A stretch of 64,000 bases of DNA, from positions 5,668-69,667 of the forward strand of contig JBPCPW010000013.1 of NCBI GenBank assembly GCA_050998755.1, read 5' to 3'. This DNA comes from Candidatus Dormibacteria bacterium. Lineage in GTDB: Bacteria > Chloroflexota > Dormibacteria > DASZGP01. A program made the translations under genes and the position numbers. Numbering within the stretch: position 1 is the stretch's first letter; each line of letters starts with the position of its first letter. Positions 1-64,000 of the stretch are shown one piece after another. Below the pieces are notes generated by a model that ran no database searches, was not told the DNA's origin, and saw only the letters and a program-made list of their open reading frames with translations.

Positions 1-2542
1 CCAGAGACTCAGCTAGGTGCTGGCCCTCCCGTTTGGAGGCCTCAGATGTCGTGTCCTTTGCCCGGCACAGGCTGATCACCAGGTGGTCTTTCGCCCTAGT
101 TGCCGCCACGTAGACGAGGCGCACCTGTTCAGCCTTGTTTAGCTGCTTCTCAGTCTCGATCGCGGCCGCATAGCCGGGCGTCGTAAAGACACCCTTCGGG
201 CCACAGGCTACGTGGAGTTGGCTCTGGACCCGATCCGCTACAGCCGTTGGCGATTGGAAGTTGCGGTTGGAATGCCAGCCCGTCATGAGCACAATCGGGA
301 ACTCAAGTCCCTTGGCGCCGTGGACGGTCATGATCCGGACAGCATCTCCCGCACCCGGTTCAGGCGGGCCGGGCAGCGCCAGCTGGTTCTCATCGCGCAG
401 GTCGTCCATCCAGTCGAGGAAGGCCCGCAACGTTGAGCGTCCGGTCTTAGCGAAGGTCCGCGCCCGCTCAGTCATGTGGCGATATCGCCGCTGATAGTCG
501 TCGGGACGGTCGTTGGCCAGCGCCGCTACCGCAAGTAACCGTTCGTCGATGAAGTTCTCGATGAGGGCGGCCACAGACAGTTGATGCCGGCGTTGATGCC
601 ACGCCCTGAGGTCAGTCAGCGCGAGCCGGACGCTATCCCCTTCCGCAGACCCAGAGATCTCGTACTCGTAGGTCAGCCTGCCCCCGGACTCAGTCCATCG
701 CAGGAGGTCAACATCACTACAACCATAGGTAGCCGACCTCAATGAAGCCACCAGCGCGACCTGATCCGACGGGTCATCCATGGCGCGCAGGCACGACAGC
801 AGGTCCCGTACCTCCTGGGTGGCCAGGACCAGCTCACCGCTCTCAAGCCGGTACGGGACGCCGACCGAGGTCAGCGCCCGCTCGATCCGCGCGAGGTTCC
901 CGCGAGACGGTATGAGGATGGTGACGTCTGCGAACGTCGCGGGCCGTTGCACCCGCATTCCGTCGACGGTGGCCGACACACTCCAGCCATCGCCGATTGC
1001 CCGTCTTGCGGTCGCCGCCAGCCCCTCCGCCTCGGCCTGCCACACATCCTGTTGCGTCCCCTCAACCACTTCGCCAAATGACCAGATGCCCGGGCCGGCC
1101 TCATCCTGCTCAGCCACCAGCGACGTGTAGTCCGGCTGCGAACCGGGCGCATGGATGATGCGGCGCGCGAAATGGTCGTTAATTACTTCAATAACCGCAG
1201 GCACAGACCGGAAGTTGCTTGTCAGCTTCTCGAGGTTGCCGAGGCTGTCCTTGACCGCCTGATACAGCGCGATGTCTGCGCGACGGAATCGGTAGATCGA
1301 CTGCTTCGGGTCGCCGACGATAAACAGCTTGCCGGCACTCGGGCTGATCTTTCGCCAGTCTGCGGGCAGCTCAGCGCCTTCTACTGCGGAGAGATAGAGC
1401 ACCAGTTCGGCCTGCAGCGGGTCGGTGTCCTGAAACTCATCGACAAAGATGCGAGCGAACCGGGCCTGCAGCTTGCTTCGAACTTCGGGGTTGTCCCTGA
1501 CGAGGTCCCGCGCCCAGGTGAGGAGGTCATGGAAGGTGGCGCGGCCCTCCGCCTTCCGGGCGGCAGCCCACTCCAGCGTGAAGTGTGTCAGGAGGCCGAG
1601 GAGCTGTGCCAGGGCGGAGCCTCGATAAGCCTCCAATGCCTCCTTCGCTTCGTCAAGAGCGGCGCCGTGCAAACCCCTCAAGACCTTCAGCGCGTTCTCG
1701 CCGGAGTCCGGATCGTTCGCCCACTCCGGTATTCGCCCCTTTCCCGAGAGTCCCGGCGCGTAATACGCGTCGACAAGCCCGGCGAGGGCCTGGTCGTCCG
1801 TTGTTGCTGACGACAGCCGGTCCGCCACTCCCTGAACCTTGAGAACGGCGGCGACTGCTCTGTCCTCTCCGCGCGCGTAATTGAGCAGGCGCTTGCAGCT
1901 CTGAAGTTCTCGGCCCACGCGATGCGCCACCTCAAGCGCGTCGTTACGGCTGGCCGACGGCCACAGCATGTCGCGAGAGAGCAGGTCGTACTGGTCCTGG
2001 AGACCGCGGGCCGCGCTCCGGATGTCCTTGGGCTGGAGGCCGAGTAGCAAGCACCGTCGTACAGCGTCACGTCCGCTGGTTTGGGCGACCTCATCGAACC
2101 ACTCGCGGAAGCGATCGTGGAATTCGAGCTGCTCCTGGATCGGCTCCATCACCTCGAAACCCGGTGGCAGCCCGGCCTCCAGCGGAAACGTTCTCAGAAT
2201 CATCGCCGCGAACGCGTGGATCGTGTCGATGGTTGCGTCGTCGATCGATGCAATCGCGACCCGGCACCGTGCGCGCTCTTCCTCCTCACGATCGACGTCG
2301 CGTGACGCGGTGTCCAGGGCTTCGCGCACTCGCGCTCGGAGCTCGGCAGCGGCGGCCTCCGTGAACGTGATCGCGACGAGGCCGCGGATGTCGAGTCTTC
2401 CCTTCGCCACCAGCTCGGCGATGCGCCTCACGACCGTCGTCGTCTTGCCGGTGCCGGCGCCGGCCTCCACGAAGAACGTTGAGACGAGATCCATCAGCAG
2501 CCGGTCGCGGACCTCCTGGTCCTTTGGTGCCCCGTTCGTCAT
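1..2542 (-). CDS. UvrD/PcrA-type SF1 helicase, AddA/AdnB-like. Partial: the N-terminal ~845 aa are present and the C-terminus lies beyond the window start. The ORF track does not list it because it runs off the edge.
   Basis: Own translation of the minus strand from the ATG at 2542 gives MTNGAPKDQEVRDRLLMDLVSTFFVEAGAGTGKTTT... with the UvrD motifs Walker A GAGTGKTT, Ia TFTEAAAAELR, II DEFQDTD, III GDPKQSIYRFRRAD, V TVHGAKGLEFP and VI VYVAATRARDHL. Its start overlaps the upstream gene's stop (ATGA). Confidence 0.8.
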   Translation of the reverse strand, partial: MTNGAPKDQEVRDRLLMDLVSTFFVEAGAGTGKTTTVVRRIAELVAKGRLDIRGLVAITFTEAAAAELRARVREALDTASRDVDREEEERARCRVAIASIDDATIDTIHAFAAMILRTFPLEAGLPPGFEVMEPIQEQLEFHDRFREWFDEVAQTSGRDAVRRCLLLGLQPKDIRSAARGLQDQYDLLSRDMLWPSASRNDALEVAHRVGRELQSCKRLLNYARGEDRAVAAVLKVQGVADRLSSATTDDQALAGLVDAYYAPGLSGKGRIPEWANDPDSGENALKVLRGLHGAALDEAKEALEAYRGSALAQLLGLLTHFTLEWAAARKAEGRATFHDLLTWARDLVRDNPEVRSKLQARFARIFVDEFQDTDPLQAELVLYLSAVEGAELPADWRKISPSAGKLFIVGDPKQSIYRFRRADIALYQAVKDSLGNLEKLTSNFRSVPAVIEVINDHFARRIIHAPGSQPDYTSLVAEQDEAGPGIWSFGEVVEGTQQDVWQAEAEGLAATARRAIGDGWSVSATVDGMRVQRPATFADVTILIPSRGNLARIERALTSVGVPYRLESGELVLATQEVRDLLSCLRAMDDPSDQVALVASLRSATYGCSDVDLLRWTESGGRLTYEYEISGSAEGDSVRLALTDLRAWHQRRHQLSVAALIENFIDERLLAVAALANDRPDDYQRRYRHMTERARTFAKTGRSTLRAFLDWMDDLRDENQLALPGPPEPGAGDAVRIMTVHGAKGLEFPIVLMTGWHSNRNFQSPTAVADRVQSQLHVACGPKGVFTTPGYAAAIETEKQLNKAEQVRLVYVAATRAKDHLVISLCRAKDTTSEASKREGQHLAESL

Positions 2543-5500
2543 TCCGCCCGGAGCTCGGGAGCGAGCCGGGCGTGCAGCGCGGAAATGGGGTCCTCGCGTT
2601 TGCGCTCGTATAGCTGATCCCTGCCGGCGGGGCAGATGTGGTCGTACTCGCAGTAGATGCAGTTGTCCCAGCTGGTCTTGCCGGGTCGCATCGTCTCGCC
2701 GCCGGGCACCTGCGGGAAGCAACCTGAGCGAATGCTCTCGTCTACGATCTGAACCGCCTCGTCGAATTTCTCCCGCAGACCGTCGTCGAGCCTCGTACGC
2801 ACGAAAGTGAACTCGCCCTTGCGGCTGATGTACCAGTAGGCCGCCTGGACCTCGGTGGCGCTGAGACCCTGGCTGGCGAGCCATGTCTCGGCTGCACGCG
2901 TATATGCCGCGAGCTGGAGCTGCTTGCCCGCGGCCAGGCGATCATCCTCGGCGGGCTCTTTGCCCGCCCGGCCAGTCTTGTAGTCGAGGACCTTGAGACG
3001 TTCGAAGCCGCCGTTTCCCTCCTGCACGTCGATCCGATCGATGCGCCCGCGGAGCTCTACCTGGCGGCCGTCGGCCACCGTCACAGCGAGTGGTGGCCAC
3101 GAGTCCGGCGATTCAAATCCGAAGGGTTGCTCGAGGAATCGCGGCACGTATCCGTCGCCGCGCTCCGCCTCGTCCTTCTCAAGGAAGGTTCGAAGGTCCT
3201 GGAGCAGAACAGCCCGCTCGTTCTCCCACGCGAGTAGCAGGCCGGTCTTGCCCTGGCCCTCCAGCTTCGCGATCTCCTCGTCAGCGATTCGCTCGAGGTC
3301 CGCTATGTCGGCCTCGGTATATGCGTAACCCGGCATCATTTGGTTCGCGCTGACCATGTCGGCGAAAAACCGCTCGAGGACGGTATGAACCAGCGAGCCC
3401 TTGTCGAGGGGGGACAGTGACCAATCCTGAGCGTCCTCGGGCAACTCGGTCGGCTCGACCCGCAGCCACCGGCCAAGGAAGTACTTGAAGGGGCAGGCCG
3501 CCCACTGTTCGATCGCAGTGGGTGAAATGCGCATGTTGCTGAGCCCGTCGCGAATGCGTTGGGAGCTCTCGCTTGCATCGTCGAGGCAGCCGTCGTACTC
3601 CGTGAGGTCGGTCGAGCGGCGGGCTGCCCACGCCTCAAGATTCCGTCCGAGCGGCAGGTCCGTCCGGATCGCGAGACTAGAGGTGGCGAGCGCTGCACCG
3701 ATGGGGGCGTTCAAGAGGCGGAAGTCGGCCAGATTGAGGGCAGCCCTCGCGGAACCGAGGTCCCGCGAGTCTGCGACCGGAGACTTCCCGGCAACCGGAG
3801 CCCTGAGGTTACCGGACCGAAGGATCTCTCCACTCTGGGCGGACGCAAGATCGACCATCCATGCCGACGGATATACGGGTCGAGAGCCGGCATCCCATCT
3901 CGGAAATGTCAGCGTCACCTTACCGTCGCCGGCCGCCATCAGCGCCGACTCGAAGTAGAGCCGCTCGAGCGCCTGATGTCGCGCGCGATTGCCCAACAGG
4001 TCGCTCTCCTCGCCCAGCGGCAGGACGGGATCGGCCGGCGGGGCCGCCGGGAAGGACTGCTCGGTCACGCCCAGGACATAGACGCGATCGAAGCTCATCG
4101 CTGCGATCGAGCTGATGGGCCCGACGACCACGCCGATCCCTAGCCGCCCCTCAGTCTGAGTCCTGGATTCGAGGACCTCGGTGAGGGAGTCGATGAAAGG
4201 CCCGAGGGCCGCGGCGGACTCCAGCGGCCCGGCCGCGCGAAGGCCCGAGATCTCGCTCGCGATCAGCTCACGAGCTTCGCTGTCGCGCTCGTCCCACTCC
4301 CGCTGCGCAACCACGAATTCGTCGAACAGCTTCGATGCCCACTGGCACAGAGCGCCCCAGCTCACCGGTTCCGGCGGATTGATGCGGTCGACCAATTTCT
4401 TCATGCGCCGGACGATGTTCTCGATAACCACCAGCTGGCGCTCGAGCCGGCTGATCCTGGCGGCGGATGGGTCCGCCTCGCCGCGGATCTCCCGGAGCTG
4501 GTCGTTGGTCTCGTCGCGCAGGCGCCCAAACCGGGTTTGCCACACGGCGGCTCCGGCAACGACACCGGCCTTGCGCGAAAGGCGCTCCCAGTCGGCGACG
4601 GAGATTTCATCACCGTGGCCGTGCGGGACCAGACCGTGGAATTCGACCACGCTCGGCCGGTCAAAGTTCCGCTGGCGCATCCGCAACAGAGCCAGGAGGG
4701 CCTTGCCCGGCAGGCTGAGGGAGAGCGGTCGTCCGTCGAGGCCGGAGTACGGGAGACCGGCGCGCACCAGAGTGTCGCGGAGGAGTGAGCCGTAGAGGTC
4801 GGACTCCCTGTAAACGACAGCGATGCGGTCGAGGCGAACGCCGTCATCCATGCCGGCGATGACCTCGCGGGCGACCGCGGTCGCCTCGTCCGCTGCGTCG
4901 AGGGCGACGACCAGGCGAGGGGTGTTGGGGCGCGGGAGATGGTCAGGCTGAATCTGCCACTGCCGCGCGAAGTGATCCCGCACCTGCGGGCTACTCGACG
5001 GAGAGAGCACCAGGGCCAGGTCGCGGTCTTCGGCGATCGCGGCTATGAATCGCCGTGCGGGCGAGCTCAGGTCGGTTGGGTACCAGAGAACGAGCTCGCC
5101 CCACTCGGCGAGCAGCGAGCCCGTTGTCGGAAGTGTGTCGATCGCACTTAGGAAGAGATCGGTGCGGTCGTAGAGATTGGCACCCTGGGTCACCTCGCGG
5201 AAACGCCGGTAGACGGCAACAGATGCGCGCGCCATCTCGCCGGAGATAGCGATTCGGTCGAGGTCAGGGGCACTCAACTCGAGGTCGCGAAAGCGCTGGA
5301 AGAGCCGGCGCAATGTGCGAACAGTGGCCGGGTGCCGGGCCGTGATGCCGAAGACCATGGCCTCGACTTCGATGGCGTTTCGAATCGCCGCATCCTGGGT
5401 GGCGGGCGTGGTTGGGCTCAGGCCCCGAGCGGCCAGGGAGGCGGCGCCAAGGCTCTCTGCGACCTGCGCCGCTATGGCACTACGGACGTTGGCATATCCG

Positions 5501-5655
5501 ATGGGGGCAAGTCCACGTCGGAGCGCCCGGCCGCTGTGGAGGGTCGGGACGATGAACGTGAGTGGAGACAGCGGGTTCGGGCGCGCCCGCACCCGGTCAG
5601 CTACCCAGGCATCCGCTTGATCGCCGGGAACCAGGCTCGTATGGATCAGCCCCAC
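2539..5655 (-). CDS. AddB/AdnA-like helicase-nuclease subunit (1038 aa). The N-terminal ATPase-like domain is degenerate. The C-terminal RecB-family PD-(D/E)XK nuclease carries a Cys cluster.
   Basis: There is no Walker A in the N-terminal part. The C-terminus has a DYKTG nuclease motif and CPFKY...CIYCEYDHIC (C-X-C / CxxCx5C), which resembles the AddB iron-staple 4Fe-4S arrangement. The gene is translationally coupled (ATGA) to the downstream UvrD-like gene. Confidence 0.72.
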   Translation of the reverse strand: MGLIHTSLVPGDQADAWVADRVRARPNPLSPLTFIVPTLHSGRALRRGLAPIGYANVRSAIAAQVAESLGAASLAARGLSPTTPATQDAAIRNAIEVEAMVFGITARHPATVRTLRRLFQRFRDLELSAPDLDRIAISGEMARASVAVYRRFREVTQGANLYDRTDLFLSAIDTLPTTGSLLAEWGELVLWYPTDLSSPARRFIAAIAEDRDLALVLSPSSSPQVRDHFARQWQIQPDHLPRPNTPRLVVALDAADEATAVAREVIAGMDDGVRLDRIAVVYRESDLYGSLLRDTLVRAGLPYSGLDGRPLSLSLPGKALLALLRMRQRNFDRPSVVEFHGLVPHGHGDEISVADWERLSRKAGVVAGAAVWQTRFGRLRDETNDQLREIRGEADPSAARISRLERQLVVIENIVRRMKKLVDRINPPEPVSWGALCQWASKLFDEFVVAQREWDERDSEARELIASEISGLRAAGPLESAAALGPFIDSLTEVLESRTQTEGRLGIGVVVGPISSIAAMSFDRVYVLGVTEQSFPAAPPADPVLPLGEESDLLGNRARHQALERLYFESALMAAGDGKVTLTFPRWDAGSRPVYPSAWMVDLASAQSGEILRSGNLRAPVAGKSPVADSRDLGSARAALNLADFRLLNAPIGAALATSSLAIRTDLPLGRNLEAWAARRSTDLTEYDGCLDDASESSQRIRDGLSNMRISPTAIEQWAACPFKYFLGRWLRVEPTELPEDAQDWSLSPLDKGSLVHTVLERFFADMVSANQMMPGYAYTEADIADLERIADEEIAKLEGQGKTGLLLAWENERAVLLQDLRTFLEKDEAERGDGYVPRFLEQPFGFESPDSWPPLAVTVADGRQVELRGRIDRIDVQEGNGGFERLKVLDYKTGRAGKEPAEDDRLAAGKQLQLAAYTRAAETWLASQGLSATEVQAAYWYISRKGEFTFVRTRLDDGLREKFDEAVQIVDESIRSGCFPQVPGGETMRPGKTSWDNCIYCEYDHICPAGRDQLYERKREDPISALHARLAPELRAE

Positions 5656-5874
5656 AGCCTTCCCTCCGCTGCCACCAGCACCATGTTCGCGCTCATTCCC
5701 GTAAAGTTGCCAGTAGCTACAGACAGCTTAGTGTCGCGGTCCTCGCCCTCGTCGGGAAAGGCGGATCGTGCCTCAACCCCGGCTGAGCGAAGCTTGTGCA
5801 TCAGTGCCCTTGCATCGTCCTCGGCGACTGCGTGACAATTCGGCGGTTGATTGTCCGCCCGATAGCTCGCCGCA

Positions 5875-8800
5875 GTGCCTGACCCACGTTCCTCCTCCGA
5901 ACGCCCGGCGCTGCCGCCAGGGCTTTACGAGGCGCTGCTAACTGTCGACCTGCAGCAGCGAATAGCCGAGCTGCGGGATGCGTTCCGCTCGGGCGAACTC
6001 GACCCCATCGAGGCGCCGGCGACACTCTCTGCGTATCTTGCATCCGTGGTCGCTCGAGAGTTCAAGCGGCCGGGCTTCGCGGGAGATCCAGAGCGCCAGG
6101 TCGAGGTAATCAATCGGATCATCGCCGGGCTGGTTGCGAGCGGTGGGCAGGACGGCGATGTTGAAGACTCGATCTTGTCTCCTCCACGGCTTCTCCTCGA
6201 GGTCCACCGGCAAGATTCAGACGGAGCACTGTCGGCTCGGCGACCGAGCACTCCTCTTCGCGACGACGCGTTGTTCGTTCGTGCGCCCGGCGAGCCGGCG
6301 TTTGCGTCGGAACTGAATCGGGAGCTCGCATCAGCAGATCGCGTCGACCTCATCTGCGCGTTCGTCGTCTGGAACGGGATCCGCGTCCTGTGGGATGAGA
6401 TCTCCCGCCTCCACGAGCGCGGTGGGACGTTCCGCCTGATCACTACGACTTTCACCGGTATCACCGAGGCCCGAGCCCTCGAAGAACTGATCAGGCGCGG
6501 GGCGGACGTCAAAGTCAGCTACGACACCCGCAGCACAAGGCTGCACGCAAAGGCTTGGCTCTTCCACCGTAACTCGGAATTCGGCACCGCCTACGTCGGT
6601 TCGTCGAACCTCACGCACACCGCCATTCACGATGGACTCGAATGGAATGTCCGGCTGTCCCAGGCGAAGTCCGGCGCGCTCCTTGAGCGCTTTGCTGCGA
6701 CGTTCGAAACGTATTGGCAGGACGAGCGGTTTGAGGACTACAACGCCGACCGCTTCGCTGCCGCCGTGCAGCGCATCGGCAACGACGACGCAATTACCAC
6801 GGCCATGTTCGACATACACCCACTTCCCTTCCAGGAGGCGATCCTCGAGAGACTGCAGGTCGAGCGTGACCGCCACGATCGATGGCGCAACTTGGTGGTG
6901 GCTGCCACAGGGACCGGAAAGACCGTCATGGCAGCCCTGGACTACGCGCGGCAGCCGATGGTTGAAGGTCGTCGGCCGACCTTGCTGTTTGTGGCCCACC
7001 GAGACGAGATCCTCAATCAGAGCCTGGCGACCTTTAGAACCGTGTTGAAGGACGGAGCTTTCGGCGAGAAGTGGGCCGGTGGATCCAGACCGGCTGCCGC
7101 CCGACACGTATTCGCCTCCATCCAATCCCTGCACGCCGCCGACGTCGCTGCCCTGGACCCACGTCGGTACGACGTCGTCATTGTCGATGAGTTCCATCAC
7201 GCCGCCGCGCCTACTTACCGCCGCCTGCTCGATCGCGTGCAACCTCATCTCTTGTTGGGTTTGACGGCGACACCTGAGCGGACCGATGGCTTGAACATCA
7301 CACAGTGGTTCGAAGGGCGAATCGCTGTTGAGCTCCGGCTCTGGGACGCCATCCAGCAGGACCTGCTGTGCCCGTTTCAGTACTTCGGAATAGCCGACAA
7401 CGTTGACCTATCCGCCGTGCGGTGGTCGCCGCGCGGCTACGACAAAGCCGAACTCTCCAACCTATACACCGGAAACAACGCACGACTGGCGAAGGTTCTC
7501 GAATCCGTTCGGCAGATCGTTCGAGATCCGCTGGAAATGCGCGCGCTGTGCTTCTGCGTCAGCGTGGCCCATGCGGAGTTCATGGCAGGTGCTTTCAACA
7601 CCGCGGGCATTCCGTCGGCGGTGGTGACGGGAGAGACTCCGCGCGAGAAGAGGCAGGCGGCAATACGAGACTTGGCCGAAGGACGGATCAACGCTGTCTT
7701 CTCCGTAGACGTCTTCAACGAAGGGCTGGATATCCCGTCCGTCGATACCGTGCTGTTCCTCCGGCCCACGGAGAGTGCGACCGTGTTTATCCAGCAGCTT
7801 GGCCGAGGACTGCGGAAGCTGCCGGGCAAGAGCGGTCTCACCGTTCTCGATTTCATCGGTCAGCAGAATCGCCAGTTCCGATTCGAACCACGGTTCCTGG
7901 CACTGACCGGCTCCGGAAGGCGCTTTATCGCGCGCGACGTAGAGGATGACTTTCCTTTCCTGCCATCCGGGTGCTCGATCCGACTGGACCGGGTTTCTCG
8001 AGAGATCGTTCTTGGGAATCTCAGGGCAGCGTTCCGCGGGCGACGGGCGGGATTGGTCGCCGAGCTGAGCGCGCTCGGCGATATCCCACTGGCCGAGTTC
8101 CTGAGGCAGGCCGACCGGGAGATCGCTGACGTCTACCTGGCTGGAGGCTGGACAGCTATTCGGCGGGACGCTGGTTTCGCACAGCCGCCGGGCCCGGATG
8201 AGGAGAAGCTGGCCAAGTCGATCTCGCGGATGCGGCACGTCGACGACGAGGCGCGAAGCGCGGCTTACGCTCGTTGGGTCTCCGAGCCGCAGCCGCCGGC
8301 CGTCGAGTCGATGAGCCTGCGTGACCAGCGCCTGCTGGCGATGCTGCACACAGACCTTTGGGGGCGCTCCCGCGAGCTCGGCTCCGTGCAGCAGTCTATG
8401 GCGCGGTTCTGGCCGCATCCCGACCTACGACGCGAGCTGGTTGAGCTGCTCGATGTGTTGGACGACCAGGCGCAGCACGTCCTGCTCGACTCAAGTCTCC
8501 CGGACGAGGTGCCACTTTATGTCCACGAACGCTATACACGCGACGAGGTGCTCGCGGCTCTTGGGGACGCAACCGCCGAGTCACCGTCGAGTAGCCGCGA
8601 GGGCGTCCATTTCAACCAGGCCTACGGCGTGGATGTCTTCTTCGTAACACTGAAGAAGTCGGAGGAGCGATTCTCGCCCTCGACGATGTACAGGGACTAC
8701 GCCCTCTCGCCGACCCTGTTCCACTGGGAATCGCAGTCACGGACGACAGCCAACTCGCCTACCGGGCTCAGGTATCAGGACCATGTCGCCGGAGGCACCA

Positions 8801-8979
8801 AGATCCTGATCTTCGCGAGGGAGACAACCAAGGATGATTCGGGTGACACGACCTCGTTTTTGTTCATGGGACCGGCAACGTATGTGAGTCACGTCAGCGA
8901 GCGGCCTATGCAGATCACTTGGCGCCTGATGCACCCGCTGCCCGGGGACTTCTTCCAAGCCGCAAAGGCAGTGGCGTGA
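5875..8979 (+). CDS. HKD (phospholipase-D/Nuc-like) nuclease domain fused to an SF2 DExH helicase and a C-terminal DUF3427-like region (1034 aa). Probable defence gene.
   Basis: The HKD motif is LHAKAWLFHRNSEFGTAYVGSSNLT (HxK...GSxN). The helicase motifs are Walker A AATGTGKT, DEFHH, GLTATP and QQLGRGLR. The ~330-aa C-terminal extension matches the DUF3427 architecture as I recall it. Confidence 0.8.
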   Translation: MPDPRSSSERPALPPGLYEALLTVDLQQRIAELRDAFRSGELDPIEAPATLSAYLASVVAREFKRPGFAGDPERQVEVINRIIAGLVASGGQDGDVEDSILSPPRLLLEVHRQDSDGALSARRPSTPLRDDALFVRAPGEPAFASELNRELASADRVDLICAFVVWNGIRVLWDEISRLHERGGTFRLITTTFTGITEARALEELIRRGADVKVSYDTRSTRLHAKAWLFHRNSEFGTAYVGSSNLTHTAIHDGLEWNVRLSQAKSGALLERFAATFETYWQDERFEDYNADRFAAAVQRIGNDDAITTAMFDIHPLPFQEAILERLQVERDRHDRWRNLVVAATGTGKTVMAALDYARQPMVEGRRPTLLFVAHRDEILNQSLATFRTVLKDGAFGEKWAGGSRPAAARHVFASIQSLHAADVAALDPRRYDVVIVDEFHHAAAPTYRRLLDRVQPHLLLGLTATPERTDGLNITQWFEGRIAVELRLWDAIQQDLLCPFQYFGIADNVDLSAVRWSPRGYDKAELSNLYTGNNARLAKVLESVRQIVRDPLEMRALCFCVSVAHAEFMAGAFNTAGIPSAVVTGETPREKRQAAIRDLAEGRINAVFSVDVFNEGLDIPSVDTVLFLRPTESATVFIQQLGRGLRKLPGKSGLTVLDFIGQQNRQFRFEPRFLALTGSGRRFIARDVEDDFPFLPSGCSIRLDRVSREIVLGNLRAAFRGRRAGLVAELSALGDIPLAEFLRQADREIADVYLAGGWTAIRRDAGFAQPPGPDEEKLAKSISRMRHVDDEARSAAYARWVSEPQPPAVESMSLRDQRLLAMLHTDLWGRSRELGSVQQSMARFWPHPDLRRELVELLDVLDDQAQHVLLDSSLPDEVPLYVHERYTRDEVLAALGDATAESPSSSREGVHFNQAYGVDVFFVTLKKSEERFSPSTMYRDYALSPTLFHWESQSRTTANSPTGLRYQDHVAGGTKILIFARETTKDDSGDTTSFLFMGPATYVSHVSERPMQITWRLMHPLPGDFFQAAKAVA

Positions 8980-9014
8980 AGAGCCAGACGCGGACGCACA
9001 GACCGGGCGCGAAC

Positions 9015-9983
9015 CTACAGAGTCACCTGCCCAGTGCCTGCGGCGAGGCAGGCGCCCAGCAGTGCCGCGGCAATCACCAGTACGGATAGGCACCCGGACT
9101 TCGCCGACGCGGAGACAATGGGGGTCGCCTCACCCTCGGGATCGGATGTTGCCTGGATCAGCTTCTGACCAGGTACAAGAACGACGACGTCAGACTGCTC
9201 TCCGCGCGCCTTCCGCATCCACTTCCAGAGCAATTCGCCATCGACTACGAATACCTGCGGATCAGCCTTGGCCATGTCCCGACGGGCTGTCTGGCCCACC
9301 TGCCCTGACGTGACCAGATACGCCGTCGCCTTCTCGCGGTTCGCTCGGTCGGACAGCGCCCTCAACATGTCGATCTTGACGTAGGCATCGGCGGCGAAAT
9401 GCTTGACCTGGAGGATGCACGGTGAGCCCTTATGGCGCATTCGGATGTCCACCCCGCCATCGCCGTCCCGTCCGGCTGCGACGACTTCGACATCCTCGAA
9501 CCCGAGCCGCCGGAACGTTTCGGCGACAAGACCCTCGAACTGCCACCAGGTCATCGGGTACATGCGGTCCCAGCCGGTGGTCATGTCGAAAAGTGCGGCG
9601 GCCGACGGGCCGGCCCAGGTGGTTGGACGCTGCCCGGGCGGGAGCGCAGCAATTGCCTTCAGTTCGAGAGCTGACTGTACCTCCCGCCTGAGAGCCGCCG
9701 CCCGTGCGAGAGCCTCCTCCATCTGCTCGCTGGCTTGACGCCAGGCGGGCTCGGTCGGAGCGCTTGGGCCGAGTTCCCGGGTCCGTTGAGAAACGAGAGT
9801 AGCCGTACTGAGAAGGTCGGACAGCAGGAGAAGCTGCTCGCGCTCGAGGGTCGACAGGGTTTGTGCAAATCGGCGTTCTACAGTCACGCCTGATGAGTGA
9901 ACCAAATTGGCTCCGCTACCGCCACCTGGCCCAGGTGTCAGTGAGGTGACAGTCCACGCCGGAGACGAGAGGACCCAGGCCAC
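9015..9983 (-). CDS. Mrr-cat-like restriction endonuclease domain protein with a C-terminal transmembrane anchor.
   Basis: FEGLVAETFRRLGFEDVEVVAAGRDGDGGVDIRMRHKGSPCILQVKHF matches the Mrr N-terminal PD-(D/E)XK pattern (G-DGGxD ... QxK). The C-terminal hydrophobic segment is CLSVLVIAAALLGACLAAG. Confidence 0.6.
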   Translation of the reverse strand: MAWVLSSPAWTVTSLTPGPGGGSGANLVHSSGVTVERRFAQTLSTLEREQLLLLSDLLSTATLVSQRTRELGPSAPTEPAWRQASEQMEEALARAAALRREVQSALELKAIAALPPGQRPTTWAGPSAAALFDMTTGWDRMYPMTWWQFEGLVAETFRRLGFEDVEVVAAGRDGDGGVDIRMRHKGSPCILQVKHFAADAYVKIDMLRALSDRANREKATAYLVTSGQVGQTARRDMAKADPQVFVVDGELLWKWMRKARGEQSDVVVLVPGQKLIQATSDPEGEATPIVSASAKSGCLSVLVIAAALLGACLAAGTGQVTL

Positions 9984-10016
9984 TCGCCGCCCTGGCCTTG
10001 CGTCGGCCGGCTGGTC

Positions 10017-18004: not shown

Positions 18005-18684
18005 GGACGGAAGCTCCAGGCCAGGTAGAAGGCTTCGGCAAGCGCGGGCGGACGGAACAGCGCCCAGAGGCCGAAGTCGTCTGGCTCCTCGTAGACCTCG
18101 GCGAACACCGTCTCGGCGGCCCCCCGCAGGGCGGCGGTGGTGGTGGGCAGCGACTCGGTGATGTAGTTCTTGCCATCGCCGGCCGGCCCGAAGCCCATGT
18201 CGAATAGCACTTGCTCGTGGGCCACGTCGAGTGGCCGGAGGACGCATACCGGGCAGTGGTGCCGGCGTGAGTTGACAGCAGTCAGGAGCGCGCCGTCACC
18301 GTCAGGAGTCAACAGAAAGAACATCGACTGGTCGGGGGTGGTGCTCTGGAGGATCAGGTCGTCGTTCGCGGCCCCGGCGCGGAGCAGGACCGAGATTGCT
18401 CCGTCGATGAAGTCCCGGCGGACCGCGGGATCCATCGGGCGGTGATGTTTGTGGTGGGTGTCGACAACCTGGGGGACGGCGGTCCAGCTGTCGGCGGAAA
18501 ACCAGCGGTGGGTGAAGCATTGAAATAGCAGGCCGCCGTCGGGACGCACCCCCATAAGAGGAAAGGCGTGGTTGCAGGCGGGGCATGCCAGGGCCAGCTT
18601 TTCCGGCCAGGTCGGGGCTTTATGTTCAGCTCTTTTTCTCACGAACTCAGTGTCTCGTGAGGCCGCGACACATGGCTGTCGCAC
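18001..18684 (-). CDS. Hypothetical Zn-ribbon protein, paralog 1 of 3 (CPACN...CPVCVLRPL...GKNY..LP). The true start is probably downstream of 18684.
   Basis: Shares CxxC pairs and a C-terminal L..GF...G.KNY..(D)LP block with the next two genes. The palindrome at 18665-18682 overlaps the annotated start. Confidence 0.45.
   Translation of the reverse strand: MRQPCVAASRDTEFVRKRAEHKAPTWPEKLALACPACNHAFPLMGVRPDGGLLFQCFTHRWFSADSWTAVPQVVDTHHKHHRPMDPAVRRDFIDGAISVLLRAGAANDDLILQSTTPDQSMFFLLTPDGDGALLTAVNSRRHHCPVCVLRPLDVAHEQVLFDMGFGPAGDGKNYITESLPTTTAALRGAAETVFAEVYEEPDDFGLWALFRPPALAEAFYLAWSFRP
18665..18682. promoter_or_regulatory. Inverted repeat GCGACA-catggc-TGTCGC between paralog genes 2 and 1.
   Basis: 6-bp perfect arms with a 6-nt spacer; same motif family. 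Confidence 0.55.
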
Positions 18685-18709
18685 GGCGCAAAAAGGATCG
18701 ACTAACGGC

Positions 18710-19312
18710 TCAATTCAGGCTCGCAAGCTGCGCCAGGATATCCCTCAGGACCTCGGTGCGCTTGAAGTAAACGCCGACCTCGAAGTCCCCCGCTTCTCCG
18801 TACGCGCGCAGCATGGCGTCGTCTGCCAGCATGGCCAGCTCGCGGCGATTTCGAGGCAGGTCCAGGGCCGTCGGGTTGGGTCCGGCCGACAGGCGCTCAA
18901 ACCCGAGCCGGACCAGCGCATCCCTGGCCTCCGCACCCAGGGGCCGGTTGCCGCAGACCGGGCAGTCCCACTCCCGCGAGCCGACCTCGAGGATGAACCC
19001 ACCCTTGACGAACCTGAAGAGCAGCTGGTTGCACGGCAGCGTCGAGCTCTGGATCGCCATGAAGTCATCAGCATCGGGGTCGATCAGGAAGCGCTCGAGT
19101 GACCGTTCGATGAGCCATAGCCGCTCCTCGCAATGCATGAACTCCGCGCCGAGGTGGTCGCGATCGGCGCGGCGCGACGTGATGAAGACGCCGTGGGTCG
19201 AGCACGTTGCGATCAGGACCCCGCGACCCCTCACGCCCTGGCTGCAGCCCTCGCCGCAGTCGGGACAGCTGATCTGTGAATCGGAGTGCAGCTCGTCGGA
19301 GGTGTACCTCAT
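18710..19312 (-). CDS. Hypothetical Zn-ribbon protein, paralog 2 of 3 (CPDCGEGC...CPVCGNRPLGAEARDALVRLGFERL).
   Basis: Similar to paralogs 1 and 3. ATGA overlap with the upstream paralog 3. Confidence 0.45.
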   Translation of the reverse strand: MRYTSDELHSDSQISCPDCGEGCSQGVRGRGVLIATCSTHGVFITSRRADRDHLGAEFMHCEERLWLIERSLERFLIDPDADDFMAIQSSTLPCNQLLFRFVKGGFILEVGSREWDCPVCGNRPLGAEARDALVRLGFERLSAGPNPTALDLPRNRRELAMLADDAMLRAYGEAGDFEVGVYFKRTEVLRDILAQLASLN

Positions 19313-19992
19313 GAGAAGAGCGGCCCGTCCTCGGCCTTGAGGATCCAGTCCTGGGCCCAGTCGGGGAGATCCTCGAACCTGCCGACCGCTTCGACGGCGC
19401 GGCGCAGCCGCTGTCGATCCTCGCAGTCCAGCTGGATCTCCATGAAGTTGCTGCGTAGCGCACGCAACACCCGCGCGGCGAGGCCAGGCGACGTCTCCAG
19501 CGGCGGCTCATCGCGATGGCGATAACCGCAGGGGCATGACACCTGGGGCTTCGGGGAACCGATGGGTGTGAGCTGACCCCGCCTCTCTGCCCAGCGCGCC
19601 ACGTGCCAGTCGGTGGTGCGAATGTCTGGGCGGACCGGCGCCGGTGTCTCGAACGCGGTCTCGAACAACCGCGCCGTCAGGGTCGCGAGATACTTCGCGC
19701 TGGCGGGGAGGTCGTCCATGCAGTAGTTCTTAGCCCGCCCGCCGTGGGTGAACCCGAGCCGTATGAGGGCGAACTCTGCGGCATCGGAGAGCGGCTCATG
19801 GTCGTTGACCGAGGCCCCCCACTGGCGCGAGCTGACCTCGCCGTAGACGACGCCGTTGTGCAACTTGAACTGTACGAACTCGTTGGTCTTTACCGGGTTC
19901 TCGAAGACGATGAAGTCCTCCTCCATGGCATTGGCCAGGAAGACCGCGAAAGGATGCTCGAACTGGGCTGCGCTCTGGGTGGAATTTGTCAT
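19309..19992 (-). CDS. Hypothetical protein, paralog 3 of 3 (...LIRLGFTHGGRAKNYCMDDLP...CPCGYRH). Start probably the ATG at 19992; the ORF is open up to 20046.
   Basis: Shares the L(I/V)RLGF...KNY..DLP block with paralogs 1 and 2. The palindrome at 20011-20036 would sit 20-45 bp upstream of the 19992 start. Confidence 0.45.
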   Translation of the reverse strand: MTNSTQSAAQFEHPFAVFLANAMEEDFIVFENPVKTNEFVQFKLHNGVVYGEVSSRQWGASVNDHEPLSDAAEFALIRLGFTHGGRAKNYCMDDLPASAKYLATLTARLFETAFETPAPVRPDIRTTDWHVARWAERRGQLTPIGSPKPQVSCPCGYRHRDEPPLETSPGLAARVLRALRSNFMEIQLDCEDRQRLRRAVEAVGRFEDLPDWAQDWILKAEDGPLFS

Positions 19993-20010
19993 AACCGCAG
20001 CCTGGCGGGG

Positions 20011-20036
20011 CACCGCGACAACAGCCTGTCGCGGTG
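20011..20036. promoter_or_regulatory. Inverted repeat CACCGCGACA-acagcc-TGTCGCGGTG upstream of the paralog-3 operon.
   Basis: 10-bp perfect arms with a 6-nt spacer. Confidence 0.6.
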
Positions 20037-20061
20037 AGTGGAACATCCGGTTTGGTCCCTG

Positions 20062-20484
20062 TCAGGAAGCGGGGCCTGGGTGGAGGCGAAAGCGTTTGCC
20101 GCCCGGCCCACGCAACGATTCGAAGTGACGCCTGTCCAGGGTGAGGACGTCGAGGACGGCGTAGCGCTCGGCAAGCACGACTATCGACGCGTCTGCCAGG
20201 CCAATGCCTGCACCCGCACGGCGCGCGACGACAGCCCGTGCAGCCGCGACGTCGGTGGCAGAGAACGTTTCAAGGCGATATGCCCCCCGCGCAACCTCAT
20301 CGAGAAGCGTGAGCTCCGCGCTCGTGCCCACCCTTGTCGCCAACAGATAGTCCATTTCGGCCAGCACAAACGGTGACATCAGCCTCGGGCCGCCCAGGGC
20401 CATGAGCGCGGCCGCCGCAGGCTCGTGCTGCGCCTGGCTGCTGTCGATCGCGGCGAGGAGCCCGCTGGTGTCGACGAGGATCAA
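20062..20484 (-). CDS. vapC: VapC PIN-domain toxin.
   Basis: MILVDTSGLLAAID...LTLDRRHF is typical PIN. 4-bp overlap with the upstream RHH antitoxin. Confidence 0.78.
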   Translation of the reverse strand: MILVDTSGLLAAIDSSQAQHEPAAAALMALGGPRLMSPFVLAEMDYLLATRVGTSAELTLLDEVARGAYRLETFSATDVAAARAVVARRAGAGIGLADASIVVLAERYAVLDVLTLDRRHFESLRGPGGKRFRLHPGPAS

Positions 20485-20708
20485 GTCTCCCCGAAACCGG
20501 CCAGGAGTTCCTCAGCATTTTCAGCCAGGCCAGGTTGACCACTGGCGAACAGCGGAAGCCTTGGGTGCGGCTCACGTAACTCAAGCAACCGCTCCACGCC
20601 CTCGCGGACCAGGTCGGCCTCGGTGCGGCCGTCCTGCGCGGCCGCACGTTCGAGTTTCGTCTTCAGCTGCTCAGGTAGGTAGATCGTTGTTCGCTTCACG
20701 CCATACAT
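20481..20708 (-). CDS. vapB: VapB ribbon-helix-helix (CopG-like) antitoxin.
   Basis: RTTIYLPEQLKTKLERAAAQDGRTEADLVREGVERLL RHH fold. Confidence 0.72.
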   Translation of the reverse strand: MYGVKRTTIYLPEQLKTKLERAAAQDGRTEADLVREGVERLLELREPHPRLPLFASGQPGLAENAEELLAGFGET

Positions 20709-20783
20709 TCTGCCATACGTCCTGAGTCACCCGACTGATATTGTCAGACCGCTCGGGACGTTCAGGCGACATTTCACTCCGGC

Positions 20784-20812
20784 GGCGTGCGACAACCTAG
20801 CTGTCGCACGCC
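20784..20812. promoter_or_regulatory. Inverted repeat GGCGTGCGACA-acctagc-TGTCGCACGCC 60 bp upstream of the WYL regulator gene, with a third GCGACA half-site at 20816. Candidate autoregulatory operator.
   Basis: 11-bp perfect arms with a 7-nt spacer. GGAGG RBS-like sequence before the 20872 ATG. Confidence 0.6.
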
Positions 20813-20871
20813 TACGCGACAGTGAGGGCGTGATCGAGAAGTGCAACAGAAGGGAGGGTAGGTAGCTCACA

Positions 20872-21864
20872 ATGCCGATGGTGTTGAAGCTCAAGAAGGA
20901 GTTCGAGAAGCAGGACCGCGCCGCGCGGTTGATGCTGGTCATGCAGATCTTTGCGGGCGCACCCCATGGCGTGACCGCGAGGGAGATCGGCGACCGCACC
21001 GGCCGCGATAAGCGCACCTCGCTTCGCGATATCCACGCGCTGGAGGACATCGGTGTCCCGGTGCTCCAGGAGGCCAACGACACGTGGCGCCTGATGCCCG
21101 GCTACGTCCTGCCGACGATCGCGTTCACCCAGCAGGAGACGATGGCCATCCTGCTCGCCACCCGGCTCGCCGTGCAGCACCTCGACTACTACAACGAGTT
21201 CCTGGCGATGGCCCTGAACAAACTGGCGAGCTCCCTCCCCAAGGGCGCCGTCCGCGTGCACGTGGGCGAGAGCGTGAGCCAGCTCGCCGCCAAGCCGGCG
21301 GACGCCGAGCGCCAGAAAGTTTTCAGCGTGATCACCACCGGTCTTTTGGACCGCAAGCAGATCCGCTTCACCTACGTCGACTCGAAGGGCGTTGAGACGG
21401 AGCGGCGGATCCATCCCTACTTCATGGAGCCGATCTCGCTCATGTCCCGCGGCACCTACCTGTTCGGCAAGGACATCGACAAACGCGAGCTCCGCGTCTT
21501 CAAGCTGGACCGCATCAAGAAAGCCGAGGTCCTGGCCACCGACGCCTACATCCCCGATGACGCCACCCTGCAGAAGCAGGTGGCGGATTCCTGGGGGGTC
21601 TGGAACCAGGGCCGGGTGCAGACGGTTGAGCTTCTCTTTAATAGGGATGTCGCCCGCCGGCTCACCGAGACAATGTGGCATCCCTCCCAGGTGCTGACCA
21701 GGCAGAAGGGCGGCGCAATCCTTCTGACGCTCAAGGTCCGCGGACTGGTCGAGATCACCCCCTGGATCCTGAGCTGGGGCGCCGATGTCGAGGTGGTCGG
21801 CCCCGCGGAGTTGCGCAAGGCCGTGGCTGCTACGGCGGCCCGGATGGCGGGAACCTACAGCTAG
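20872..21864 (+). CDS. HTH-WYL-WCX transcriptional regulator (BrxR/CapW/PafBC-like).
   Basis: N-terminal HTH (GVTAREIGDRTGRDKRTSLRDIHALEDIG). WYL region YFMEPISLMSRGTYLFGKDIDKRELRVFKLDRIKKAEVL. C-terminal extension. 330 aa. Confidence 0.8.
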   Translation: MPMVLKLKKEFEKQDRAARLMLVMQIFAGAPHGVTAREIGDRTGRDKRTSLRDIHALEDIGVPVLQEANDTWRLMPGYVLPTIAFTQQETMAILLATRLAVQHLDYYNEFLAMALNKLASSLPKGAVRVHVGESVSQLAAKPADAERQKVFSVITTGLLDRKQIRFTYVDSKGVETERRIHPYFMEPISLMSRGTYLFGKDIDKRELRVFKLDRIKKAEVLATDAYIPDDATLQKQVADSWGVWNQGRVQTVELLFNRDVARRLTETMWHPSQVLTRQKGGAILLTLKVRGLVEITPWILSWGADVEVVGPAELRKAVAATAARMAGTYS

Positions 21865-21897
21865 ACCAGCGAGCCGCGGCGGGTCAGACTGAAGGCA

Positions 21898-22206
21898 ATG
21901 TCGACTGCCGGCCGGCTCATCCACGACGCCGTCACCGCCTGGCCGGGAGTCGAGGCGGTCCCCCATCGTTTCGGCGGCACGGAGTATCGCTACGGTCGCA
22001 AGGAGATGGGCCACGTGCACGGCGACCGGCTGGCCGACCTGCCCCTGCCGCGCGCCCTGCACGACCAGGTCGTGGCCGATGGACGCGCGCAGTTGCACCA
22101 CATCCTGCCCGACACCGGCTGGGTGAGCTGCTGGATGTCCGACCCGGACGACGCCGCCTCGGTGATCGAACTATTTCGAATCCAGTACGAGCGCTACCTG
22201 GGCTGA
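21898..22206 (+). CDS. Small conserved hypothetical protein (102 aa). Possibly a member of the short luciferase-like/DUF family; not verified.
   Basis: An ORF directly downstream of the WYL gene on the same strand. Confidence 0.35.
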   Translation: MSTAGRLIHDAVTAWPGVEAVPHRFGGTEYRYGRKEMGHVHGDRLADLPLPRALHDQVVADGRAQLHHILPDTGWVSCWMSDPDDAASVIELFRIQYERYLG

Positions 22207-22217
22207 CCGGCGCGACA

Positions 22218-22239
22218 CTGCGACATGAACCTGTCGCAG
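22218..22239. promoter_or_regulatory. Inverted repeat CTGCGACA-tgaacc-TGTCGCAG between the 102-aa and 341-aa genes, with an extra GCGACA immediately 5'.
   Basis: 8-bp perfect arms with a 6-nt spacer. Confidence 0.55.
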
Positions 22240-22260
22240 GCATGACCCACCGTCGGTGTC

Positions 22261-23286
22261 ATGAATGAGAAGAGCAGCAACCCACAGGATCCCAAGAGCC
22301 CGACCATCGCACTCAAGGAGCGCATCCGCCTGGACGGCCCCGCCGGTCTCACCGTCGGTCGCGGCCGCAGCATCGGCGCCCTCACCCTGGTGCCCGTCTT
22401 CCACGAGGGGCCGGCCGCCGACTACATCCCCTACGCGTCCATCCAGGGTAGCGGCCTGCTGGAAATCAGCGAGGTCACCGGCGGCGGCCAGGTCAACACC
22501 CTGGTCGCGGAGAACCGCGCGGACCAGGCGGTCCTACTGCTGGAGGGCGAAATGCTCGAAGGCATGCAGCAGACGCGCGTGCTCAACGTCACCGTCCTGG
22601 TGCCCGCGAAGACCACGCTGAACATCCCGGTGTCCTGCGTGGAGGCGGGCCGCTGGCACCACGACGGCGTGGCCGCCTCCAAGCACGAGTTCCATATGTC
22701 ACCGCGGGCGCGCTCGCGCAAGACGATTACCGTCAACGAGCAGGCCCGCGGCGTTGGCTCGTACGCCTCCAACCAGGGCGAGGTGTGGGCCAGCGTGGAT
22801 GATGAGCTCGCCGCGCACCAGGTAGCGGCGCCGACGCGGGCGCAGTCGGAGATCGGCAGGGCCCGCGGCGCGGAGGTCAGGCGAGACCTGGACCAACTCG
22901 AGCCGCGGCCGGGGCAGGCCGGCGTCGTCGCGGTGGTCGGTGGCACGCCGCTCTGCTTCGACCTGTTCGACCGTCCGTCCACGCTCGAGGTGGTCTGGAA
23001 GGGGCTCGTCGGCAGCTACGCGCTGGATGCGATGACCGTGCCCAAGCGAGCCGCTGCCGAACGAGACACAACGGAGGCCCGCCGTTGGCTGAGCGGCATG
23101 ACCGAAGCGATGGCGACCGAGCATCCCGGCGTGGGCATTGGCACCAACGTGCTCTTGAGCTCCGCGGGCGTCGGGGCCACGTCGCTGGTCATCGACGACG
23201 CGGTAGTCCACCTGGCAGCTTTCATGGCGACCGAGACCATCGGTTTCGCACGCCCCAGCCGCCGCGGCGGGACGCAACTTATCTAG
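22261..23286 (+). CDS. Conserved hypothetical protein (341 aa). Resembles an uncharacterised family I recall from conflict-system contexts (ARPP-1/DUF-like); not verified.
   Basis: Block GLLEISEVTGGGQVNTLVAENRADQAVLLLEGEMLEGMQQTRVLNVTVLVPAKTTL. Flanked by two copies of the palindrome motif. Confidence 0.45.
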   Translation: MNEKSSNPQDPKSPTIALKERIRLDGPAGLTVGRGRSIGALTLVPVFHEGPAADYIPYASIQGSGLLEISEVTGGGQVNTLVAENRADQAVLLLEGEMLEGMQQTRVLNVTVLVPAKTTLNIPVSCVEAGRWHHDGVAASKHEFHMSPRARSRKTITVNEQARGVGSYASNQGEVWASVDDELAAHQVAAPTRAQSEIGRARGAEVRRDLDQLEPRPGQAGVVAVVGGTPLCFDLFDRPSTLEVVWKGLVGSYALDAMTVPKRAAAERDTTEARRWLSGMTEAMATEHPGVGIGTNVLLSSAGVGATSLVIDDAVVHLAAFMATETIGFARPSRRGGTQLI

Positions 23287-23301
23287 CCGTCGGAGTGCGG
23301 G

Positions 23302-23325
23302 CCCGCGACAACCATCTGTCGCGGG
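23302..23325. terminator. GC-rich hairpin CCCGCGACA-accatc-TGTCGCGGG, 16 nt after the 341-aa gene stop. A terminator-like stem that is also a member of the GCGACA-N6-TGTCGC motif family.
   Basis: 9-bp perfect stem with a 6-nt loop. No U-tract, which is common in high-GC Gram-positives. Confidence 0.45.
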
Positions 23326-23567
23326 TCCACCCGATGCTGACGTTGTAATGAACCCCACCGTCATCACCAACACCAGCCGGCCGCGCACCCGCATCTACCA
23401 GCGACGCTGGAACGTCGAGGCTGCCTGGTCGGCCCATGAGGATCACCAGTGCCTGGCGGACACCATAGAACTGGCCAACGTGACCGGGAGAAGCGCGAGC
23501 TTGAGGAGCAGCACGAGCGCTCCAACAGGGCGAAGTTCCTGGCGAACCCGCGGTTCCTGAAGTAGCC

Positions 23568-23816
23568 CTAACCCTCCCCCCGGATCTGCGTCATCAGGTC
23601 GTCAGTGGGCACCCTGCGCTGGAGAATGCCGTAGACGGCCTCGACGGGGTCGCGCTGAGCCAGCTTCACCGCCACCAGGCGGCCCTCCTCTTCTTCAAAA
23701 TAGAGGATCTCACCGGGACGAATGCCGAGGCGGTCCCGGAGCCGTTTGGGAATGGTCACCTGCCCCTTCCCAGACACCGTGGATTTCATACTTTGAGAGT
23801 AGTGATTCCCGCTCAT
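23568..23816 (-). CDS. SpoVT/AbrB (MazE-like) domain protein; putative antitoxin.
   Basis: VSGKGQVTIPKRLRDRLGIRPGEILYFEEEEGRLVAV swapped-hairpin motif. Its start directly abuts the upstream GNAT stop (TAAATG). Confidence 0.55.
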   Translation of the reverse strand: MSGNHYSQSMKSTVSGKGQVTIPKRLRDRLGIRPGEILYFEEEEGRLVAVKLAQRDPVEAVYGILQRRVPTDDLMTQIRGEG

Positions 23817-24233
23817 TTAGAACACCAAGACGTAGGACCAGTACTTCCAAGATCCCCCGTCGTACTCAGCGTGTTGGACGAATCCCATCCGCTCGTACAG
23901 CGCCCGGGCCACCGGCATCACCTCCGTCGTGTGGAGGCCCAGGCCTGCCGCACCGTCAGCCATGGCACGGTCGATGCACGCCTGGGTCAGGGCGCGTCCG
24001 ATCCCCTTCCCACGATGGCCGGGGGCCACGGCCAGCGCTCGAAAGTAGGCCCAGTCCGGGGCCAGCCAGGCGGAGTCGCGCTTGCCTGCCGCGTAATAAG
24101 CCAGCGCGCCGGCCAGTTCCCCTCCGACCTCCGCCACCAGGATCACGGCGGACTCGCGGTAAGCGCCAACCGTGATCTCCGCGACCTTGCCGTACTCAGC
24201 CGGTAGGGCTTCCCTGATCATGAATTCACCCAA
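23817..24233 (-). CDS. GNAT family N-acetyltransferase (138 aa); possible GNAT-type toxin partner.
   Basis: Acetyl-CoA-binding motif A HRGKGIGRAL. Confidence 0.65.
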   Translation of the reverse strand: MGEFMIREALPAEYGKVAEITVGAYRESAVILVAEVGGELAGALAYYAAGKRDSAWLAPDWAYFRALAVAPGHRGKGIGRALTQACIDRAMADGAAGLGLHTTEVMPVARALYERMGFVQHAEYDGGSWKYWSYVLVF

Positions 24234-24277
24234 TCAGTTCAGCGATCCGCCCATTCCCACGTCGCCCAAGGGCACCG

Positions 24278-25828
24278 GTGCGAGGTGTAGAGCTCGGCGT
24301 AACGGCGCTTTGTGACGCTAATATCCCGTCCGGGAAAGGGCGATGGCCGAGCACCGCTACGCGGCCGCATCGCCAATGGAGGGCATGCACTTTGCTGAGT
24401 CACGGGTTGACGTACGTCGCCGCCGACAACACTGCCACCCAGGCGGCCGGGGTGGCGGCCGACACGGTCTGGGTGGTTGTTGCCGCCCTGCTGGTCCTGC
24501 TGATGCAGGCGGGGTTCGCGATGCTCGAGGTGGGCTTCACGCGGATGAAGAACGTCGGCACGGTGGTCGCGAAGATCATCGTCAACCTGAGCGTCTCGTC
24601 GATCATGTACTGGCTGGTCGGGTTTGCGGTCGCCTTCGGCGTGGCATCCGGGCCGCTGGGTGGCATCATCGGCCACTCCGGGTTCGCCCCGCTGTTCCAT
24701 CCCGGCAGCCAGATGGATCTCCCAGCGCTGAACGCGGCGTCGGCAATCCCAGCCTCCGCCAAGTTCTTTTTTGAGTTCGTCTTCTGCGCCATATCCCTGG
24801 CCATCGTCTGGGGAACGATGCTCGAACGCACCAAGTTCGTCGTCTACATCCTCTTTGGGATCCCCTTCGCCGCATTCATCTACCCGATGATCAGCCACTG
24901 GCTGTTCGGGGGCGGCTGGCTGCAGGCGAACTTCGGCGCGCAGGATTTCGCCGGTTCCACCGTCGTCCACCTCACCGGGGCAACGGCGGGCCTGGCCGGC
25001 CTGTTGCTGCTGGGCCCCCGGATCGGAAAGTACGGGCGCGACGGCAGACCCAACGCCATTCCAGGGCACAACATGCCCCTGGCCCAGCTGGGCGTGCTCA
25101 TCCTGTGGTTCGGGTGGTTTGGGTTCAACCCGGGCTCCACCCTCAACGCCACCAACCTGCATTTCGCCGACGTCGTGATCACCACCAACCTCGCCGCGGC
25201 CGCGGGAGCGCTGGCGGCAATGGTCTGCATTTACCGGGTGCAGCGCTCGCTCGATGTGGGCATGATCGGCAACGGGGCAATCGCGGGCCTGGTGGCCATC
25301 ACGGCACCGTCGGGTTATGTCCAGCCGTGGGCCGCCCTGATCATCGGCGCCGTCGCCGGTGTGATCGTGGTGTACGGCGTCCTCTGGATCGACAAGCGCC
25401 TGGACGACCCCGTCGGCGCGCTGTCGGCCCACGGGCTGGCGGGCGTTTGGGGCACGCTGTCCTGCGGGCTGTTCACCGACCCCGAACTGGCAAAGTTCAA
25501 CGCCACCGGGCACGGCGGCCTGTTTTACACGGGATCCTTCCAGCAGCTCGGGGCCCAGGCGCTCACCGTGCTGGTTTGCTTCGCCACGGTGTTCGCGCTG
25601 TCCTATGGCCTCTTCTTCCTCATCAAGCAGACGGTCGGCCTACGCGTGAGCGAGCGCCACGAGGTGGACGGGCTCGACATCAGCGAGCATGGGATGTGGG
25701 GCTATCCTGAGCAGTTCATGCCGGTGCCCGGCGGCGCGTACATCCACCCCGACGTGCTGGCGGCCCGCGAGCAGAGGCTCGTACCGGCCGCGGCGCCCAC
25801 ACCGGCAGGAGCCGAGGAGGAGAACTGA
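24278..25828 (+). CDS. amt: Ammonium transporter (Amt/AmtB family). The real start is likely near 24395 (TTG/GTG).
   Basis: DFAGSTVVHLTGATAGLAGLLLLGPRIGKY and 11 TM helices. The glnK gene follows with an ATGA overlap. Confidence 0.85.
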   Translation: MRGVELGVTALCDANIPSGKGRWPSTATRPHRQWRACTLLSHGLTYVAADNTATQAAGVAADTVWVVVAALLVLLMQAGFAMLEVGFTRMKNVGTVVAKIIVNLSVSSIMYWLVGFAVAFGVASGPLGGIIGHSGFAPLFHPGSQMDLPALNAASAIPASAKFFFEFVFCAISLAIVWGTMLERTKFVVYILFGIPFAAFIYPMISHWLFGGGWLQANFGAQDFAGSTVVHLTGATAGLAGLLLLGPRIGKYGRDGRPNAIPGHNMPLAQLGVLILWFGWFGFNPGSTLNATNLHFADVVITTNLAAAAGALAAMVCIYRVQRSLDVGMIGNGAIAGLVAITAPSGYVQPWAALIIGAVAGVIVVYGVLWIDKRLDDPVGALSAHGLAGVWGTLSCGLFTDPELAKFNATGHGGLFYTGSFQQLGAQALTVLVCFATVFALSYGLFFLIKQTVGLRVSERHEVDGLDISEHGMWGYPEQFMPVPGGAYIHPDVLAAREQRLVPAAAPTPAGAEEEN

Positions 25829-26196
25829 TGAAGAAGGTGGAAGCGGTTATCCGACCGGATCGCCTGCAGCAGGTCCAGGACGCCCTCGATGACATCGGCG
25901 TCTCCGGCCTGACCGTCACCGAGGTCCTGGGCTGCGGGTCTCAGCGCGGCTACACCGAGACCTACCGCGGCACGCCAGTCAAGATCTCGCTGCAGCGCAA
26001 GGTCAAGGTCGAGGCGGTGATGACGGACGAGCGCGTGGAGGGCGCCGTTGCGGCCATGATGGCTGCCGCCCGCACTGGGGAGGTGGGTGACGGAAAGATC
26101 TTCATTCTCCCGGTCGACGATGCCATCAGGATCAGGTCCGGCGAGCGTGGCGACAAGATCGTCGAGCACCGTGACCCCCAGCACTGGGGTCACTAG
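25828..26196 (+). CDS. glnK: Nitrogen regulatory protein P-II (GlnK).
   Basis: MKKVEAVIRPDRLQQVQDAL...GKIFILPVDDAIRIRSGE is a P-II signature. Classic amt-glnK operon. Confidence 0.9.
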   Translation: MKKVEAVIRPDRLQQVQDALDDIGVSGLTVTEVLGCGSQRGYTETYRGTPVKISLQRKVKVEAVMTDERVEGAVAAMMAAARTGEVGDGKIFILPVDDAIRIRSGERGDKIVEHRDPQHWGH

Positions 26197-26250
26197 TGGA
26201 CGACGTCCTCGACGACAGGCTCGAGGTCGAGTCTCGACCCGCCTGAGGGC

Positions 26251-26553
26251 ATGAGCCAGCCATGTTCAGAGTTCGTGCCATATTATTCATATATGACACG
26301 TAACGTATATCGGGCACACGTGGGACCTGGCGGCCGGGTGGTACTGCCCGCCGGCCTGCGACGGACCATGAACCTTCAGACCGGGTCGGAGCTAATCCTG
26401 GCGGAGACCCGCGAGGGCGAGTGGCGAATGTTCACCCGCGCTGATGCGCTGGCCGAAGCGCGGGCGCTGGTACGACAGCACGTCGGCTCCGGCGACAGCC
26501 TGGTCGACGAGTTGCTCGCTGAACGCCGCTCAGAGGCGCGCCGGAAGAAGTAG
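26251..26553 (+). CDS. AbrB/SpoVT-type antitoxin (VapB-like). Start probably the internal Met at 26293.
   Basis: HVGPGGRVVLPAGLRRTMNLQTGSELIL. Preceded by an AT-rich promoter-like island. Confidence 0.6.
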   Translation: MSQPCSEFVPYYSYMTRNVYRAHVGPGGRVVLPAGLRRTMNLQTGSELILAETREGEWRMFTRADALAEARALVRQHVGSGDSLVDELLAERRSEARRKK

Positions 26554-26931
26554 ATGGTGGTCCTCGACGCCTCCGCCGTGCTTGCGCTGCTGAACCAGGA
26601 GGCGGGAGCCGAGATGGTCGAGCCGTTGCTGGACGAGGCCGTCATTAGCGCAGTGAATCTGAGCGAGGTGGCCGGCAAACTTATCGACCGCGGGCTGACT
26701 CAGGCGGACGTACGTGCTGCACTCGACTCGTTGCAGCTCGACGTCCGCCCGTTTGATTCAGACCATGCCTACAGAGCCGCCGGGCTCCGGGCCGTTGTAC
26801 CGAAGGACTTCGCTCTCGGCGACCGGGCCTGCCTCGCCCTCGCGAGCGCCCTCCAAGTCGAAGCCTTCACCGCGGATCGAGAATGGCGCCGCCTGCAGCT
26901 GCCAGACATATTGGTCACCGTAATCCGATAG
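26554..26931 (+). CDS. vapC: VapC PIN-domain toxin.
   Basis: MVVLDASAVLALLNQE...FTADREWRRL. Start abuts the antitoxin stop. Confidence 0.72.
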   Translation: MVVLDASAVLALLNQEAGAEMVEPLLDEAVISAVNLSEVAGKLIDRGLTQADVRAALDSLQLDVRPFDSDHAYRAAGLRAVVPKDFALGDRACLALASALQVEAFTADREWRRLQLPDILVTVIR

Positions 26932-26934
26932 CGG

Positions 26935-29256
26935 TTAGAAGACCATCACGTAGGCGACACGGCCGATAAGAAGGCACGCTGCGCCGAGGAGAACCAGCAA
27001 CAGCCAACCACCGCCGCGGGGCATGGCCGTCCCGGTTGCCGGAAGAGATGAGCGCGACTGCGCGTTCGAGTTCGGCGGCGCGGTTGCGTTCGCTTTCACT
27101 GCCAGGGTGGCCGGCCCCGGGGCCGCGCCCGCCAGCTGTGGGTAGACGTCGACGAAGTAGGTGGTGCCCGCCACTCCGCTCACGCGCATTCCCCGCGTGT
27201 CGATGCTCGGGGCGGACTGGACACGACCGTCGAAATCGATGAACTGGCCGTGTGCGCCGACCGGCATCGAGCCAAAGGCCTGGATGCCCGGCAGCGCGAC
27301 CACGGTCCCCACCCCCGGCGCGAAGTCTGTCACCCCCGCGGGGAGCACCCAGATCCCGACCGGGCCATCGGCGCCCTTTCGCGTGAAGGCGCCGCTGGGC
27401 ATCAGGAACCTGCCGGCCATGATCTGCCCACCGGGTCCTCCCAACGTGTCGCCCAGGGCTGCGAGATGCTGGGCGACGAGGCCGGCAGCATCCGGGCCCA
27501 ACGACTCGGATTCCAGCTTGTGGTACTGGTTGTGCTGGTCGTAGTCGGCCGTGGGGTCGCTCTGCGCCCGGGCGCCCGCCGGGCAGCCAGGGTCAACGTA
27601 CACCGCCGGGTCGGAGAACCAACCCGGTGACGGAATCTCGTAGCCGACCAGGTCATCGCCCAGGCCCATCTCCAGCTTGTGGGCCGCGGCCGCGTGCCAG
27701 GCAGGCACCGGGGGCTGGGTGCGCCCCGGACATGAAATCTGCTCGATGCCAAACGGGTGTCCCTCGATGAGCGCCGGATAGGCCTCGCCGGGGTTGACCA
27801 ACATCTGCAGCTGCGGGCCCAGGTCCAGGAGGCCCACCTCGGTGAGGAAGCAGGTCCGGGGGACGTTACTGCTGTCAAGACACGGGGTGACCGAGGCGAC
27901 GGTGCGGTGGGCAAACAGCCCGGCGCCGAAGGCGGCGACGAAAAGCTGGTTCTGCAGCGGCACAGCGAAGGTGTCGACCCTTGCGTTGATCGCATGTGGG
28001 GCGACATCGTCCAGGTTCCCGCTTAACGCCGAGGCGACGTCCGCGGCGATCCGCGCACCGGTGTGGGCCGGGAGGTCAAAGCAGCCCTCAGCACGGGGGA
28101 CATGGTCGGTGAAGCCAGCGGCCGGGCACTCGTTGTCGGGGTTGGGCAAAGGGAAAGCGTGCGGATCCTCGATGCTGCCGTTGTCCCCCACCAGGAACAT
28201 CGCCTGTCCCCCAAGCCGACTGGCGAGCGCGCCGGCGAAGACCCCTGGCCAGTCATCAGAAATGGCGCGGTTTACCCGCTTCAGCCGGTTGCCGTCATTT
28301 GGGTCGGGGGCCTGCGCCTGGTCGGGTGCATGCCCGACCTGCTGGTTGTGCGCCGCCCAGTTGAACAGCGTCTCGATATTGCCGCCGCCATCGGCGCGCA
28401 CCAGTTGCAGCACGCGCGCCTTGCCGTCGGTTGCCTCCGGGGTGCCAAAGGCCGGTTGGCCGGGAGCGGGACTGCGGATCGCGTCGGTGGTCAGGAAGGT
28501 CTCGCTGAGACGAGCCCGCACGTCGGCGGGATAGAACTCGCCCACACGAATCTTTGCGGCGACCATCACACCCACCGCCTGCTTGCCCGCGGCCTCCGCT
28601 TGTTGGACCAGGAAGGAGATGTAGTAATCGTCGACCCCCGAGTGAACCCCGGCCGAGCCGGTGCCGTTGTCCGGGGCGCCGTAGATGCCGATGGGGTCGG
28701 GTGAAGATTCATTGTGGGTCGAGCTGACGTAGACCTGACTCACCAACGGCTGGGCGGCCCTGATGCCGTTGCGGATCCGCTGGTCGTCCTCCAACAGCAG
28801 GCCCTGGGCGGTGATCGACTCGATAACCACGGTCCGGGCGCCGTCAGAGATGGCCAGGGCGCGCGCGTAGATGGGGTCGTGTACCCACTCGGTGAGATGG
28901 TCCACGCCTCCCGAGCTGTACAGCCCATCCCAGCGACCGTTGTGGTCGGCGTCGCAGTAGAGGTCCTTGGTGTAATCGAACTGCCCGGTGCCCGCGCTGT
29001 CGATGTACGGCTCTTCGAAGTCGAATAGGCGCTTCCCGCTGAAGACGGTGGTGTCGCAACCCGGAAAGTCGCGGGCGTCGTCAGCAGGGTTATAGGGGGG
29101 CGGCGTGATGCTCACCGCGGCGGCGCCGGCAAGCCACGTCGAGGGGGCTGCCGCGGCCCCGGCCGGCGCGACGGCGGGCATCATCGAAGCACCGCCGATG
29201 ACGACTAGCGAGAGCACGGCGCGGGTCCATCCACGCCTCCTGCCCACCCCTGTCAA
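26935..29256 (-). CDS. Secreted neutral/alkaline-ceramidase-like hydrolase with a C-terminal LPATG sortase signal (773 aa).
   Basis: N-terminal signal peptide. QVYVSSTHNESSP resembles the ceramidase ..sgTHtHsgP segment. The C-terminus is LPATG + hydrophobic helix + basic tail. Confidence 0.5.
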   Translation of the reverse strand: MTGVGRRRGWTRAVLSLVVIGGASMMPAVAPAGAAAAPSTWLAGAAAVSITPPPYNPADDARDFPGCDTTVFSGKRLFDFEEPYIDSAGTGQFDYTKDLYCDADHNGRWDGLYSSGGVDHLTEWVHDPIYARALAISDGARTVVIESITAQGLLLEDDQRIRNGIRAAQPLVSQVYVSSTHNESSPDPIGIYGAPDNGTGSAGVHSGVDDYYISFLVQQAEAAGKQAVGVMVAAKIRVGEFYPADVRARLSETFLTTDAIRSPAPGQPAFGTPEATDGKARVLQLVRADGGGNIETLFNWAAHNQQVGHAPDQAQAPDPNDGNRLKRVNRAISDDWPGVFAGALASRLGGQAMFLVGDNGSIEDPHAFPLPNPDNECPAAGFTDHVPRAEGCFDLPAHTGARIAADVASALSGNLDDVAPHAINARVDTFAVPLQNQLFVAAFGAGLFAHRTVASVTPCLDSSNVPRTCFLTEVGLLDLGPQLQMLVNPGEAYPALIEGHPFGIEQISCPGRTQPPVPAWHAAAAHKLEMGLGDDLVGYEIPSPGWFSDPAVYVDPGCPAGARAQSDPTADYDQHNQYHKLESESLGPDAAGLVAQHLAALGDTLGGPGGQIMAGRFLMPSGAFTRKGADGPVGIWVLPAGVTDFAPGVGTVVALPGIQAFGSMPVGAHGQFIDFDGRVQSAPSIDTRGMRVSGVAGTTYFVDVYPQLAGAAPGPATLAVKANATAPPNSNAQSRSSLPATGTAMPRGGGWLLLVLLGAACLLIGRVAYVMVF

Positions 29257-29264
29257 ATGTCGCT

Positions 29265-32200
29265 CTAGATTCGTCTGTGGCCTGCCGCGGCGCGTGAGGG
29301 CCTCCGCGCTCGGATCGTGATCACCAGGGCGACGGAGAGCAGCAGTAGGGAGAGGTCGATGGCCCGGCCGGCCCCGGTGGTGGTGGCGGGCAGCCCTCGG
29401 TCCGCCGCGGTGCAGGCGTTGTTAACCCTGGTGGAGGCCGGAGCCGCGGACGAGCTGCTCGGACTGGGGAAGTACGCCACGTTGCTGATCGCGCCCAGGT
29501 TACCGCCCCCGCGGGTCGCGTCGTTGGTGCCCTGGACCGCCACCCACACCGGGCCGTTGGCGGGGATGCCACCGATCGCCGCACCCTGCGGCCGGCAGGC
29601 CCCCACCGCGCCCGCGGCGCCCCCCGCGGCGGACAGGGTCAATGATGACCCGCTGACCATTGTCGCCTGGGCCCACGTGGCGTCGGTGATGGGGCCGGTG
29701 GTCGAGTAGCGCACCTCGTAGCCCCTGGTGTCACCACAGAAAAGGTCACCGTGCGGCGCGGTGAAGGTCAAATTCACCGTCCCGCCGTCGCGGCTCCCAG
29801 CGAGGTCTGAGACCGTTGCCGGCCGACCGGTCTTCGTCTCGTACTCGCTGCTGTTCCAGTTGTCGTGGCGCGCCTTGGGCCAGGAGGCCGGGGCGCACTG
29901 TCCGGCGGTCGTGTTCCACACGAAGAGGCGGCCGTCGCGTGTCAGCGACGCCACCCGCTTGTTGAGTGCGGTGCCGAAGGTGCCCACCACGGGTGTGTCC
30001 ACGGTCCAGTCCCCGGTGTTCTTGTTCCAGCCGGGAACCTCGTTGCCGAACTGGTCGACGCCCCGCAGGTCGTTGCTGGCGCTGCCCTGGAGGATGGCCT
30101 GGGTGCCGTCGCCGGTGATGTCGGCGACTGACGGCCCGGCCAGGAACTGGAGGTCGTTCATGTAGTGCGGGAAACCGGCGTGGAACTGGGGCGAACAGGC
30201 AGCCCCGGCGCAGACCGGGGGCACCGTGCTGAGGCTCCAGGCGGTCACCTGATTCTGGGCATTGAACTGGTGGGCCGCGAGGATCACGTCGACCAGCTTG
30301 TTGACCCCGGCCGTCGGCGTCACCAGGACCGTGTCCCCCTTGCTGGTGAGGTCGCCGAAGACCACCAGGCCAAAGGCCGCCGCGGCCTCGGGGTCGTTGC
30401 TGTTGCCAGTGCCGCGCTGACCGGTTCCGCCCAGGGTGCGGTCGTGCATCCCGGGGTCCAGCGCGCCCAACCCCTGGCCGTAACAGGATTTGCCGTCGCT
30501 GCCGAAGATGTAGACCGGCCCGTTGTTCGCGGCCACTCCCACCTTTAACCCGGGGCTTGAGTTCTGCGGGCAGGACATGCTGATGAGCGCCGGGGGCGTA
30601 TCGACCCCGGAGCCCACCGTGGGCAGGATCTCGGCCTGCAGGATGCCGACCTTGACCGGCCACCCCGGCACGTACGAGTTTGTCGCGACGGCGTCCGGGG
30701 GCTCGGCCGGGCAGGAAGCCACCCCGTGGCAGTAGCCATCACTGAAGACCGCGTAGGTTCGTCCGTTGGCCGGGCTAGCCACCGCGCCGACCGCCGCGGC
30801 AAGGGTCCCAGCGCTGTCTCCGGAGGCGTTGAAGCCGCCGTCCGCCGCGGCCCGGTACTCCTCGTTGCGGCCGATCACGATCTCCTTGTGGCCGTCGCCC
30901 AGAAGATCGCCGATCGATGCGCCGGAGACGATCTTGCTGCCGTAGAGCGCGCCGGAATCAGGCTTCAATGTCACCTTGTGCGTGCCCGGGGCGATGCCGG
31001 CGATCTTGTCGGCGGAGCCCAACAGCAGCGGGAATCCGGGCTTGCGCGAGCCATCTGAGCGCCAGACATAGAGGTGGCGATCCATGGAGCCGTCGATGAT
31101 CTCGAGCTTGCCGTCGCCATTGAGGTCGGCCAGCGCGGGGGAGCCGAAGAAGCCGAAGTGGACACGATTGTCGACGTCGCGGTTGAATGCTCCGGGAACA
31201 CCCTGGCGGGAGTAGCGGTAGTCGATGTGGACCGGGAAATTGGGTCGCACACACGGCGCCGTCCTGCCGATGCCTGCGCAGTAGGCCGCGGAGGCCTCGT
31301 AGACGTAGACGTACCCGGCGTTGTCGGCCGCCACCACCTGCAGGCGCCCGGTGCGGTCGAGGTCGCCCACAGCCACCGCACGGAACACCGCCGCGTAGCT
31401 CTTCGCTGCCACCGGCCCCAGTACCGGGTCCCTGAACGCCGGTTCGCGCGCGCGCGAGTTGCAGGTGGTGCTGTCGGGCAGGTCGCTGGCACACAGCGGG
31501 GTGGTGTGCACGGGCCAGCCCGGCAACTCGGTGCCGTCTGAGCGCAGGGCGTGGATCAGCCCCGACGAGCTGCCGAAGATGAGCTCATTCTGGTTGTCCC
31601 CAAGCAGGTCAGCCAGCACCGGCTCGCTGCCGCCGTCGCTGTTGTATTTCTTGGGGAAGCCCGGTACCGCTGTCCCATTCGCCCCCACGCTGTCGTCGTG
31701 GTGATGCTGCAGCGACTTGCGGTCCTCGCCGACGTGGACGTTTGCCAGGGGCTGGCCCTGGGCATCCAGCGCGGTGACCTGCAGCCGCAGCGTGAAGGTG
31801 AACTGATCCCATTGGTTCTTGCCCGGCGTGGTGCTGTACGGCGGCAGCAACCAGTCGGTCTGGTCGCCGTTGGGGTTGGCCAGTGGATGGGCCACGGCGT
31901 AGGTGGCGGGGTTGTAGTTGGCAAAGGCCTGGTCCAGCTGCTCCCGGGTGAGGGTCGCCAGCTTGCCGCTGATCGGCGCGGTCTGCACCCCCGGGTGGGT
32001 CACCGGGATGTCGATGGCGTGGAAGTCCTGCTCGTGCGGCTGTACGCCGTAGGCGACCTGGACGGTGTATCGGTAGCGGCCGCCGGGGGCCCGGCCTGCG
32101 GCCACCCGCCCGGTGACATCGAACGAGGGCACCGTGGTGTCCAGGTTCTCGAACCACGCCGGCGTCTCGATGCTGGCCTCGGGCGGAATCCGCCCGCTCA

Positions 32201-33992
32201 GGACGGTGCGCACCTGGCAGTTGGCGTTGACCCGGCCATAGCCGAAGTACTGGGACCAGCCGCCGATGGAGCGGTAGCGCTCGCCGGCGTTGGTGGTGCC
32301 GTAATTGTTGGGCAGGCCGGGACCATCGGGTGCGCCCGGCGCGCCCAGGGGAACGTTGGCGCAGGGTGAGGTGGCGTCGGCCGGGCTGTCGGCCCGGGTC
32401 ACGGGCGGCGAGCTGTCCTCAAAATCGATGTTGTCTGCCGATGCGACGACAACTTGTTTGACCTCCTCAGGGGAGATGTCGACGCCATCCGGGTGGAGGG
32501 GCGTTGGGGGCGCGTACTGCGCCATCAGCCCCTGCTTGACCATGTTGCGCGCCACCGCGTAGATCAGCCCTACCTGCCCGGCCTCTTTGCCCACGGCCTC
32601 CGAGCTGCAGGAGGCGCTCTCGACCGAGGCGATGATGTGGCCCCCGTAGTTGGTACAGCCATTCAGCAGGAGATAAGTGCGACCCGGGCTCGGTCCGACG
32701 TTGGGCAGGCCCCCGAACTGAGACGGCAGCTGGCTGTCGGCCTCGTTCTTGCGCACGGAGTTGACCACGATGGCGTGGTTCTCGGTGGCACCCGGCTGGT
32801 TGTGGTGCCCAGCCTCCTCATCGGCGGCGCTGGCGACGAAGGTAACGCCATTGCGGTACGCGTAGTCGATTGAGGCCTGGGTCAGGTCTGAGCTGTTGAG
32901 CGTCCCCAGCGCCGACTGGATGATGTTGACCTGGTTGTCCACCCCGTACATCACCGCCTGGTTGAACTCGTTGACGTCGGCGATGAAGGAGTCGCCCACC
33001 TTCAGCGGCAGGACCATACAGCTGGGGCAGGTGCCGATGTCACCCCCGTTGTTGGCCTCCGAGTTGGAGTCACGGGCCTCCCCGCTGCCGTGACCATAGT
33101 GGGGCTCGTCGTAGGGATCGTTGGTCCGCTCCATGAAGTTCCAGCCGGCGATATCGTGGGGGAACCCGTTGCCGTCGTTGTCGGCGTTCTCGGCGCCGTT
33201 GGAGCACACCCTGCGGCCCTGTGAGTCGACGCCGGTGAAGCTCCCGACCTGCTGCATTGGAGGGAGCGTAGCGTCGTAGCACGAGAACACCTCGATCAGG
33301 TCCTCGGGCGTGAGCAGGTTCTTGGTGGGATCTGTGCTACCGCAACAGAAATGGGTGTGGGCGGGCGCGTTGACGCGGGGATCGGCAGCGTAGTCGCTGA
33401 CATTGACGACCCCGTCACCGTTCACGTCGTAGCAGTCGGTAGAGCCGCGGGCCGCGGTCGGGAACCCGGGCGAGGCCAGCTTCTGGTTGCGCGGAGGCAG
33501 GCGGGACGGGTCGCAGCCAGGGTACAGGCTGCCGTCCGCGCGCAGTGGCGGGGGCAGCTCAGCCCAGTTCAACCAGACCTTGTTGCGAAGGTCGTTCATC
33601 TTGTCGAACTCGTTCCAGATGATCCCGGAATCCAGCACCGCGATGTGGATGTCCGGCCTGCCGGTGCTGACGTTGAGCGCCTTGTCGACGCTCCCGCCCA
33701 TGACGCCACCCAGCTCCTGTGCGGAGCGCGGCGGAAAGCCCGCCGTCGGGTCGACCTGGCTGCTCACGTGCCAGTCGTCGCAAGCGAAGTCGTTGGGGTT
33801 CTGGTTCGGCAGCGCAATGGGGCAGACCACGTGGGCCCGCAGGTACTTCTCGTACGCGTACGGGTCGTTGGTTCCGTGACCCGGGAATGGCATCTCCGCC
33901 AGCGCGCCCAGTGGCGCGATCAGCACGCCCACACACGCAATCAACGCCGTCAGCGCGGCCCGAACCCCTGCCCTCTCCCGCCTACGTTGCAA
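29265..33992 (-). CDS. Giant secreted subtilisin-like (S8) serine protease with FG-GAP/VCBS repeat beta-propeller region and a C-terminal sorting-signal-like anchor (1575 aa).
   Basis: Signal peptide. S8 Asp motif HIAVLDSGI. Several DxDGDG-type FG-GAP repeats (DLNGDGKLEIIDG, IGDLLGDGHKEIVIG, VGDLDRTGRLQVV). C-terminus LPATTTG...LLLLSVALVITIRARRPSR. Confidence 0.6.
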   Translation of the reverse strand: MQRRRERAGVRAALTALIACVGVLIAPLGALAEMPFPGHGTNDPYAYEKYLRAHVVCPIALPNQNPNDFACDDWHVSSQVDPTAGFPPRSAQELGGVMGGSVDKALNVSTGRPDIHIAVLDSGIIWNEFDKMNDLRNKVWLNWAELPPPLRADGSLYPGCDPSRLPPRNQKLASPGFPTAARGSTDCYDVNGDGVVNVSDYAADPRVNAPAHTHFCCGSTDPTKNLLTPEDLIEVFSCYDATLPPMQQVGSFTGVDSQGRRVCSNGAENADNDGNGFPHDIAGWNFMERTNDPYDEPHYGHGSGEARDSNSEANNGGDIGTCPSCMVLPLKVGDSFIADVNEFNQAVMYGVDNQVNIIQSALGTLNSSDLTQASIDYAYRNGVTFVASAADEEAGHHNQPGATENHAIVVNSVRKNEADSQLPSQFGGLPNVGPSPGRTYLLLNGCTNYGGHIIASVESASCSSEAVGKEAGQVGLIYAVARNMVKQGLMAQYAPPTPLHPDGVDISPEEVKQVVVASADNIDFEDSSPPVTRADSPADATSPCANVPLGAPGAPDGPGLPNNYGTTNAGERYRSIGGWSQYFGYGRVNANCQVRTVLSGRIPPEASIETPAWFENLDTTVPSFDVTGRVAAGRAPGGRYRYTVQVAYGVQPHEQDFHAIDIPVTHPGVQTAPISGKLATLTREQLDQAFANYNPATYAVAHPLANPNGDQTDWLLPPYSTTPGKNQWDQFTFTLRLQVTALDAQGQPLANVHVGEDRKSLQHHHDDSVGANGTAVPGFPKKYNSDGGSEPVLADLLGDNQNELIFGSSSGLIHALRSDGTELPGWPVHTTPLCASDLPDSTTCNSRAREPAFRDPVLGPVAAKSYAAVFRAVAVGDLDRTGRLQVVAADNAGYVYVYEASAAYCAGIGRTAPCVRPNFPVHIDYRYSRQGVPGAFNRDVDNRVHFGFFGSPALADLNGDGKLEIIDGSMDRHLYVWRSDGSRKPGFPLLLGSADKIAGIAPGTHKVTLKPDSGALYGSKIVSGASIGDLLGDGHKEIVIGRNEEYRAAADGGFNASGDSAGTLAAAVGAVASPANGRTYAVFSDGYCHGVASCPAEPPDAVATNSYVPGWPVKVGILQAEILPTVGSGVDTPPALISMSCPQNSSPGLKVGVAANNGPVYIFGSDGKSCYGQGLGALDPGMHDRTLGGTGQRGTGNSNDPEAAAAFGLVVFGDLTSKGDTVLVTPTAGVNKLVDVILAAHQFNAQNQVTAWSLSTVPPVCAGAACSPQFHAGFPHYMNDLQFLAGPSVADITGDGTQAILQGSASNDLRGVDQFGNEVPGWNKNTGDWTVDTPVVGTFGTALNKRVASLTRDGRLFVWNTTAGQCAPASWPKARHDNWNSSEYETKTGRPATVSDLAGSRDGGTVNLTFTAPHGDLFCGDTRGYEVRYSTTGPITDATWAQATMVSGSSLTLSAAGGAAGAVGACRPQGAAIGGIPANGPVWVAVQGTNDATRGGGNLGAISNVAYFPSPSSSSAAPASTRVNNACTAADRGLPATTTGAGRAIDLSLLLLSVALVITIRARRPSRAAAGHRRI

Positions 33993-34100
33993 GTTCCGGC
34001 GAATCTACCTCCGCGCCCCCAGCTGAGTCAATCCGGAGGCTGTGCGCGGGCCTTGGGGTGGTACTGACACCCACCCCGTCGTGGTGCAGCGCCCCCGGCT

Positions 34101-35360
34101 ATGTCTGGCCTGCATGTCGCCATTGTGGTAGGGGTGGGAACCCTGGTGGGCAGCGGGCGTCAGGCCAATCTCCTGCTGTCGATCGTCGCCACCGCCGTCG
34201 TCGCGGTCGGGTTCCAGCCCGCCCGCGGGCGGCTGGAGAAGCTGGCCAACCGCCTGGTTTACGGGAAGCGCGCGTCGCCGTATGAGGTGCTGTCGGAGTT
34301 CTCAGGACGCCTCGCCGAGACGTTCGGTGCCGGCGATGTCCTGGCGCGCATGGCGCGCATCCTCGCCGAGGGAACCGGCGCTGTGCGGACCGATGTGTGG
34401 CTCCGTTACGGCGGCGAGCTGCGCCTCGAAGCCTCGTACCCCGACAGAGGGGCGGAGGGTGAGGCCGACGAGCGCCGTCTCCACCTCGTCGGTCAGATCC
34501 TCCCGCCCATCGCCGGCGCCGGCCGGGTCGTCCCGGTGCGCGACCGGGGCGAGCTGCTCGGGGCCCTCGCAGTGACCAAACGAGCCGGCGAGTCCCTGAC
34601 ACCGCTTGAGGAAAAGCTGCTCGAGGACCTTGCCCGGCCGGCCGGCCTGGTGCTGCGGAACGTCGGCCTCACCGCCGACCTGCAGGCCCGGCTGGTCGAG
34701 CTGCGTGAGTCACGCAAGCGCCTGGTGGCCGCCCAGGACCTGGAGCGCCGGCGCCTCGAACGCAACCTGCACGACGGAGCGCAGCAACACCTCGTGGCTC
34801 TGAAGGTGAAGCTGGGGCTCATGGCGATGCTCCTGAAGCGCGACCCCGACCGGGTCCCGGAAACACTCGAGCAGCTGATGGTCGATGCCGACGAGGCCCT
34901 CCAGACCCTGCGCGACCTGGCCCGCGGGATATACCCGCCGCTGCTCGCGGAGAAGGGGCTCGAAGCGGCACTGGTGGCACATGTGCGCAAGGTGTCGGTG
35001 CCCGTCGAGGTCGCCGCCGGCGGGCTCGCGCGCTATCCGCAGGAGGTTGAGGCCGCGGTCTACTTCTGCGTGTTGGAGGCACTGCAGAACGTCACCAAAT
35101 ACGCCGCGGCAACGAGCGCAACGCTGAACCTCTCGACGGCCGGTGACGACCTGGTCTTTGCCGTGGCGGACGATGGCGCGGGATTCGACCCCGCGACCAC
35201 CCCGCGGGGGGCCGGCCTAGCCAACATGGTCGACCGCATCGATGCGCTTGGCGGCACCGTCGAGGTCTTCAGCCGCCCGGGCGAGGGGTGCCGGGTTAGC
35301 GGACGGATCCCGGTGTCTGCGGTTGTCATCGCGACGCCGGGGGTCGAAGAGAGTGCCTGA
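34101..35360 (+). CDS. Sensor histidine kinase, HisKA_3/NarL-type, with no adjacent response regulator.
   Basis: H-box LERRRLERNLHDGAQQHL. HATPase_c motifs (DDGAGFD, GLANMVDRIDALGGTV). Confidence 0.75.
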   Translation: MSGLHVAIVVGVGTLVGSGRQANLLLSIVATAVVAVGFQPARGRLEKLANRLVYGKRASPYEVLSEFSGRLAETFGAGDVLARMARILAEGTGAVRTDVWLRYGGELRLEASYPDRGAEGEADERRLHLVGQILPPIAGAGRVVPVRDRGELLGALAVTKRAGESLTPLEEKLLEDLARPAGLVLRNVGLTADLQARLVELRESRKRLVAAQDLERRRLERNLHDGAQQHLVALKVKLGLMAMLLKRDPDRVPETLEQLMVDADEALQTLRDLARGIYPPLLAEKGLEAALVAHVRKVSVPVEVAAGGLARYPQEVEAAVYFCVLEALQNVTKYAAATSATLNLSTAGDDLVFAVADDGAGFDPATTPRGAGLANMVDRIDALGGTVEVFSRPGEGCRVSGRIPVSAVVIATPGVEESA

Positions 35361-35493
35361 CCGCAACCAGCAATCGCCGGTGCTCCAGGAAGCCAGGCTC
35401 GACCGCATTTGAGGTGAGGTCAAGCGCCCGGGCATAGGCCTCCGCGGCATCGACATCCTGCCACGCCGGGCTTCGCGCGGTCATCATCTGCGC

Positions 35494-37497
35494 ATGCCAG
35501 TGCCAACTCGGATGTCCAGCTTTGTCGGCAGGCGGAAGGAGCTCGCCGAGGTCCGCCGCCTCCTCGGCCACACCCGTCTCCTCACCCTGGTCGGCCCCGG
35601 GGGCACCGGCAAGACCCGGCTGGCCACCGAGTTCGTCCGCGGCCGGGAGGCGCGGTTTCCCAACCCAACGGTATTCGTCGAGCTGGGCGCGCTGACCGAT
35701 GGCGACCGCGTGGTCCACGCTGTTGCCCGCGCGGCGGCGGTGAAGCTCGATGACGCCGAGCCACTTGCGTCACTGACCCGGCAGCTTGGCGAGCGGCCAT
35801 CGGTCGTCGTGCTGGACAACTGCGAGCACCTGGTGGCGGCCTCCGCCGAGGTTGCTGCCCGGCTCCTCGCCGAGTGCCCAGGGCTGGTCCTCATAGCCAC
35901 CAGCCGTGAGCGCCTCAACGTGGAGGGCGAGGTGGCCTGGACCGTCCCGCCGCTCCAGGTCCCGCAACAAGGCGACGACCTCGCCGCGGCGTCCGCCTCC
36001 GACGCGGTGAGCCTCTTCGTCGACCGAGCCCGAGCGGTCCGGCCGGGCTTCGCCCTCAACCAGGGCAACGCCCGCGCCGTCCTTGAGATCTGCCGCCGTC
36101 TTGACGGCATCCCGCTGGCAATCGAACTGGCCGCCGCGCGCATGACCACGCTGTCCCCCGCCGACCTCCACAGACGGCTGGACCGGCGTCTCCAGCTCCT
36201 CACCGGCGGGACCCGCGACCAGGCTCCGCGGCAGCAGACGCTACGCGCCACGATCGACTGGAGCTACGAGCTGCTCGACCTCCGCGAGCAGCGCCTGCTC
36301 CAGCGCATGTCGATATTCGCGGGCAGCCCCACTGCGGCGGCCATCGAGGAGGTTTGCGGCGCCCCGCCCCTGGACGGGCCGGCCATGCTGGACACCCTCA
36401 CTCGGCTGGTCGAGAAGTCGGTGGTCCAGGCGGCGGCCGGGGACGCCGCCACGCGCTACCGCCTGCTGGAAGCCATCCGCGAGTACGGGTACGAGAAGCT
36501 CGAGGCCGAGAGCCTTGTCGATGAGCTGCGTTTGCGCCAGCTGACCCGCTACAGGCGCCTCGCCGCCGAGGCGTTCGAAGCCGACAAGCGCCGCGGTCCG
36601 TCCGCTGAACATGCGCTGCTGTGGCAGGAGGTGGACGACCTGCGCGCCTCCCTGGAAGGGGGTTTGACAGCGCAGCCCGAGGCGGTGCTGGAGATCGTGG
36701 CCAACCTCTTTGGCTTCAGGCTCGCATACTCCCCGGCTGAGGGCCGGGATCGCCTGGGCAACGCGCTGTTACTGGCCGGGGCGGCCTCGCCCGACATACG
36801 GTCCCTGGCTGCCGGGTTCTGGATGGGCCTTGCGGGCATGACGGATTGGTCCGGCGAATGGCCGATCCCCCAGGACGAACTCCTGGCGATCATCCAGGCC
36901 GCCGAGGATCCCTTCGTGGTCGCGAACCGCTCGCAGGGCATGGGTTACATGGCGCAGCGCCAGCTGGGCGACTCCGAGGCGGCGAGCCGCTACCTGCGGG
37001 CCGCGATCGCTGGCTTCGAGGCCGTGGGCGCCACCTCCTACCTCGCGATGTCCATGGGCACCCTGGGCCAGGTCGAGATGCAGCTGGGGCGCCTGGAACA
37101 GGCCCGGACATGGATCGAGCGCGCAGGGATGACCAGCAAGGTCATCGCCGCCCGGCTCTTTCTCTCCGAGCGAACCGTTGAGAGCCACCTTGACCACGTC
37201 ATGACCAAGCTCGGCGTGGGCTCGCGGGCCCATTGCCTTCCACTGGCGTTTGATGGAGGCGTGGTACGAGGAGGACGAGGAGGTGCTGGCCCACCCGCGG
37301 GACCCGTACCACCGTATCGACGTCCTGCTCAGCACCCGGCGCGTGCTGGTCAAGCTGGACGGGCGCATCCTGGCCGACAGCTGCAACACGCGAATGCTGT
37401 TCGAGACCCATCTACCGGTGCGTTACTACTTCCCGGCGGAGGACGTCCGCATGGAGCACCTGACCCCATCGGACACCATCACCGCATGCGCCTATAA
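35494..37497 (+). CDS. Large LuxR-family regulator with an N-terminal STAND/AAA ATPase and TPR-like middle region. The ORF reads about 90 codons past the HTH.
   Basis: Walker A LVGPGGTGKTRLA. C-terminal LuxR HTH TSKVIAARLFLSERTVESHLDHVMTKLGV. Confidence 0.68.
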   Translation: MPVPTRMSSFVGRRKELAEVRRLLGHTRLLTLVGPGGTGKTRLATEFVRGREARFPNPTVFVELGALTDGDRVVHAVARAAAVKLDDAEPLASLTRQLGERPSVVVLDNCEHLVAASAEVAARLLAECPGLVLIATSRERLNVEGEVAWTVPPLQVPQQGDDLAAASASDAVSLFVDRARAVRPGFALNQGNARAVLEICRRLDGIPLAIELAAARMTTLSPADLHRRLDRRLQLLTGGTRDQAPRQQTLRATIDWSYELLDLREQRLLQRMSIFAGSPTAAAIEEVCGAPPLDGPAMLDTLTRLVEKSVVQAAAGDAATRYRLLEAIREYGYEKLEAESLVDELRLRQLTRYRRLAAEAFEADKRRGPSAEHALLWQEVDDLRASLEGGLTAQPEAVLEIVANLFGFRLAYSPAEGRDRLGNALLLAGAASPDIRSLAAGFWMGLAGMTDWSGEWPIPQDELLAIIQAAEDPFVVANRSQGMGYMAQRQLGDSEAASRYLRAAIAGFEAVGATSYLAMSMGTLGQVEMQLGRLEQARTWIERAGMTSKVIAARLFLSERTVESHLDHVMTKLGVGSRAHCLPLAFDGGVVRGGRGGAGPPAGPVPPYRRPAQHPARAGQAGRAHPGRQLQHANAVRDPSTGALLLPGGGRPHGAPDPIGHHHRMRL

Positions 37498-37663
37498 GGG
37501 AGTGACCAGCCGCTACTGGGACATCACCGAGGGCCAACGCGACATCGCCTGGTGCTACGACCGCCCGGCCCCGGAGTTCGCGGCGATCGCCGGTCTGATC
37601 GCCTTCTTCAACGAGCGTGTGGAGATCACCGTCGAGTCGGAAGATGGGGCTGCGCCGGCTTAG
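37250..37663 (+). CDS. DUF427-domain protein; overlaps the tail of the LuxR ORF in another frame.
   Basis: VRYYFPAEDVRMEHLTPSDTITACAYKGVTSRYWDI...DIAWCYDRP matches the DUF427 pattern (hyfP..dv....t.C.yKG.a.Yy). Confidence 0.45.
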   Translation: MMEAWYEEDEEVLAHPRDPYHRIDVLLSTRRVLVKLDGRILADSCNTRMLFETHLPVRYYFPAEDVRMEHLTPSDTITACAYKGVTSRYWDITEGQRDIAWCYDRPAPEFAAIAGLIAFFNERVEITVESEDGAAPA

Positions 37664-37697
37664 GCCCAGCGTCTCCCCGGCCGCTGAGCATGTCGCA

Positions 37698-38867
37698 TCA
37701 TGACGCCAGGGGCGATTCGGTGCCGGAACTCAGGAGCCGCATGTAGGCCTCGTACGCAAACAGCCGGTTCCGCTTCTTGCCCGTGATCTCGATCACCAGG
37801 CCCGTCTGGTGCAGACGATCGACCGACCGCAGCACCGCAGGCGTACTCAGACCGAGTTCGCGTGTCATCTCCGCCACGGTCGTCACGGGATGCCGCTGCA
37901 GGTGCTCATGGACGCGGAGCAAAGAGCCCGCCGCCCTCCCCTCCGCCCGGAGGCGGGCGCGGTCTGATTCAAATAGCTCAAGGATGGACCGTGCCGTTTG
38001 CGCTGCCTCGTCGGCGGTGCTGACCACCCCCTCGAGAAAGAATTCGAGCCAGGCCTCCCAGTCCCCCTCGGCTCTGACGGCGTCGAGGAGCTGGTAATAC
38101 GTCGCTCGCTGTTCCTTCAGATAGAGGCTCAGATAGAGCAGCGGGTCCTTGATGGCACCTTCGGCACAAAGAACCAGCGTCACAAGCAGCCTGCCCATGC
38201 GGCCGTTGCCGTCAAGGAATGGATGGATCGTTTCGAATTGCAGGTGGGCGAGCGCGGCTTTCAGGAGGGTCGGCGTCCGCACAGGGGTGTCGTGGAGAAA
38301 AAGTTCCAGTTCTCCCATCAACCTCGTGACCTCCTCGTGCGGGGCCGGTACAAATGCGGCGTTCCCGGGCCGAGTCCCACCGAGCCAGTTCTGCGAGCGT
38401 CGGAACTCGCCGGGCTCCTTCTCGCTGCCGCGCCCGCTCCGAAGGAGGATGGCGTGGATCTCCTTGAGAACGCGCAGCGAAAGAGGAAAGCCGGAACGGA
38501 TCCTGTCTAGTCCATGCTCCATAGCCGCCACATAGTTCGAAACCTCGGTCACGTCGGCTGACGGCTGGCTGGCCCGGAGTTCCTCAAACAGCAGCAGATC
38601 GGACAGTGATGACTGCGTCCCTTCGATCTGGGACGAAAGGACGGCCTCCTTCCGGACGTAGAAGTAGAGCACGAGATCGAGGTCTGGCAGCACGCTAGCG
38701 AGGCCGTCAAGCCGGCCCAGGGATCTGTTCGCGCGTTCGAGGAGATCCTGCAGTCGTTGGTCGAGCAGGATCGGCGGGGAAGGAGGGAGCCCATTGGGCA
38801 CATAGACGCGATACTCCTCTCCGCCGCCCCGCATCCGGAGCAGAGTGCCCTGGTTGCCGCGCCGCAT
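37698..38867 (-). CDS. Fic family protein (AMPylator-type) with Fic_N and a C-terminal winged HTH.
   Basis: Canonical Fic motif HPFLDGNGRMGRL. Confidence 0.85.
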   Translation of the reverse strand: MRRGNQGTLLRMRGGGEEYRVYVPNGLPPSPPILLDQRLQDLLERANRSLGRLDGLASVLPDLDLVLYFYVRKEAVLSSQIEGTQSSLSDLLLFEELRASQPSADVTEVSNYVAAMEHGLDRIRSGFPLSLRVLKEIHAILLRSGRGSEKEPGEFRRSQNWLGGTRPGNAAFVPAPHEEVTRLMGELELFLHDTPVRTPTLLKAALAHLQFETIHPFLDGNGRMGRLLVTLVLCAEGAIKDPLLYLSLYLKEQRATYYQLLDAVRAEGDWEAWLEFFLEGVVSTADEAAQTARSILELFESDRARLRAEGRAAGSLLRVHEHLQRHPVTTVAEMTRELGLSTPAVLRSVDRLHQTGLVIEITGKKRNRLFAYEAYMRLLSSGTESPLAS

Positions 38868-39016
38868 TGGATGACCTCCTTGATTACGTCTGCGTTACTT
38901 AGAGGGAGTACTAGTTATGTTTCGAAGTGTAAATGTTACTAGGCTGATCCGTGGAGAGGGGATCGCCCGAGAACGCGGGCTGCCGCTCCTGCGACATGCA
39001 GATGTAGAATTATCGC

Positions 39017-39448
39017 ATGCGTATGCGTACCGGGACCCCAGCGACAACCACCAGCCCCCGCGCGGGCACTCAGCGCCCGCAACTGCGAAACCGACTGCCT
39101 GAGCACCTCGCGGCCTCGCGGCTCTCTGCCGAGCAGGTGGCGCAGCGGGTGGAGGCCATCACCGGCACCGCCTTGGACCGCCGCACCCTTCGGCGTTATC
39201 TCTCCGGCGCGCCGGTTCTCGACGCCACCGCCGTCACCCTCGCGGCGATCGCGCAGGCCCTTGAAATCCCGCTGGGCAACGCGGTCGAACTCGAGGTCGA
39301 AGATGCGCTTGAGGCTCAGCTGTCCGCGTCCGGCCGTCGCCTCCTGAGTGCAGCCCCAGGCCCGGTGCCGCGCCTGTGGGGCCGGCCGGATCCTGCCTGG
39401 GGCGACCTGGTCGAACCCTTCCTCGAGGATCGCCGCAGCCGCTACTGA
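39017..39448 (+). CDS. XRE-like HTH protein; putative antitoxin for the downstream PIN gene.
   Basis: LSAEQVAQRVEAITGTALDRRTLRRYLSG...LAAIAQALEIPL HTH. Its stop overlaps the PIN start (TGATG). Confidence 0.5.
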   Translation: MRMRTGTPATTTSPRAGTQRPQLRNRLPEHLAASRLSAEQVAQRVEAITGTALDRRTLRRYLSGAPVLDATAVTLAAIAQALEIPLGNAVELEVEDALEAQLSASGRRLLSAAPGPVPRLWGRPDPAWGDLVEPFLEDRRSRY

Positions 39449-39882
39449 TGTCGGTCACTGCCAGCGTGCTTGACACATCTGCGTTCGGCCGCGCGTTCGA
39501 AGCCGGCCCGCACCAGGCCGAAGTACTGGAGTTGCTCGATTCGCGCCGAGCCGTGATCTCAATGCTCGTGGTGCCAGAGGCGCGCGGCATCGTCAACACC
39601 AAGATCCGGCGCGGGCTTTCCCCACGCGATGCCGAGCGCCTGTGGCGGCAACTGCAACATGGCCTGGCGCTGGCGCGCCGGGCACCCGTCGAGGTCGAGG
39701 ACTACGAACGCGCCCAGAAGATCCTGGTCGGCTCGCCGACACTGGTCGCCGCGGATGCGCTCCACGTCGCCGTCGCCATGGGCATTGCCGGCGCCGGCGC
39801 GCGGGTCACTTTCCTCACCGCCGACGAGCGCCAGGCCAGCGTGGCCGGGCGTCTGCTCGACGAGGTCCGGCTGCTGGCCTGA
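39448..39882 (+). CDS. PIN-domain protein (VapC-like toxin).
   Basis: MSVTASVLDTSAF...VTFLTADERQ. Confidence 0.55.
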   Translation: MSVTASVLDTSAFGRAFEAGPHQAEVLELLDSRRAVISMLVVPEARGIVNTKIRRGLSPRDAERLWRQLQHGLALARRAPVEVEDYERAQKILVGSPTLVAADALHVAVAMGIAGAGARVTFLTADERQASVAGRLLDEVRLLA

Positions 39883-39904
39883 CCGGCGTCGCCGGCGCAG
39901 GTTC

Positions 39905-41125
39905 TCAGCCGCCCGCCGGCACCGCCTCACTCATCAGCGACGCAACGTCCGCCGCCACCTCCGCGGGGGCCGGCATGGCGGCGATCTCGGCCGCCAGCTC
40001 ACCCGCGCGGCGCCTCAGGCCCGGGTCGGTGAGAGCGCGCTCGATTCCCGCCCGGAGCACCTCGACGGTGACATCCTCCGGCGCCGCGATGCCGACGGTG
40101 TTCGGTCCCATCTGCACCGTCGCGGTCGTGCACAGCACGGCGACCCCGGCCCTCTCGCAGGCCGCTGCCACCAGGGGCTGGTCGGTCCCCAGCGGCACCA
40201 GGCACATCGGCAGACCCGCTGTCAGCGACCCGTATGCCGTCCCCCGCCCGGCATGGCACACGACCGCGCTGGCCCGGTCGAGGATGAGGTCCTGGTCGAT
40301 GTATCGGGCGACGCGGACGTTCGCCGGCAGCTCACCGAGCGCCGCGATGTCGCCGCTGATCCCAATCGTCATGACCACGTCGACGTCGAGGGCCGCCACC
40401 GCAGCGGCAATCTTCTGGAAGACCAGGACATTGTGGCTGAGGACAGTGCCCATGGTGACGTACAGGATCGGTCTGCCAACCAGGTCCGCCAGCCACGCCG
40501 GCGCCTCCGCCTCGGCGGCGCTAGCGACCTGGACCGGGCGCAGCGGACGCCGGTTGGTTACAAACGCCGACATGCCGTCTTCCAGGGAGGGCGGCGTGGT
40601 GTCGAGGGTCACCACTCCCTGTAGGGTGGAGAGTTCATCGTCAACAGCCAGGCCGCGGGTGGCGCGTGCCGCGGCCAGCTCCTCGCCGATGATCATCCTC
40701 GCCACCATCGCCGGCATCGGCGCACTCAGTGCGAAGACCGCCACCGGGATGCCCAGCTCGTCCCCCGACAGCCAGCCGCCGAAGCTCAGGTTGTCGCGGA
40801 TGATGAGGTCGGGCCGCCACTCACGCGCCAGCTCGGCGATCCCCTCCGCGGCGGGGACCGCGGTCTTCGCCACCAGCCAGTTGAGCTGCTCAAGGGGGTT
40901 GGTGGCACCCGCGTCCGCGAGTTCGCTGCCGGCCTCACGCCCGTCCCAGTCGGGCCCGTGGCCCACCGGCGTCAGCCCGGCCGCGCGGATCGCCCAACCG
41001 AACGCGCGCGTCGACGCCACGCGCACCTCGTGACCCTCCGACTCCAGCGCGCGGGCGAAGGCGACGATGGGGTTCAGGTGCCCCGACCCCGGGACAATGC
41101 TGAACAGGATGCGCTTGCCGGCCAT
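39905..41125 (-). CDS. GT1-family glycosyltransferase (MGT/UDP-glycosyltransferase-like).
   Basis: MAGKRILFSIVPGSGHLNPIVAFARALESEGHEV N-terminus typical of MGT-type GT-B enzymes. Confidence 0.72.
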   Translation of the reverse strand: MAGKRILFSIVPGSGHLNPIVAFARALESEGHEVRVASTRAFGWAIRAAGLTPVGHGPDWDGREAGSELADAGATNPLEQLNWLVAKTAVPAAEGIAELAREWRPDLIIRDNLSFGGWLSGDELGIPVAVFALSAPMPAMVARMIIGEELAAARATRGLAVDDELSTLQGVVTLDTTPPSLEDGMSAFVTNRRPLRPVQVASAAEAEAPAWLADLVGRPILYVTMGTVLSHNVLVFQKIAAAVAALDVDVVMTIGISGDIAALGELPANVRVARYIDQDLILDRASAVVCHAGRGTAYGSLTAGLPMCLVPLGTDQPLVAAACERAGVAVLCTTATVQMGPNTVGIAAPEDVTVEVLRAGIERALTDPGLRRRAGELAAEIAAMPAPAEVAADVASLMSEAVPAGG

Positions 41126-41200
41126 ACTTGCCTCCTTCAGTACTCAGACATTCGATGCAGTCATACTGCACTCATCGCTGTGCTACTGTAGACCCGACAG

Positions 41201-41812
41201 ATGGCCGACGTCAAGCCCCCCCCAACATATCGCCAGCTCCAGGCCCAGGAGACCCGCCGCCGAATTGCGGCGTCGGCTCGCCGTCTCTTCGCCGAGAACG
41301 GGTACTCCACAACCGCCATCGGCGCGATCGCGCAGGACGTCGGTGTCGCGGCGCGCACCGTCTACGCCACCTTCGGCACCAAGAAGGCGATCCTCGGCGC
41401 CATCTGCCAGACATGGTTGGAAGAGTCGCTGACCATCGCGCTCATCGGCGAGGCGGTGAGCGAGGCGAACCCGCGACGGGCCCTCGAACTCCTCGCCCAA
41501 GCCTCCCGCCAGCAGTGGGAGAGCGGTGGCGACATCGTATCCATGCTCCAGACGGCGGCCGCCACGGATGGCGAGATCGCCGCCATGCTGCAGGAGTGGG
41601 GCGGTGATCGGCAGAGGGCGATGAGCGGGGTGATTCGACGGATCGGCGGAGAGCTGAGGCCAGGACTTGACCAGAAGTCCGCTGGCGCAATCATCCGGGC
41701 GCTGACCCATCCCGGGCTCTACCAATCGCTGGTCCACGACACCGGCTGGAGCCCCGATCGCTTCCAGCGTTGGCTGGCCGACACCATGATCATGCAGTTC
41801 CTCAAGGAGTGA
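41201..41812 (+). CDS. TetR/AcrR family transcriptional regulator.
   Basis: TRRRIAASARRLFAENGYSTTAIGAIAQDVGVAARTVYATFGTKKAIL. Confidence 0.85.
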   Translation: MADVKPPPTYRQLQAQETRRRIAASARRLFAENGYSTTAIGAIAQDVGVAARTVYATFGTKKAILGAICQTWLEESLTIALIGEAVSEANPRRALELLAQASRQQWESGGDIVSMLQTAAATDGEIAAMLQEWGGDRQRAMSGVIRRIGGELRPGLDQKSAGAIIRALTHPGLYQSLVHDTGWSPDRFQRWLADTMIMQFLKE

Positions 41813-41827
41813 GAGCCTCGACACCCT

Positions 41828-42070
41828 ATGTGGTACCCTACATCGGTGAAGAAGACCAGCCTGTACCTCCACGAGACCGACGTGCAGCGACTGCGACGGC
41901 TGGCGGCCGCTGAGGGAAGGAGCCAGGCCGACATCGTCCGCTCCGCGATCGCGACCTATGAAGCCGCCAGCACGGCACGGAGCTTTGCGCTCGATGGGGT
42001 CTGGACGGGAGATGGCTCGTCGGTCGCCGACATCCCCGAGGAGGAACTGCTCAAGGGCTTCGGCGAGTGA
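41828..42070 (+). CDS. vapB: RHH (CopG-like) VapB antitoxin.
   Basis: KKTSLYLHETDVQRLRRLAAAEGRSQADIVRSAIATY. Confidence 0.7.
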   Translation: MWYPTSVKKTSLYLHETDVQRLRRLAAAEGRSQADIVRSAIATYEAASTARSFALDGVWTGDGSSVADIPEEELLKGFGE

Positions 42071-42489
42071 CCCTGGTCATCGACGCCGCCCCGCTGATCG
42101 CTTTGAGCGACCGGGCCGATCCGCGGCGCGACGAAGTTCGTCGTGTGCTCGCGTCAGAACCGGGCAGGCTCGTCATCCCCGCCACAGTCACCGCCGAGGT
42201 GGACTACATCCTTCGGCAGCGCGCCGGTCGCGCAGCGGCACGGGCATTCCTGGCCGACCTGGCATCGGCGTCTTTCCTGGTGGAGAGCCTCACTGTCGAG
42301 GAGCACGGTATGGCACTGGAGATCGACCAGCGGTACCCTCGGCTGGACGTCGGCCTGGCCGACCTCTCGATTGTCGTACTGGCGCACCGGCTAGGGGTCA
42401 AGCGCCTCCTCACCTTTGACGAGCGCCATTTCCGTGTTCTCGGGCCGGTATCTGGCGGGACCTTTCAGTTGCTCCCCGCCGATGGCTAA
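42067..42489 (+). CDS. vapC: VapC PIN-domain toxin.
   Basis: MTLVIDAAPLIALSDR...LLTFDERHFRVL. ATGA overlap with vapB. Confidence 0.8.
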   Translation: MTLVIDAAPLIALSDRADPRRDEVRRVLASEPGRLVIPATVTAEVDYILRQRAGRAAARAFLADLASASFLVESLTVEEHGMALEIDQRYPRLDVGLADLSIVVLAHRLGVKRLLTFDERHFRVLGPVSGGTFQLLPADG

Positions 42490-42510
42490 CCGGACCCGGC
42501 CGCGCATCAG

Positions 42511-42820
42511 ATGCGCTCGCTGATAGCATCAGTCATCATGGCTCGCACCACGCTGGACCTCGACGCCTCGGTATTGCGCGCGCTGAAACGTCGGGGGCGT
42601 GGACGCGCTCCTGGGCCGCCCCCATATCCGGACGCCGGGCGAGGAAGAGGGTTTCTGGCAGATCTACCAGGCCACTGCGGGCCGGCAACCCCGCGGTCAC
42701 GACGTCCCCGATGCACATCTTGCCGCGCTGATGCGCCAGCACGGCGTGGGGCTGATCTACTCGCGGGACCGCGACTTCCGTCGCTTTCCCGGCATCCGGG
42801 TGAAGAATCCATTCGAGTGA
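42511..42820 (+). pseudogene. Degenerate VapBC remnant: an antitoxin-like N-terminal fragment (MARTTLDLDASVLRALKRRG...) followed out of frame by a PIN C-terminal fragment (...DAHLAALMRQHGVGLIYSRDRDFRRFPGIRV).
   Basis: Two short ORFs (42511.. and 42599..42820), each carrying only half of its family. Confidence 0.5.
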
Positions 42821-42990
42821 CGGTCGGATCGGCCCGGGACCCTGAAACCGCGCTGAGCGTTAGTGGCTAGGGCGCCACCGCGAGATGGTTGACGTAGCTC
42901 TCCCACCTCCCCCGGTGGCCGTGCGAACAAGAAATCCGCAGAAAGTAAAGGGGCGCGCCCTGCGGCCCGCCCCTTCAGAACCCGGTCAGG

Positions 42991-43479
42991 TCAGACGGTC
43001 TCTGCCGCGACCTCCTCGGCGACCGCGGCCTTGCTCTCACCGAGCTGGCCTTCGATCTCGAGCTTGACCTTGTCGCCCACCAGCAGCCCGCCGACGGCCT
43101 GCGCCGGGGCGTTCCACTTGAGGCCGTAGTCGCCGCGGCTGATCTCGCCGCTGAACGATGCGCCGATCTTGCGGTTGCCGTAGGGGTCAGTTCCCTCGCC
43201 GGCGTACTCGCCGGTGAACACCACCGACTTGGTGACGTCGCGGATGGTGAGATCGCCCGTGACCTTGAGGCTTTCGCCCTCGGCTTCAACGGTGGTCACC
43301 TTGAAGGTGATCTTGGGGTATTTCTCCACTTCGAAGAAGTCCGCGCAGATGCGTTGGGAATCTCCTGCCCGCTGGACAAAAACGCGGACCAGCGTGAGAT
43401 GAGGTCGGGGTCGGGGCGCGCCTTGTTGGCGAGATAGGCCGCACTGAGGATCACGGTGTCGACCGAGAGCTTGACGCAA
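42991..43479 (-). pseudogene. YceI-family domain that appears N-terminally truncated.
   Basis: The C-terminal two-thirds match YceI (DFFEVEKYPKITFKVTTV...GDLTIRDVTKSVVFTGEY). The first ~45 aa do not. It overlaps the hydrolase fragment ORF. Confidence 0.45.
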
Positions 43480-44017
43480 CCGTTGGGTTTGAGACTCTCG
43501 AGCAGCCCGCTGAAGGTGTGCCCGGGCGACACCGCCTTGATCCGCGGGTCGGTCTTCGCCACCAGGTTGGTGGTGCCCCCGCCCTGGCTGTAGCCGGTGA
43601 TCCCCACGTGCGTGGCATCCGCGCCGGTCGCGGGATGGGACAGCACCCAGTCGAGCACGTCGCGCGCGTCCTGAACCGTCTTCGGGCCGAAGAAGTCGAA
43701 CAGCCCCCCTGAGTCGTAGGGCGGAGCGCCGTGCCCGCGCGCCGACCAGACAACGCCGACATATCCGATCTGGGCGTAGGCCTCAGCGCGCCCCGCCTCG
43801 CTGGTCAGGTCGCCTCCCCCGCCGTGCGGGATCATCACGACGGGGTACGTGCCGGCCGCGGCCGGGCGGTAGTAGCGCGCCTTGAGCGCGACGCCGTCAA
43901 TTGACGACGTGATCGTGAAGTCGGAGGTGACCACCGCCGCTGCTGCCGCAGAGCGCGGCGCAACACCGCCGAAAACACCGACGAGGGCGATGAGCGCCAG
44001 GATCCGCGCGCGCGGCT
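43296..44017 (-). pseudogene. Alpha/beta-hydrolase (CocE/peptidase-like) fragment with a signal peptide but no canonical start, truncated at its C-terminus.
   Basis: GYSQGG nucleophile elbow. The signal-peptide-like LKPRARILALIALVGVFGGVAPRSAAAAA lies upstream of the GTG used by the ORF track, with no ATG/GTG/TTG in frame. The tail runs into the YceI ORF. Confidence 0.4.
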
Positions 44018-44280
44018 TCAGGGCTCCAGCAACTCCTTGACCAGGCCGTTCAGTTTGTCGGCGTTGCTGCGGATGATGCGCACATACTCCAGGATCGTCT
44101 CGTGGTCGTCGGTGTACTCGAGGAGATCGGCGAAACCCATGATGGCAGTCAGAGGGGTGCGCAGCTTATCTTATGGGCCATCTCGTCCCGCTGGTCCGCT
44201 GTGACCTTGCCCTCCACCTGACCTACGCTATCAAGCAATGGGCCGTTCACAACGCCAGGACAGTGTCTGAGAGCAAGAGG
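44018..44280 (-). pseudogene. Histidine-kinase HisKA (H-box) remnant disrupted by a 5-bp tandem duplication.
   Basis: The frames joined across CTTATCTTAT (44165-44174) read ...QRDEMAHK|LRTPLTAIMGFADLLEY..., a perfect HisKA H-box. A stop follows the DHp region and there is no HATPase domain. Confidence 0.45.
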
Positions 44281-44285
44281 GCCTG

Positions 44286-45326
44286 ATGGCCCACCTCGGC
44301 CTGCCCGTCCTCGGTGGCATCTTCCTCGCTGCCGTGGCCCTCGTCTGGGTCGCGGGGATCCAGCTCTCCAACACCACCGATGAGATCGACGCGAAATTCG
44401 GTTTCGGCGAGGCGCTGGGCGGCCTCATCCTGCTGGCCGTGGCGACCAACCTCCCTGAGATTGCGATCGTTGGCACCGCGGCGGCGCAGCACAACTTCGA
44501 CATCGCGACCGGCAACATCCTCGGCGGCGTCGCCATCCAGACGGTGGTGCTGGTGGCGCTTGATGGCTTTGGAGTGCCGCGCCGGCCCCTGACCAATGCC
44601 ACCGCGTCGCTGGTGCAGGTGCTCGAGGGGGTGCTGGTGATGGCGGTTCTCGCGGTGGCCATAGCCGCCACCCTCCTCCCGCGCAGCCTGGTCGTGGCCA
44701 GGGTGGACCCCAGCGCGCTGCTGATCGTGGTGTTGTGGGTCGGCGGCCTCTGGTTCGTGCGCCGCGCCAGCAAGAGCCTGCCCTGGAGGACCACCCGCGA
44801 GGACGCCCCCGATGCCGGCCGGAAGCGTCGCGCCAAGAAGCGCAAACCGCGCCCTATAGCGGTGACGCTGGTGATCTTCGGCGCCGCAGCGGTGGCCACG
44901 CTGGCGGCGGGGATCGGATTGGAGGAGAGCGGCAATGCGATCGCCAACCAGATCCACCTCAACGGCGCCGTGTTCGGTGGGACCGTGCTGGCCGCTGCCA
45001 CCGCCCTGCCCGAACTGTCGACCGGGTTGGCGGCAGTGCGCATCGAGGATTTTGAGCTGGCGGTGAGCGACATTTTCGGCGGCAATGCCTTCCTGCCGGT
45101 GCTGTTCTTCCCGGCGACACTGCTGGCGGGCGAGTCGGTGCTGGGCAAGGCCGCCAAGACCGACGTGTTTCTCGCTGTCCTGGGCATCCTGCTGACGGCC
45201 ATTTACGTTTACGGCCTGGTGCTCAGACCGAAGCGGCAATACCTGCGGCTGGGGCCGGATTCGATTGCTGTTCTGACGCTCTACCTCGTGGGAATCGCCG
45301 GGCTGGTGGTCGTGAGCCGAAGCTGA
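44286..45326 (+). CDS. CaCA-family cation (Ca2+/Na+ or H+) antiporter, YrbG-like.
   Basis: Two alpha-repeat regions with GEALGGLILLAVATNLPEIAI and GGTVLAAATALPELSTG. 10 TM helices. Confidence 0.78.
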   Translation: MAHLGLPVLGGIFLAAVALVWVAGIQLSNTTDEIDAKFGFGEALGGLILLAVATNLPEIAIVGTAAAQHNFDIATGNILGGVAIQTVVLVALDGFGVPRRPLTNATASLVQVLEGVLVMAVLAVAIAATLLPRSLVVARVDPSALLIVVLWVGGLWFVRRASKSLPWRTTREDAPDAGRKRRAKKRKPRPIAVTLVIFGAAAVATLAAGIGLEESGNAIANQIHLNGAVFGGTVLAAATALPELSTGLAAVRIEDFELAVSDIFGGNAFLPVLFFPATLLAGESVLGKAAKTDVFLAVLGILLTAIYVYGLVLRPKRQYLRLGPDSIAVLTLYLVGIAGLVVVSRS

Positions 45327-45365
45327 GGGTAAGACCCTGGTCATGATGCAGCGCTCTGTGCTACC

Positions 45366-45671
45366 ATGTGCTACATGGCGTCGGGGCGAGCGCGGGTGGG
45401 GGTTCGGGAGATCCGGCAGAACCTCAGCATCTATCTCGTGCGTGTGCGCGCAGGCGAATCCCTGGAGATCACCGAGCACGGGCGGCCGGTCGCTATTCTG
45501 ACCCCCACCGCGGAGCGATCGTCCGCACTCCAGCGGCTGATCTCCGACGGTCGGGTGCGGCCGCCAAGACACCGGTGGCGCAGCATCCCGCCACCGCTTA
45601 AGCTGACGTGGCCTAAGGGCGCGCCGTCGATGTCGGCGATCCTCGACGAGCAACGTAAGGACCTCATCTGA
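45366..45671 (+). CDS. Phd/YefM-family antitoxin.
   Basis: VGVREIRQNLSIYLVRVRAGESLEITEHGRPVAILTP. Confidence 0.7.
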   Translation: MCYMASGRARVGVREIRQNLSIYLVRVRAGESLEITEHGRPVAILTPTAERSSALQRLISDGRVRPPRHRWRSIPPPLKLTWPKGAPSMSAILDEQRKDLI

Positions 45672-46087
45672 CAGAGAGCGTCGCATACCTCGATGCCTCG
45701 GCGCTGGTGAAGCTTGTTGTCGCGGAGCCGGAGTCAGGCGCGCTGAGCCATCACCTGGGCGAGTACCGCGAGCTGTTCAGCGCGGCGCTGGTCGTCACGG
45801 AATTGGGTCGCGCTGTGCGCCGAGCCACGGACGGGATGGCGCGCGATGCGCCCACGGTGCTCAACCGGCTGGCGGAGGTCGTGGACGCGCTCGCGCTCCT
45901 CGACGTGGATCGGCGCCTGCTCGATGATGCAGCTATGGTGGAGCCGGCCATGCTCCGCACCTTAGACGCCATCCATATCGCCGCGGCACGGGCGCTGGGC
46001 GAAGATCTCACTGCATTCATCACCTACGACACCCGCCTCGGCGCCGCTGCGGCCGAACTGGGAATGACTGTGATCTCCCCCAGCTGA
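45668..46087 (+). CDS. PIN-domain (VapC-like) toxin with an ambiguous start.
   Basis: The conserved N-terminal VAYLDASALVKLVV (with the first catalytic Asp) lies upstream of the only canonical start (GTG 45707). The only in-frame start-like codon covering it is CTG at 45668. Confidence 0.55.
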   Translation: MTESVAYLDASALVKLVVAEPESGALSHHLGEYRELFSAALVVTELGRAVRRATDGMARDAPTVLNRLAEVVDALALLDVDRRLLDDAAMVEPAMLRTLDAIHIAAARALGEDLTAFITYDTRLGAAAAELGMTVISPS

Positions 46088-46100
46088 CGCGACCTCGGGG

Positions 46101-48521
46101 TCAAGTGCGGCTGTCGCACCTCGTTGCATTGCGGCGGCGGCGACCCCACGTCACCAACCCCGTGGCGACCGCGATCACCGGGGCCATCGGTAGCCAGCCC
46201 AGCGGGCGGCCCATGGAAGTGCGGGGCAGTCCGGGAGTGCCCGCCGCCAACCCCACTGCGGTCGAGGTCGTGATCCCGGTGCCCACGCTCACCCTGCGCG
46301 AGCAACCCACCAGCGTGACGGCGAGGGGAACGCTTGTCGTGATCTTCAGCTCCACGTTGCAGTCGACCCGTGCCCGCGAGACATCAATGGTGGCGGCTGA
46401 CACGTTGGTGGAATTGATCACCAGCCGATCCGCCACCGGCGCCACCGGGGCCGGGCCCCAGGCGAGGTCGCGCTCCTGGTAAACCAGCGGCAGGGGGTGG
46501 GAGCCGCCCGACAGCAGCCCCGCCGAGAGGGCGGGCAGGAGCACCGGCGGGTCGCCCACTCCGAAGCCCTGGGAGGCGGCGTCGAAGGTGCCCAACCCGG
46601 TCCCCGCGGTGCCCAGGCCTGACAACCAGTAGGCGTGGCTGGTGGTGGTCCCCACGGTCTTGAAGTCGAGGCTGGGGTCCACGGTGTAAGTGACGTGGGC
46701 CGGGTTGCGGTCCACGGTGTGGTTGCCCAGGAACGCGGCCGCCGGTCCGAATTCGTCGTTATTGCCCAGCGTGATGTGGCCCACAGTGGGGAACGGCGGG
46801 CTGGCATTGAAGACCCAGTGGTCCTGGCGGATGCCGGCGTTGAAGGCATTGAGGAATGACTGCTCACTGAGTTCCGGGCCCACCAGTTCGTCGGGCTCGG
46901 AGTACCAGGACATCACCGGCAGGTTGCGCAACGACTTGTATGACGCCGCCGAGGTGGGCGGGCCGACGATGGGGAAGGCGCGGGCGAAGAGATCGGGCCA
47001 GCGGGTGGAGAGCAGGTAGGTGCCCTCCCCGCCCATCGAGTAGCCGCTGACGTCGGTGAGGTCGGGGTTGAGCTTGTAGTTGCGAGCGACATCGGACCAC
47101 ATCTCGAACACATCCGCCTCGGCATAGCCGTGGTAGAAGCCGTCCGCGCCGCGCCCCTCAGGCGCCGCGATGATCGACCCCGTGCCCCGGTCGCCGAGCT
47201 GCGACGCATTCTTGCTGCCGAGAAACTCGTTGTGGTTGGCGGAGAGGCCATGCATCTCCAACACCAGCCCGAAGCCGGCCGCCGGGATTGGCTTGTTGGG
47301 CACGTACACGCCGTACGGTTGCAGCTGGTCGCGGAACCTACCGGGGCAGTCGACCGGGTTGGTCGGGAAGCACTTGACGCTGTAATCGACCGTCTTGCCG
47401 TAATGGAACTGGCTGGCGTAGATGCGGTCGAAGTGTCCGACGTGCGGCACCTTTGACTCGTCGTTGGTGCTCGCATTCAGCATGGCGAAGTCGACTGAGG
47501 CACTGAGGGCGCTGACATCCCCGGACTTCAGGGCCTCGGCCTGCTGCTTCTCACGCCACCAGGTGCCGTCGGCCTTCACCCCGGCTCCGCCCTCAACGAT
47601 GGTGTTGGCGACGCCCGGGCAGCAGATCATCGGTAGCGGCTCGTTGAGGCGGAAGGCCATGTTGAAAAACGCCGGGCATGCGGTCAGGCAGCCCCCGGGC
47701 TGGGTCGCGCTCGAGGTCGGACCGGGCAGCAGGTACTTGCCCCCGGCCGCGTCCCAGAGGCCGATCCCGGCGGCCATCCGGACTGTCGAGTTACCAGGGT
47801 TCCAGGCAGCGTGGGGGACCCGGACGTCGAACTGGCGGCGCCCCATGTCGACGGTCGCGGTGGGAGCCGGCGAGAGGGGCAGTCCGGTGGCCGCGTCGGT
47901 CACCACTGCTGTGGTGCCGTGCACCGTGAGGAAAGCCTGTGCCGGCGACGTGACCCCTGCGCTGAAGGGCCACGGCCTGGCGGCACTGGAACTGCCCAGC
48001 GCAACAGTGAACGCCACCTTACTGGCGTCGTTGAGGGAGTTGAGGGTGATGCGGAAGGCCGTCGCCGACGCCAGGGGCTTGACCCTGAACTCGACCAGGT
48101 CGGCCGCGTTGTAGCCGTACACCGGGTCGGTCGGGTAGGTGACCGTCCCGTGCGTCGGTGAGAAGAGGTTGGAGGCGGGGTCGAAGGGATCGTTGGGATC
48201 GATCGAGACGCCGGCGGGCAGAATGCCGGGGCTCAGCGCGCCCCGGTCGTCAAACAGGTAGTCCTGGTAGAGGAACTCGCCGCTGCGGTAGGCCTCGGCG
48301 CCCGAGACCAGGATCGGAGCCGCCGTCCACGGGGCGACGTTCTGCAGCTGCGGTGCGGTTGGGGCGGTGGCGTAGAGGAGGTCCGGTCCGGGGCGCGCGC
48401 CGGACGAAACCGCGGGGAGCGAGCCCGAGCCACCGGCGGCCGAGCCCGAGGTCACCGCGAACGAGCCAGAGGTCGCCAGCATCGCCAGCACCGCGGCCAC
48501 CACACCACCAAATCGCCTCAA
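46101..48521 (-). CDS. Secreted alpha/beta-hydrolase (esterase/lipase-like) with a C-terminal sorting-signal-like anchor (806 aa).
   Basis: Signal peptide. GYSMGG nucleophile elbow. C-terminal GLPRTSMGRPLGWLPMAPVIAVATGLVTWGRRRRN. Confidence 0.5.
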   Translation of the reverse strand: MRRFGGVVAAVLAMLATSGSFAVTSGSAAGGSGSLPAVSSGARPGPDLLYATAPTAPQLQNVAPWTAAPILVSGAEAYRSGEFLYQDYLFDDRGALSPGILPAGVSIDPNDPFDPASNLFSPTHGTVTYPTDPVYGYNAADLVEFRVKPLASATAFRITLNSLNDASKVAFTVALGSSSAARPWPFSAGVTSPAQAFLTVHGTTAVVTDAATGLPLSPAPTATVDMGRRQFDVRVPHAAWNPGNSTVRMAAGIGLWDAAGGKYLLPGPTSSATQPGGCLTACPAFFNMAFRLNEPLPMICCPGVANTIVEGGAGVKADGTWWREKQQAEALKSGDVSALSASVDFAMLNASTNDESKVPHVGHFDRIYASQFHYGKTVDYSVKCFPTNPVDCPGRFRDQLQPYGVYVPNKPIPAAGFGLVLEMHGLSANHNEFLGSKNASQLGDRGTGSIIAAPEGRGADGFYHGYAEADVFEMWSDVARNYKLNPDLTDVSGYSMGGEGTYLLSTRWPDLFARAFPIVGPPTSAASYKSLRNLPVMSWYSEPDELVGPELSEQSFLNAFNAGIRQDHWVFNASPPFPTVGHITLGNNDEFGPAAAFLGNHTVDRNPAHVTYTVDPSLDFKTVGTTTSHAYWLSGLGTAGTGLGTFDAASQGFGVGDPPVLLPALSAGLLSGGSHPLPLVYQERDLAWGPAPVAPVADRLVINSTNVSAATIDVSRARVDCNVELKITTSVPLAVTLVGCSRRVSVGTGITTSTAVGLAAGTPGLPRTSMGRPLGWLPMAPVIAVATGLVTWGRRRRNATRCDSRT

Positions 48522-48689
48522 AATCCGAGCCTCCCAGTTGTCCCCCCGGCCAACTGCTCACATTCACTTTAGCGGGCCCGTCCGGGCTGAGATCCACGGG
48601 GGGACGCCCACCTCCGCGCCTGCCACCCAAACCCCACAAGATTCCGGCGCCCATCTCGTTCAAACAGACATTGGGTTTGTGCGCCCCTC

Positions 48690-51392
48690 GTGGGTGCCAG
48701 GGATTGCAAGGGGTGTGTTTTGAAGTTGTTTCGCGCGCAGGTTCTGGCCGGGTTGGTCCTGGTGTTGTCGGTTGTGGGTGGCGCCGCCCTATTGGCCTCC
48801 CCCGTCTCCACCAGTAGAGCGACGGCCAGCAGTACGGCAACAAAGCTGGTCAACGACTCCAGTCCATCGCCCTCAGCGACCAGCGCGGCCGTCACAGCCG
48901 GCGCCTCCGACGGGTCGTCGCCTGACAGCCGGGAGCTCGGCGACGGGCGCCAGTTGCGCTGCGGCAAAGGCGGTGTCTTCTGCGCTGGTGCGGCCACCGG
49001 CGACATCACCCCACCGATCACCTCGCCACAGTGGGCATACACCGCGCGGAACTGCGCCGAGGCCAGCGCCGCCGACGCCGGCAGCCACCTCGCGCCGGAC
49101 GGCACCCCGGACCCCATGAACCACATGGAGGAGGGCCAGGCATGGCTGCTCAAGGGCGGTCCGACCTGCGTCTCGAACCGGGTCAATGGCAACGTCGACC
49201 TGTACTCCAAGGAATGGCCGTCGACCATTGGCACCTTCGGCCGCCTGCAGGCCAACACCTGGATCCTTGACGATGGCAAAGGCCAGAAGGTGGCCATCAT
49301 CCAGGCCGACCTCGGTGGCATCCCGGGTGAGCTGCACAGCTACGTGGCGAGCCAGGTCGCAGCGCTGGGCATCGACCGCGCCCACCTCCTGATTTCCGCC
49401 ACCCACGACCACGGCGCGGTAGGCGGAATGTGGCTGGGCCAGGGGTACGCGCTGCTGGGCGGCGACGAGTACGACCCGCGCGTTTTCACCGCGGTCGGCA
49501 CCGGCATGGTCAACGCGATCAAGGAGGCCAATCGCAAGCTGACCCCCGCCAGGATGGCCTACGGTTTTGGCAGCATCCCCAACGCCAACCACAACCGCGA
49601 CACCGGCTCGCAGAGCCTCGACCCCGAGTTCAAACTGAACCTCGGCGACCCCACCAGCGCGCCGCGTCTGATGGTGATGCGCATCGACACTGTTAAAGGA
49701 CTCCCACTCGGAGTGATCAGCAACTACGCCAACCACGGGGTCATAGTCGGCGCGCTCAACCTGTACTTCGCCGGGGACAACCAGGGATCCACAACGCGGA
49801 TGGTGGCGCGGGGGATCGAGGCTGACGCCCGCGCCCGCGGGGTCAAGTTCCCAGCCGGCTGGAAGGTGGTCGACTCTCTGATAAATGGCGCCGTGGGCGA
49901 CATCACCCCAATGGCCGACAGCGGCAACTGGCCCGACAGCACCTTCACAACCTACGGGGACAGCCACGAGTACGACGACCCGAGCTTCAAGGAGTTCGCG
50001 GCGATGGAGAATGCCGGCACCCGCCAGGCGCCGGAGGCGCTGCGAGTGTGGCGCACGCTGGGCAACAAGCTGAGCAGCGACGTGACCCTGGATGCCCGCC
50101 TGGACTTCGTCTGCATGTGCAGCCAGACCGTGCCGGACGACCCCTTCGATCCCTTCAGCCACGCGCCCTATGTGCCGGCGAACGACGACCCTGCCTACAA
50201 CAAGGTCTCCACCAACGGGGTGCTCGGCGGAGGCGGCATATCCGACCTCCCCGGCCAGGCCAATGACGCGGTCAAGAGCCTCCCGGGACCGCTGTCCAGC
50301 CTCCTGGGCGGGCCCTGCGACAGCCCCCTCAACTGCTTCAGCCGAACAGTGGTCCCCGCGCACCACCTGGAGCGGCCGACCCTCACTGCGACCGCCGGGG
50401 TGACGCCGTACAACGCCCGCGTGCAGGTGATCCGGATCAACGACCTCGCGCTGGCCGGGATGCCCGGCGAGCCGACCATTGAGATGGGCCGGCGGGTGGA
50501 GCGCTCGATCCTCAAAGCCGCCCCCAACCTGTTCCACAACGCGCTGACCATCGGCCTGGCCAACGACTACATCTCGTACTTCCCGACCATCCAGGAGTAC
50601 GAGTCGTACCACTACGAGAGCAGCTTCTCGCTGTTCGGCCAGCAGACGGGCAACGTCCTCAAGGCGCGCTTGGTCCACCTGGCGCAGCTGATGCAGGGGA
50701 ACCAGCCTGTCGAGCCCTGCACCACCGACACCACGCGGGCCTGTGTCCAGCCCCCCGACCAGCTTGTCCCCACGCTGCGCCCCGAGCCGCTGACGCCTGA
50801 TCTCAACGCCGGGACGATCGAGTCCCAGCCCACATCGATCTCACGTTTCGGCGCGACCAGCTTTGCCTGGATCGGTGGCGGGCCCGGTGCCGAGTGGAAC
50901 CAGGCGCAGCCGATGGTTCTACTCCAGGCAGGCGACGGCCATGGCGGCTGGCAGACGGTGTTCACGGACCTGGACACCGAGCTGCTGGTGCACTACGAAA
51001 AGATCCAGGGGCTCAACCACTGGAAGGCGATGTTCGACGTCACCAAGGACTTCGCGCCCGGTTCCTACCGCTTCCATGTGACGGGCAATTACGCCACGGG
51101 CCCCAGCGCCACGGCCCCGTACACCATCGACTCCGGCACCTTCCAGGTGGTGCCCTACAGCGGCCTGAAGGTGGTCAGGACCAGCCCCGGCAACTTCGAG
51201 GTTGAGTACCCGGCGCCGGTGGCCGGGGTGACCTACCGCTACCGCGACAAGCTGGCGTCGACGGCCACGGTCAACGGGCAGTACCCGGCGGTGTTCCACC
51301 TCAACCCGGGCCAATCCCTGGTGATTCCCGCAGGCGGCATCGTGGACTCGTGGGGGAACACCAACGCCGCCGCGGTCACGGTGACCGCCTAG
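48690..51392 (+). CDS. Secreted neutral/alkaline ceramidase-like hydrolase (900 aa).
   Basis: Signal peptide. VAIIQADLGGIPGELHSYVASQVAALGIDRAHLLISATHDHGAVGG fits the neutral ceramidase N-terminal active region. Confidence 0.55.
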   Translation: MGARDCKGCVLKLFRAQVLAGLVLVLSVVGGAALLASPVSTSRATASSTATKLVNDSSPSPSATSAAVTAGASDGSSPDSRELGDGRQLRCGKGGVFCAGAATGDITPPITSPQWAYTARNCAEASAADAGSHLAPDGTPDPMNHMEEGQAWLLKGGPTCVSNRVNGNVDLYSKEWPSTIGTFGRLQANTWILDDGKGQKVAIIQADLGGIPGELHSYVASQVAALGIDRAHLLISATHDHGAVGGMWLGQGYALLGGDEYDPRVFTAVGTGMVNAIKEANRKLTPARMAYGFGSIPNANHNRDTGSQSLDPEFKLNLGDPTSAPRLMVMRIDTVKGLPLGVISNYANHGVIVGALNLYFAGDNQGSTTRMVARGIEADARARGVKFPAGWKVVDSLINGAVGDITPMADSGNWPDSTFTTYGDSHEYDDPSFKEFAAMENAGTRQAPEALRVWRTLGNKLSSDVTLDARLDFVCMCSQTVPDDPFDPFSHAPYVPANDDPAYNKVSTNGVLGGGGISDLPGQANDAVKSLPGPLSSLLGGPCDSPLNCFSRTVVPAHHLERPTLTATAGVTPYNARVQVIRINDLALAGMPGEPTIEMGRRVERSILKAAPNLFHNALTIGLANDYISYFPTIQEYESYHYESSFSLFGQQTGNVLKARLVHLAQLMQGNQPVEPCTTDTTRACVQPPDQLVPTLRPEPLTPDLNAGTIESQPTSISRFGATSFAWIGGGPGAEWNQAQPMVLLQAGDGHGGWQTVFTDLDTELLVHYEKIQGLNHWKAMFDVTKDFAPGSYRFHVTGNYATGPSATAPYTIDSGTFQVVPYSGLKVVRTSPGNFEVEYPAPVAGVTYRYRDKLASTATVNGQYPAVFHLNPGQSLVIPAGGIVDSWGNTNAAAVTVTA

Positions 51393-51600
51393 CCGGCGCC
51401 CAACAGAGGGCCGTCGTATCCTGAGCCCATGAGCCCCAGCGAGACGGGCAAGCTGAAGCGACAGGGACTGCACCGCGACCCACACCGTGGCGCCGCAGAG
51501 GCTCCCGAAGGCCGCGGCAAGCATCCAGACGCGGAAGTCGCACACCACCGCCACCACGCCTCCGACCACGCTGATCTCCGGGTCGGGGCATCCTACGCCC

Positions 51601-52026
51601 CTAGACGATCACCTGAGTCGCGTCGGCCATCGCCGCCAGCTTGCCGTCAGCGCGTTTGATGGTCAGCTCGCAGTGGGCCAGGCGCTTGCCGCGATTGACG
51701 ATGGTGGCCTCAACCTCGACCGGCCCGGGGGTGACCGGACGGATGAACCGCAGGTCGAGATTGGAGGTGGTGAAGTTCTCATCGTCCAGCAGGACGGTGA
51801 ACATCAGCAGCGCCATCACATTGTCCGCGACCGCCGCCAGGTAGCCGCCGAACACCGCACCGCCGCCGGGAAGCAAAAAGGACTCATCCGGCGTCCAGCT
51901 CACCCACACCCGCCCCGGCTCCCACCCGTCGATCCCGGGGAGACGCATGATGGAAATGAAGCCGGGGGGGTTGGCCCGCGGGTCCCTGGCCACCACCCCG
52001 TCGAGGAAGTCGGCCCAAACGCTCAT
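51601..52026 (-). CDS. PaaI/hotdog-fold thioesterase.
   Basis: GGAVFGGYLAAVADNVMAL...CELTIKRADGKLAA. Confidence 0.72.
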   Translation of the reverse strand: MSVWADFLDGVVARDPRANPPGFISIMRLPGIDGWEPGRVWVSWTPDESFLLPGGGAVFGGYLAAVADNVMALLMFTVLLDDENFTTSNLDLRFIRPVTPGPVEVEATIVNRGKRLAHCELTIKRADGKLAAMADATQVIV

Positions 52027-52143
52027 GCCACGCCACCCATGTCGCCACCTACGCTACCCGCACCAGATCATGTCATCGGTTGATGTATCACAATTTCATG
52101 TCGTATACTCGGCCCAGGCCGCAACCTGCGGCGGGAGGAGCAC

Positions 52144-53994
52144 ATGGGTTTCCTGAATCCCCAGGCACTTGGTGGCAGCTTTGCCATCCAGACCGCGCGT
52201 CCACTTGAGTGGCTGTTCGTCCTTGGGGCGTTCATGCTCCTGGGTGGCGGCATCTTGTTCCTCCGCTCCCAGGGCAAGCCCGCACAGGGCCAAGGCTTCG
52301 TCGGCCTGGTCGAGCGGGTCGAATCCGGGGCCGAGCGCATCACCGAGGTGCCGCCCTGGGCTTCGGTTGCCAACCTGACCGGGACCTGGGCCCTGCTCGT
52401 CGCGTTCATTGGCTTCGTCTGGGACGTGGGCTGGCATGCCGATACGGGCCGCGATCGCGAGCTCTTCACGGTGCCCCACCTGCTCATCCTCATCGGGCTC
52501 GGCGGCATCGTCGCCGCGGCGCTGATCTCCATCTGGTTGGCGACACGCCACCGGGCGGACACCGGGTGGCGCGTGGGCCGCTGGCACGTTCCCTACTCCA
52601 GCGTCCCCCTGCTGGCAATTGGCATGGGAGCGCTGTTCGGCTTCCCACTCGATGACCTTTGGCACGCCGCATACGGCATCGACGTCACCATGTGGAGCCC
52701 CACCCACCTGCTGATGATCGGCGGCGCCTCGCTCTCGCCAATGGCCATGTGGCTGATGCTGTCGGAGGCCGGGGCCACCAGGACCGCTCGCGGACGACTG
52801 ATGTGGGCGGGCGTGGCGGGAACCGTGCTGGTCGGGCTCTCCACCTTCCAGCTGGAGTTCGACATGGGCATCCCGCAGTGGCAGGCGTTCTACCACCCGC
52901 TGATGGTGGCGGTCGCCGGGGCCATCGGGCTGGTGGCCGCGCGCGCCGCCCTGGGACGCTGGGGAGCGATCCGCGCCACAGTCTCGTTCCTCGTCCTGCG
53001 GATCTTCATGGCGGGCCTGGTCGGCGGCCTACTGGGGCGGTCGATCCCCCATTTCCCGCTCTATATAGGTAGTGCCCTGTGTGTCGAGGCGGCCTTCTAC
53101 GTCCTCCGCGACCGCCCGGTCGTGTGGCGCGCGGTGCTGTCCGGGCTGCTGATCTCCACCGTCGGGCTGCTGACCGAGGCCGCCTGGACGCGGGTCTTCT
53201 TCCAGTACCCCTGGCACCTCAGCCTGCTCCCCTTTGCCTGGATGTTCGTGGTCATCGCGGTCCTCGGCGCGGTGATCGGCGTGGGTATGGGCAGCGTCCT
53301 TTCCGGCCGGCCTTCGGCGGTCAAGGCACCGGTCGTCGCCCTCTGCCTACTGGGGGTCTTCGGCCTCATCGCCCTGAACCTTGGCAGCCGCCGAGCGGAC
53401 CCGGCAAAGGTGCTCCTCAATGCCACCACGGTTGGCACACCCTATGCGCTGGTCAACCGCGACGGGGTGCCCACCGTGTCCCGCGAGATCTCGCTCTCGG
53501 TGACCCTCGACCCCCCCGGCGCGGCCGCTGGGGCCGACTGGTTTGAGACCCTGGCTTGGCAGGGGGGGCCGCCGGTTCGCCACTTCCCGCTGGTGCAGTC
53601 GTCACCGGGTCACTACCAGGCCCAGGGTGTAATCCCCACGGGCGGCAACTGGAAGAGCCTGGTGGTACTGCATCGCGGCAACGTCGTCGAGGCCGTCCCG
53701 GTCGCGATGCCGGCCGACCCCGCCTACCATCTCAGCACCATCGAGCCGCCGGACGCGCGGACCATGTCCTTCTCGCCGTCGAGCAAGTACCTGATGCGTG
53801 AGTTCACGGGCACCGTCGTGTGGCCGGCGATCGTCATATCCGCACTGTTCGGCCTGACGGTCCTGGTGTGGGTCGTATCGACCGCGCTGGCCTACCGCGC
53901 GGTCGGCCGGAAGATCGGCCCCCCTCGCAGCGGCCGGCCGGCCCCGGAGAAGCGCGCGATAACCACGTCGCGGCGGGCGCCGGCGGGGACCTGA
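52144..53994 (+). CDS. Polytopic integral membrane protein of unknown function (616 aa, at least 12 TM helices).
   Basis: Continuous hydrophobic helices; no recognisable transporter signature. Confidence 0.45.
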   Translation: MGFLNPQALGGSFAIQTARPLEWLFVLGAFMLLGGGILFLRSQGKPAQGQGFVGLVERVESGAERITEVPPWASVANLTGTWALLVAFIGFVWDVGWHADTGRDRELFTVPHLLILIGLGGIVAAALISIWLATRHRADTGWRVGRWHVPYSSVPLLAIGMGALFGFPLDDLWHAAYGIDVTMWSPTHLLMIGGASLSPMAMWLMLSEAGATRTARGRLMWAGVAGTVLVGLSTFQLEFDMGIPQWQAFYHPLMVAVAGAIGLVAARAALGRWGAIRATVSFLVLRIFMAGLVGGLLGRSIPHFPLYIGSALCVEAAFYVLRDRPVVWRAVLSGLLISTVGLLTEAAWTRVFFQYPWHLSLLPFAWMFVVIAVLGAVIGVGMGSVLSGRPSAVKAPVVALCLLGVFGLIALNLGSRRADPAKVLLNATTVGTPYALVNRDGVPTVSREISLSVTLDPPGAAAGADWFETLAWQGGPPVRHFPLVQSSPGHYQAQGVIPTGGNWKSLVVLHRGNVVEAVPVAMPADPAYHLSTIEPPDARTMSFSPSSKYLMREFTGTVVWPAIVISALFGLTVLVWVVSTALAYRAVGRKIGPPRSGRPAPEKRAITTSRRAPAGT

Positions 53995-54057
53995 CCGCAA
54001 CCCCGCAAGGAAAGGCCCATCCGGGCGTCTCACTATTGGTGGGTACTCTTTTGACCA

Positions 54058-56795
54058 TGCGTCCGCGCCTGCGTCGCGTAGGTCTTCTGTCGATCCTGAC
54101 TGTTGGCGTCGCCATGCTCGGAATTGGCACCGCCCCCGCCGTCCTCGGCAGCGGGATGGTCACGGTCGGGGTGGGTGGTGCGGCCGCGGCCAGTGCGCCG
54201 TTCTCCGGCGGGCCGCTCACCGGCACTGGCGACGGCGGCGGCCTGACCGGGCGACCGCCCACCTGCACTGCCGCCACGGCCTGCGACTCGACCGCCGTCC
54301 ACCTGGCGGCACCAGCGGGCTACACCTCCACGCACGACATCGAGCTGGTCACGACTGTGACGTTCACCGCTGTCCCCGGCGCGGGCCTGGACAGCTTCCT
54401 CGAGGACGCGCAGGGCAACTCCGTTGCCAGCAACACCAGCAGCGCATCGCCGTCGGTGATCAAGGCCGCCAAGCTGCAGCCGGGCGATTACACGCTCTAC
54501 GTGGTGGGCGACGTGGGGATCAACACCAGCTACACCGGGACGGCACAGGCCAATGGCACGCCGAAGGTGGTCACCAAAACCGTGGGCGCGCTTCCCGCCG
54601 ACATCAGCTTTGCCCCCTCCACGGTGGTGTCGCCACTGATCCTCGGCGCCGAGCCCCAGCTGAGCATGGAGCGTCCCCAGGCCAACAGCGTCGCGGGGGC
54701 AGTGGATCCCAAGCGCGGCTTCATCGACTGGCCCCTCAGCTCACGCACCAATATCGGCACACTGTGGCGCACGGTGAACGGCGGCGACAGCTATCGCCAG
54801 CTGCTGGACACCAACTGCGCCGTACGGCAGCGGCCCAACTGCTACACCGGCGGCGGCGGTGACACCGTCAACCGCGTCAACAACTACGACGGTGCGGTTC
54901 TGTTCGGTGACCAGGAGGCGCTGGCGGCCGAGGCCTATGCGCAGTCCAACGACCACGGCGACACCTTCCCTCCGACCAGCCAGCAGGTGGCCACCGCCGG
55001 TGGAACGGGGGTCGATCGCCAGTGGATCAGCTCCGTGGACAAGCCTGGCGTGATGGCCGGCCCGGTCGTGCCATTTGAGCTCGAGGGCATCTTCAGCTAC
55101 CACATCCCGGGTGCGGGCGAGTATGTCAGCGGCATCGACAAGCTGGGTGCGGTCCCCGTCATCCCGGCTCTCGCCCCGGTGATCATCGATGTCGGTCAGA
55201 GCGGACCCAGCCGCATCGACACCACCGGCGGTCCCGGGGACAAGTACTTCTACCAGGTGTACCGCACCCTCACGACCGGCGCGACCATGGTGGCCTCGGC
55301 GCCGCTGAGCGGGTACCAGACACCCGCCGCCTACCACTCGTCGATCATCACCAACGAGTCGGCAGTGGTGTTTCCCTGGATCGCACTGGACACGGCGGGG
55401 AACCTGTACGCGGCCTGGATCTCGCCCGCGGACCACAACCTGTACATGGAGTACTCGCTGATCCACGACCATGCCAATGACCCCAGCAAGGGCGGCATCC
55501 CCGGCAGCAAGTGGAGCAAGAAGGTGCGGGTCAACCCGACCCCGCTGACCAGTGTGATCTTCCCGGAGATGGTCGCCGGCGACCCTGGCCACGTCGCCTT
55601 CACCTACTATGGCAGCCCGGATTACGTCGGCGCGTCGAGTACCGCGCCCAACACCGCGCGCTGGTGGGCGTGGTCCACGATGACCGACAATGCCACCTCC
55701 AACGCACCGACCTTTTTGACCGGCCCCGTCTCGCACCGCGTGGCCCACACCGGCCAGATCTGCACCAACGGCACCACCTGCGTCGCGCCCCCCGGCCAGG
55801 ACCGGTCTCTCGCGGACATGATCGACATCACCATGGATGCCGACGGCCGGCCGTCGGTGGTCTACCAGGACAACAACAACGCCTTCGCCCGCGACACCGC
55901 GTCAAGCAACCAGCAGGGTGGCCCGCACGTGATGTTCGCCAAGATCGCCAATGGCCCGTCTTTGCTGCTGGGACACGGGCCGTACAACCTGACGTATCCA
56001 ACCGACTTCCGCTCCAGCCCCGCGGGTGACGCCACCTGGCCGAACCACCTGACCGGTGCCGCCAACCTGCCGTCGCTCGACGTATTGGGAGCCGGTGCGT
56101 TTGTCAGCGGACAGCAACTGAAGGGTCGGATCGACCTCGCCGACGCCAGCACCGCGGGGATGACGCGCGACCTCGCCGCCTACAACGCCGCGCGCGGGGT
56201 TGACCTGCCGGCGCAGCGTCTCCAGTACGTGGTGAGGTTTGCCACGGCCAAGGACGTCTACTACATGGCCTTCGACACCGACGGCGCCGGCGTCACGCGG
56301 GCCTACGGCGGCAAGCTGGACGCGACCAGCGCGATCTCCAACGGGTCGTCCAACGTCGGCACGACCTACGACCCGCAGGCTGCCTACCCGGTGACGGCGG
56401 AGGTGCAGGGGAAATCGCTGGTCTTCACCGCCCCCCTGTCGGAGTTCGGCGTGGCCCGGGGCAGCACGCTCTACAGCCTCACCGGCTTCGCCATTGCGGG
56501 TCCCAGCAACACCTCCCTGGTCGCCGCCAACCTGGACGCCACGATTGTTGGCATCGACCGGGTGGTCGACGCCTCACCGCCGCTCGATGCGGTCCTTGGT
56601 ACATCGACCCTTGACCAGGCCGGCAATGGAGGCCCGGGGGCAAACGCCGGCGGCGGCGGCGGGACGCCCAACACCAGCTCTGGTCTGCCACTATGGCCGG
56701 CGGTCCCGGCGGTCCCGGCGGTCCCGGCGGTCGCCATTCTTACGGCCCTGGGGCTGAACGAGGGACGCCGGCGCCGGAGGGCGCAGACCCGCTAG
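54058..56795 (+). CDS. Large secreted cell-surface protein, possibly BNR/Asp-box beta-propeller-like, with a C-terminal sorting-signal-like anchor.
   Basis: Signal peptide MRPRLRRVGLLSILTVGVAMLGIGTAPAVLG. Asp-box-like SNDHGDTF. (PAV)4 repeat, then GLPLWP...ILTALGLNEGRRRRR. Confidence 0.45.
56698..56733 (+). repeat. Tandem 9-bp repeat (cggcggtcc x3.5) encoding (PAV)n within the anchor of the 991-aa protein.
   Basis: Read directly from the sequence. Confidence 0.8.
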
Positions 56796-57757
56796 GCCGC
56801 CGCCTCGCCGCACCGGAAGTTGCGGCGGTAGAGCTGAGGCGAGATCCCCCGGTGGCGGGAGAAGTGCTGCCGGAGGGTGGCCGCGGTGCCGAAGCCGGTT
56901 TGCTGCGCGACCTGCTCGACGTCCAGCTCGGTCTCCTCAAGCAGGCGCTGGGCCATCCGGATGCGCTGTGAGTTGATCCAGCGGTGGGGGGTCGTCCCGG
57001 TCACCGCCACGAACCGGCGGTTGAAGGTCCGGACCGACATCAGCGCGCGCGCCGCGAGGTCGCCGACCGCCAGCGGCTGGTCCAGGTGGGCCTGCACCCA
57101 GTCCAGGATCAGCGCCAGGTCGTCGCCGGGAACATGGTCCGAAACCGGGGTCTCGATGTACTGCGCCTGGCCACCGTCGCGGTGCGGCGGGACCACCATG
57201 CGCCTGGCGACGTCGTTGGCCACGGCAGCGCCATGCTCCTGACGGAGGATGTGCAGGCAGAGGTCGATGCCCGCCGCGGTTCCCGCGCTGGTCAGCACCG
57301 AGCCGTCGTCCACGTAGAGGACGTTGGGGTCCACCTCGATCGCCGGGTAGCGTCGGGCAAGCTCGGCCGCGTGCCGCCAGTGGGTGGTGGCCCGGCGGCC
57401 GTCCAACAGACCGGCAGCAGCCAGGACGAACGCGCCCGTGCACACGCTCATGACGCGCGCGCCGCGTCGCACCGCATCGCGCAATGCCTCAAGAACCTCA
57501 GGCGCAGGCGGAGCGTCGACCTGGTCCCAGCCCGGGATCGCGATGAGGTCCGCCGCGGCCAGCCTTTCCAGTCCGAAGGGCACATCGATCCGGAAGCCCA
57601 CCTGGGTCATCAGAGGGCCGGGTTTGACGGCGCAGACCGCGAAGTCGTAGGCCGGCAGCCCATCGCTGGTCCGGTCGAATCCGAATACCTCACAGATGAC
57701 CCCCAACTCAAACGGCGAGGAGTTCTCCCCGATGAATGCGACGACGTTTTTCAGCAC
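56792..57757 (-). CDS. GlxA-family regulator (DJ-1/PfpI domain + AraC HTH).
   Basis: DJ-1 nucleophile elbow context VMSVCTGAFVLAAAGLLDGRRATTHW. C-terminal AraC HTH. Confidence 0.78.
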   Translation of the reverse strand: MLKNVVAFIGENSSPFELGVICEVFGFDRTSDGLPAYDFAVCAVKPGPLMTQVGFRIDVPFGLERLAAADLIAIPGWDQVDAPPAPEVLEALRDAVRRGARVMSVCTGAFVLAAAGLLDGRRATTHWRHAAELARRYPAIEVDPNVLYVDDGSVLTSAGTAAGIDLCLHILRQEHGAAVANDVARRMVVPPHRDGGQAQYIETPVSDHVPGDDLALILDWVQAHLDQPLAVGDLAARALMSVRTFNRRFVAVTGTTPHRWINSQRIRMAQRLLEETELDVEQVAQQTGFGTAATLRQHFSRHRGISPQLYRRNFRCGEAAA

Positions 57758-57967
57758 CGCCCCAGTATGGCAGAAATCACGCGCACATTGGCGTTTGCGC
57801 CACTTTCAAGTTCAGCCGGCGGCCGCCACTATGAGTCTCATGGAACTACTGATCGCCTTCATCGCCCTGACCATCATCGGCATCGCCGCCCAGTTCATCG
57901 GCAACGACAGCCGCGACGGCTTCGACTCTGCGCCCCGTGACGGCTGGAACCTGCAGCGCCAGCACGG

Positions 57968-59020
57968 CTAACCCGCCTGCAGCTGCAGGACATAGTTGAT
58001 GTAGAAGAGGACGAGTCCTGCTGACCCAGTCAGCAGGACATCGCCGTTCTCGCGCCCGTCGCGCATCAGCAGCAGGCCGTCGTTGTACTGCACCACGTGG
58101 CGTAGCGACGACAGCGGGAAGGAGAACGACTTGAGGTCACCAACGAACCCCAGGCGCTGGTTGGTGACCACGAACTGGCCCGACCCCAGCTTCGCCAACT
58201 CCCCGGCTTTCAGCGACTGTCCCCGGTAGCTGCCCACCAGGTAGGGGATCCCCGTCTTGGCCATCGGGAAGCTCAATCCCTGGGTCCCGGCCCCGGTGCT
58301 CGCCGCGGTCTTCTGGCGCGCCAGTTCCGCGGGCCGCGCGAGGTAGGCGCGCTCACCCACGCGCAGGTCCAGCGGGGAGCTGATCTCCGGAGGCCCGGAC
58401 ACTGTCAGCTGCGCCGCGGTGAAGAGCGCATCAATCCCCATCTCGCCGGTTGCCGTGTCGCGCAACTCGGCCTCCTGGTTGAGCGCCCGGACCCGCCCCA
58501 ACAGCGCATCGACCTCCACCTGCGTGGTGCTCGCCCGGGTCTCCATGTACTCCGCCTTGCCGTGCACCTGGGCCACCGCCGGCAGGGTCGTGCCGAAGGA
58601 GCGACCGAGTTCCGCCAGCATCACCCGCAACTGGCTCCCGCGCTCCTCCCGTGCCTGCCGCTCGTCGGGGGTTTCCGAAGCCGTCTTCCTGCGCCCGAAG
58701 AGGCCACCCAGCCCGCCCTTCTTGTCGCCCGGGCCGGCGGCGGCGAGATCGTCCATCGCCTTGATCGCCCTCATCGCGTCGGCCAGGGGTGCCGCCGCCT
58801 GGGGATGGCTGTCGGCCCACTCGCCCGGCCTCCCCACCAGGATCATTCCCGCCTCGACAAAGCGCGCTATGGCGTCGGTGCGAAGTTTGGCCGCAGTCGT
58901 CGCCAGAAGCTCCGCCTCCTGCTCCAGCCGGCGTGCCTCCGCACGGAGTTCGTCGACCGGTGCCATGGTCACCGTCGACTCCGCCAGCTTCACGGTGCGC
59001 ATCTCGGCCTGGTCAGACAT
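57968..59020 (-). CDS. Hypothetical protein (350 aa); C-terminal bacterial PH/GRAM-like region possible.
   Basis: Coding ORF; nothing firm. Confidence 0.4.
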   Translation of the reverse strand: MSDQAEMRTVKLAESTVTMAPVDELRAEARRLEQEAELLATTAAKLRTDAIARFVEAGMILVGRPGEWADSHPQAAAPLADAMRAIKAMDDLAAAGPGDKKGGLGGLFGRRKTASETPDERQAREERGSQLRVMLAELGRSFGTTLPAVAQVHGKAEYMETRASTTQVEVDALLGRVRALNQEAELRDTATGEMGIDALFTAAQLTVSGPPEISSPLDLRVGERAYLARPAELARQKTAASTGAGTQGLSFPMAKTGIPYLVGSYRGQSLKAGELAKLGSGQFVVTNQRLGFVGDLKSFSFPLSSLRHVVQYNDGLLLMRDGRENGDVLLTGSAGLVLFYINYVLQLQAG

Positions 59021-59055
59021 GACTACGCCACCATACGGCAGCTACTGCCGAAAGG

Positions 59056-59778
59056 TCAGCCGGGCATCGCCCGCGCGACCGACTCTTCGACGGCCCGGCT
59101 CATGCTGCGCCGCAGGCTGGCCATGGTCGCCTCTCCCGCCAGCGGGCGCGTCCGCTCGAAGACCTCGCTGACCTGCGCCCACTCGTCAACCGGCCGGCCG
59201 CGCTGTTCGAAGGGCTGCCATACCGCCTCCTCAAAGAGCTCGACAAAGACCCGCGCGATGGCGTCGGTGGCAGCCGTCAGCTTCTCGTGGGAGCGGAGGA
59301 TGGCCTCCAGCGGCAAACCCTCGCGCACCAGCTCGGCGGCGACATTGAGCAGCACCGGGCTGGCCACCTCGAAACGGTCGTCTGCGACGTCACGAATCAG
59401 CCCCAGGTGCTCAGCGCGGGCCAGGTTCTGAGCCCGTGCGGACTCGTCGGTCTCCACAGGTCCGAGGCGGGCGGTCAGCTCGTCGCGGGTGACAACGATC
59501 GGCTCCTCGTCGTCCCACGGCCGAAGCACGGAGCGTCGAAGCTCCATCGCCTCGGCGGCGGCGCCGGTTGGTGTGTGTTCGAGCATCACCCGGATGGCGC
59601 CGAGGTTGAGGCCCTCGGCCTGCAGGTCCATGATCATCCGGACCCGTGCGAGGTGATCATCGGTGTACAGCCCGGTCCGGCCCTGGAGTTCAGGCGGCGG
59701 CAGCAGGCCACGCGACTGGTGCGCGCGGATGCTGCGCACCGTCATCCCCGACGCCTGGGCCACCTGGTCGATGGTCAT
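59056..59778 (-). CDS. MerR-family transcriptional regulator (start taken at MTIDQVAQASG).
   Basis: MTIDQVAQASGMTVRSIRAHQSRGLLPPP N-terminal MerR HTH. Confidence 0.75.
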   Translation of the reverse strand: MTIDQVAQASGMTVRSIRAHQSRGLLPPPELQGRTGLYTDDHLARVRMIMDLQAEGLNLGAIRVMLEHTPTGAAAEAMELRRSVLRPWDDEEPIVVTRDELTARLGPVETDESARAQNLARAEHLGLIRDVADDRFEVASPVLLNVAAELVREGLPLEAILRSHEKLTAATDAIARVFVELFEEAVWQPFEQRGRPVDEWAQVSEVFERTRPLAGEATMASLRRSMSRAVEESVARAMPG

Positions 59779-59790
59779 GGCCACGCCGTT

Positions 59791-59860
59791 GACTTTATCA
59801 TCCGTTATGTGACATAGTGCATGTGACATCATTCAATGTCATGGATGGAGTAAGAGAATC
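59791..59860 (+). promoter_or_regulatory. Divergent promoter region with a MerR-style architecture: TTGACT -35-like hexamer, a ~19-bp spacer, and ATGTGACAT direct repeats with an inverted ATGTCAT.
   Basis: ttgactttatcatccgttatgtgacatagtgcatgtgacatcattcaatgtcat. An AT-rich island in a 70% GC background. Confidence 0.45.
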
Positions 59861-59863
59861 ACG

Positions 59864-61450
59864 ATGATCACCACCCCCGCGGCGGCCACCACCAGCCAGC
59901 GACCGACGAGCCCAGTGTTCCGCGCGGCGCCCGCCGCCGGGGACGGCTCGCTACCCCACTTCAAGATCGCCATCATCGGCACCGGGTTTGCCGGGCTGGG
60001 GATGGCGATACGCCTGCTGCAGAAGGGCGAGCGCGACTTCGTCGTCCTCGAGCGGGCCGGCGAGGTGGGCGGAACCTGGCGCGACAACACCTACCCTGGT
60101 TGCCAATGCGACGTCCCATCCCACCTCTACTCCTTCTCGTTTGCGCCGAACCCCAACTGGACGCGCGCCTTCTCGCGACAGCCGGAGATCTGGGAGTACC
60201 TGCGGGGCTGTGTGCGCAAATTCGGCGTCACCCCCCACATTCGCTTCAACCACGCCGTGACGATGGCCTCCTGGGACGAGGACAAGCAGCGCTGGACCAT
60301 CGAAACCGCAGGCGGCACGATCACCGCGAACGTCATGATCTCGGGCATGGGCGGGCTCAGCGAACCGTTCATTCCGCCCCTCGCCGGGCTGGACAAGTTC
60401 AAGGGCACGTACTTCCACTCGGCCACCTGGAACCATGAGCACGATCTCAAGGGGCGCCGGGTTGCGGTGGTCGGGACGGGCGCCTCCTCCATCCAGTTCG
60501 TCCCGCGGATCCAGCGGGAGGTGGGGCAGATGTTCCTCTACCAGCGCACGCCGCCCTGGATCATGCCCCACCGCGACAAGCGCCTGGCGGCCTGGAAGCA
60601 CCGCCTCTACAACCGCTTCCCCGCGGCGCAGAAGTTGGTACGGAGCCTCATCTACTGGGGCCGTGAGGGTTTCGTCCCCTTCTTCATCAACGAGAAGCTG
60701 GCGGGCGTGCCCAAAGGTATCGCCCTCAAGCACCTCGAGAACCAGGTGGCGGACCCGGGGCTGCGGGCCCGGCTGACACCTGATTACCAGGTTGGCTGCA
60801 AGCGCATCCTGATCTCCAACGACTACTACCCCGCGCTGCAACAGCCCAACGTGGAGGTGGTGAGCGATGGGATCAAGGAGATCCGTGAGCACTCGATTGT
60901 CAGCACCGATGGAACCGAGCGCGAGGTTGACACCATCATCTTCGGAACCGGGTTCCACGTCACCGATTCGCCATATGCCGAGCGCATCCGCGGCCGCGAC
61001 GGGCAGCTGCTGTCCGAGGTCTTCGAGGGTAGCCCCCAGGCCCTGCGCGGGACCACGGTGGCGGGTTTCCCCAACGCCTTCATCCTGCTCGGGCCGAACA
61101 CCGGGCTGGGGCACACCTCGGTGGTGGTGATGGTCGAGGCCCAGGTCAACTACGTCCTGGATTGCCTGCGATTCATGGATCGCAATGACGCCGTCACCAT
61201 CGAGGCCCGCGACGACGCGCAGCAGGTCTACAACCAGAAGCTCCAGGGCGAGCTTAAGGACACCGTGTGGAATGCCGGCGGCTGCTCCAGCTGGTATCTC
61301 GACGCCAGCGGCCGCAACTCAACCCTGTGGCCTACCTACACCTGGAAGTTCATTCGCGAAATGCGCCATTTCCGTCCGGCGGAATTCAACGTCCGCAGTG
61401 GGCAGCGGGCGCGCAGCGGCGAGCCCGCGTTGAAAGAGGCGACGGCATGA
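59864..61450 (+). CDS. Class B flavoprotein monooxygenase (Baeyer-Villiger type).
   Basis: FAD GxGxxG IAIIGTGFAGLG. BVMO fingerprint FKGTYFHSATW (FxGxxxHxxxW). Second Rossmann VAVVGTGASS. Confidence 0.8.
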   Translation: MITTPAAATTSQRPTSPVFRAAPAAGDGSLPHFKIAIIGTGFAGLGMAIRLLQKGERDFVVLERAGEVGGTWRDNTYPGCQCDVPSHLYSFSFAPNPNWTRAFSRQPEIWEYLRGCVRKFGVTPHIRFNHAVTMASWDEDKQRWTIETAGGTITANVMISGMGGLSEPFIPPLAGLDKFKGTYFHSATWNHEHDLKGRRVAVVGTGASSIQFVPRIQREVGQMFLYQRTPPWIMPHRDKRLAAWKHRLYNRFPAAQKLVRSLIYWGREGFVPFFINEKLAGVPKGIALKHLENQVADPGLRARLTPDYQVGCKRILISNDYYPALQQPNVEVVSDGIKEIREHSIVSTDGTEREVDTIIFGTGFHVTDSPYAERIRGRDGQLLSEVFEGSPQALRGTTVAGFPNAFILLGPNTGLGHTSVVVMVEAQVNYVLDCLRFMDRNDAVTIEARDDAQQVYNQKLQGELKDTVWNAGGCSSWYLDASGRNSTLWPTYTWKFIREMRHFRPAEFNVRSGQRARSGEPALKEATA

Positions 61451-62415
61451 CGGCGGCGGCCGCACCGACCCCTGCGCCGGCGACCCCGGGGGCAACCGCG
61501 TTCGGCATCGCGAATGGCAATTGGGAATCCCGCACCGTCGACCTTGGCGGCGGGCCGATCCACTACGCCGACTTCGGCGGTGCCGGGCCGGTCATGGTGC
61601 TGGTGCACGGGATCGCCAGCTCCCATCTCAACTGGATGGGAATCGGTCCGCGCCTGGCCGAGAACCACCGCGTTTACGCCGTGGACCTCCCGGGCTACGG
61701 GCTGAGCGAACTGCGGGACCCGGCCACCGTGCACAACTCTCAGAAGTACCTCGATCGCTTCATCGACCACGTCTCCGGCGGGGAGAAGGTCATCGTCTTC
61801 GGCCACTCGATGGGCGGGCTCGTGTCCCTGCTCGAGGTCGCCGCACACCCGGAGAAGGTCTCCGAGCTGATCCTGATGGCGCCGGCCGCGCCCTTCCCTC
61901 GTCGCGCCGTGATCGGACCTCTGCTATTCCCCGTCCTCTTTGCGCTGCTGGCTCCCAAGCGCAGTGCCGCAATCATGCGCCGGACTGGCGGCAGGCTGCC
62001 CACCGACAGGGTGGTGCGCGAGACGCTGAAGCGCATCAGCGCTCCGACCTCAACCCTGCCCGAGGATATCGTGCAGGCTCATGTCGACCTGGTGAGCCAC
62101 CAGCGCGAGAGGTACGACTGGGTGGAGCGCGCGCTGATCGAGTCGGCGGCCTCGATAACCAGGACGACAACGCGCCGCCGCCAGTATCGACGGATGCTCC
62201 AGGACCTGCGCGTGCCCACGCTGCTGATGCACGGGACGCGCGACAAGCTGGTGCCCTACAAGGCCGGGATATGGCTCCACAGGATGCGGCCCGACTGGTC
62301 GTGGCGGCCACTCTACGGAATCGGGCACATGGTGCAGATGGAGGACGAGGACCAGGTGCTGACGATCGTGAAGGAGTGGGAGATGGCGCAGAAGTTCATG
62401 GGGACAACGGCATGA
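61447..62415 (+). CDS. Alpha/beta-hydrolase (esterase).
   Basis: GHSMGG nucleophile elbow. ATGA overlap with the monooxygenase stop. Confidence 0.75.
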   Translation: MTAAAAPTPAPATPGATAFGIANGNWESRTVDLGGGPIHYADFGGAGPVMVLVHGIASSHLNWMGIGPRLAENHRVYAVDLPGYGLSELRDPATVHNSQKYLDRFIDHVSGGEKVIVFGHSMGGLVSLLEVAAHPEKVSELILMAPAAPFPRRAVIGPLLFPVLFALLAPKRSAAIMRRTGGRLPTDRVVRETLKRISAPTSTLPEDIVQAHVDLVSHQRERYDWVERALIESAASITRTTTRRRQYRRMLQDLRVPTLLMHGTRDKLVPYKAGIWLHRMRPDWSWRPLYGIGHMVQMEDEDQVLTIVKEWEMAQKFMGTTA

Positions 62416-63197
62416 GGTTCGAACTGCAGGGCAAGCGCGTGCTGCTCACCGGCGCGGCCGGCGGCATCGGACAGGCGACGGCGAATGAGCTGCGGGCACA
62501 GGGTGCAACGGTGGTCGGGGCCGACCTCCGCGGAACAGAGGAGATCATCGCCGCGGACGTCCGCGACGCGGGGTCGATGCGTGCGGCCGTCAGCGAGGCC
62601 GTGGCGCGCCTCGGGGGCCTTGACATCCTCGTCAACTGCGCCGGCATCGGCACTGTCCAGGACGCCGGCGACATCCCCGACGAAGAGACCCGCCGCACCA
62701 TCGACATCAACCTGATGGGGCCGTGGATCACCACCGCCGCGGCACTGCCGCACCTGCTCCAGTCGCAGGGACACGTGGTGATTGTGACCAGCGTCCTGGC
62801 AGTGGCGACCACGCCTTTCTCGGCTGCCTACAGCGCCAGCAAGCACGCCCTCGATGCCTACGCCAATGCGCTGCGCATGGAGTACGACGGGCGGGTGTCG
62901 GTGAGCACCGTTCGTCCGGGGTACATCAAGACCGCGATCCACGACGGCCCCGCGACACGCGGCGTGTCACTGGACGGGGTCACCAACGTCGATACCGTGG
63001 AGCAGGCGGCGGCGGCGATCGCCCGCGCCTGCACCCGCCGCCCGCGCACCGTGACCACCAGCCGTTCCACGGGGTTCAGCATCTTCATGGCCCAGCATTT
63101 CCCCGGCGTGGTGGAATCGGTGATCATTCGCCGCGGTCGCAAACGGATCGTCGCTCTCGGGGCTGCACCGGCGGAGGCGCCGGCCGGCGCCGAATAG
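62412..63197 (+). CDS. Short-chain dehydrogenase/reductase (SDR).
   Basis: TGAAGGIGQA cofactor motif. YSASK catalytic dyad. ATGA overlap with the upstream gene. Confidence 0.8.
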   Translation: MRFELQGKRVLLTGAAGGIGQATANELRAQGATVVGADLRGTEEIIAADVRDAGSMRAAVSEAVARLGGLDILVNCAGIGTVQDAGDIPDEETRRTIDINLMGPWITTAAALPHLLQSQGHVVIVTSVLAVATTPFSAAYSASKHALDAYANALRMEYDGRVSVSTVRPGYIKTAIHDGPATRGVSLDGVTNVDTVEQAAAAIARACTRRPRTVTTSRSTGFSIFMAQHFPGVVESVIIRRGRKRIVALGAAPAEAPAGAE

Positions 63198-63221
63198 CCG
63201 ACACCGTGAGTGCGGTTCTGG

Positions 63222-63998
63222 CTAGCCTCCGGCCGGCTGCTGGAAGCGGCTGAGGAATGCCCCGGCCACCGCGGCGTGACCCAGGGTGCTGGGATGGAAA
63301 CCGTCGGTGCCGACATATTCGGGGTGGTCCACCGGCACCTCGCCCTGCGCGTGGAGGTCGACCAGCTCCGCGCCCTCCTGCTTGATGACCGCTGCAATCG
63401 CCACGTTGTAGGCATCCACCGCGGCGTTGATCTTCGCCGCGGTGAGCGACCGCACCGATTGCGGGCACTGGAACTGCGCGCTGCCGGAAAGACACGCGAG
63501 GTACAGCGGCAGGCGATCGAGCCACGGGGTGTTGGCCACCAGCACGCGGGCGGTGCCGCCCTGGCGCATGGCATGCACCAGTTGAGTCAGCTGGGCCTGG
63601 TAGTCAGCGACGCTGACGCCGGCGTTGAGGTCATTGACGTTGAGCCAGACGGTGACCAGGGTGGGTTTGATGATCAGCGCCTTGGGCACCTCGTCGGTGA
63701 TGGCGCCGGCCACGGTCTCGCCCGAGATGCCGTAGTTGCGATAGGTCGCCCCCGGCGGCAGCGCGCTACCGGCAAAGACCGTCGGCCAGGCGTCCTTGCT
63801 GGGATTGGTGGACCCGATGCCCACGGTCTCGCTGGCGCCGACGGCGGCATAGACCACCGACGATTTCGTCGACGCAGATGGCGAGACTGCGGCGCTCGGA
63901 CTGGCGGCGGTACTGGCGCCCGACGATGTCGATCCGCCGCAGCCGGCAAGCGCCACGACGAACATGGCGGTCATCAGCGCACGCGAGGTCCCGACCAT
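63222..63998 (-). CDS. SGNH/GDSL-type hydrolase lipoprotein.
   Basis: Lipobox LAGCGG. Block I AAVGASET. Block V DGFHPS. Confidence 0.62.
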   Translation of the reverse strand: MVGTSRALMTAMFVVALAGCGGSTSSGASTAASPSAAVSPSASTKSSVVYAAVGASETVGIGSTNPSKDAWPTVFAGSALPPGATYRNYGISGETVAGAITDEVPKALIIKPTLVTVWLNVNDLNAGVSVADYQAQLTQLVHAMRQGGTARVLVANTPWLDRLPLYLACLSGSAQFQCPQSVRSLTAAKINAAVDAYNVAIAAVIKQEGAELVDLHAQGEVPVDHPEYVGTDGFHPSTLGHAAVAGAFLSRFQQPAGG

Positions 63999-64000
63999 CA

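Follow-up and report, generated by a model that had tools for sequence, protein, structure and literature searches.

What does the WYL-domain regulator encoded beside two uncharacterised genes in an uncultured soil bacterium of the Candidatus Dormibacteria control, and through which DNA sites does it act? A first-pass annotation placed this regulator, a 102-aa gene and a 341-aa gene on one strand and described palindromes before the regulator, between the two other genes and after the last one as putative operators bracketing the genes. The 341-aa protein was proposed there as the best candidate for the effector of an uncharacterised system, and it was left open whether the regulator is a repressor of the BrxR or CapW kind or a PafBC-type activator. 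In the 64-kb window (the whole stretch of DNA that was analysed) the three same-strand ORFs and the three palindromes were confirmed, with the following layout:

20789-20807, plus strand: candidate WYL box at the regulator's own promoter (GCGACA-N7-TGTCGC, then 10 nt, GACAGT at 20818-20823, 6 nt and GTG at 20830)
20872-21864, plus strand: HTH-WYL-WCX transcription factor of 330 aa (Pfam match)
21898-22206, plus strand: DUF5519 / PF17648 protein of 102 aa with a YjbR-like fold
22220-22237, plus strand: candidate WYL box at the ARPP promoter (N6 spacer, then 10 nt, CACCGT at 22248-22253, 7 nt and ATG at 22261)
22261-23286, plus strand: ARPP-1 protein (PF20208, DUF6569) of 341 aa (Pfam match)
23305-23322, plus strand: candidate WYL box of a downstream operon (N6 spacer, then 10 nt, GATGCT at 23333-23338, 9 nt and ATG at 23348)
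23315-23562, plus strand: remnant of a decayed three-gene operon, intact as a 146/110/66-aa version in the relatives L009, L008 and L004

The regulator gene is preceded by a Shine-Dalgarno sequence (GGGAGGG), and the GTG at 20830, downstream of the box at 20789, opens an upstream ORF of 11 codons; extra half-sites lie around this box at 20766 and 20816. Toxin-antitoxin genes surround the island, and McrBC occurs near the corresponding loci of some relatives.

The palindrome is far more frequent than chance would give: GCGACA-N(4-9)-TGTCGC matches exactly at six places in the 64 kb, whereas 100 dinucleotide-shuffled versions gave an expectation of 0.04 and in no case as many as six. The spacer is N6 at five of these sites and N7 only at 20789. 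When a position weight matrix was built from the sites of related loci alone, leaving out those of the window, the five N6 window sites scored 22.8-37.7, while the maximum of 20 shuffles was 11.7. The next-best matches in the window were the 18665 box read in reverse (14.5) and a site at 16750 (12.4), and the scan found no further window site scoring as high as the five N6 boxes. In the window as well as in the related loci the half-sites are invariant and the spacer sequence is free to vary. The first-pass set of three copies was correct as far as it went; three others (at 12339, 18665 and 20015) lie beyond the coordinates given there. The remaining features of the island are:

20015-20032, minus strand: candidate WYL box at the promoter of a TY-Chap3 pair (10 nt, CAGGCT, 6 nt, ATG at 19992)
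19309-19992 and 18710-19312, minus strand: two TY-Chap3-type chaperone genes with a 4-nt overlap
18665-18682, minus strand: candidate WYL box (10 nt, GACACT, 6 nt, GTG at 18642)
18001-18642, minus strand: Zn-ribbon / TY-Chap-like gene with a GTGA overlap (translational coupling) with the next gene
17096-18004, minus strand: HDAC/AcuC-like deacetylase gene, coupled to the Zn-ribbon / TY-Chap-like gene
12339-12356, minus strand: candidate WYL box (10 nt, CAGCCT, 6 nt, ATG at 12316) heading a small hydrophobic (membrane-like) ORF
12394-13821, divergent from the 12339 box and 38 nt away from it: DUF429+HD_4 gene
15664-16194, plus strand: Tc-R-P (DSP-type) phosphatase gene (PTP-SAK and Tc-R-P matches)
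about 16176-17099, plus strand: ADP-ribosylglycohydrolase (ARG) gene (ADP_ribosyl_GH 1.5e-65, ORF given as 16044-17099)

The palindromes do not bracket genes, as had been supposed, but each is oriented towards the start codon of a downstream ORF, in a constant register like that of a promoter. Read towards the gene, all six window boxes are followed by nAnnnT at +10 and by ATG or GTG at +22 to +25, whereas in the opposite orientation only one of the six shows this arrangement. The register was first noticed post hoc in the window and then held in independent loci, being kept in 20 of the 22 boxes of seven related loci and in both boxes of L095. The layout box-N10-nAnnnT-N6/7-ATG stands upstream of the ARPP gene in 8/8 orthologues, and the box layout recurs in the distant WYL-ARPP loci L026, L062, L031 and L064. 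The copy beyond the 341-aa gene is present as first described; rather than closing the gene group, it heads the decayed operon. A 70-aa ORF within this remnant (23348-23560) was rejected as a gene, being a chimera of operon fragments with non-coding-like codon statistics.

A search of the region for sigma-70-type -35/-10 promoters detected none, and no terminator was found either; the -10-like hexamers that follow the boxes are weak and never T-initial, unlike the canonical TAnnnT. Judged from this arrangement, the palindrome would be a promoter element located at about -40 to -23, occupying the place of the -35 hexamer. With the box exactly 10 nt upstream of the weak -10 (nAnnnT), transcription would start at or beside the start codon, and this spacing together with the absence of Shine-Dalgarno sequences suggests that the box-led mRNAs are leaderless. 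The ARPP gene in particular has no Shine-Dalgarno sequence, so its mRNA is predicted to be of this kind. On the grounds of co-occurrence and by analogy with related regulators, the palindromes are very probably binding sites of the 330-aa WYL protein, as the first-pass term "putative operators" had implied.

The regulator combines the three domains expected of an HTH-WYL-WCX transcription factor in a single 330-aa polypeptide (Pfam WCX 6.6e-19, WYL 3.3e-13 and HTH_11 1.2e-4, the last just below the cutoff). In a phmmer comparison with PDB sequences DriD was the best match (4e-15), with PafBC at 1e-8 and 1e-6, and no CapW or BrxR chain appeared at E<0.01. R48 and R52 of the regulator align with the DNA-reading R37 and R41 of DriD and, by the offset of the phmmer alignment, they occupy the positions of R46 and R50 of PafB, which read a GTC triplet (PMC8635444). 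At the residues by which DriD contacts single-stranded DNA (Y168, S172, R178, R189, Y192, R204, R207 and Y240) the alignment places Y168, K172, R178, R193, Y196, R208, K211 and W244 of the regulator, that is, five identities, two conservative replacements and one Ser-to-Lys change. An identification of the protein as SiwR was rejected, since the targets and context of SiwR differ. Both the anatomy of the promoters and the nearest relatives of the protein favour an activator of the DriD/PafBC type over a repressor of the BrxR/CapW type; of the two options that had been left open, this is the second.

A CapW/BrxR-like repressor remains the most serious competitor, although we hold it to be unlikely. 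The palindromes would then be operators that occlude functional promoters, and a ligand such as single-stranded DNA or an ADP-ribose derivative would de-repress the island. The boxes do overlap the core promoter region; WYL regulators of defence systems such as CapW are described as ssDNA-sensing repressors (PMC11662680); negative regulators are assumed for ARG-centric systems by Iyer et al., 2022 (PMC9503650); and the island lies among toxin-antitoxin genes, with relatives near McrBC. However, the distance from box to -10 is invariant over about 30 promoters of many genomes, as one would expect if the box were a promoter element bound jointly with RNA polymerase, but not if it were a mere roadblock. 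The promoters also lack a -35 and have weak -10 hexamers, the nearest characterised relatives are activators, and the proximal half-site equals the PafBC -26 element in sequence and position (PMC8635444).

The constant, conserved partner of the regulator, as judged from gene neighbourhoods, is the 341-aa protein, in agreement with the place first given to it. It matches ARPP-1 over 297/297 profile positions (Pfam, 1.3e-76, 258 bits against a cutoff of 27), and the two genes are neighbours in 8/8 orthologous loci, behind the same type of box; among 80 distant ARPP loci a WYL homologue is present in ten. The eight orthologous loci also carry R-P phosphatase, ARG, TY-Chap3 and HD_4 genes. At 50 % identity the ARPP family forms about 9,000 clusters, and this large family has no solved structure: an AF2 model of the protein (pLDDT 92) found no structural relative in the PDB, profile searches against PDB sequences returned spurious coiled-coil matches only, and full-text literature searching yielded no paper on DUF6569, PF20208 or DUF5519. 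An exact look-up of the sequence of the window's ARPP gave no record; NCBI has a 100 %-identical protein, from which the organism was identified. The invariant residues are Y55, E71, E97, Q104, R106, N109, C126, E128, R151, W176 and H317; for C126 and Q104 this holds in all of 60 sequences. Some other proteins combine ARPP in one chain with VWA plus microbial PARG, and some with R-P phosphatase; its pairing with PARG and R-P is supportive but indirect evidence for the predicted anti-ADP-ribosylation role. We regard ARPP as a probable enzyme dependent on Cys, Gln and His, or else as a covalent trap, with ADP-ribose-derived adducts as its target.

The 102-aa gene has a different distribution. 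Its product is a highly conserved protein with a YjbR-like fold that matches DUF5519 / PF17648 ("luciferase family protein", 1.6e-19), and a homologue is carried by 0/88 other ARPP loci (eight orthologous and 80 distant). Homologues with 75-85 % identity occur in unrelated contexts that contain neither WYL nor ARPP genes, and what lies between regulator and ARPP varies among relatives (L001 has an RHH gene there, L008 RibD_C and L005 unrelated genes). On this distribution the gene is best described as a passenger, probably co-transcribed with the regulator, and was rejected as a member of the WYL-ARPP system; the three-gene arrangement is not conserved, and for this gene the outcome is one that the first-pass annotation had itself named as refuting its proposal.

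For the same reasons it is very improbable that the locus is a single dedicated anti-phage operon with operators as its limits, in which the regulator would be joined by the 102-aa protein as adaptor and the 341-aa protein as effector. The common strand and tight spacing of the three genes agree with such an operon, and WYL regulators often accompany defence systems (PMC9122601), but ARPP has its own promoter and boxes head five other transcription units, in addition to the absence of the 102-aa gene from other ARPP loci and the different cargo found in its place. None of the 102-aa, 341-aa, TY-Chap and HDAC proteins had a match in PADLOC or PHROGs, NCBIfam gave none for the 330-, 102- or 341-aa protein, and PADLOC returned only generic WYL and Cas3c N-terminal-domain matches for the regulator and nothing for seven neighbouring proteins, so that no recognised defence system was found adjacent. 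Least probable of all is a role of the palindromes at the RNA level or in genome structure, as terminator hairpins or REP-like repeats. The shortness and GC content of the inverted repeats and the position of two of them just past stop codons might suggest such a role, but it is at odds with the lack of a T-tract after any box, of any detected terminator-like site and of an Rfam family match, with half-sites that are invariant around a free spacer (the opposite of a structure-constrained hairpin), and with a fixed distance to the -10-like hexamer and start upstream of the first genes of divergent units.

Beyond the regulator and ARPP, the boxes head units of varied content. The first chaperone gene matches TY-Chap3 at 1.8e-9 (ORF given as 19309-20046) and has two paralogues besides. 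The HDAC-like gene is here coupled to a boxed TY-Chap gene, and its homologue in L095 has an exact box of its own; L095 also has a boxed VWA gene, and in L009 a box is followed by a VWA-like ORF. For the ORFs beyond the 12339 box GC3 is ambiguous, and the related loci contain no homologues of them. The R-P phosphatase lies directly upstream of ARG on the same strand (an ORF antisense to the phosphatase gene, at 15538-16257 on the minus strand, was discarded as an artefact), and the WYL factor is found 3.8 kb from ARG, an association that recurs in L004, L005 and L008. A search upstream of the R-P/ARG operon of the window found no box, and the ARG core may therefore be under separate control in this genome; the R-P/ARG orthologues in L005 and L008 are box-controlled.

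Taken together, we think it reasonably probable that an ARG-centric island for ADP-ribose processing in stress or conflict has its regulatory core here, and that a DriD/PafBC-type activator acts through the boxes. A homodimeric HTH-WYL-WCX regulator would recognise the 18-19 bp palindrome GCGACA-N6/7-TGTCGC, the homodimer being suggested by the single regulator gene and the full palindrome. Single-stranded nucleic acid arising from DNA damage or phage attack would bind the WYL domain, and the ligand-bound dimer would engage the boxes and help the housekeeping RNA polymerase at promoters that are otherwise unusable. The units switched on would be the regulator's own operon (through the weaker N7 box) with its passenger YjbR-fold gene; ARPP, three TY-Chap3-type chaperone genes, the HDAC-like deacetylase gene and the small membrane-protein ORF; and the downstream operon, now decayed. 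ARPP would then act on ADP-ribose-derived adducts alongside the R-P phosphatase and the ADP-ribosylglycohydrolase. A more far-reaching proposal, which we regard as doubtful, is that ARPP represents a new-fold Cys-dependent enzyme or covalent trap for ADP-ribose adducts, made from leaderless mRNAs through a DriD-like activator, and that the island is an unrecognised "de-ADP-ribosylation response" regulon, located outside the Proteobacteria and Actinobacteria, which DNA damage or phage would induce and which includes HDAC-like and VWA genes. The adducts may lie on DNA, given the predicted ssDNA-sensing regulator and the published HIRAN association. With an 18-bp box, a predicted ssDNA inducer and a small regulon, the locus offers a compact handle on ARPP and on the ARG-centric systems, the latter being purely computational predictions.

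In composition the island matches the "ARG-centric" systems that, together with the ARPP-WYL neighbourhood, were described in silico by Iyer et al., 2022 (Viruses 14:1977, PMC9503650), as far as the sections cited here go. Common to both are ARG beside an R-P phosphatase (in the published systems an R-P superfamily or other phosphatase), an HD phosphatase, the accessory TY-Chap3 and ARPP genes and a one-component transcription factor, which is a WYL protein here and a WYL or Nudix protein there, and the countering of ADP-ribosylation is a prediction of that work. The system first called uncharacterised is so experimentally, but in silico the ARPP/WYL/ARG/TY-Chap3 association had been recorded in that paper. 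The new element is the activator-type promoter logic: in the sections considered, a negative regulator sensing ADPr-type ligands is proposed and no cis-elements are given, whereas here a defined box and a DriD-like ssDNA-sensing activator are indicated. The HDAC-like deacetylase, a boxed regulon member in two genomes here, is absent from the component list in those sections, and the regulon described here is dispersed, with the ARG operon itself unboxed in the window genome.

Among WYL regulators, the BrxR and CapW repressors are also HTH-WYL-WCX proteins with palindromic sites in conflict-type islands, but they differ in the points already made: sequence relationship to the solved chains, an adjacent defence system and promoter geometry. 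[quoted passage not shown] The PafBC / RecA-NDp promoters of Actinobacteria, an example of sigma adaptation, lack a -35 and have the motif tGTCgg(N10)tA(N3)T, the 5' portion of which spans -28 to -23 (PMC8635444); TGTCGC-N10-nA(N3)T of the window is equal to it in sequence, spacing and position; the ligand of PafBC is ssDNA, and the same is predicted for the window regulator. PafBC is a heterodimer with a non-palindromic site and does not bind DNA without RNA polymerase, whereas the single gene and full palindrome here point to a homodimer that sets both its HTH domains on the DNA.

DriD of Caulobacter crescentus, a homodimeric ssDNA-sensing activator, has the same length and domain order as the regulator and agrees with it in half-site (CGACA/TGTCG), in the arginines that read the DNA and in most of the residues contacting ssDNA. 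Their similarity is low (E 4e-15 over full length) and they belong to different phyla. The DriD consensus is ATACGAC(N7)GTCGTAT (PMC10853764); the window spacer is one bp longer (CGAC-N8-GTCG versus N7) and not AT-rich. DriD sites overlap the -35 position in promoters that have no -35 (PMC13004042), and DriD binds its own promoter (PMC13004042, PMC10853764); likewise, the window boxes lie over the -35 position at the identical distance from the -10, and one of them stands at the regulator's own promoter. The targets differ, being recA, didA and bapE for DriD and ADPr-processing, chaperone and ARPP genes here, with transcripts that are apparently leaderless. If this reading is true, the DriD/PafBC promoter design, in which an activator box replaces the -35, occurs in the candidate phylum Dormibacterota as well and serves a regulon other than a repair regulon.

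The three open reading frames proposed by the first-pass annotation, in a high-GC window (~66 %), are real, and the palindromes reported with them (GCGACA-N6/7-TGTCGC, here the box) lie far beyond chance, since the window contains six matches to GCGACA-N(4-9)-TGTCGC where 0.04 would be expected. The DNA belongs to a Candidatus Dormibacteria MAG, and NCBI proteins of this organism match the 341-aa, 102-aa and HDAC-like proteins at 100 % identity. Three additional boxes were found at 12339, 18665 and 20015; the locus itself is composed as follows.

20789-20807, palindromic box upstream of the regulator
20872-21864, plus strand, regulator with HTH_11, WYL and WCX domain matches
21898-22206, plus strand, 102-aa protein with a Pfam match to PF17648 ("Luciferase domain", DUF5519)
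22220-22237, palindromic box upstream of ARPP
22261-23286, plus strand, 341-aa protein ARPP, PF20208 "ARPP-1" (258 bits against a cutoff of 27, whole profile covered)
23305-23322, palindromic box downstream of ARPP

Judged from sequence, the boxes are promoter elements rather than brackets around a gene group, as had been suggested, since each heads a gene in one shared register. Read toward their genes, all six are followed by 10 nt, a hexamer with A at its second and T at its sixth position (CAGCCT, GACACT, CAGGCT, GACAGT, CACCGT and GATGCT), about 6 nt and an ATG or GTG; in reverse orientation such a hexamer is seen for just one of them. The register is kept by 20 of 22 boxes (at most one mismatch) across seven orthologous loci, box-N10-nAnnnT-N6/7-ATG is present in all eight ARPP orthologues, and distant WYL-ARPP loci (36-42 % ARPP identity) have the same layout, with the exact box in one (L026). 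A position weight matrix trained on relatives only, without the window sites, scored the five N6 window sites at 22.8-37.7 and shuffles at 11.7 at most, the next-best window matches being 14.5 (the 18665 box in opposite orientation) and 12.4. Shine-Dalgarno sequences are absent at five of the six box-linked start codons. The regulator promoter opens an 11-codon upstream ORF (20830-20865, plus strand) that begins at the predicted transcription start and stops 6 nt short of the regulator ATG at 20872, which is preceded by a strong GGGAGGG; this ORF is not obviously conserved in the related locus L001. Neither a sigma-70-type -35/-10 pair nor an intrinsic terminator was found in the region, and scanning the window for Rfam families and tRNAs gave no match. 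None of the -10-like hexamers, whether in the window or at about 25 boxes of related loci (L001-L010 and the further contig L095), has the initial T of the canonical TAnnnT. Their first base is G or C, in one case A, so that the pattern reads (G/C)A-N3-T; sigma A of this phylum may prefer it, or it may mark an activator-dependent promoter class.

The genes headed by the boxes are the following.

20789 box: regulator and 102-aa gene
22220 box: ARPP
20015 box, minus strand: TY-Chap3 gene (19309-19992) and overlapping paralogue (18710-19312)
18665 box, minus strand: Zn-ribbon/TY-Chap-like gene (18001-18642), then HDAC/AcuC-like gene (17096-18004, minus strand)
12339 box, minus strand: small hydrophobic ORF
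23305 box: 23315-23562, fragments of a 146/110/66-aa operon

The stop of the Zn-ribbon/TY-Chap-like gene overlaps the HDAC/AcuC-like start through GTGA (translational coupling). The HDAC-like gene is, on promoter grounds, a genuine regulon member, because its 63 % homologue in L095 (5958-6960) has its own exact in-register box; SIR2_2, TY-Chap3 and VWA genes are neighbours there, the VWA gene likewise with an exact in-register box. In L009, too, a WYL box precedes a VWA-like ORF (9937 to 9977). The 70-aa ORF after ARPP is a chimera of operon fragments with GC1 < GC2, which rules it out as a real gene, and 23315-23562 is therefore a decayed remnant. Relatives keep the operon whole behind a box (L009 8923-9897, L008 8003-8777, L004 12488-13485), and neither Pfam nor PHROGs matched its 146-, 110- and 66-aa proteins. 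Directly next to the remnant are a MazE-like and a GNAT gene (23568-24233, minus strand). The hydrophobic ORF at 12339 corresponds in position to a 61-aa membrane protein encoded divergently from HD_4 in L007; for two long candidate ORFs downstream of this box (10017-12023, minus strand; 420 aa and 239 aa), neither a Pfam match nor a homologue in the retrieved loci was found.

Among solved structures, the closest relatives of the regulator are DriD (8tp8, 9pfq; E ~5e-15) and PafBC (6sj9, 7p5x), and no CapW or BrxR chain was matched at E<0.01. In the HMMER alignment R48/R52 fall at the guanine-reading R37/R41 of DriD, and the DriD ssDNA contacts Y168, S172, R178, R189, Y192, R204, R207 and Y240 correspond to Y168, K172, R178, R193, Y196, R208, K211 and W244. 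In the PafBC motif, tGTCgg(N10)tA(N3)T, the upstream part covers -28 to -23 and there is no -35, a mechanism termed "sigma adaptation" (PMC8635444); the proximal box half here reads TGTCGC(N10)nA(N3)T. The DriD consensus, ATACGAC(N7)GTCGTAT (PMC10853764), has the CGACA/TGTCG half-site in common with the box, and DriD sites lie over the -35 position, always equally far from the -10, in promoters without a -35 (2026 cryo-EM; PMC13004042); the promoter of DriD itself is among those it binds (PMC13004042, PMC10853764). Residue conservation in the regulator points the same way as this promoter logic. The regulator is probably an ssDNA-triggered activator, mainly because the box-to--10 spacing is invariant across about 30 promoters; a steric operator needs no such fixed phasing, which makes a repressor rather unlikely.

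A conserved three-gene unit, as first proposed, is not found: the 102-aa gene is missing from all 88 other ARPP loci examined (0/8 orthologous, 0/80 distant). The regulator-ARPP gap is empty in L004, L007, L009 and L010 and elsewhere holds an RHH gene (L001), RibD_C (L008) or three unrelated genes (L005), and close homologues of the 102-aa protein occur among MerR/TetR, TfoX_N and YjbR genes with neither WYL nor ARPP nearby. The 102-aa gene is a passenger, probably on the regulator's transcript. In two loci with a 102-aa homologue (L011/L012, 5001-5701), the DUF5519 gene comes just before a PF04237 YjbR gene, sharing one base with it, and a TfoX_N gene is near; since the predicted DUF5519 structure shares the YjbR fold, the two proteins may be paralogous partners.

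Iyer et al. (2022) gave ARPP its name; they described a conserved Cys and Gln, an association with HIRAN and the pairing of ARPP with WYL genes, and suggested that the protein acts on ribose moieties, possibly through a covalent link. Y55, E71, E97, Q104, R106, N109, C126, E128, R151, W176 and H317 are invariant among 60 homologues, most of them in the N-terminal beta-rich domain. The family comprises 8,986 clusters at 50 % identity (E <= 1e-10), and its fusions to VWA plus a microbial-type PARG, VWA alone or an R-P phosphatase (P0307, P0337, P0299, P0305) would tie ARPP independently to ADP-ribose processing. Of 80 distant loci, 51 had a usable call for the gene upstream of ARPP; the genes in this position included MerR (6), sigma-54 activators (4, one RtcR-like), WYL (4) and XRE (3), and two other loci, L013 and L014, have a divergent XRE gene. 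Because one-component sensor regulators of varying type are frequent at this position, ARPP looks like an inducible effector with a varying sensor, WYL being that of the window's clade.

The wider island holds these further genes.

12394-13821, plus strand, DUF429+HD_4 phosphatase
13839-15516, minus strand, NadR-like protein (NMN adenylyltransferase + AAA_28 kinase) and PnuC nicotinamide-riboside/NMN transporter
15664-16194, plus strand, Tc-R-P phosphatase, with ADP-ribosylglycohydrolase (ARG) immediately after
20062-20708, minus strand, VapBC-type pair (RHH + PIN) between the TY-Chap3 operon and the regulator
26251-26931, plus strand, second antitoxin/PIN pair further downstream

An AATAAT hexamer lies 6 nt ahead of the GTG that opens the DUF429+HD_4 gene, and the 12339 box spans about -55 to -38; the L007 orthologue carries an N7 box that is bidirectional and keeps the usual register. 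The NadR-like and PnuC genes adjoin the phosphatase/ARG operon, a NAD-salvage theme seen in none of the related loci. An ORF at 15538-16257 (minus strand, 239 aa) was rejected as an antisense artefact, tblastn showing it to mirror the phosphatase gene. Relatives carry many PIN toxin-antitoxin pairs and McrBC close to the island.

With R-P phosphatase, ARG, HD, TY-Chap3, WYL and ARPP, the window matches the "ARG-centric" system of Iyer et al. The combination recurs in L004, L005 and L008, and the phosphatase/ARG operon is box-driven in L005 and L008; no box was found at this operon in the window. Of the earlier interpretation, the WYL regulon with ARPP as conserved partner is thus supported, while the three-gene unit and the bracketing fall away, as does complete novelty, the gene combination being that of Iyer et al. 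What appears new is the cis-regulatory logic, namely a DriD/PafBC-type activator box in place of the -35, predicted leaderless targets and a dispersed regulon, which would include HDAC-like and VWA genes; HDAC-like enzymes are not among the ARG-centric components in the sections of Iyer et al. consulted. We infer this mechanistic reading for the island as a whole. An ADPr-sensing repressor was assumed in the literature (Iyer et al., 2022), whereas the window promoters, by analogy with DriD and PafBC, imply ssDNA as the input signal instead.
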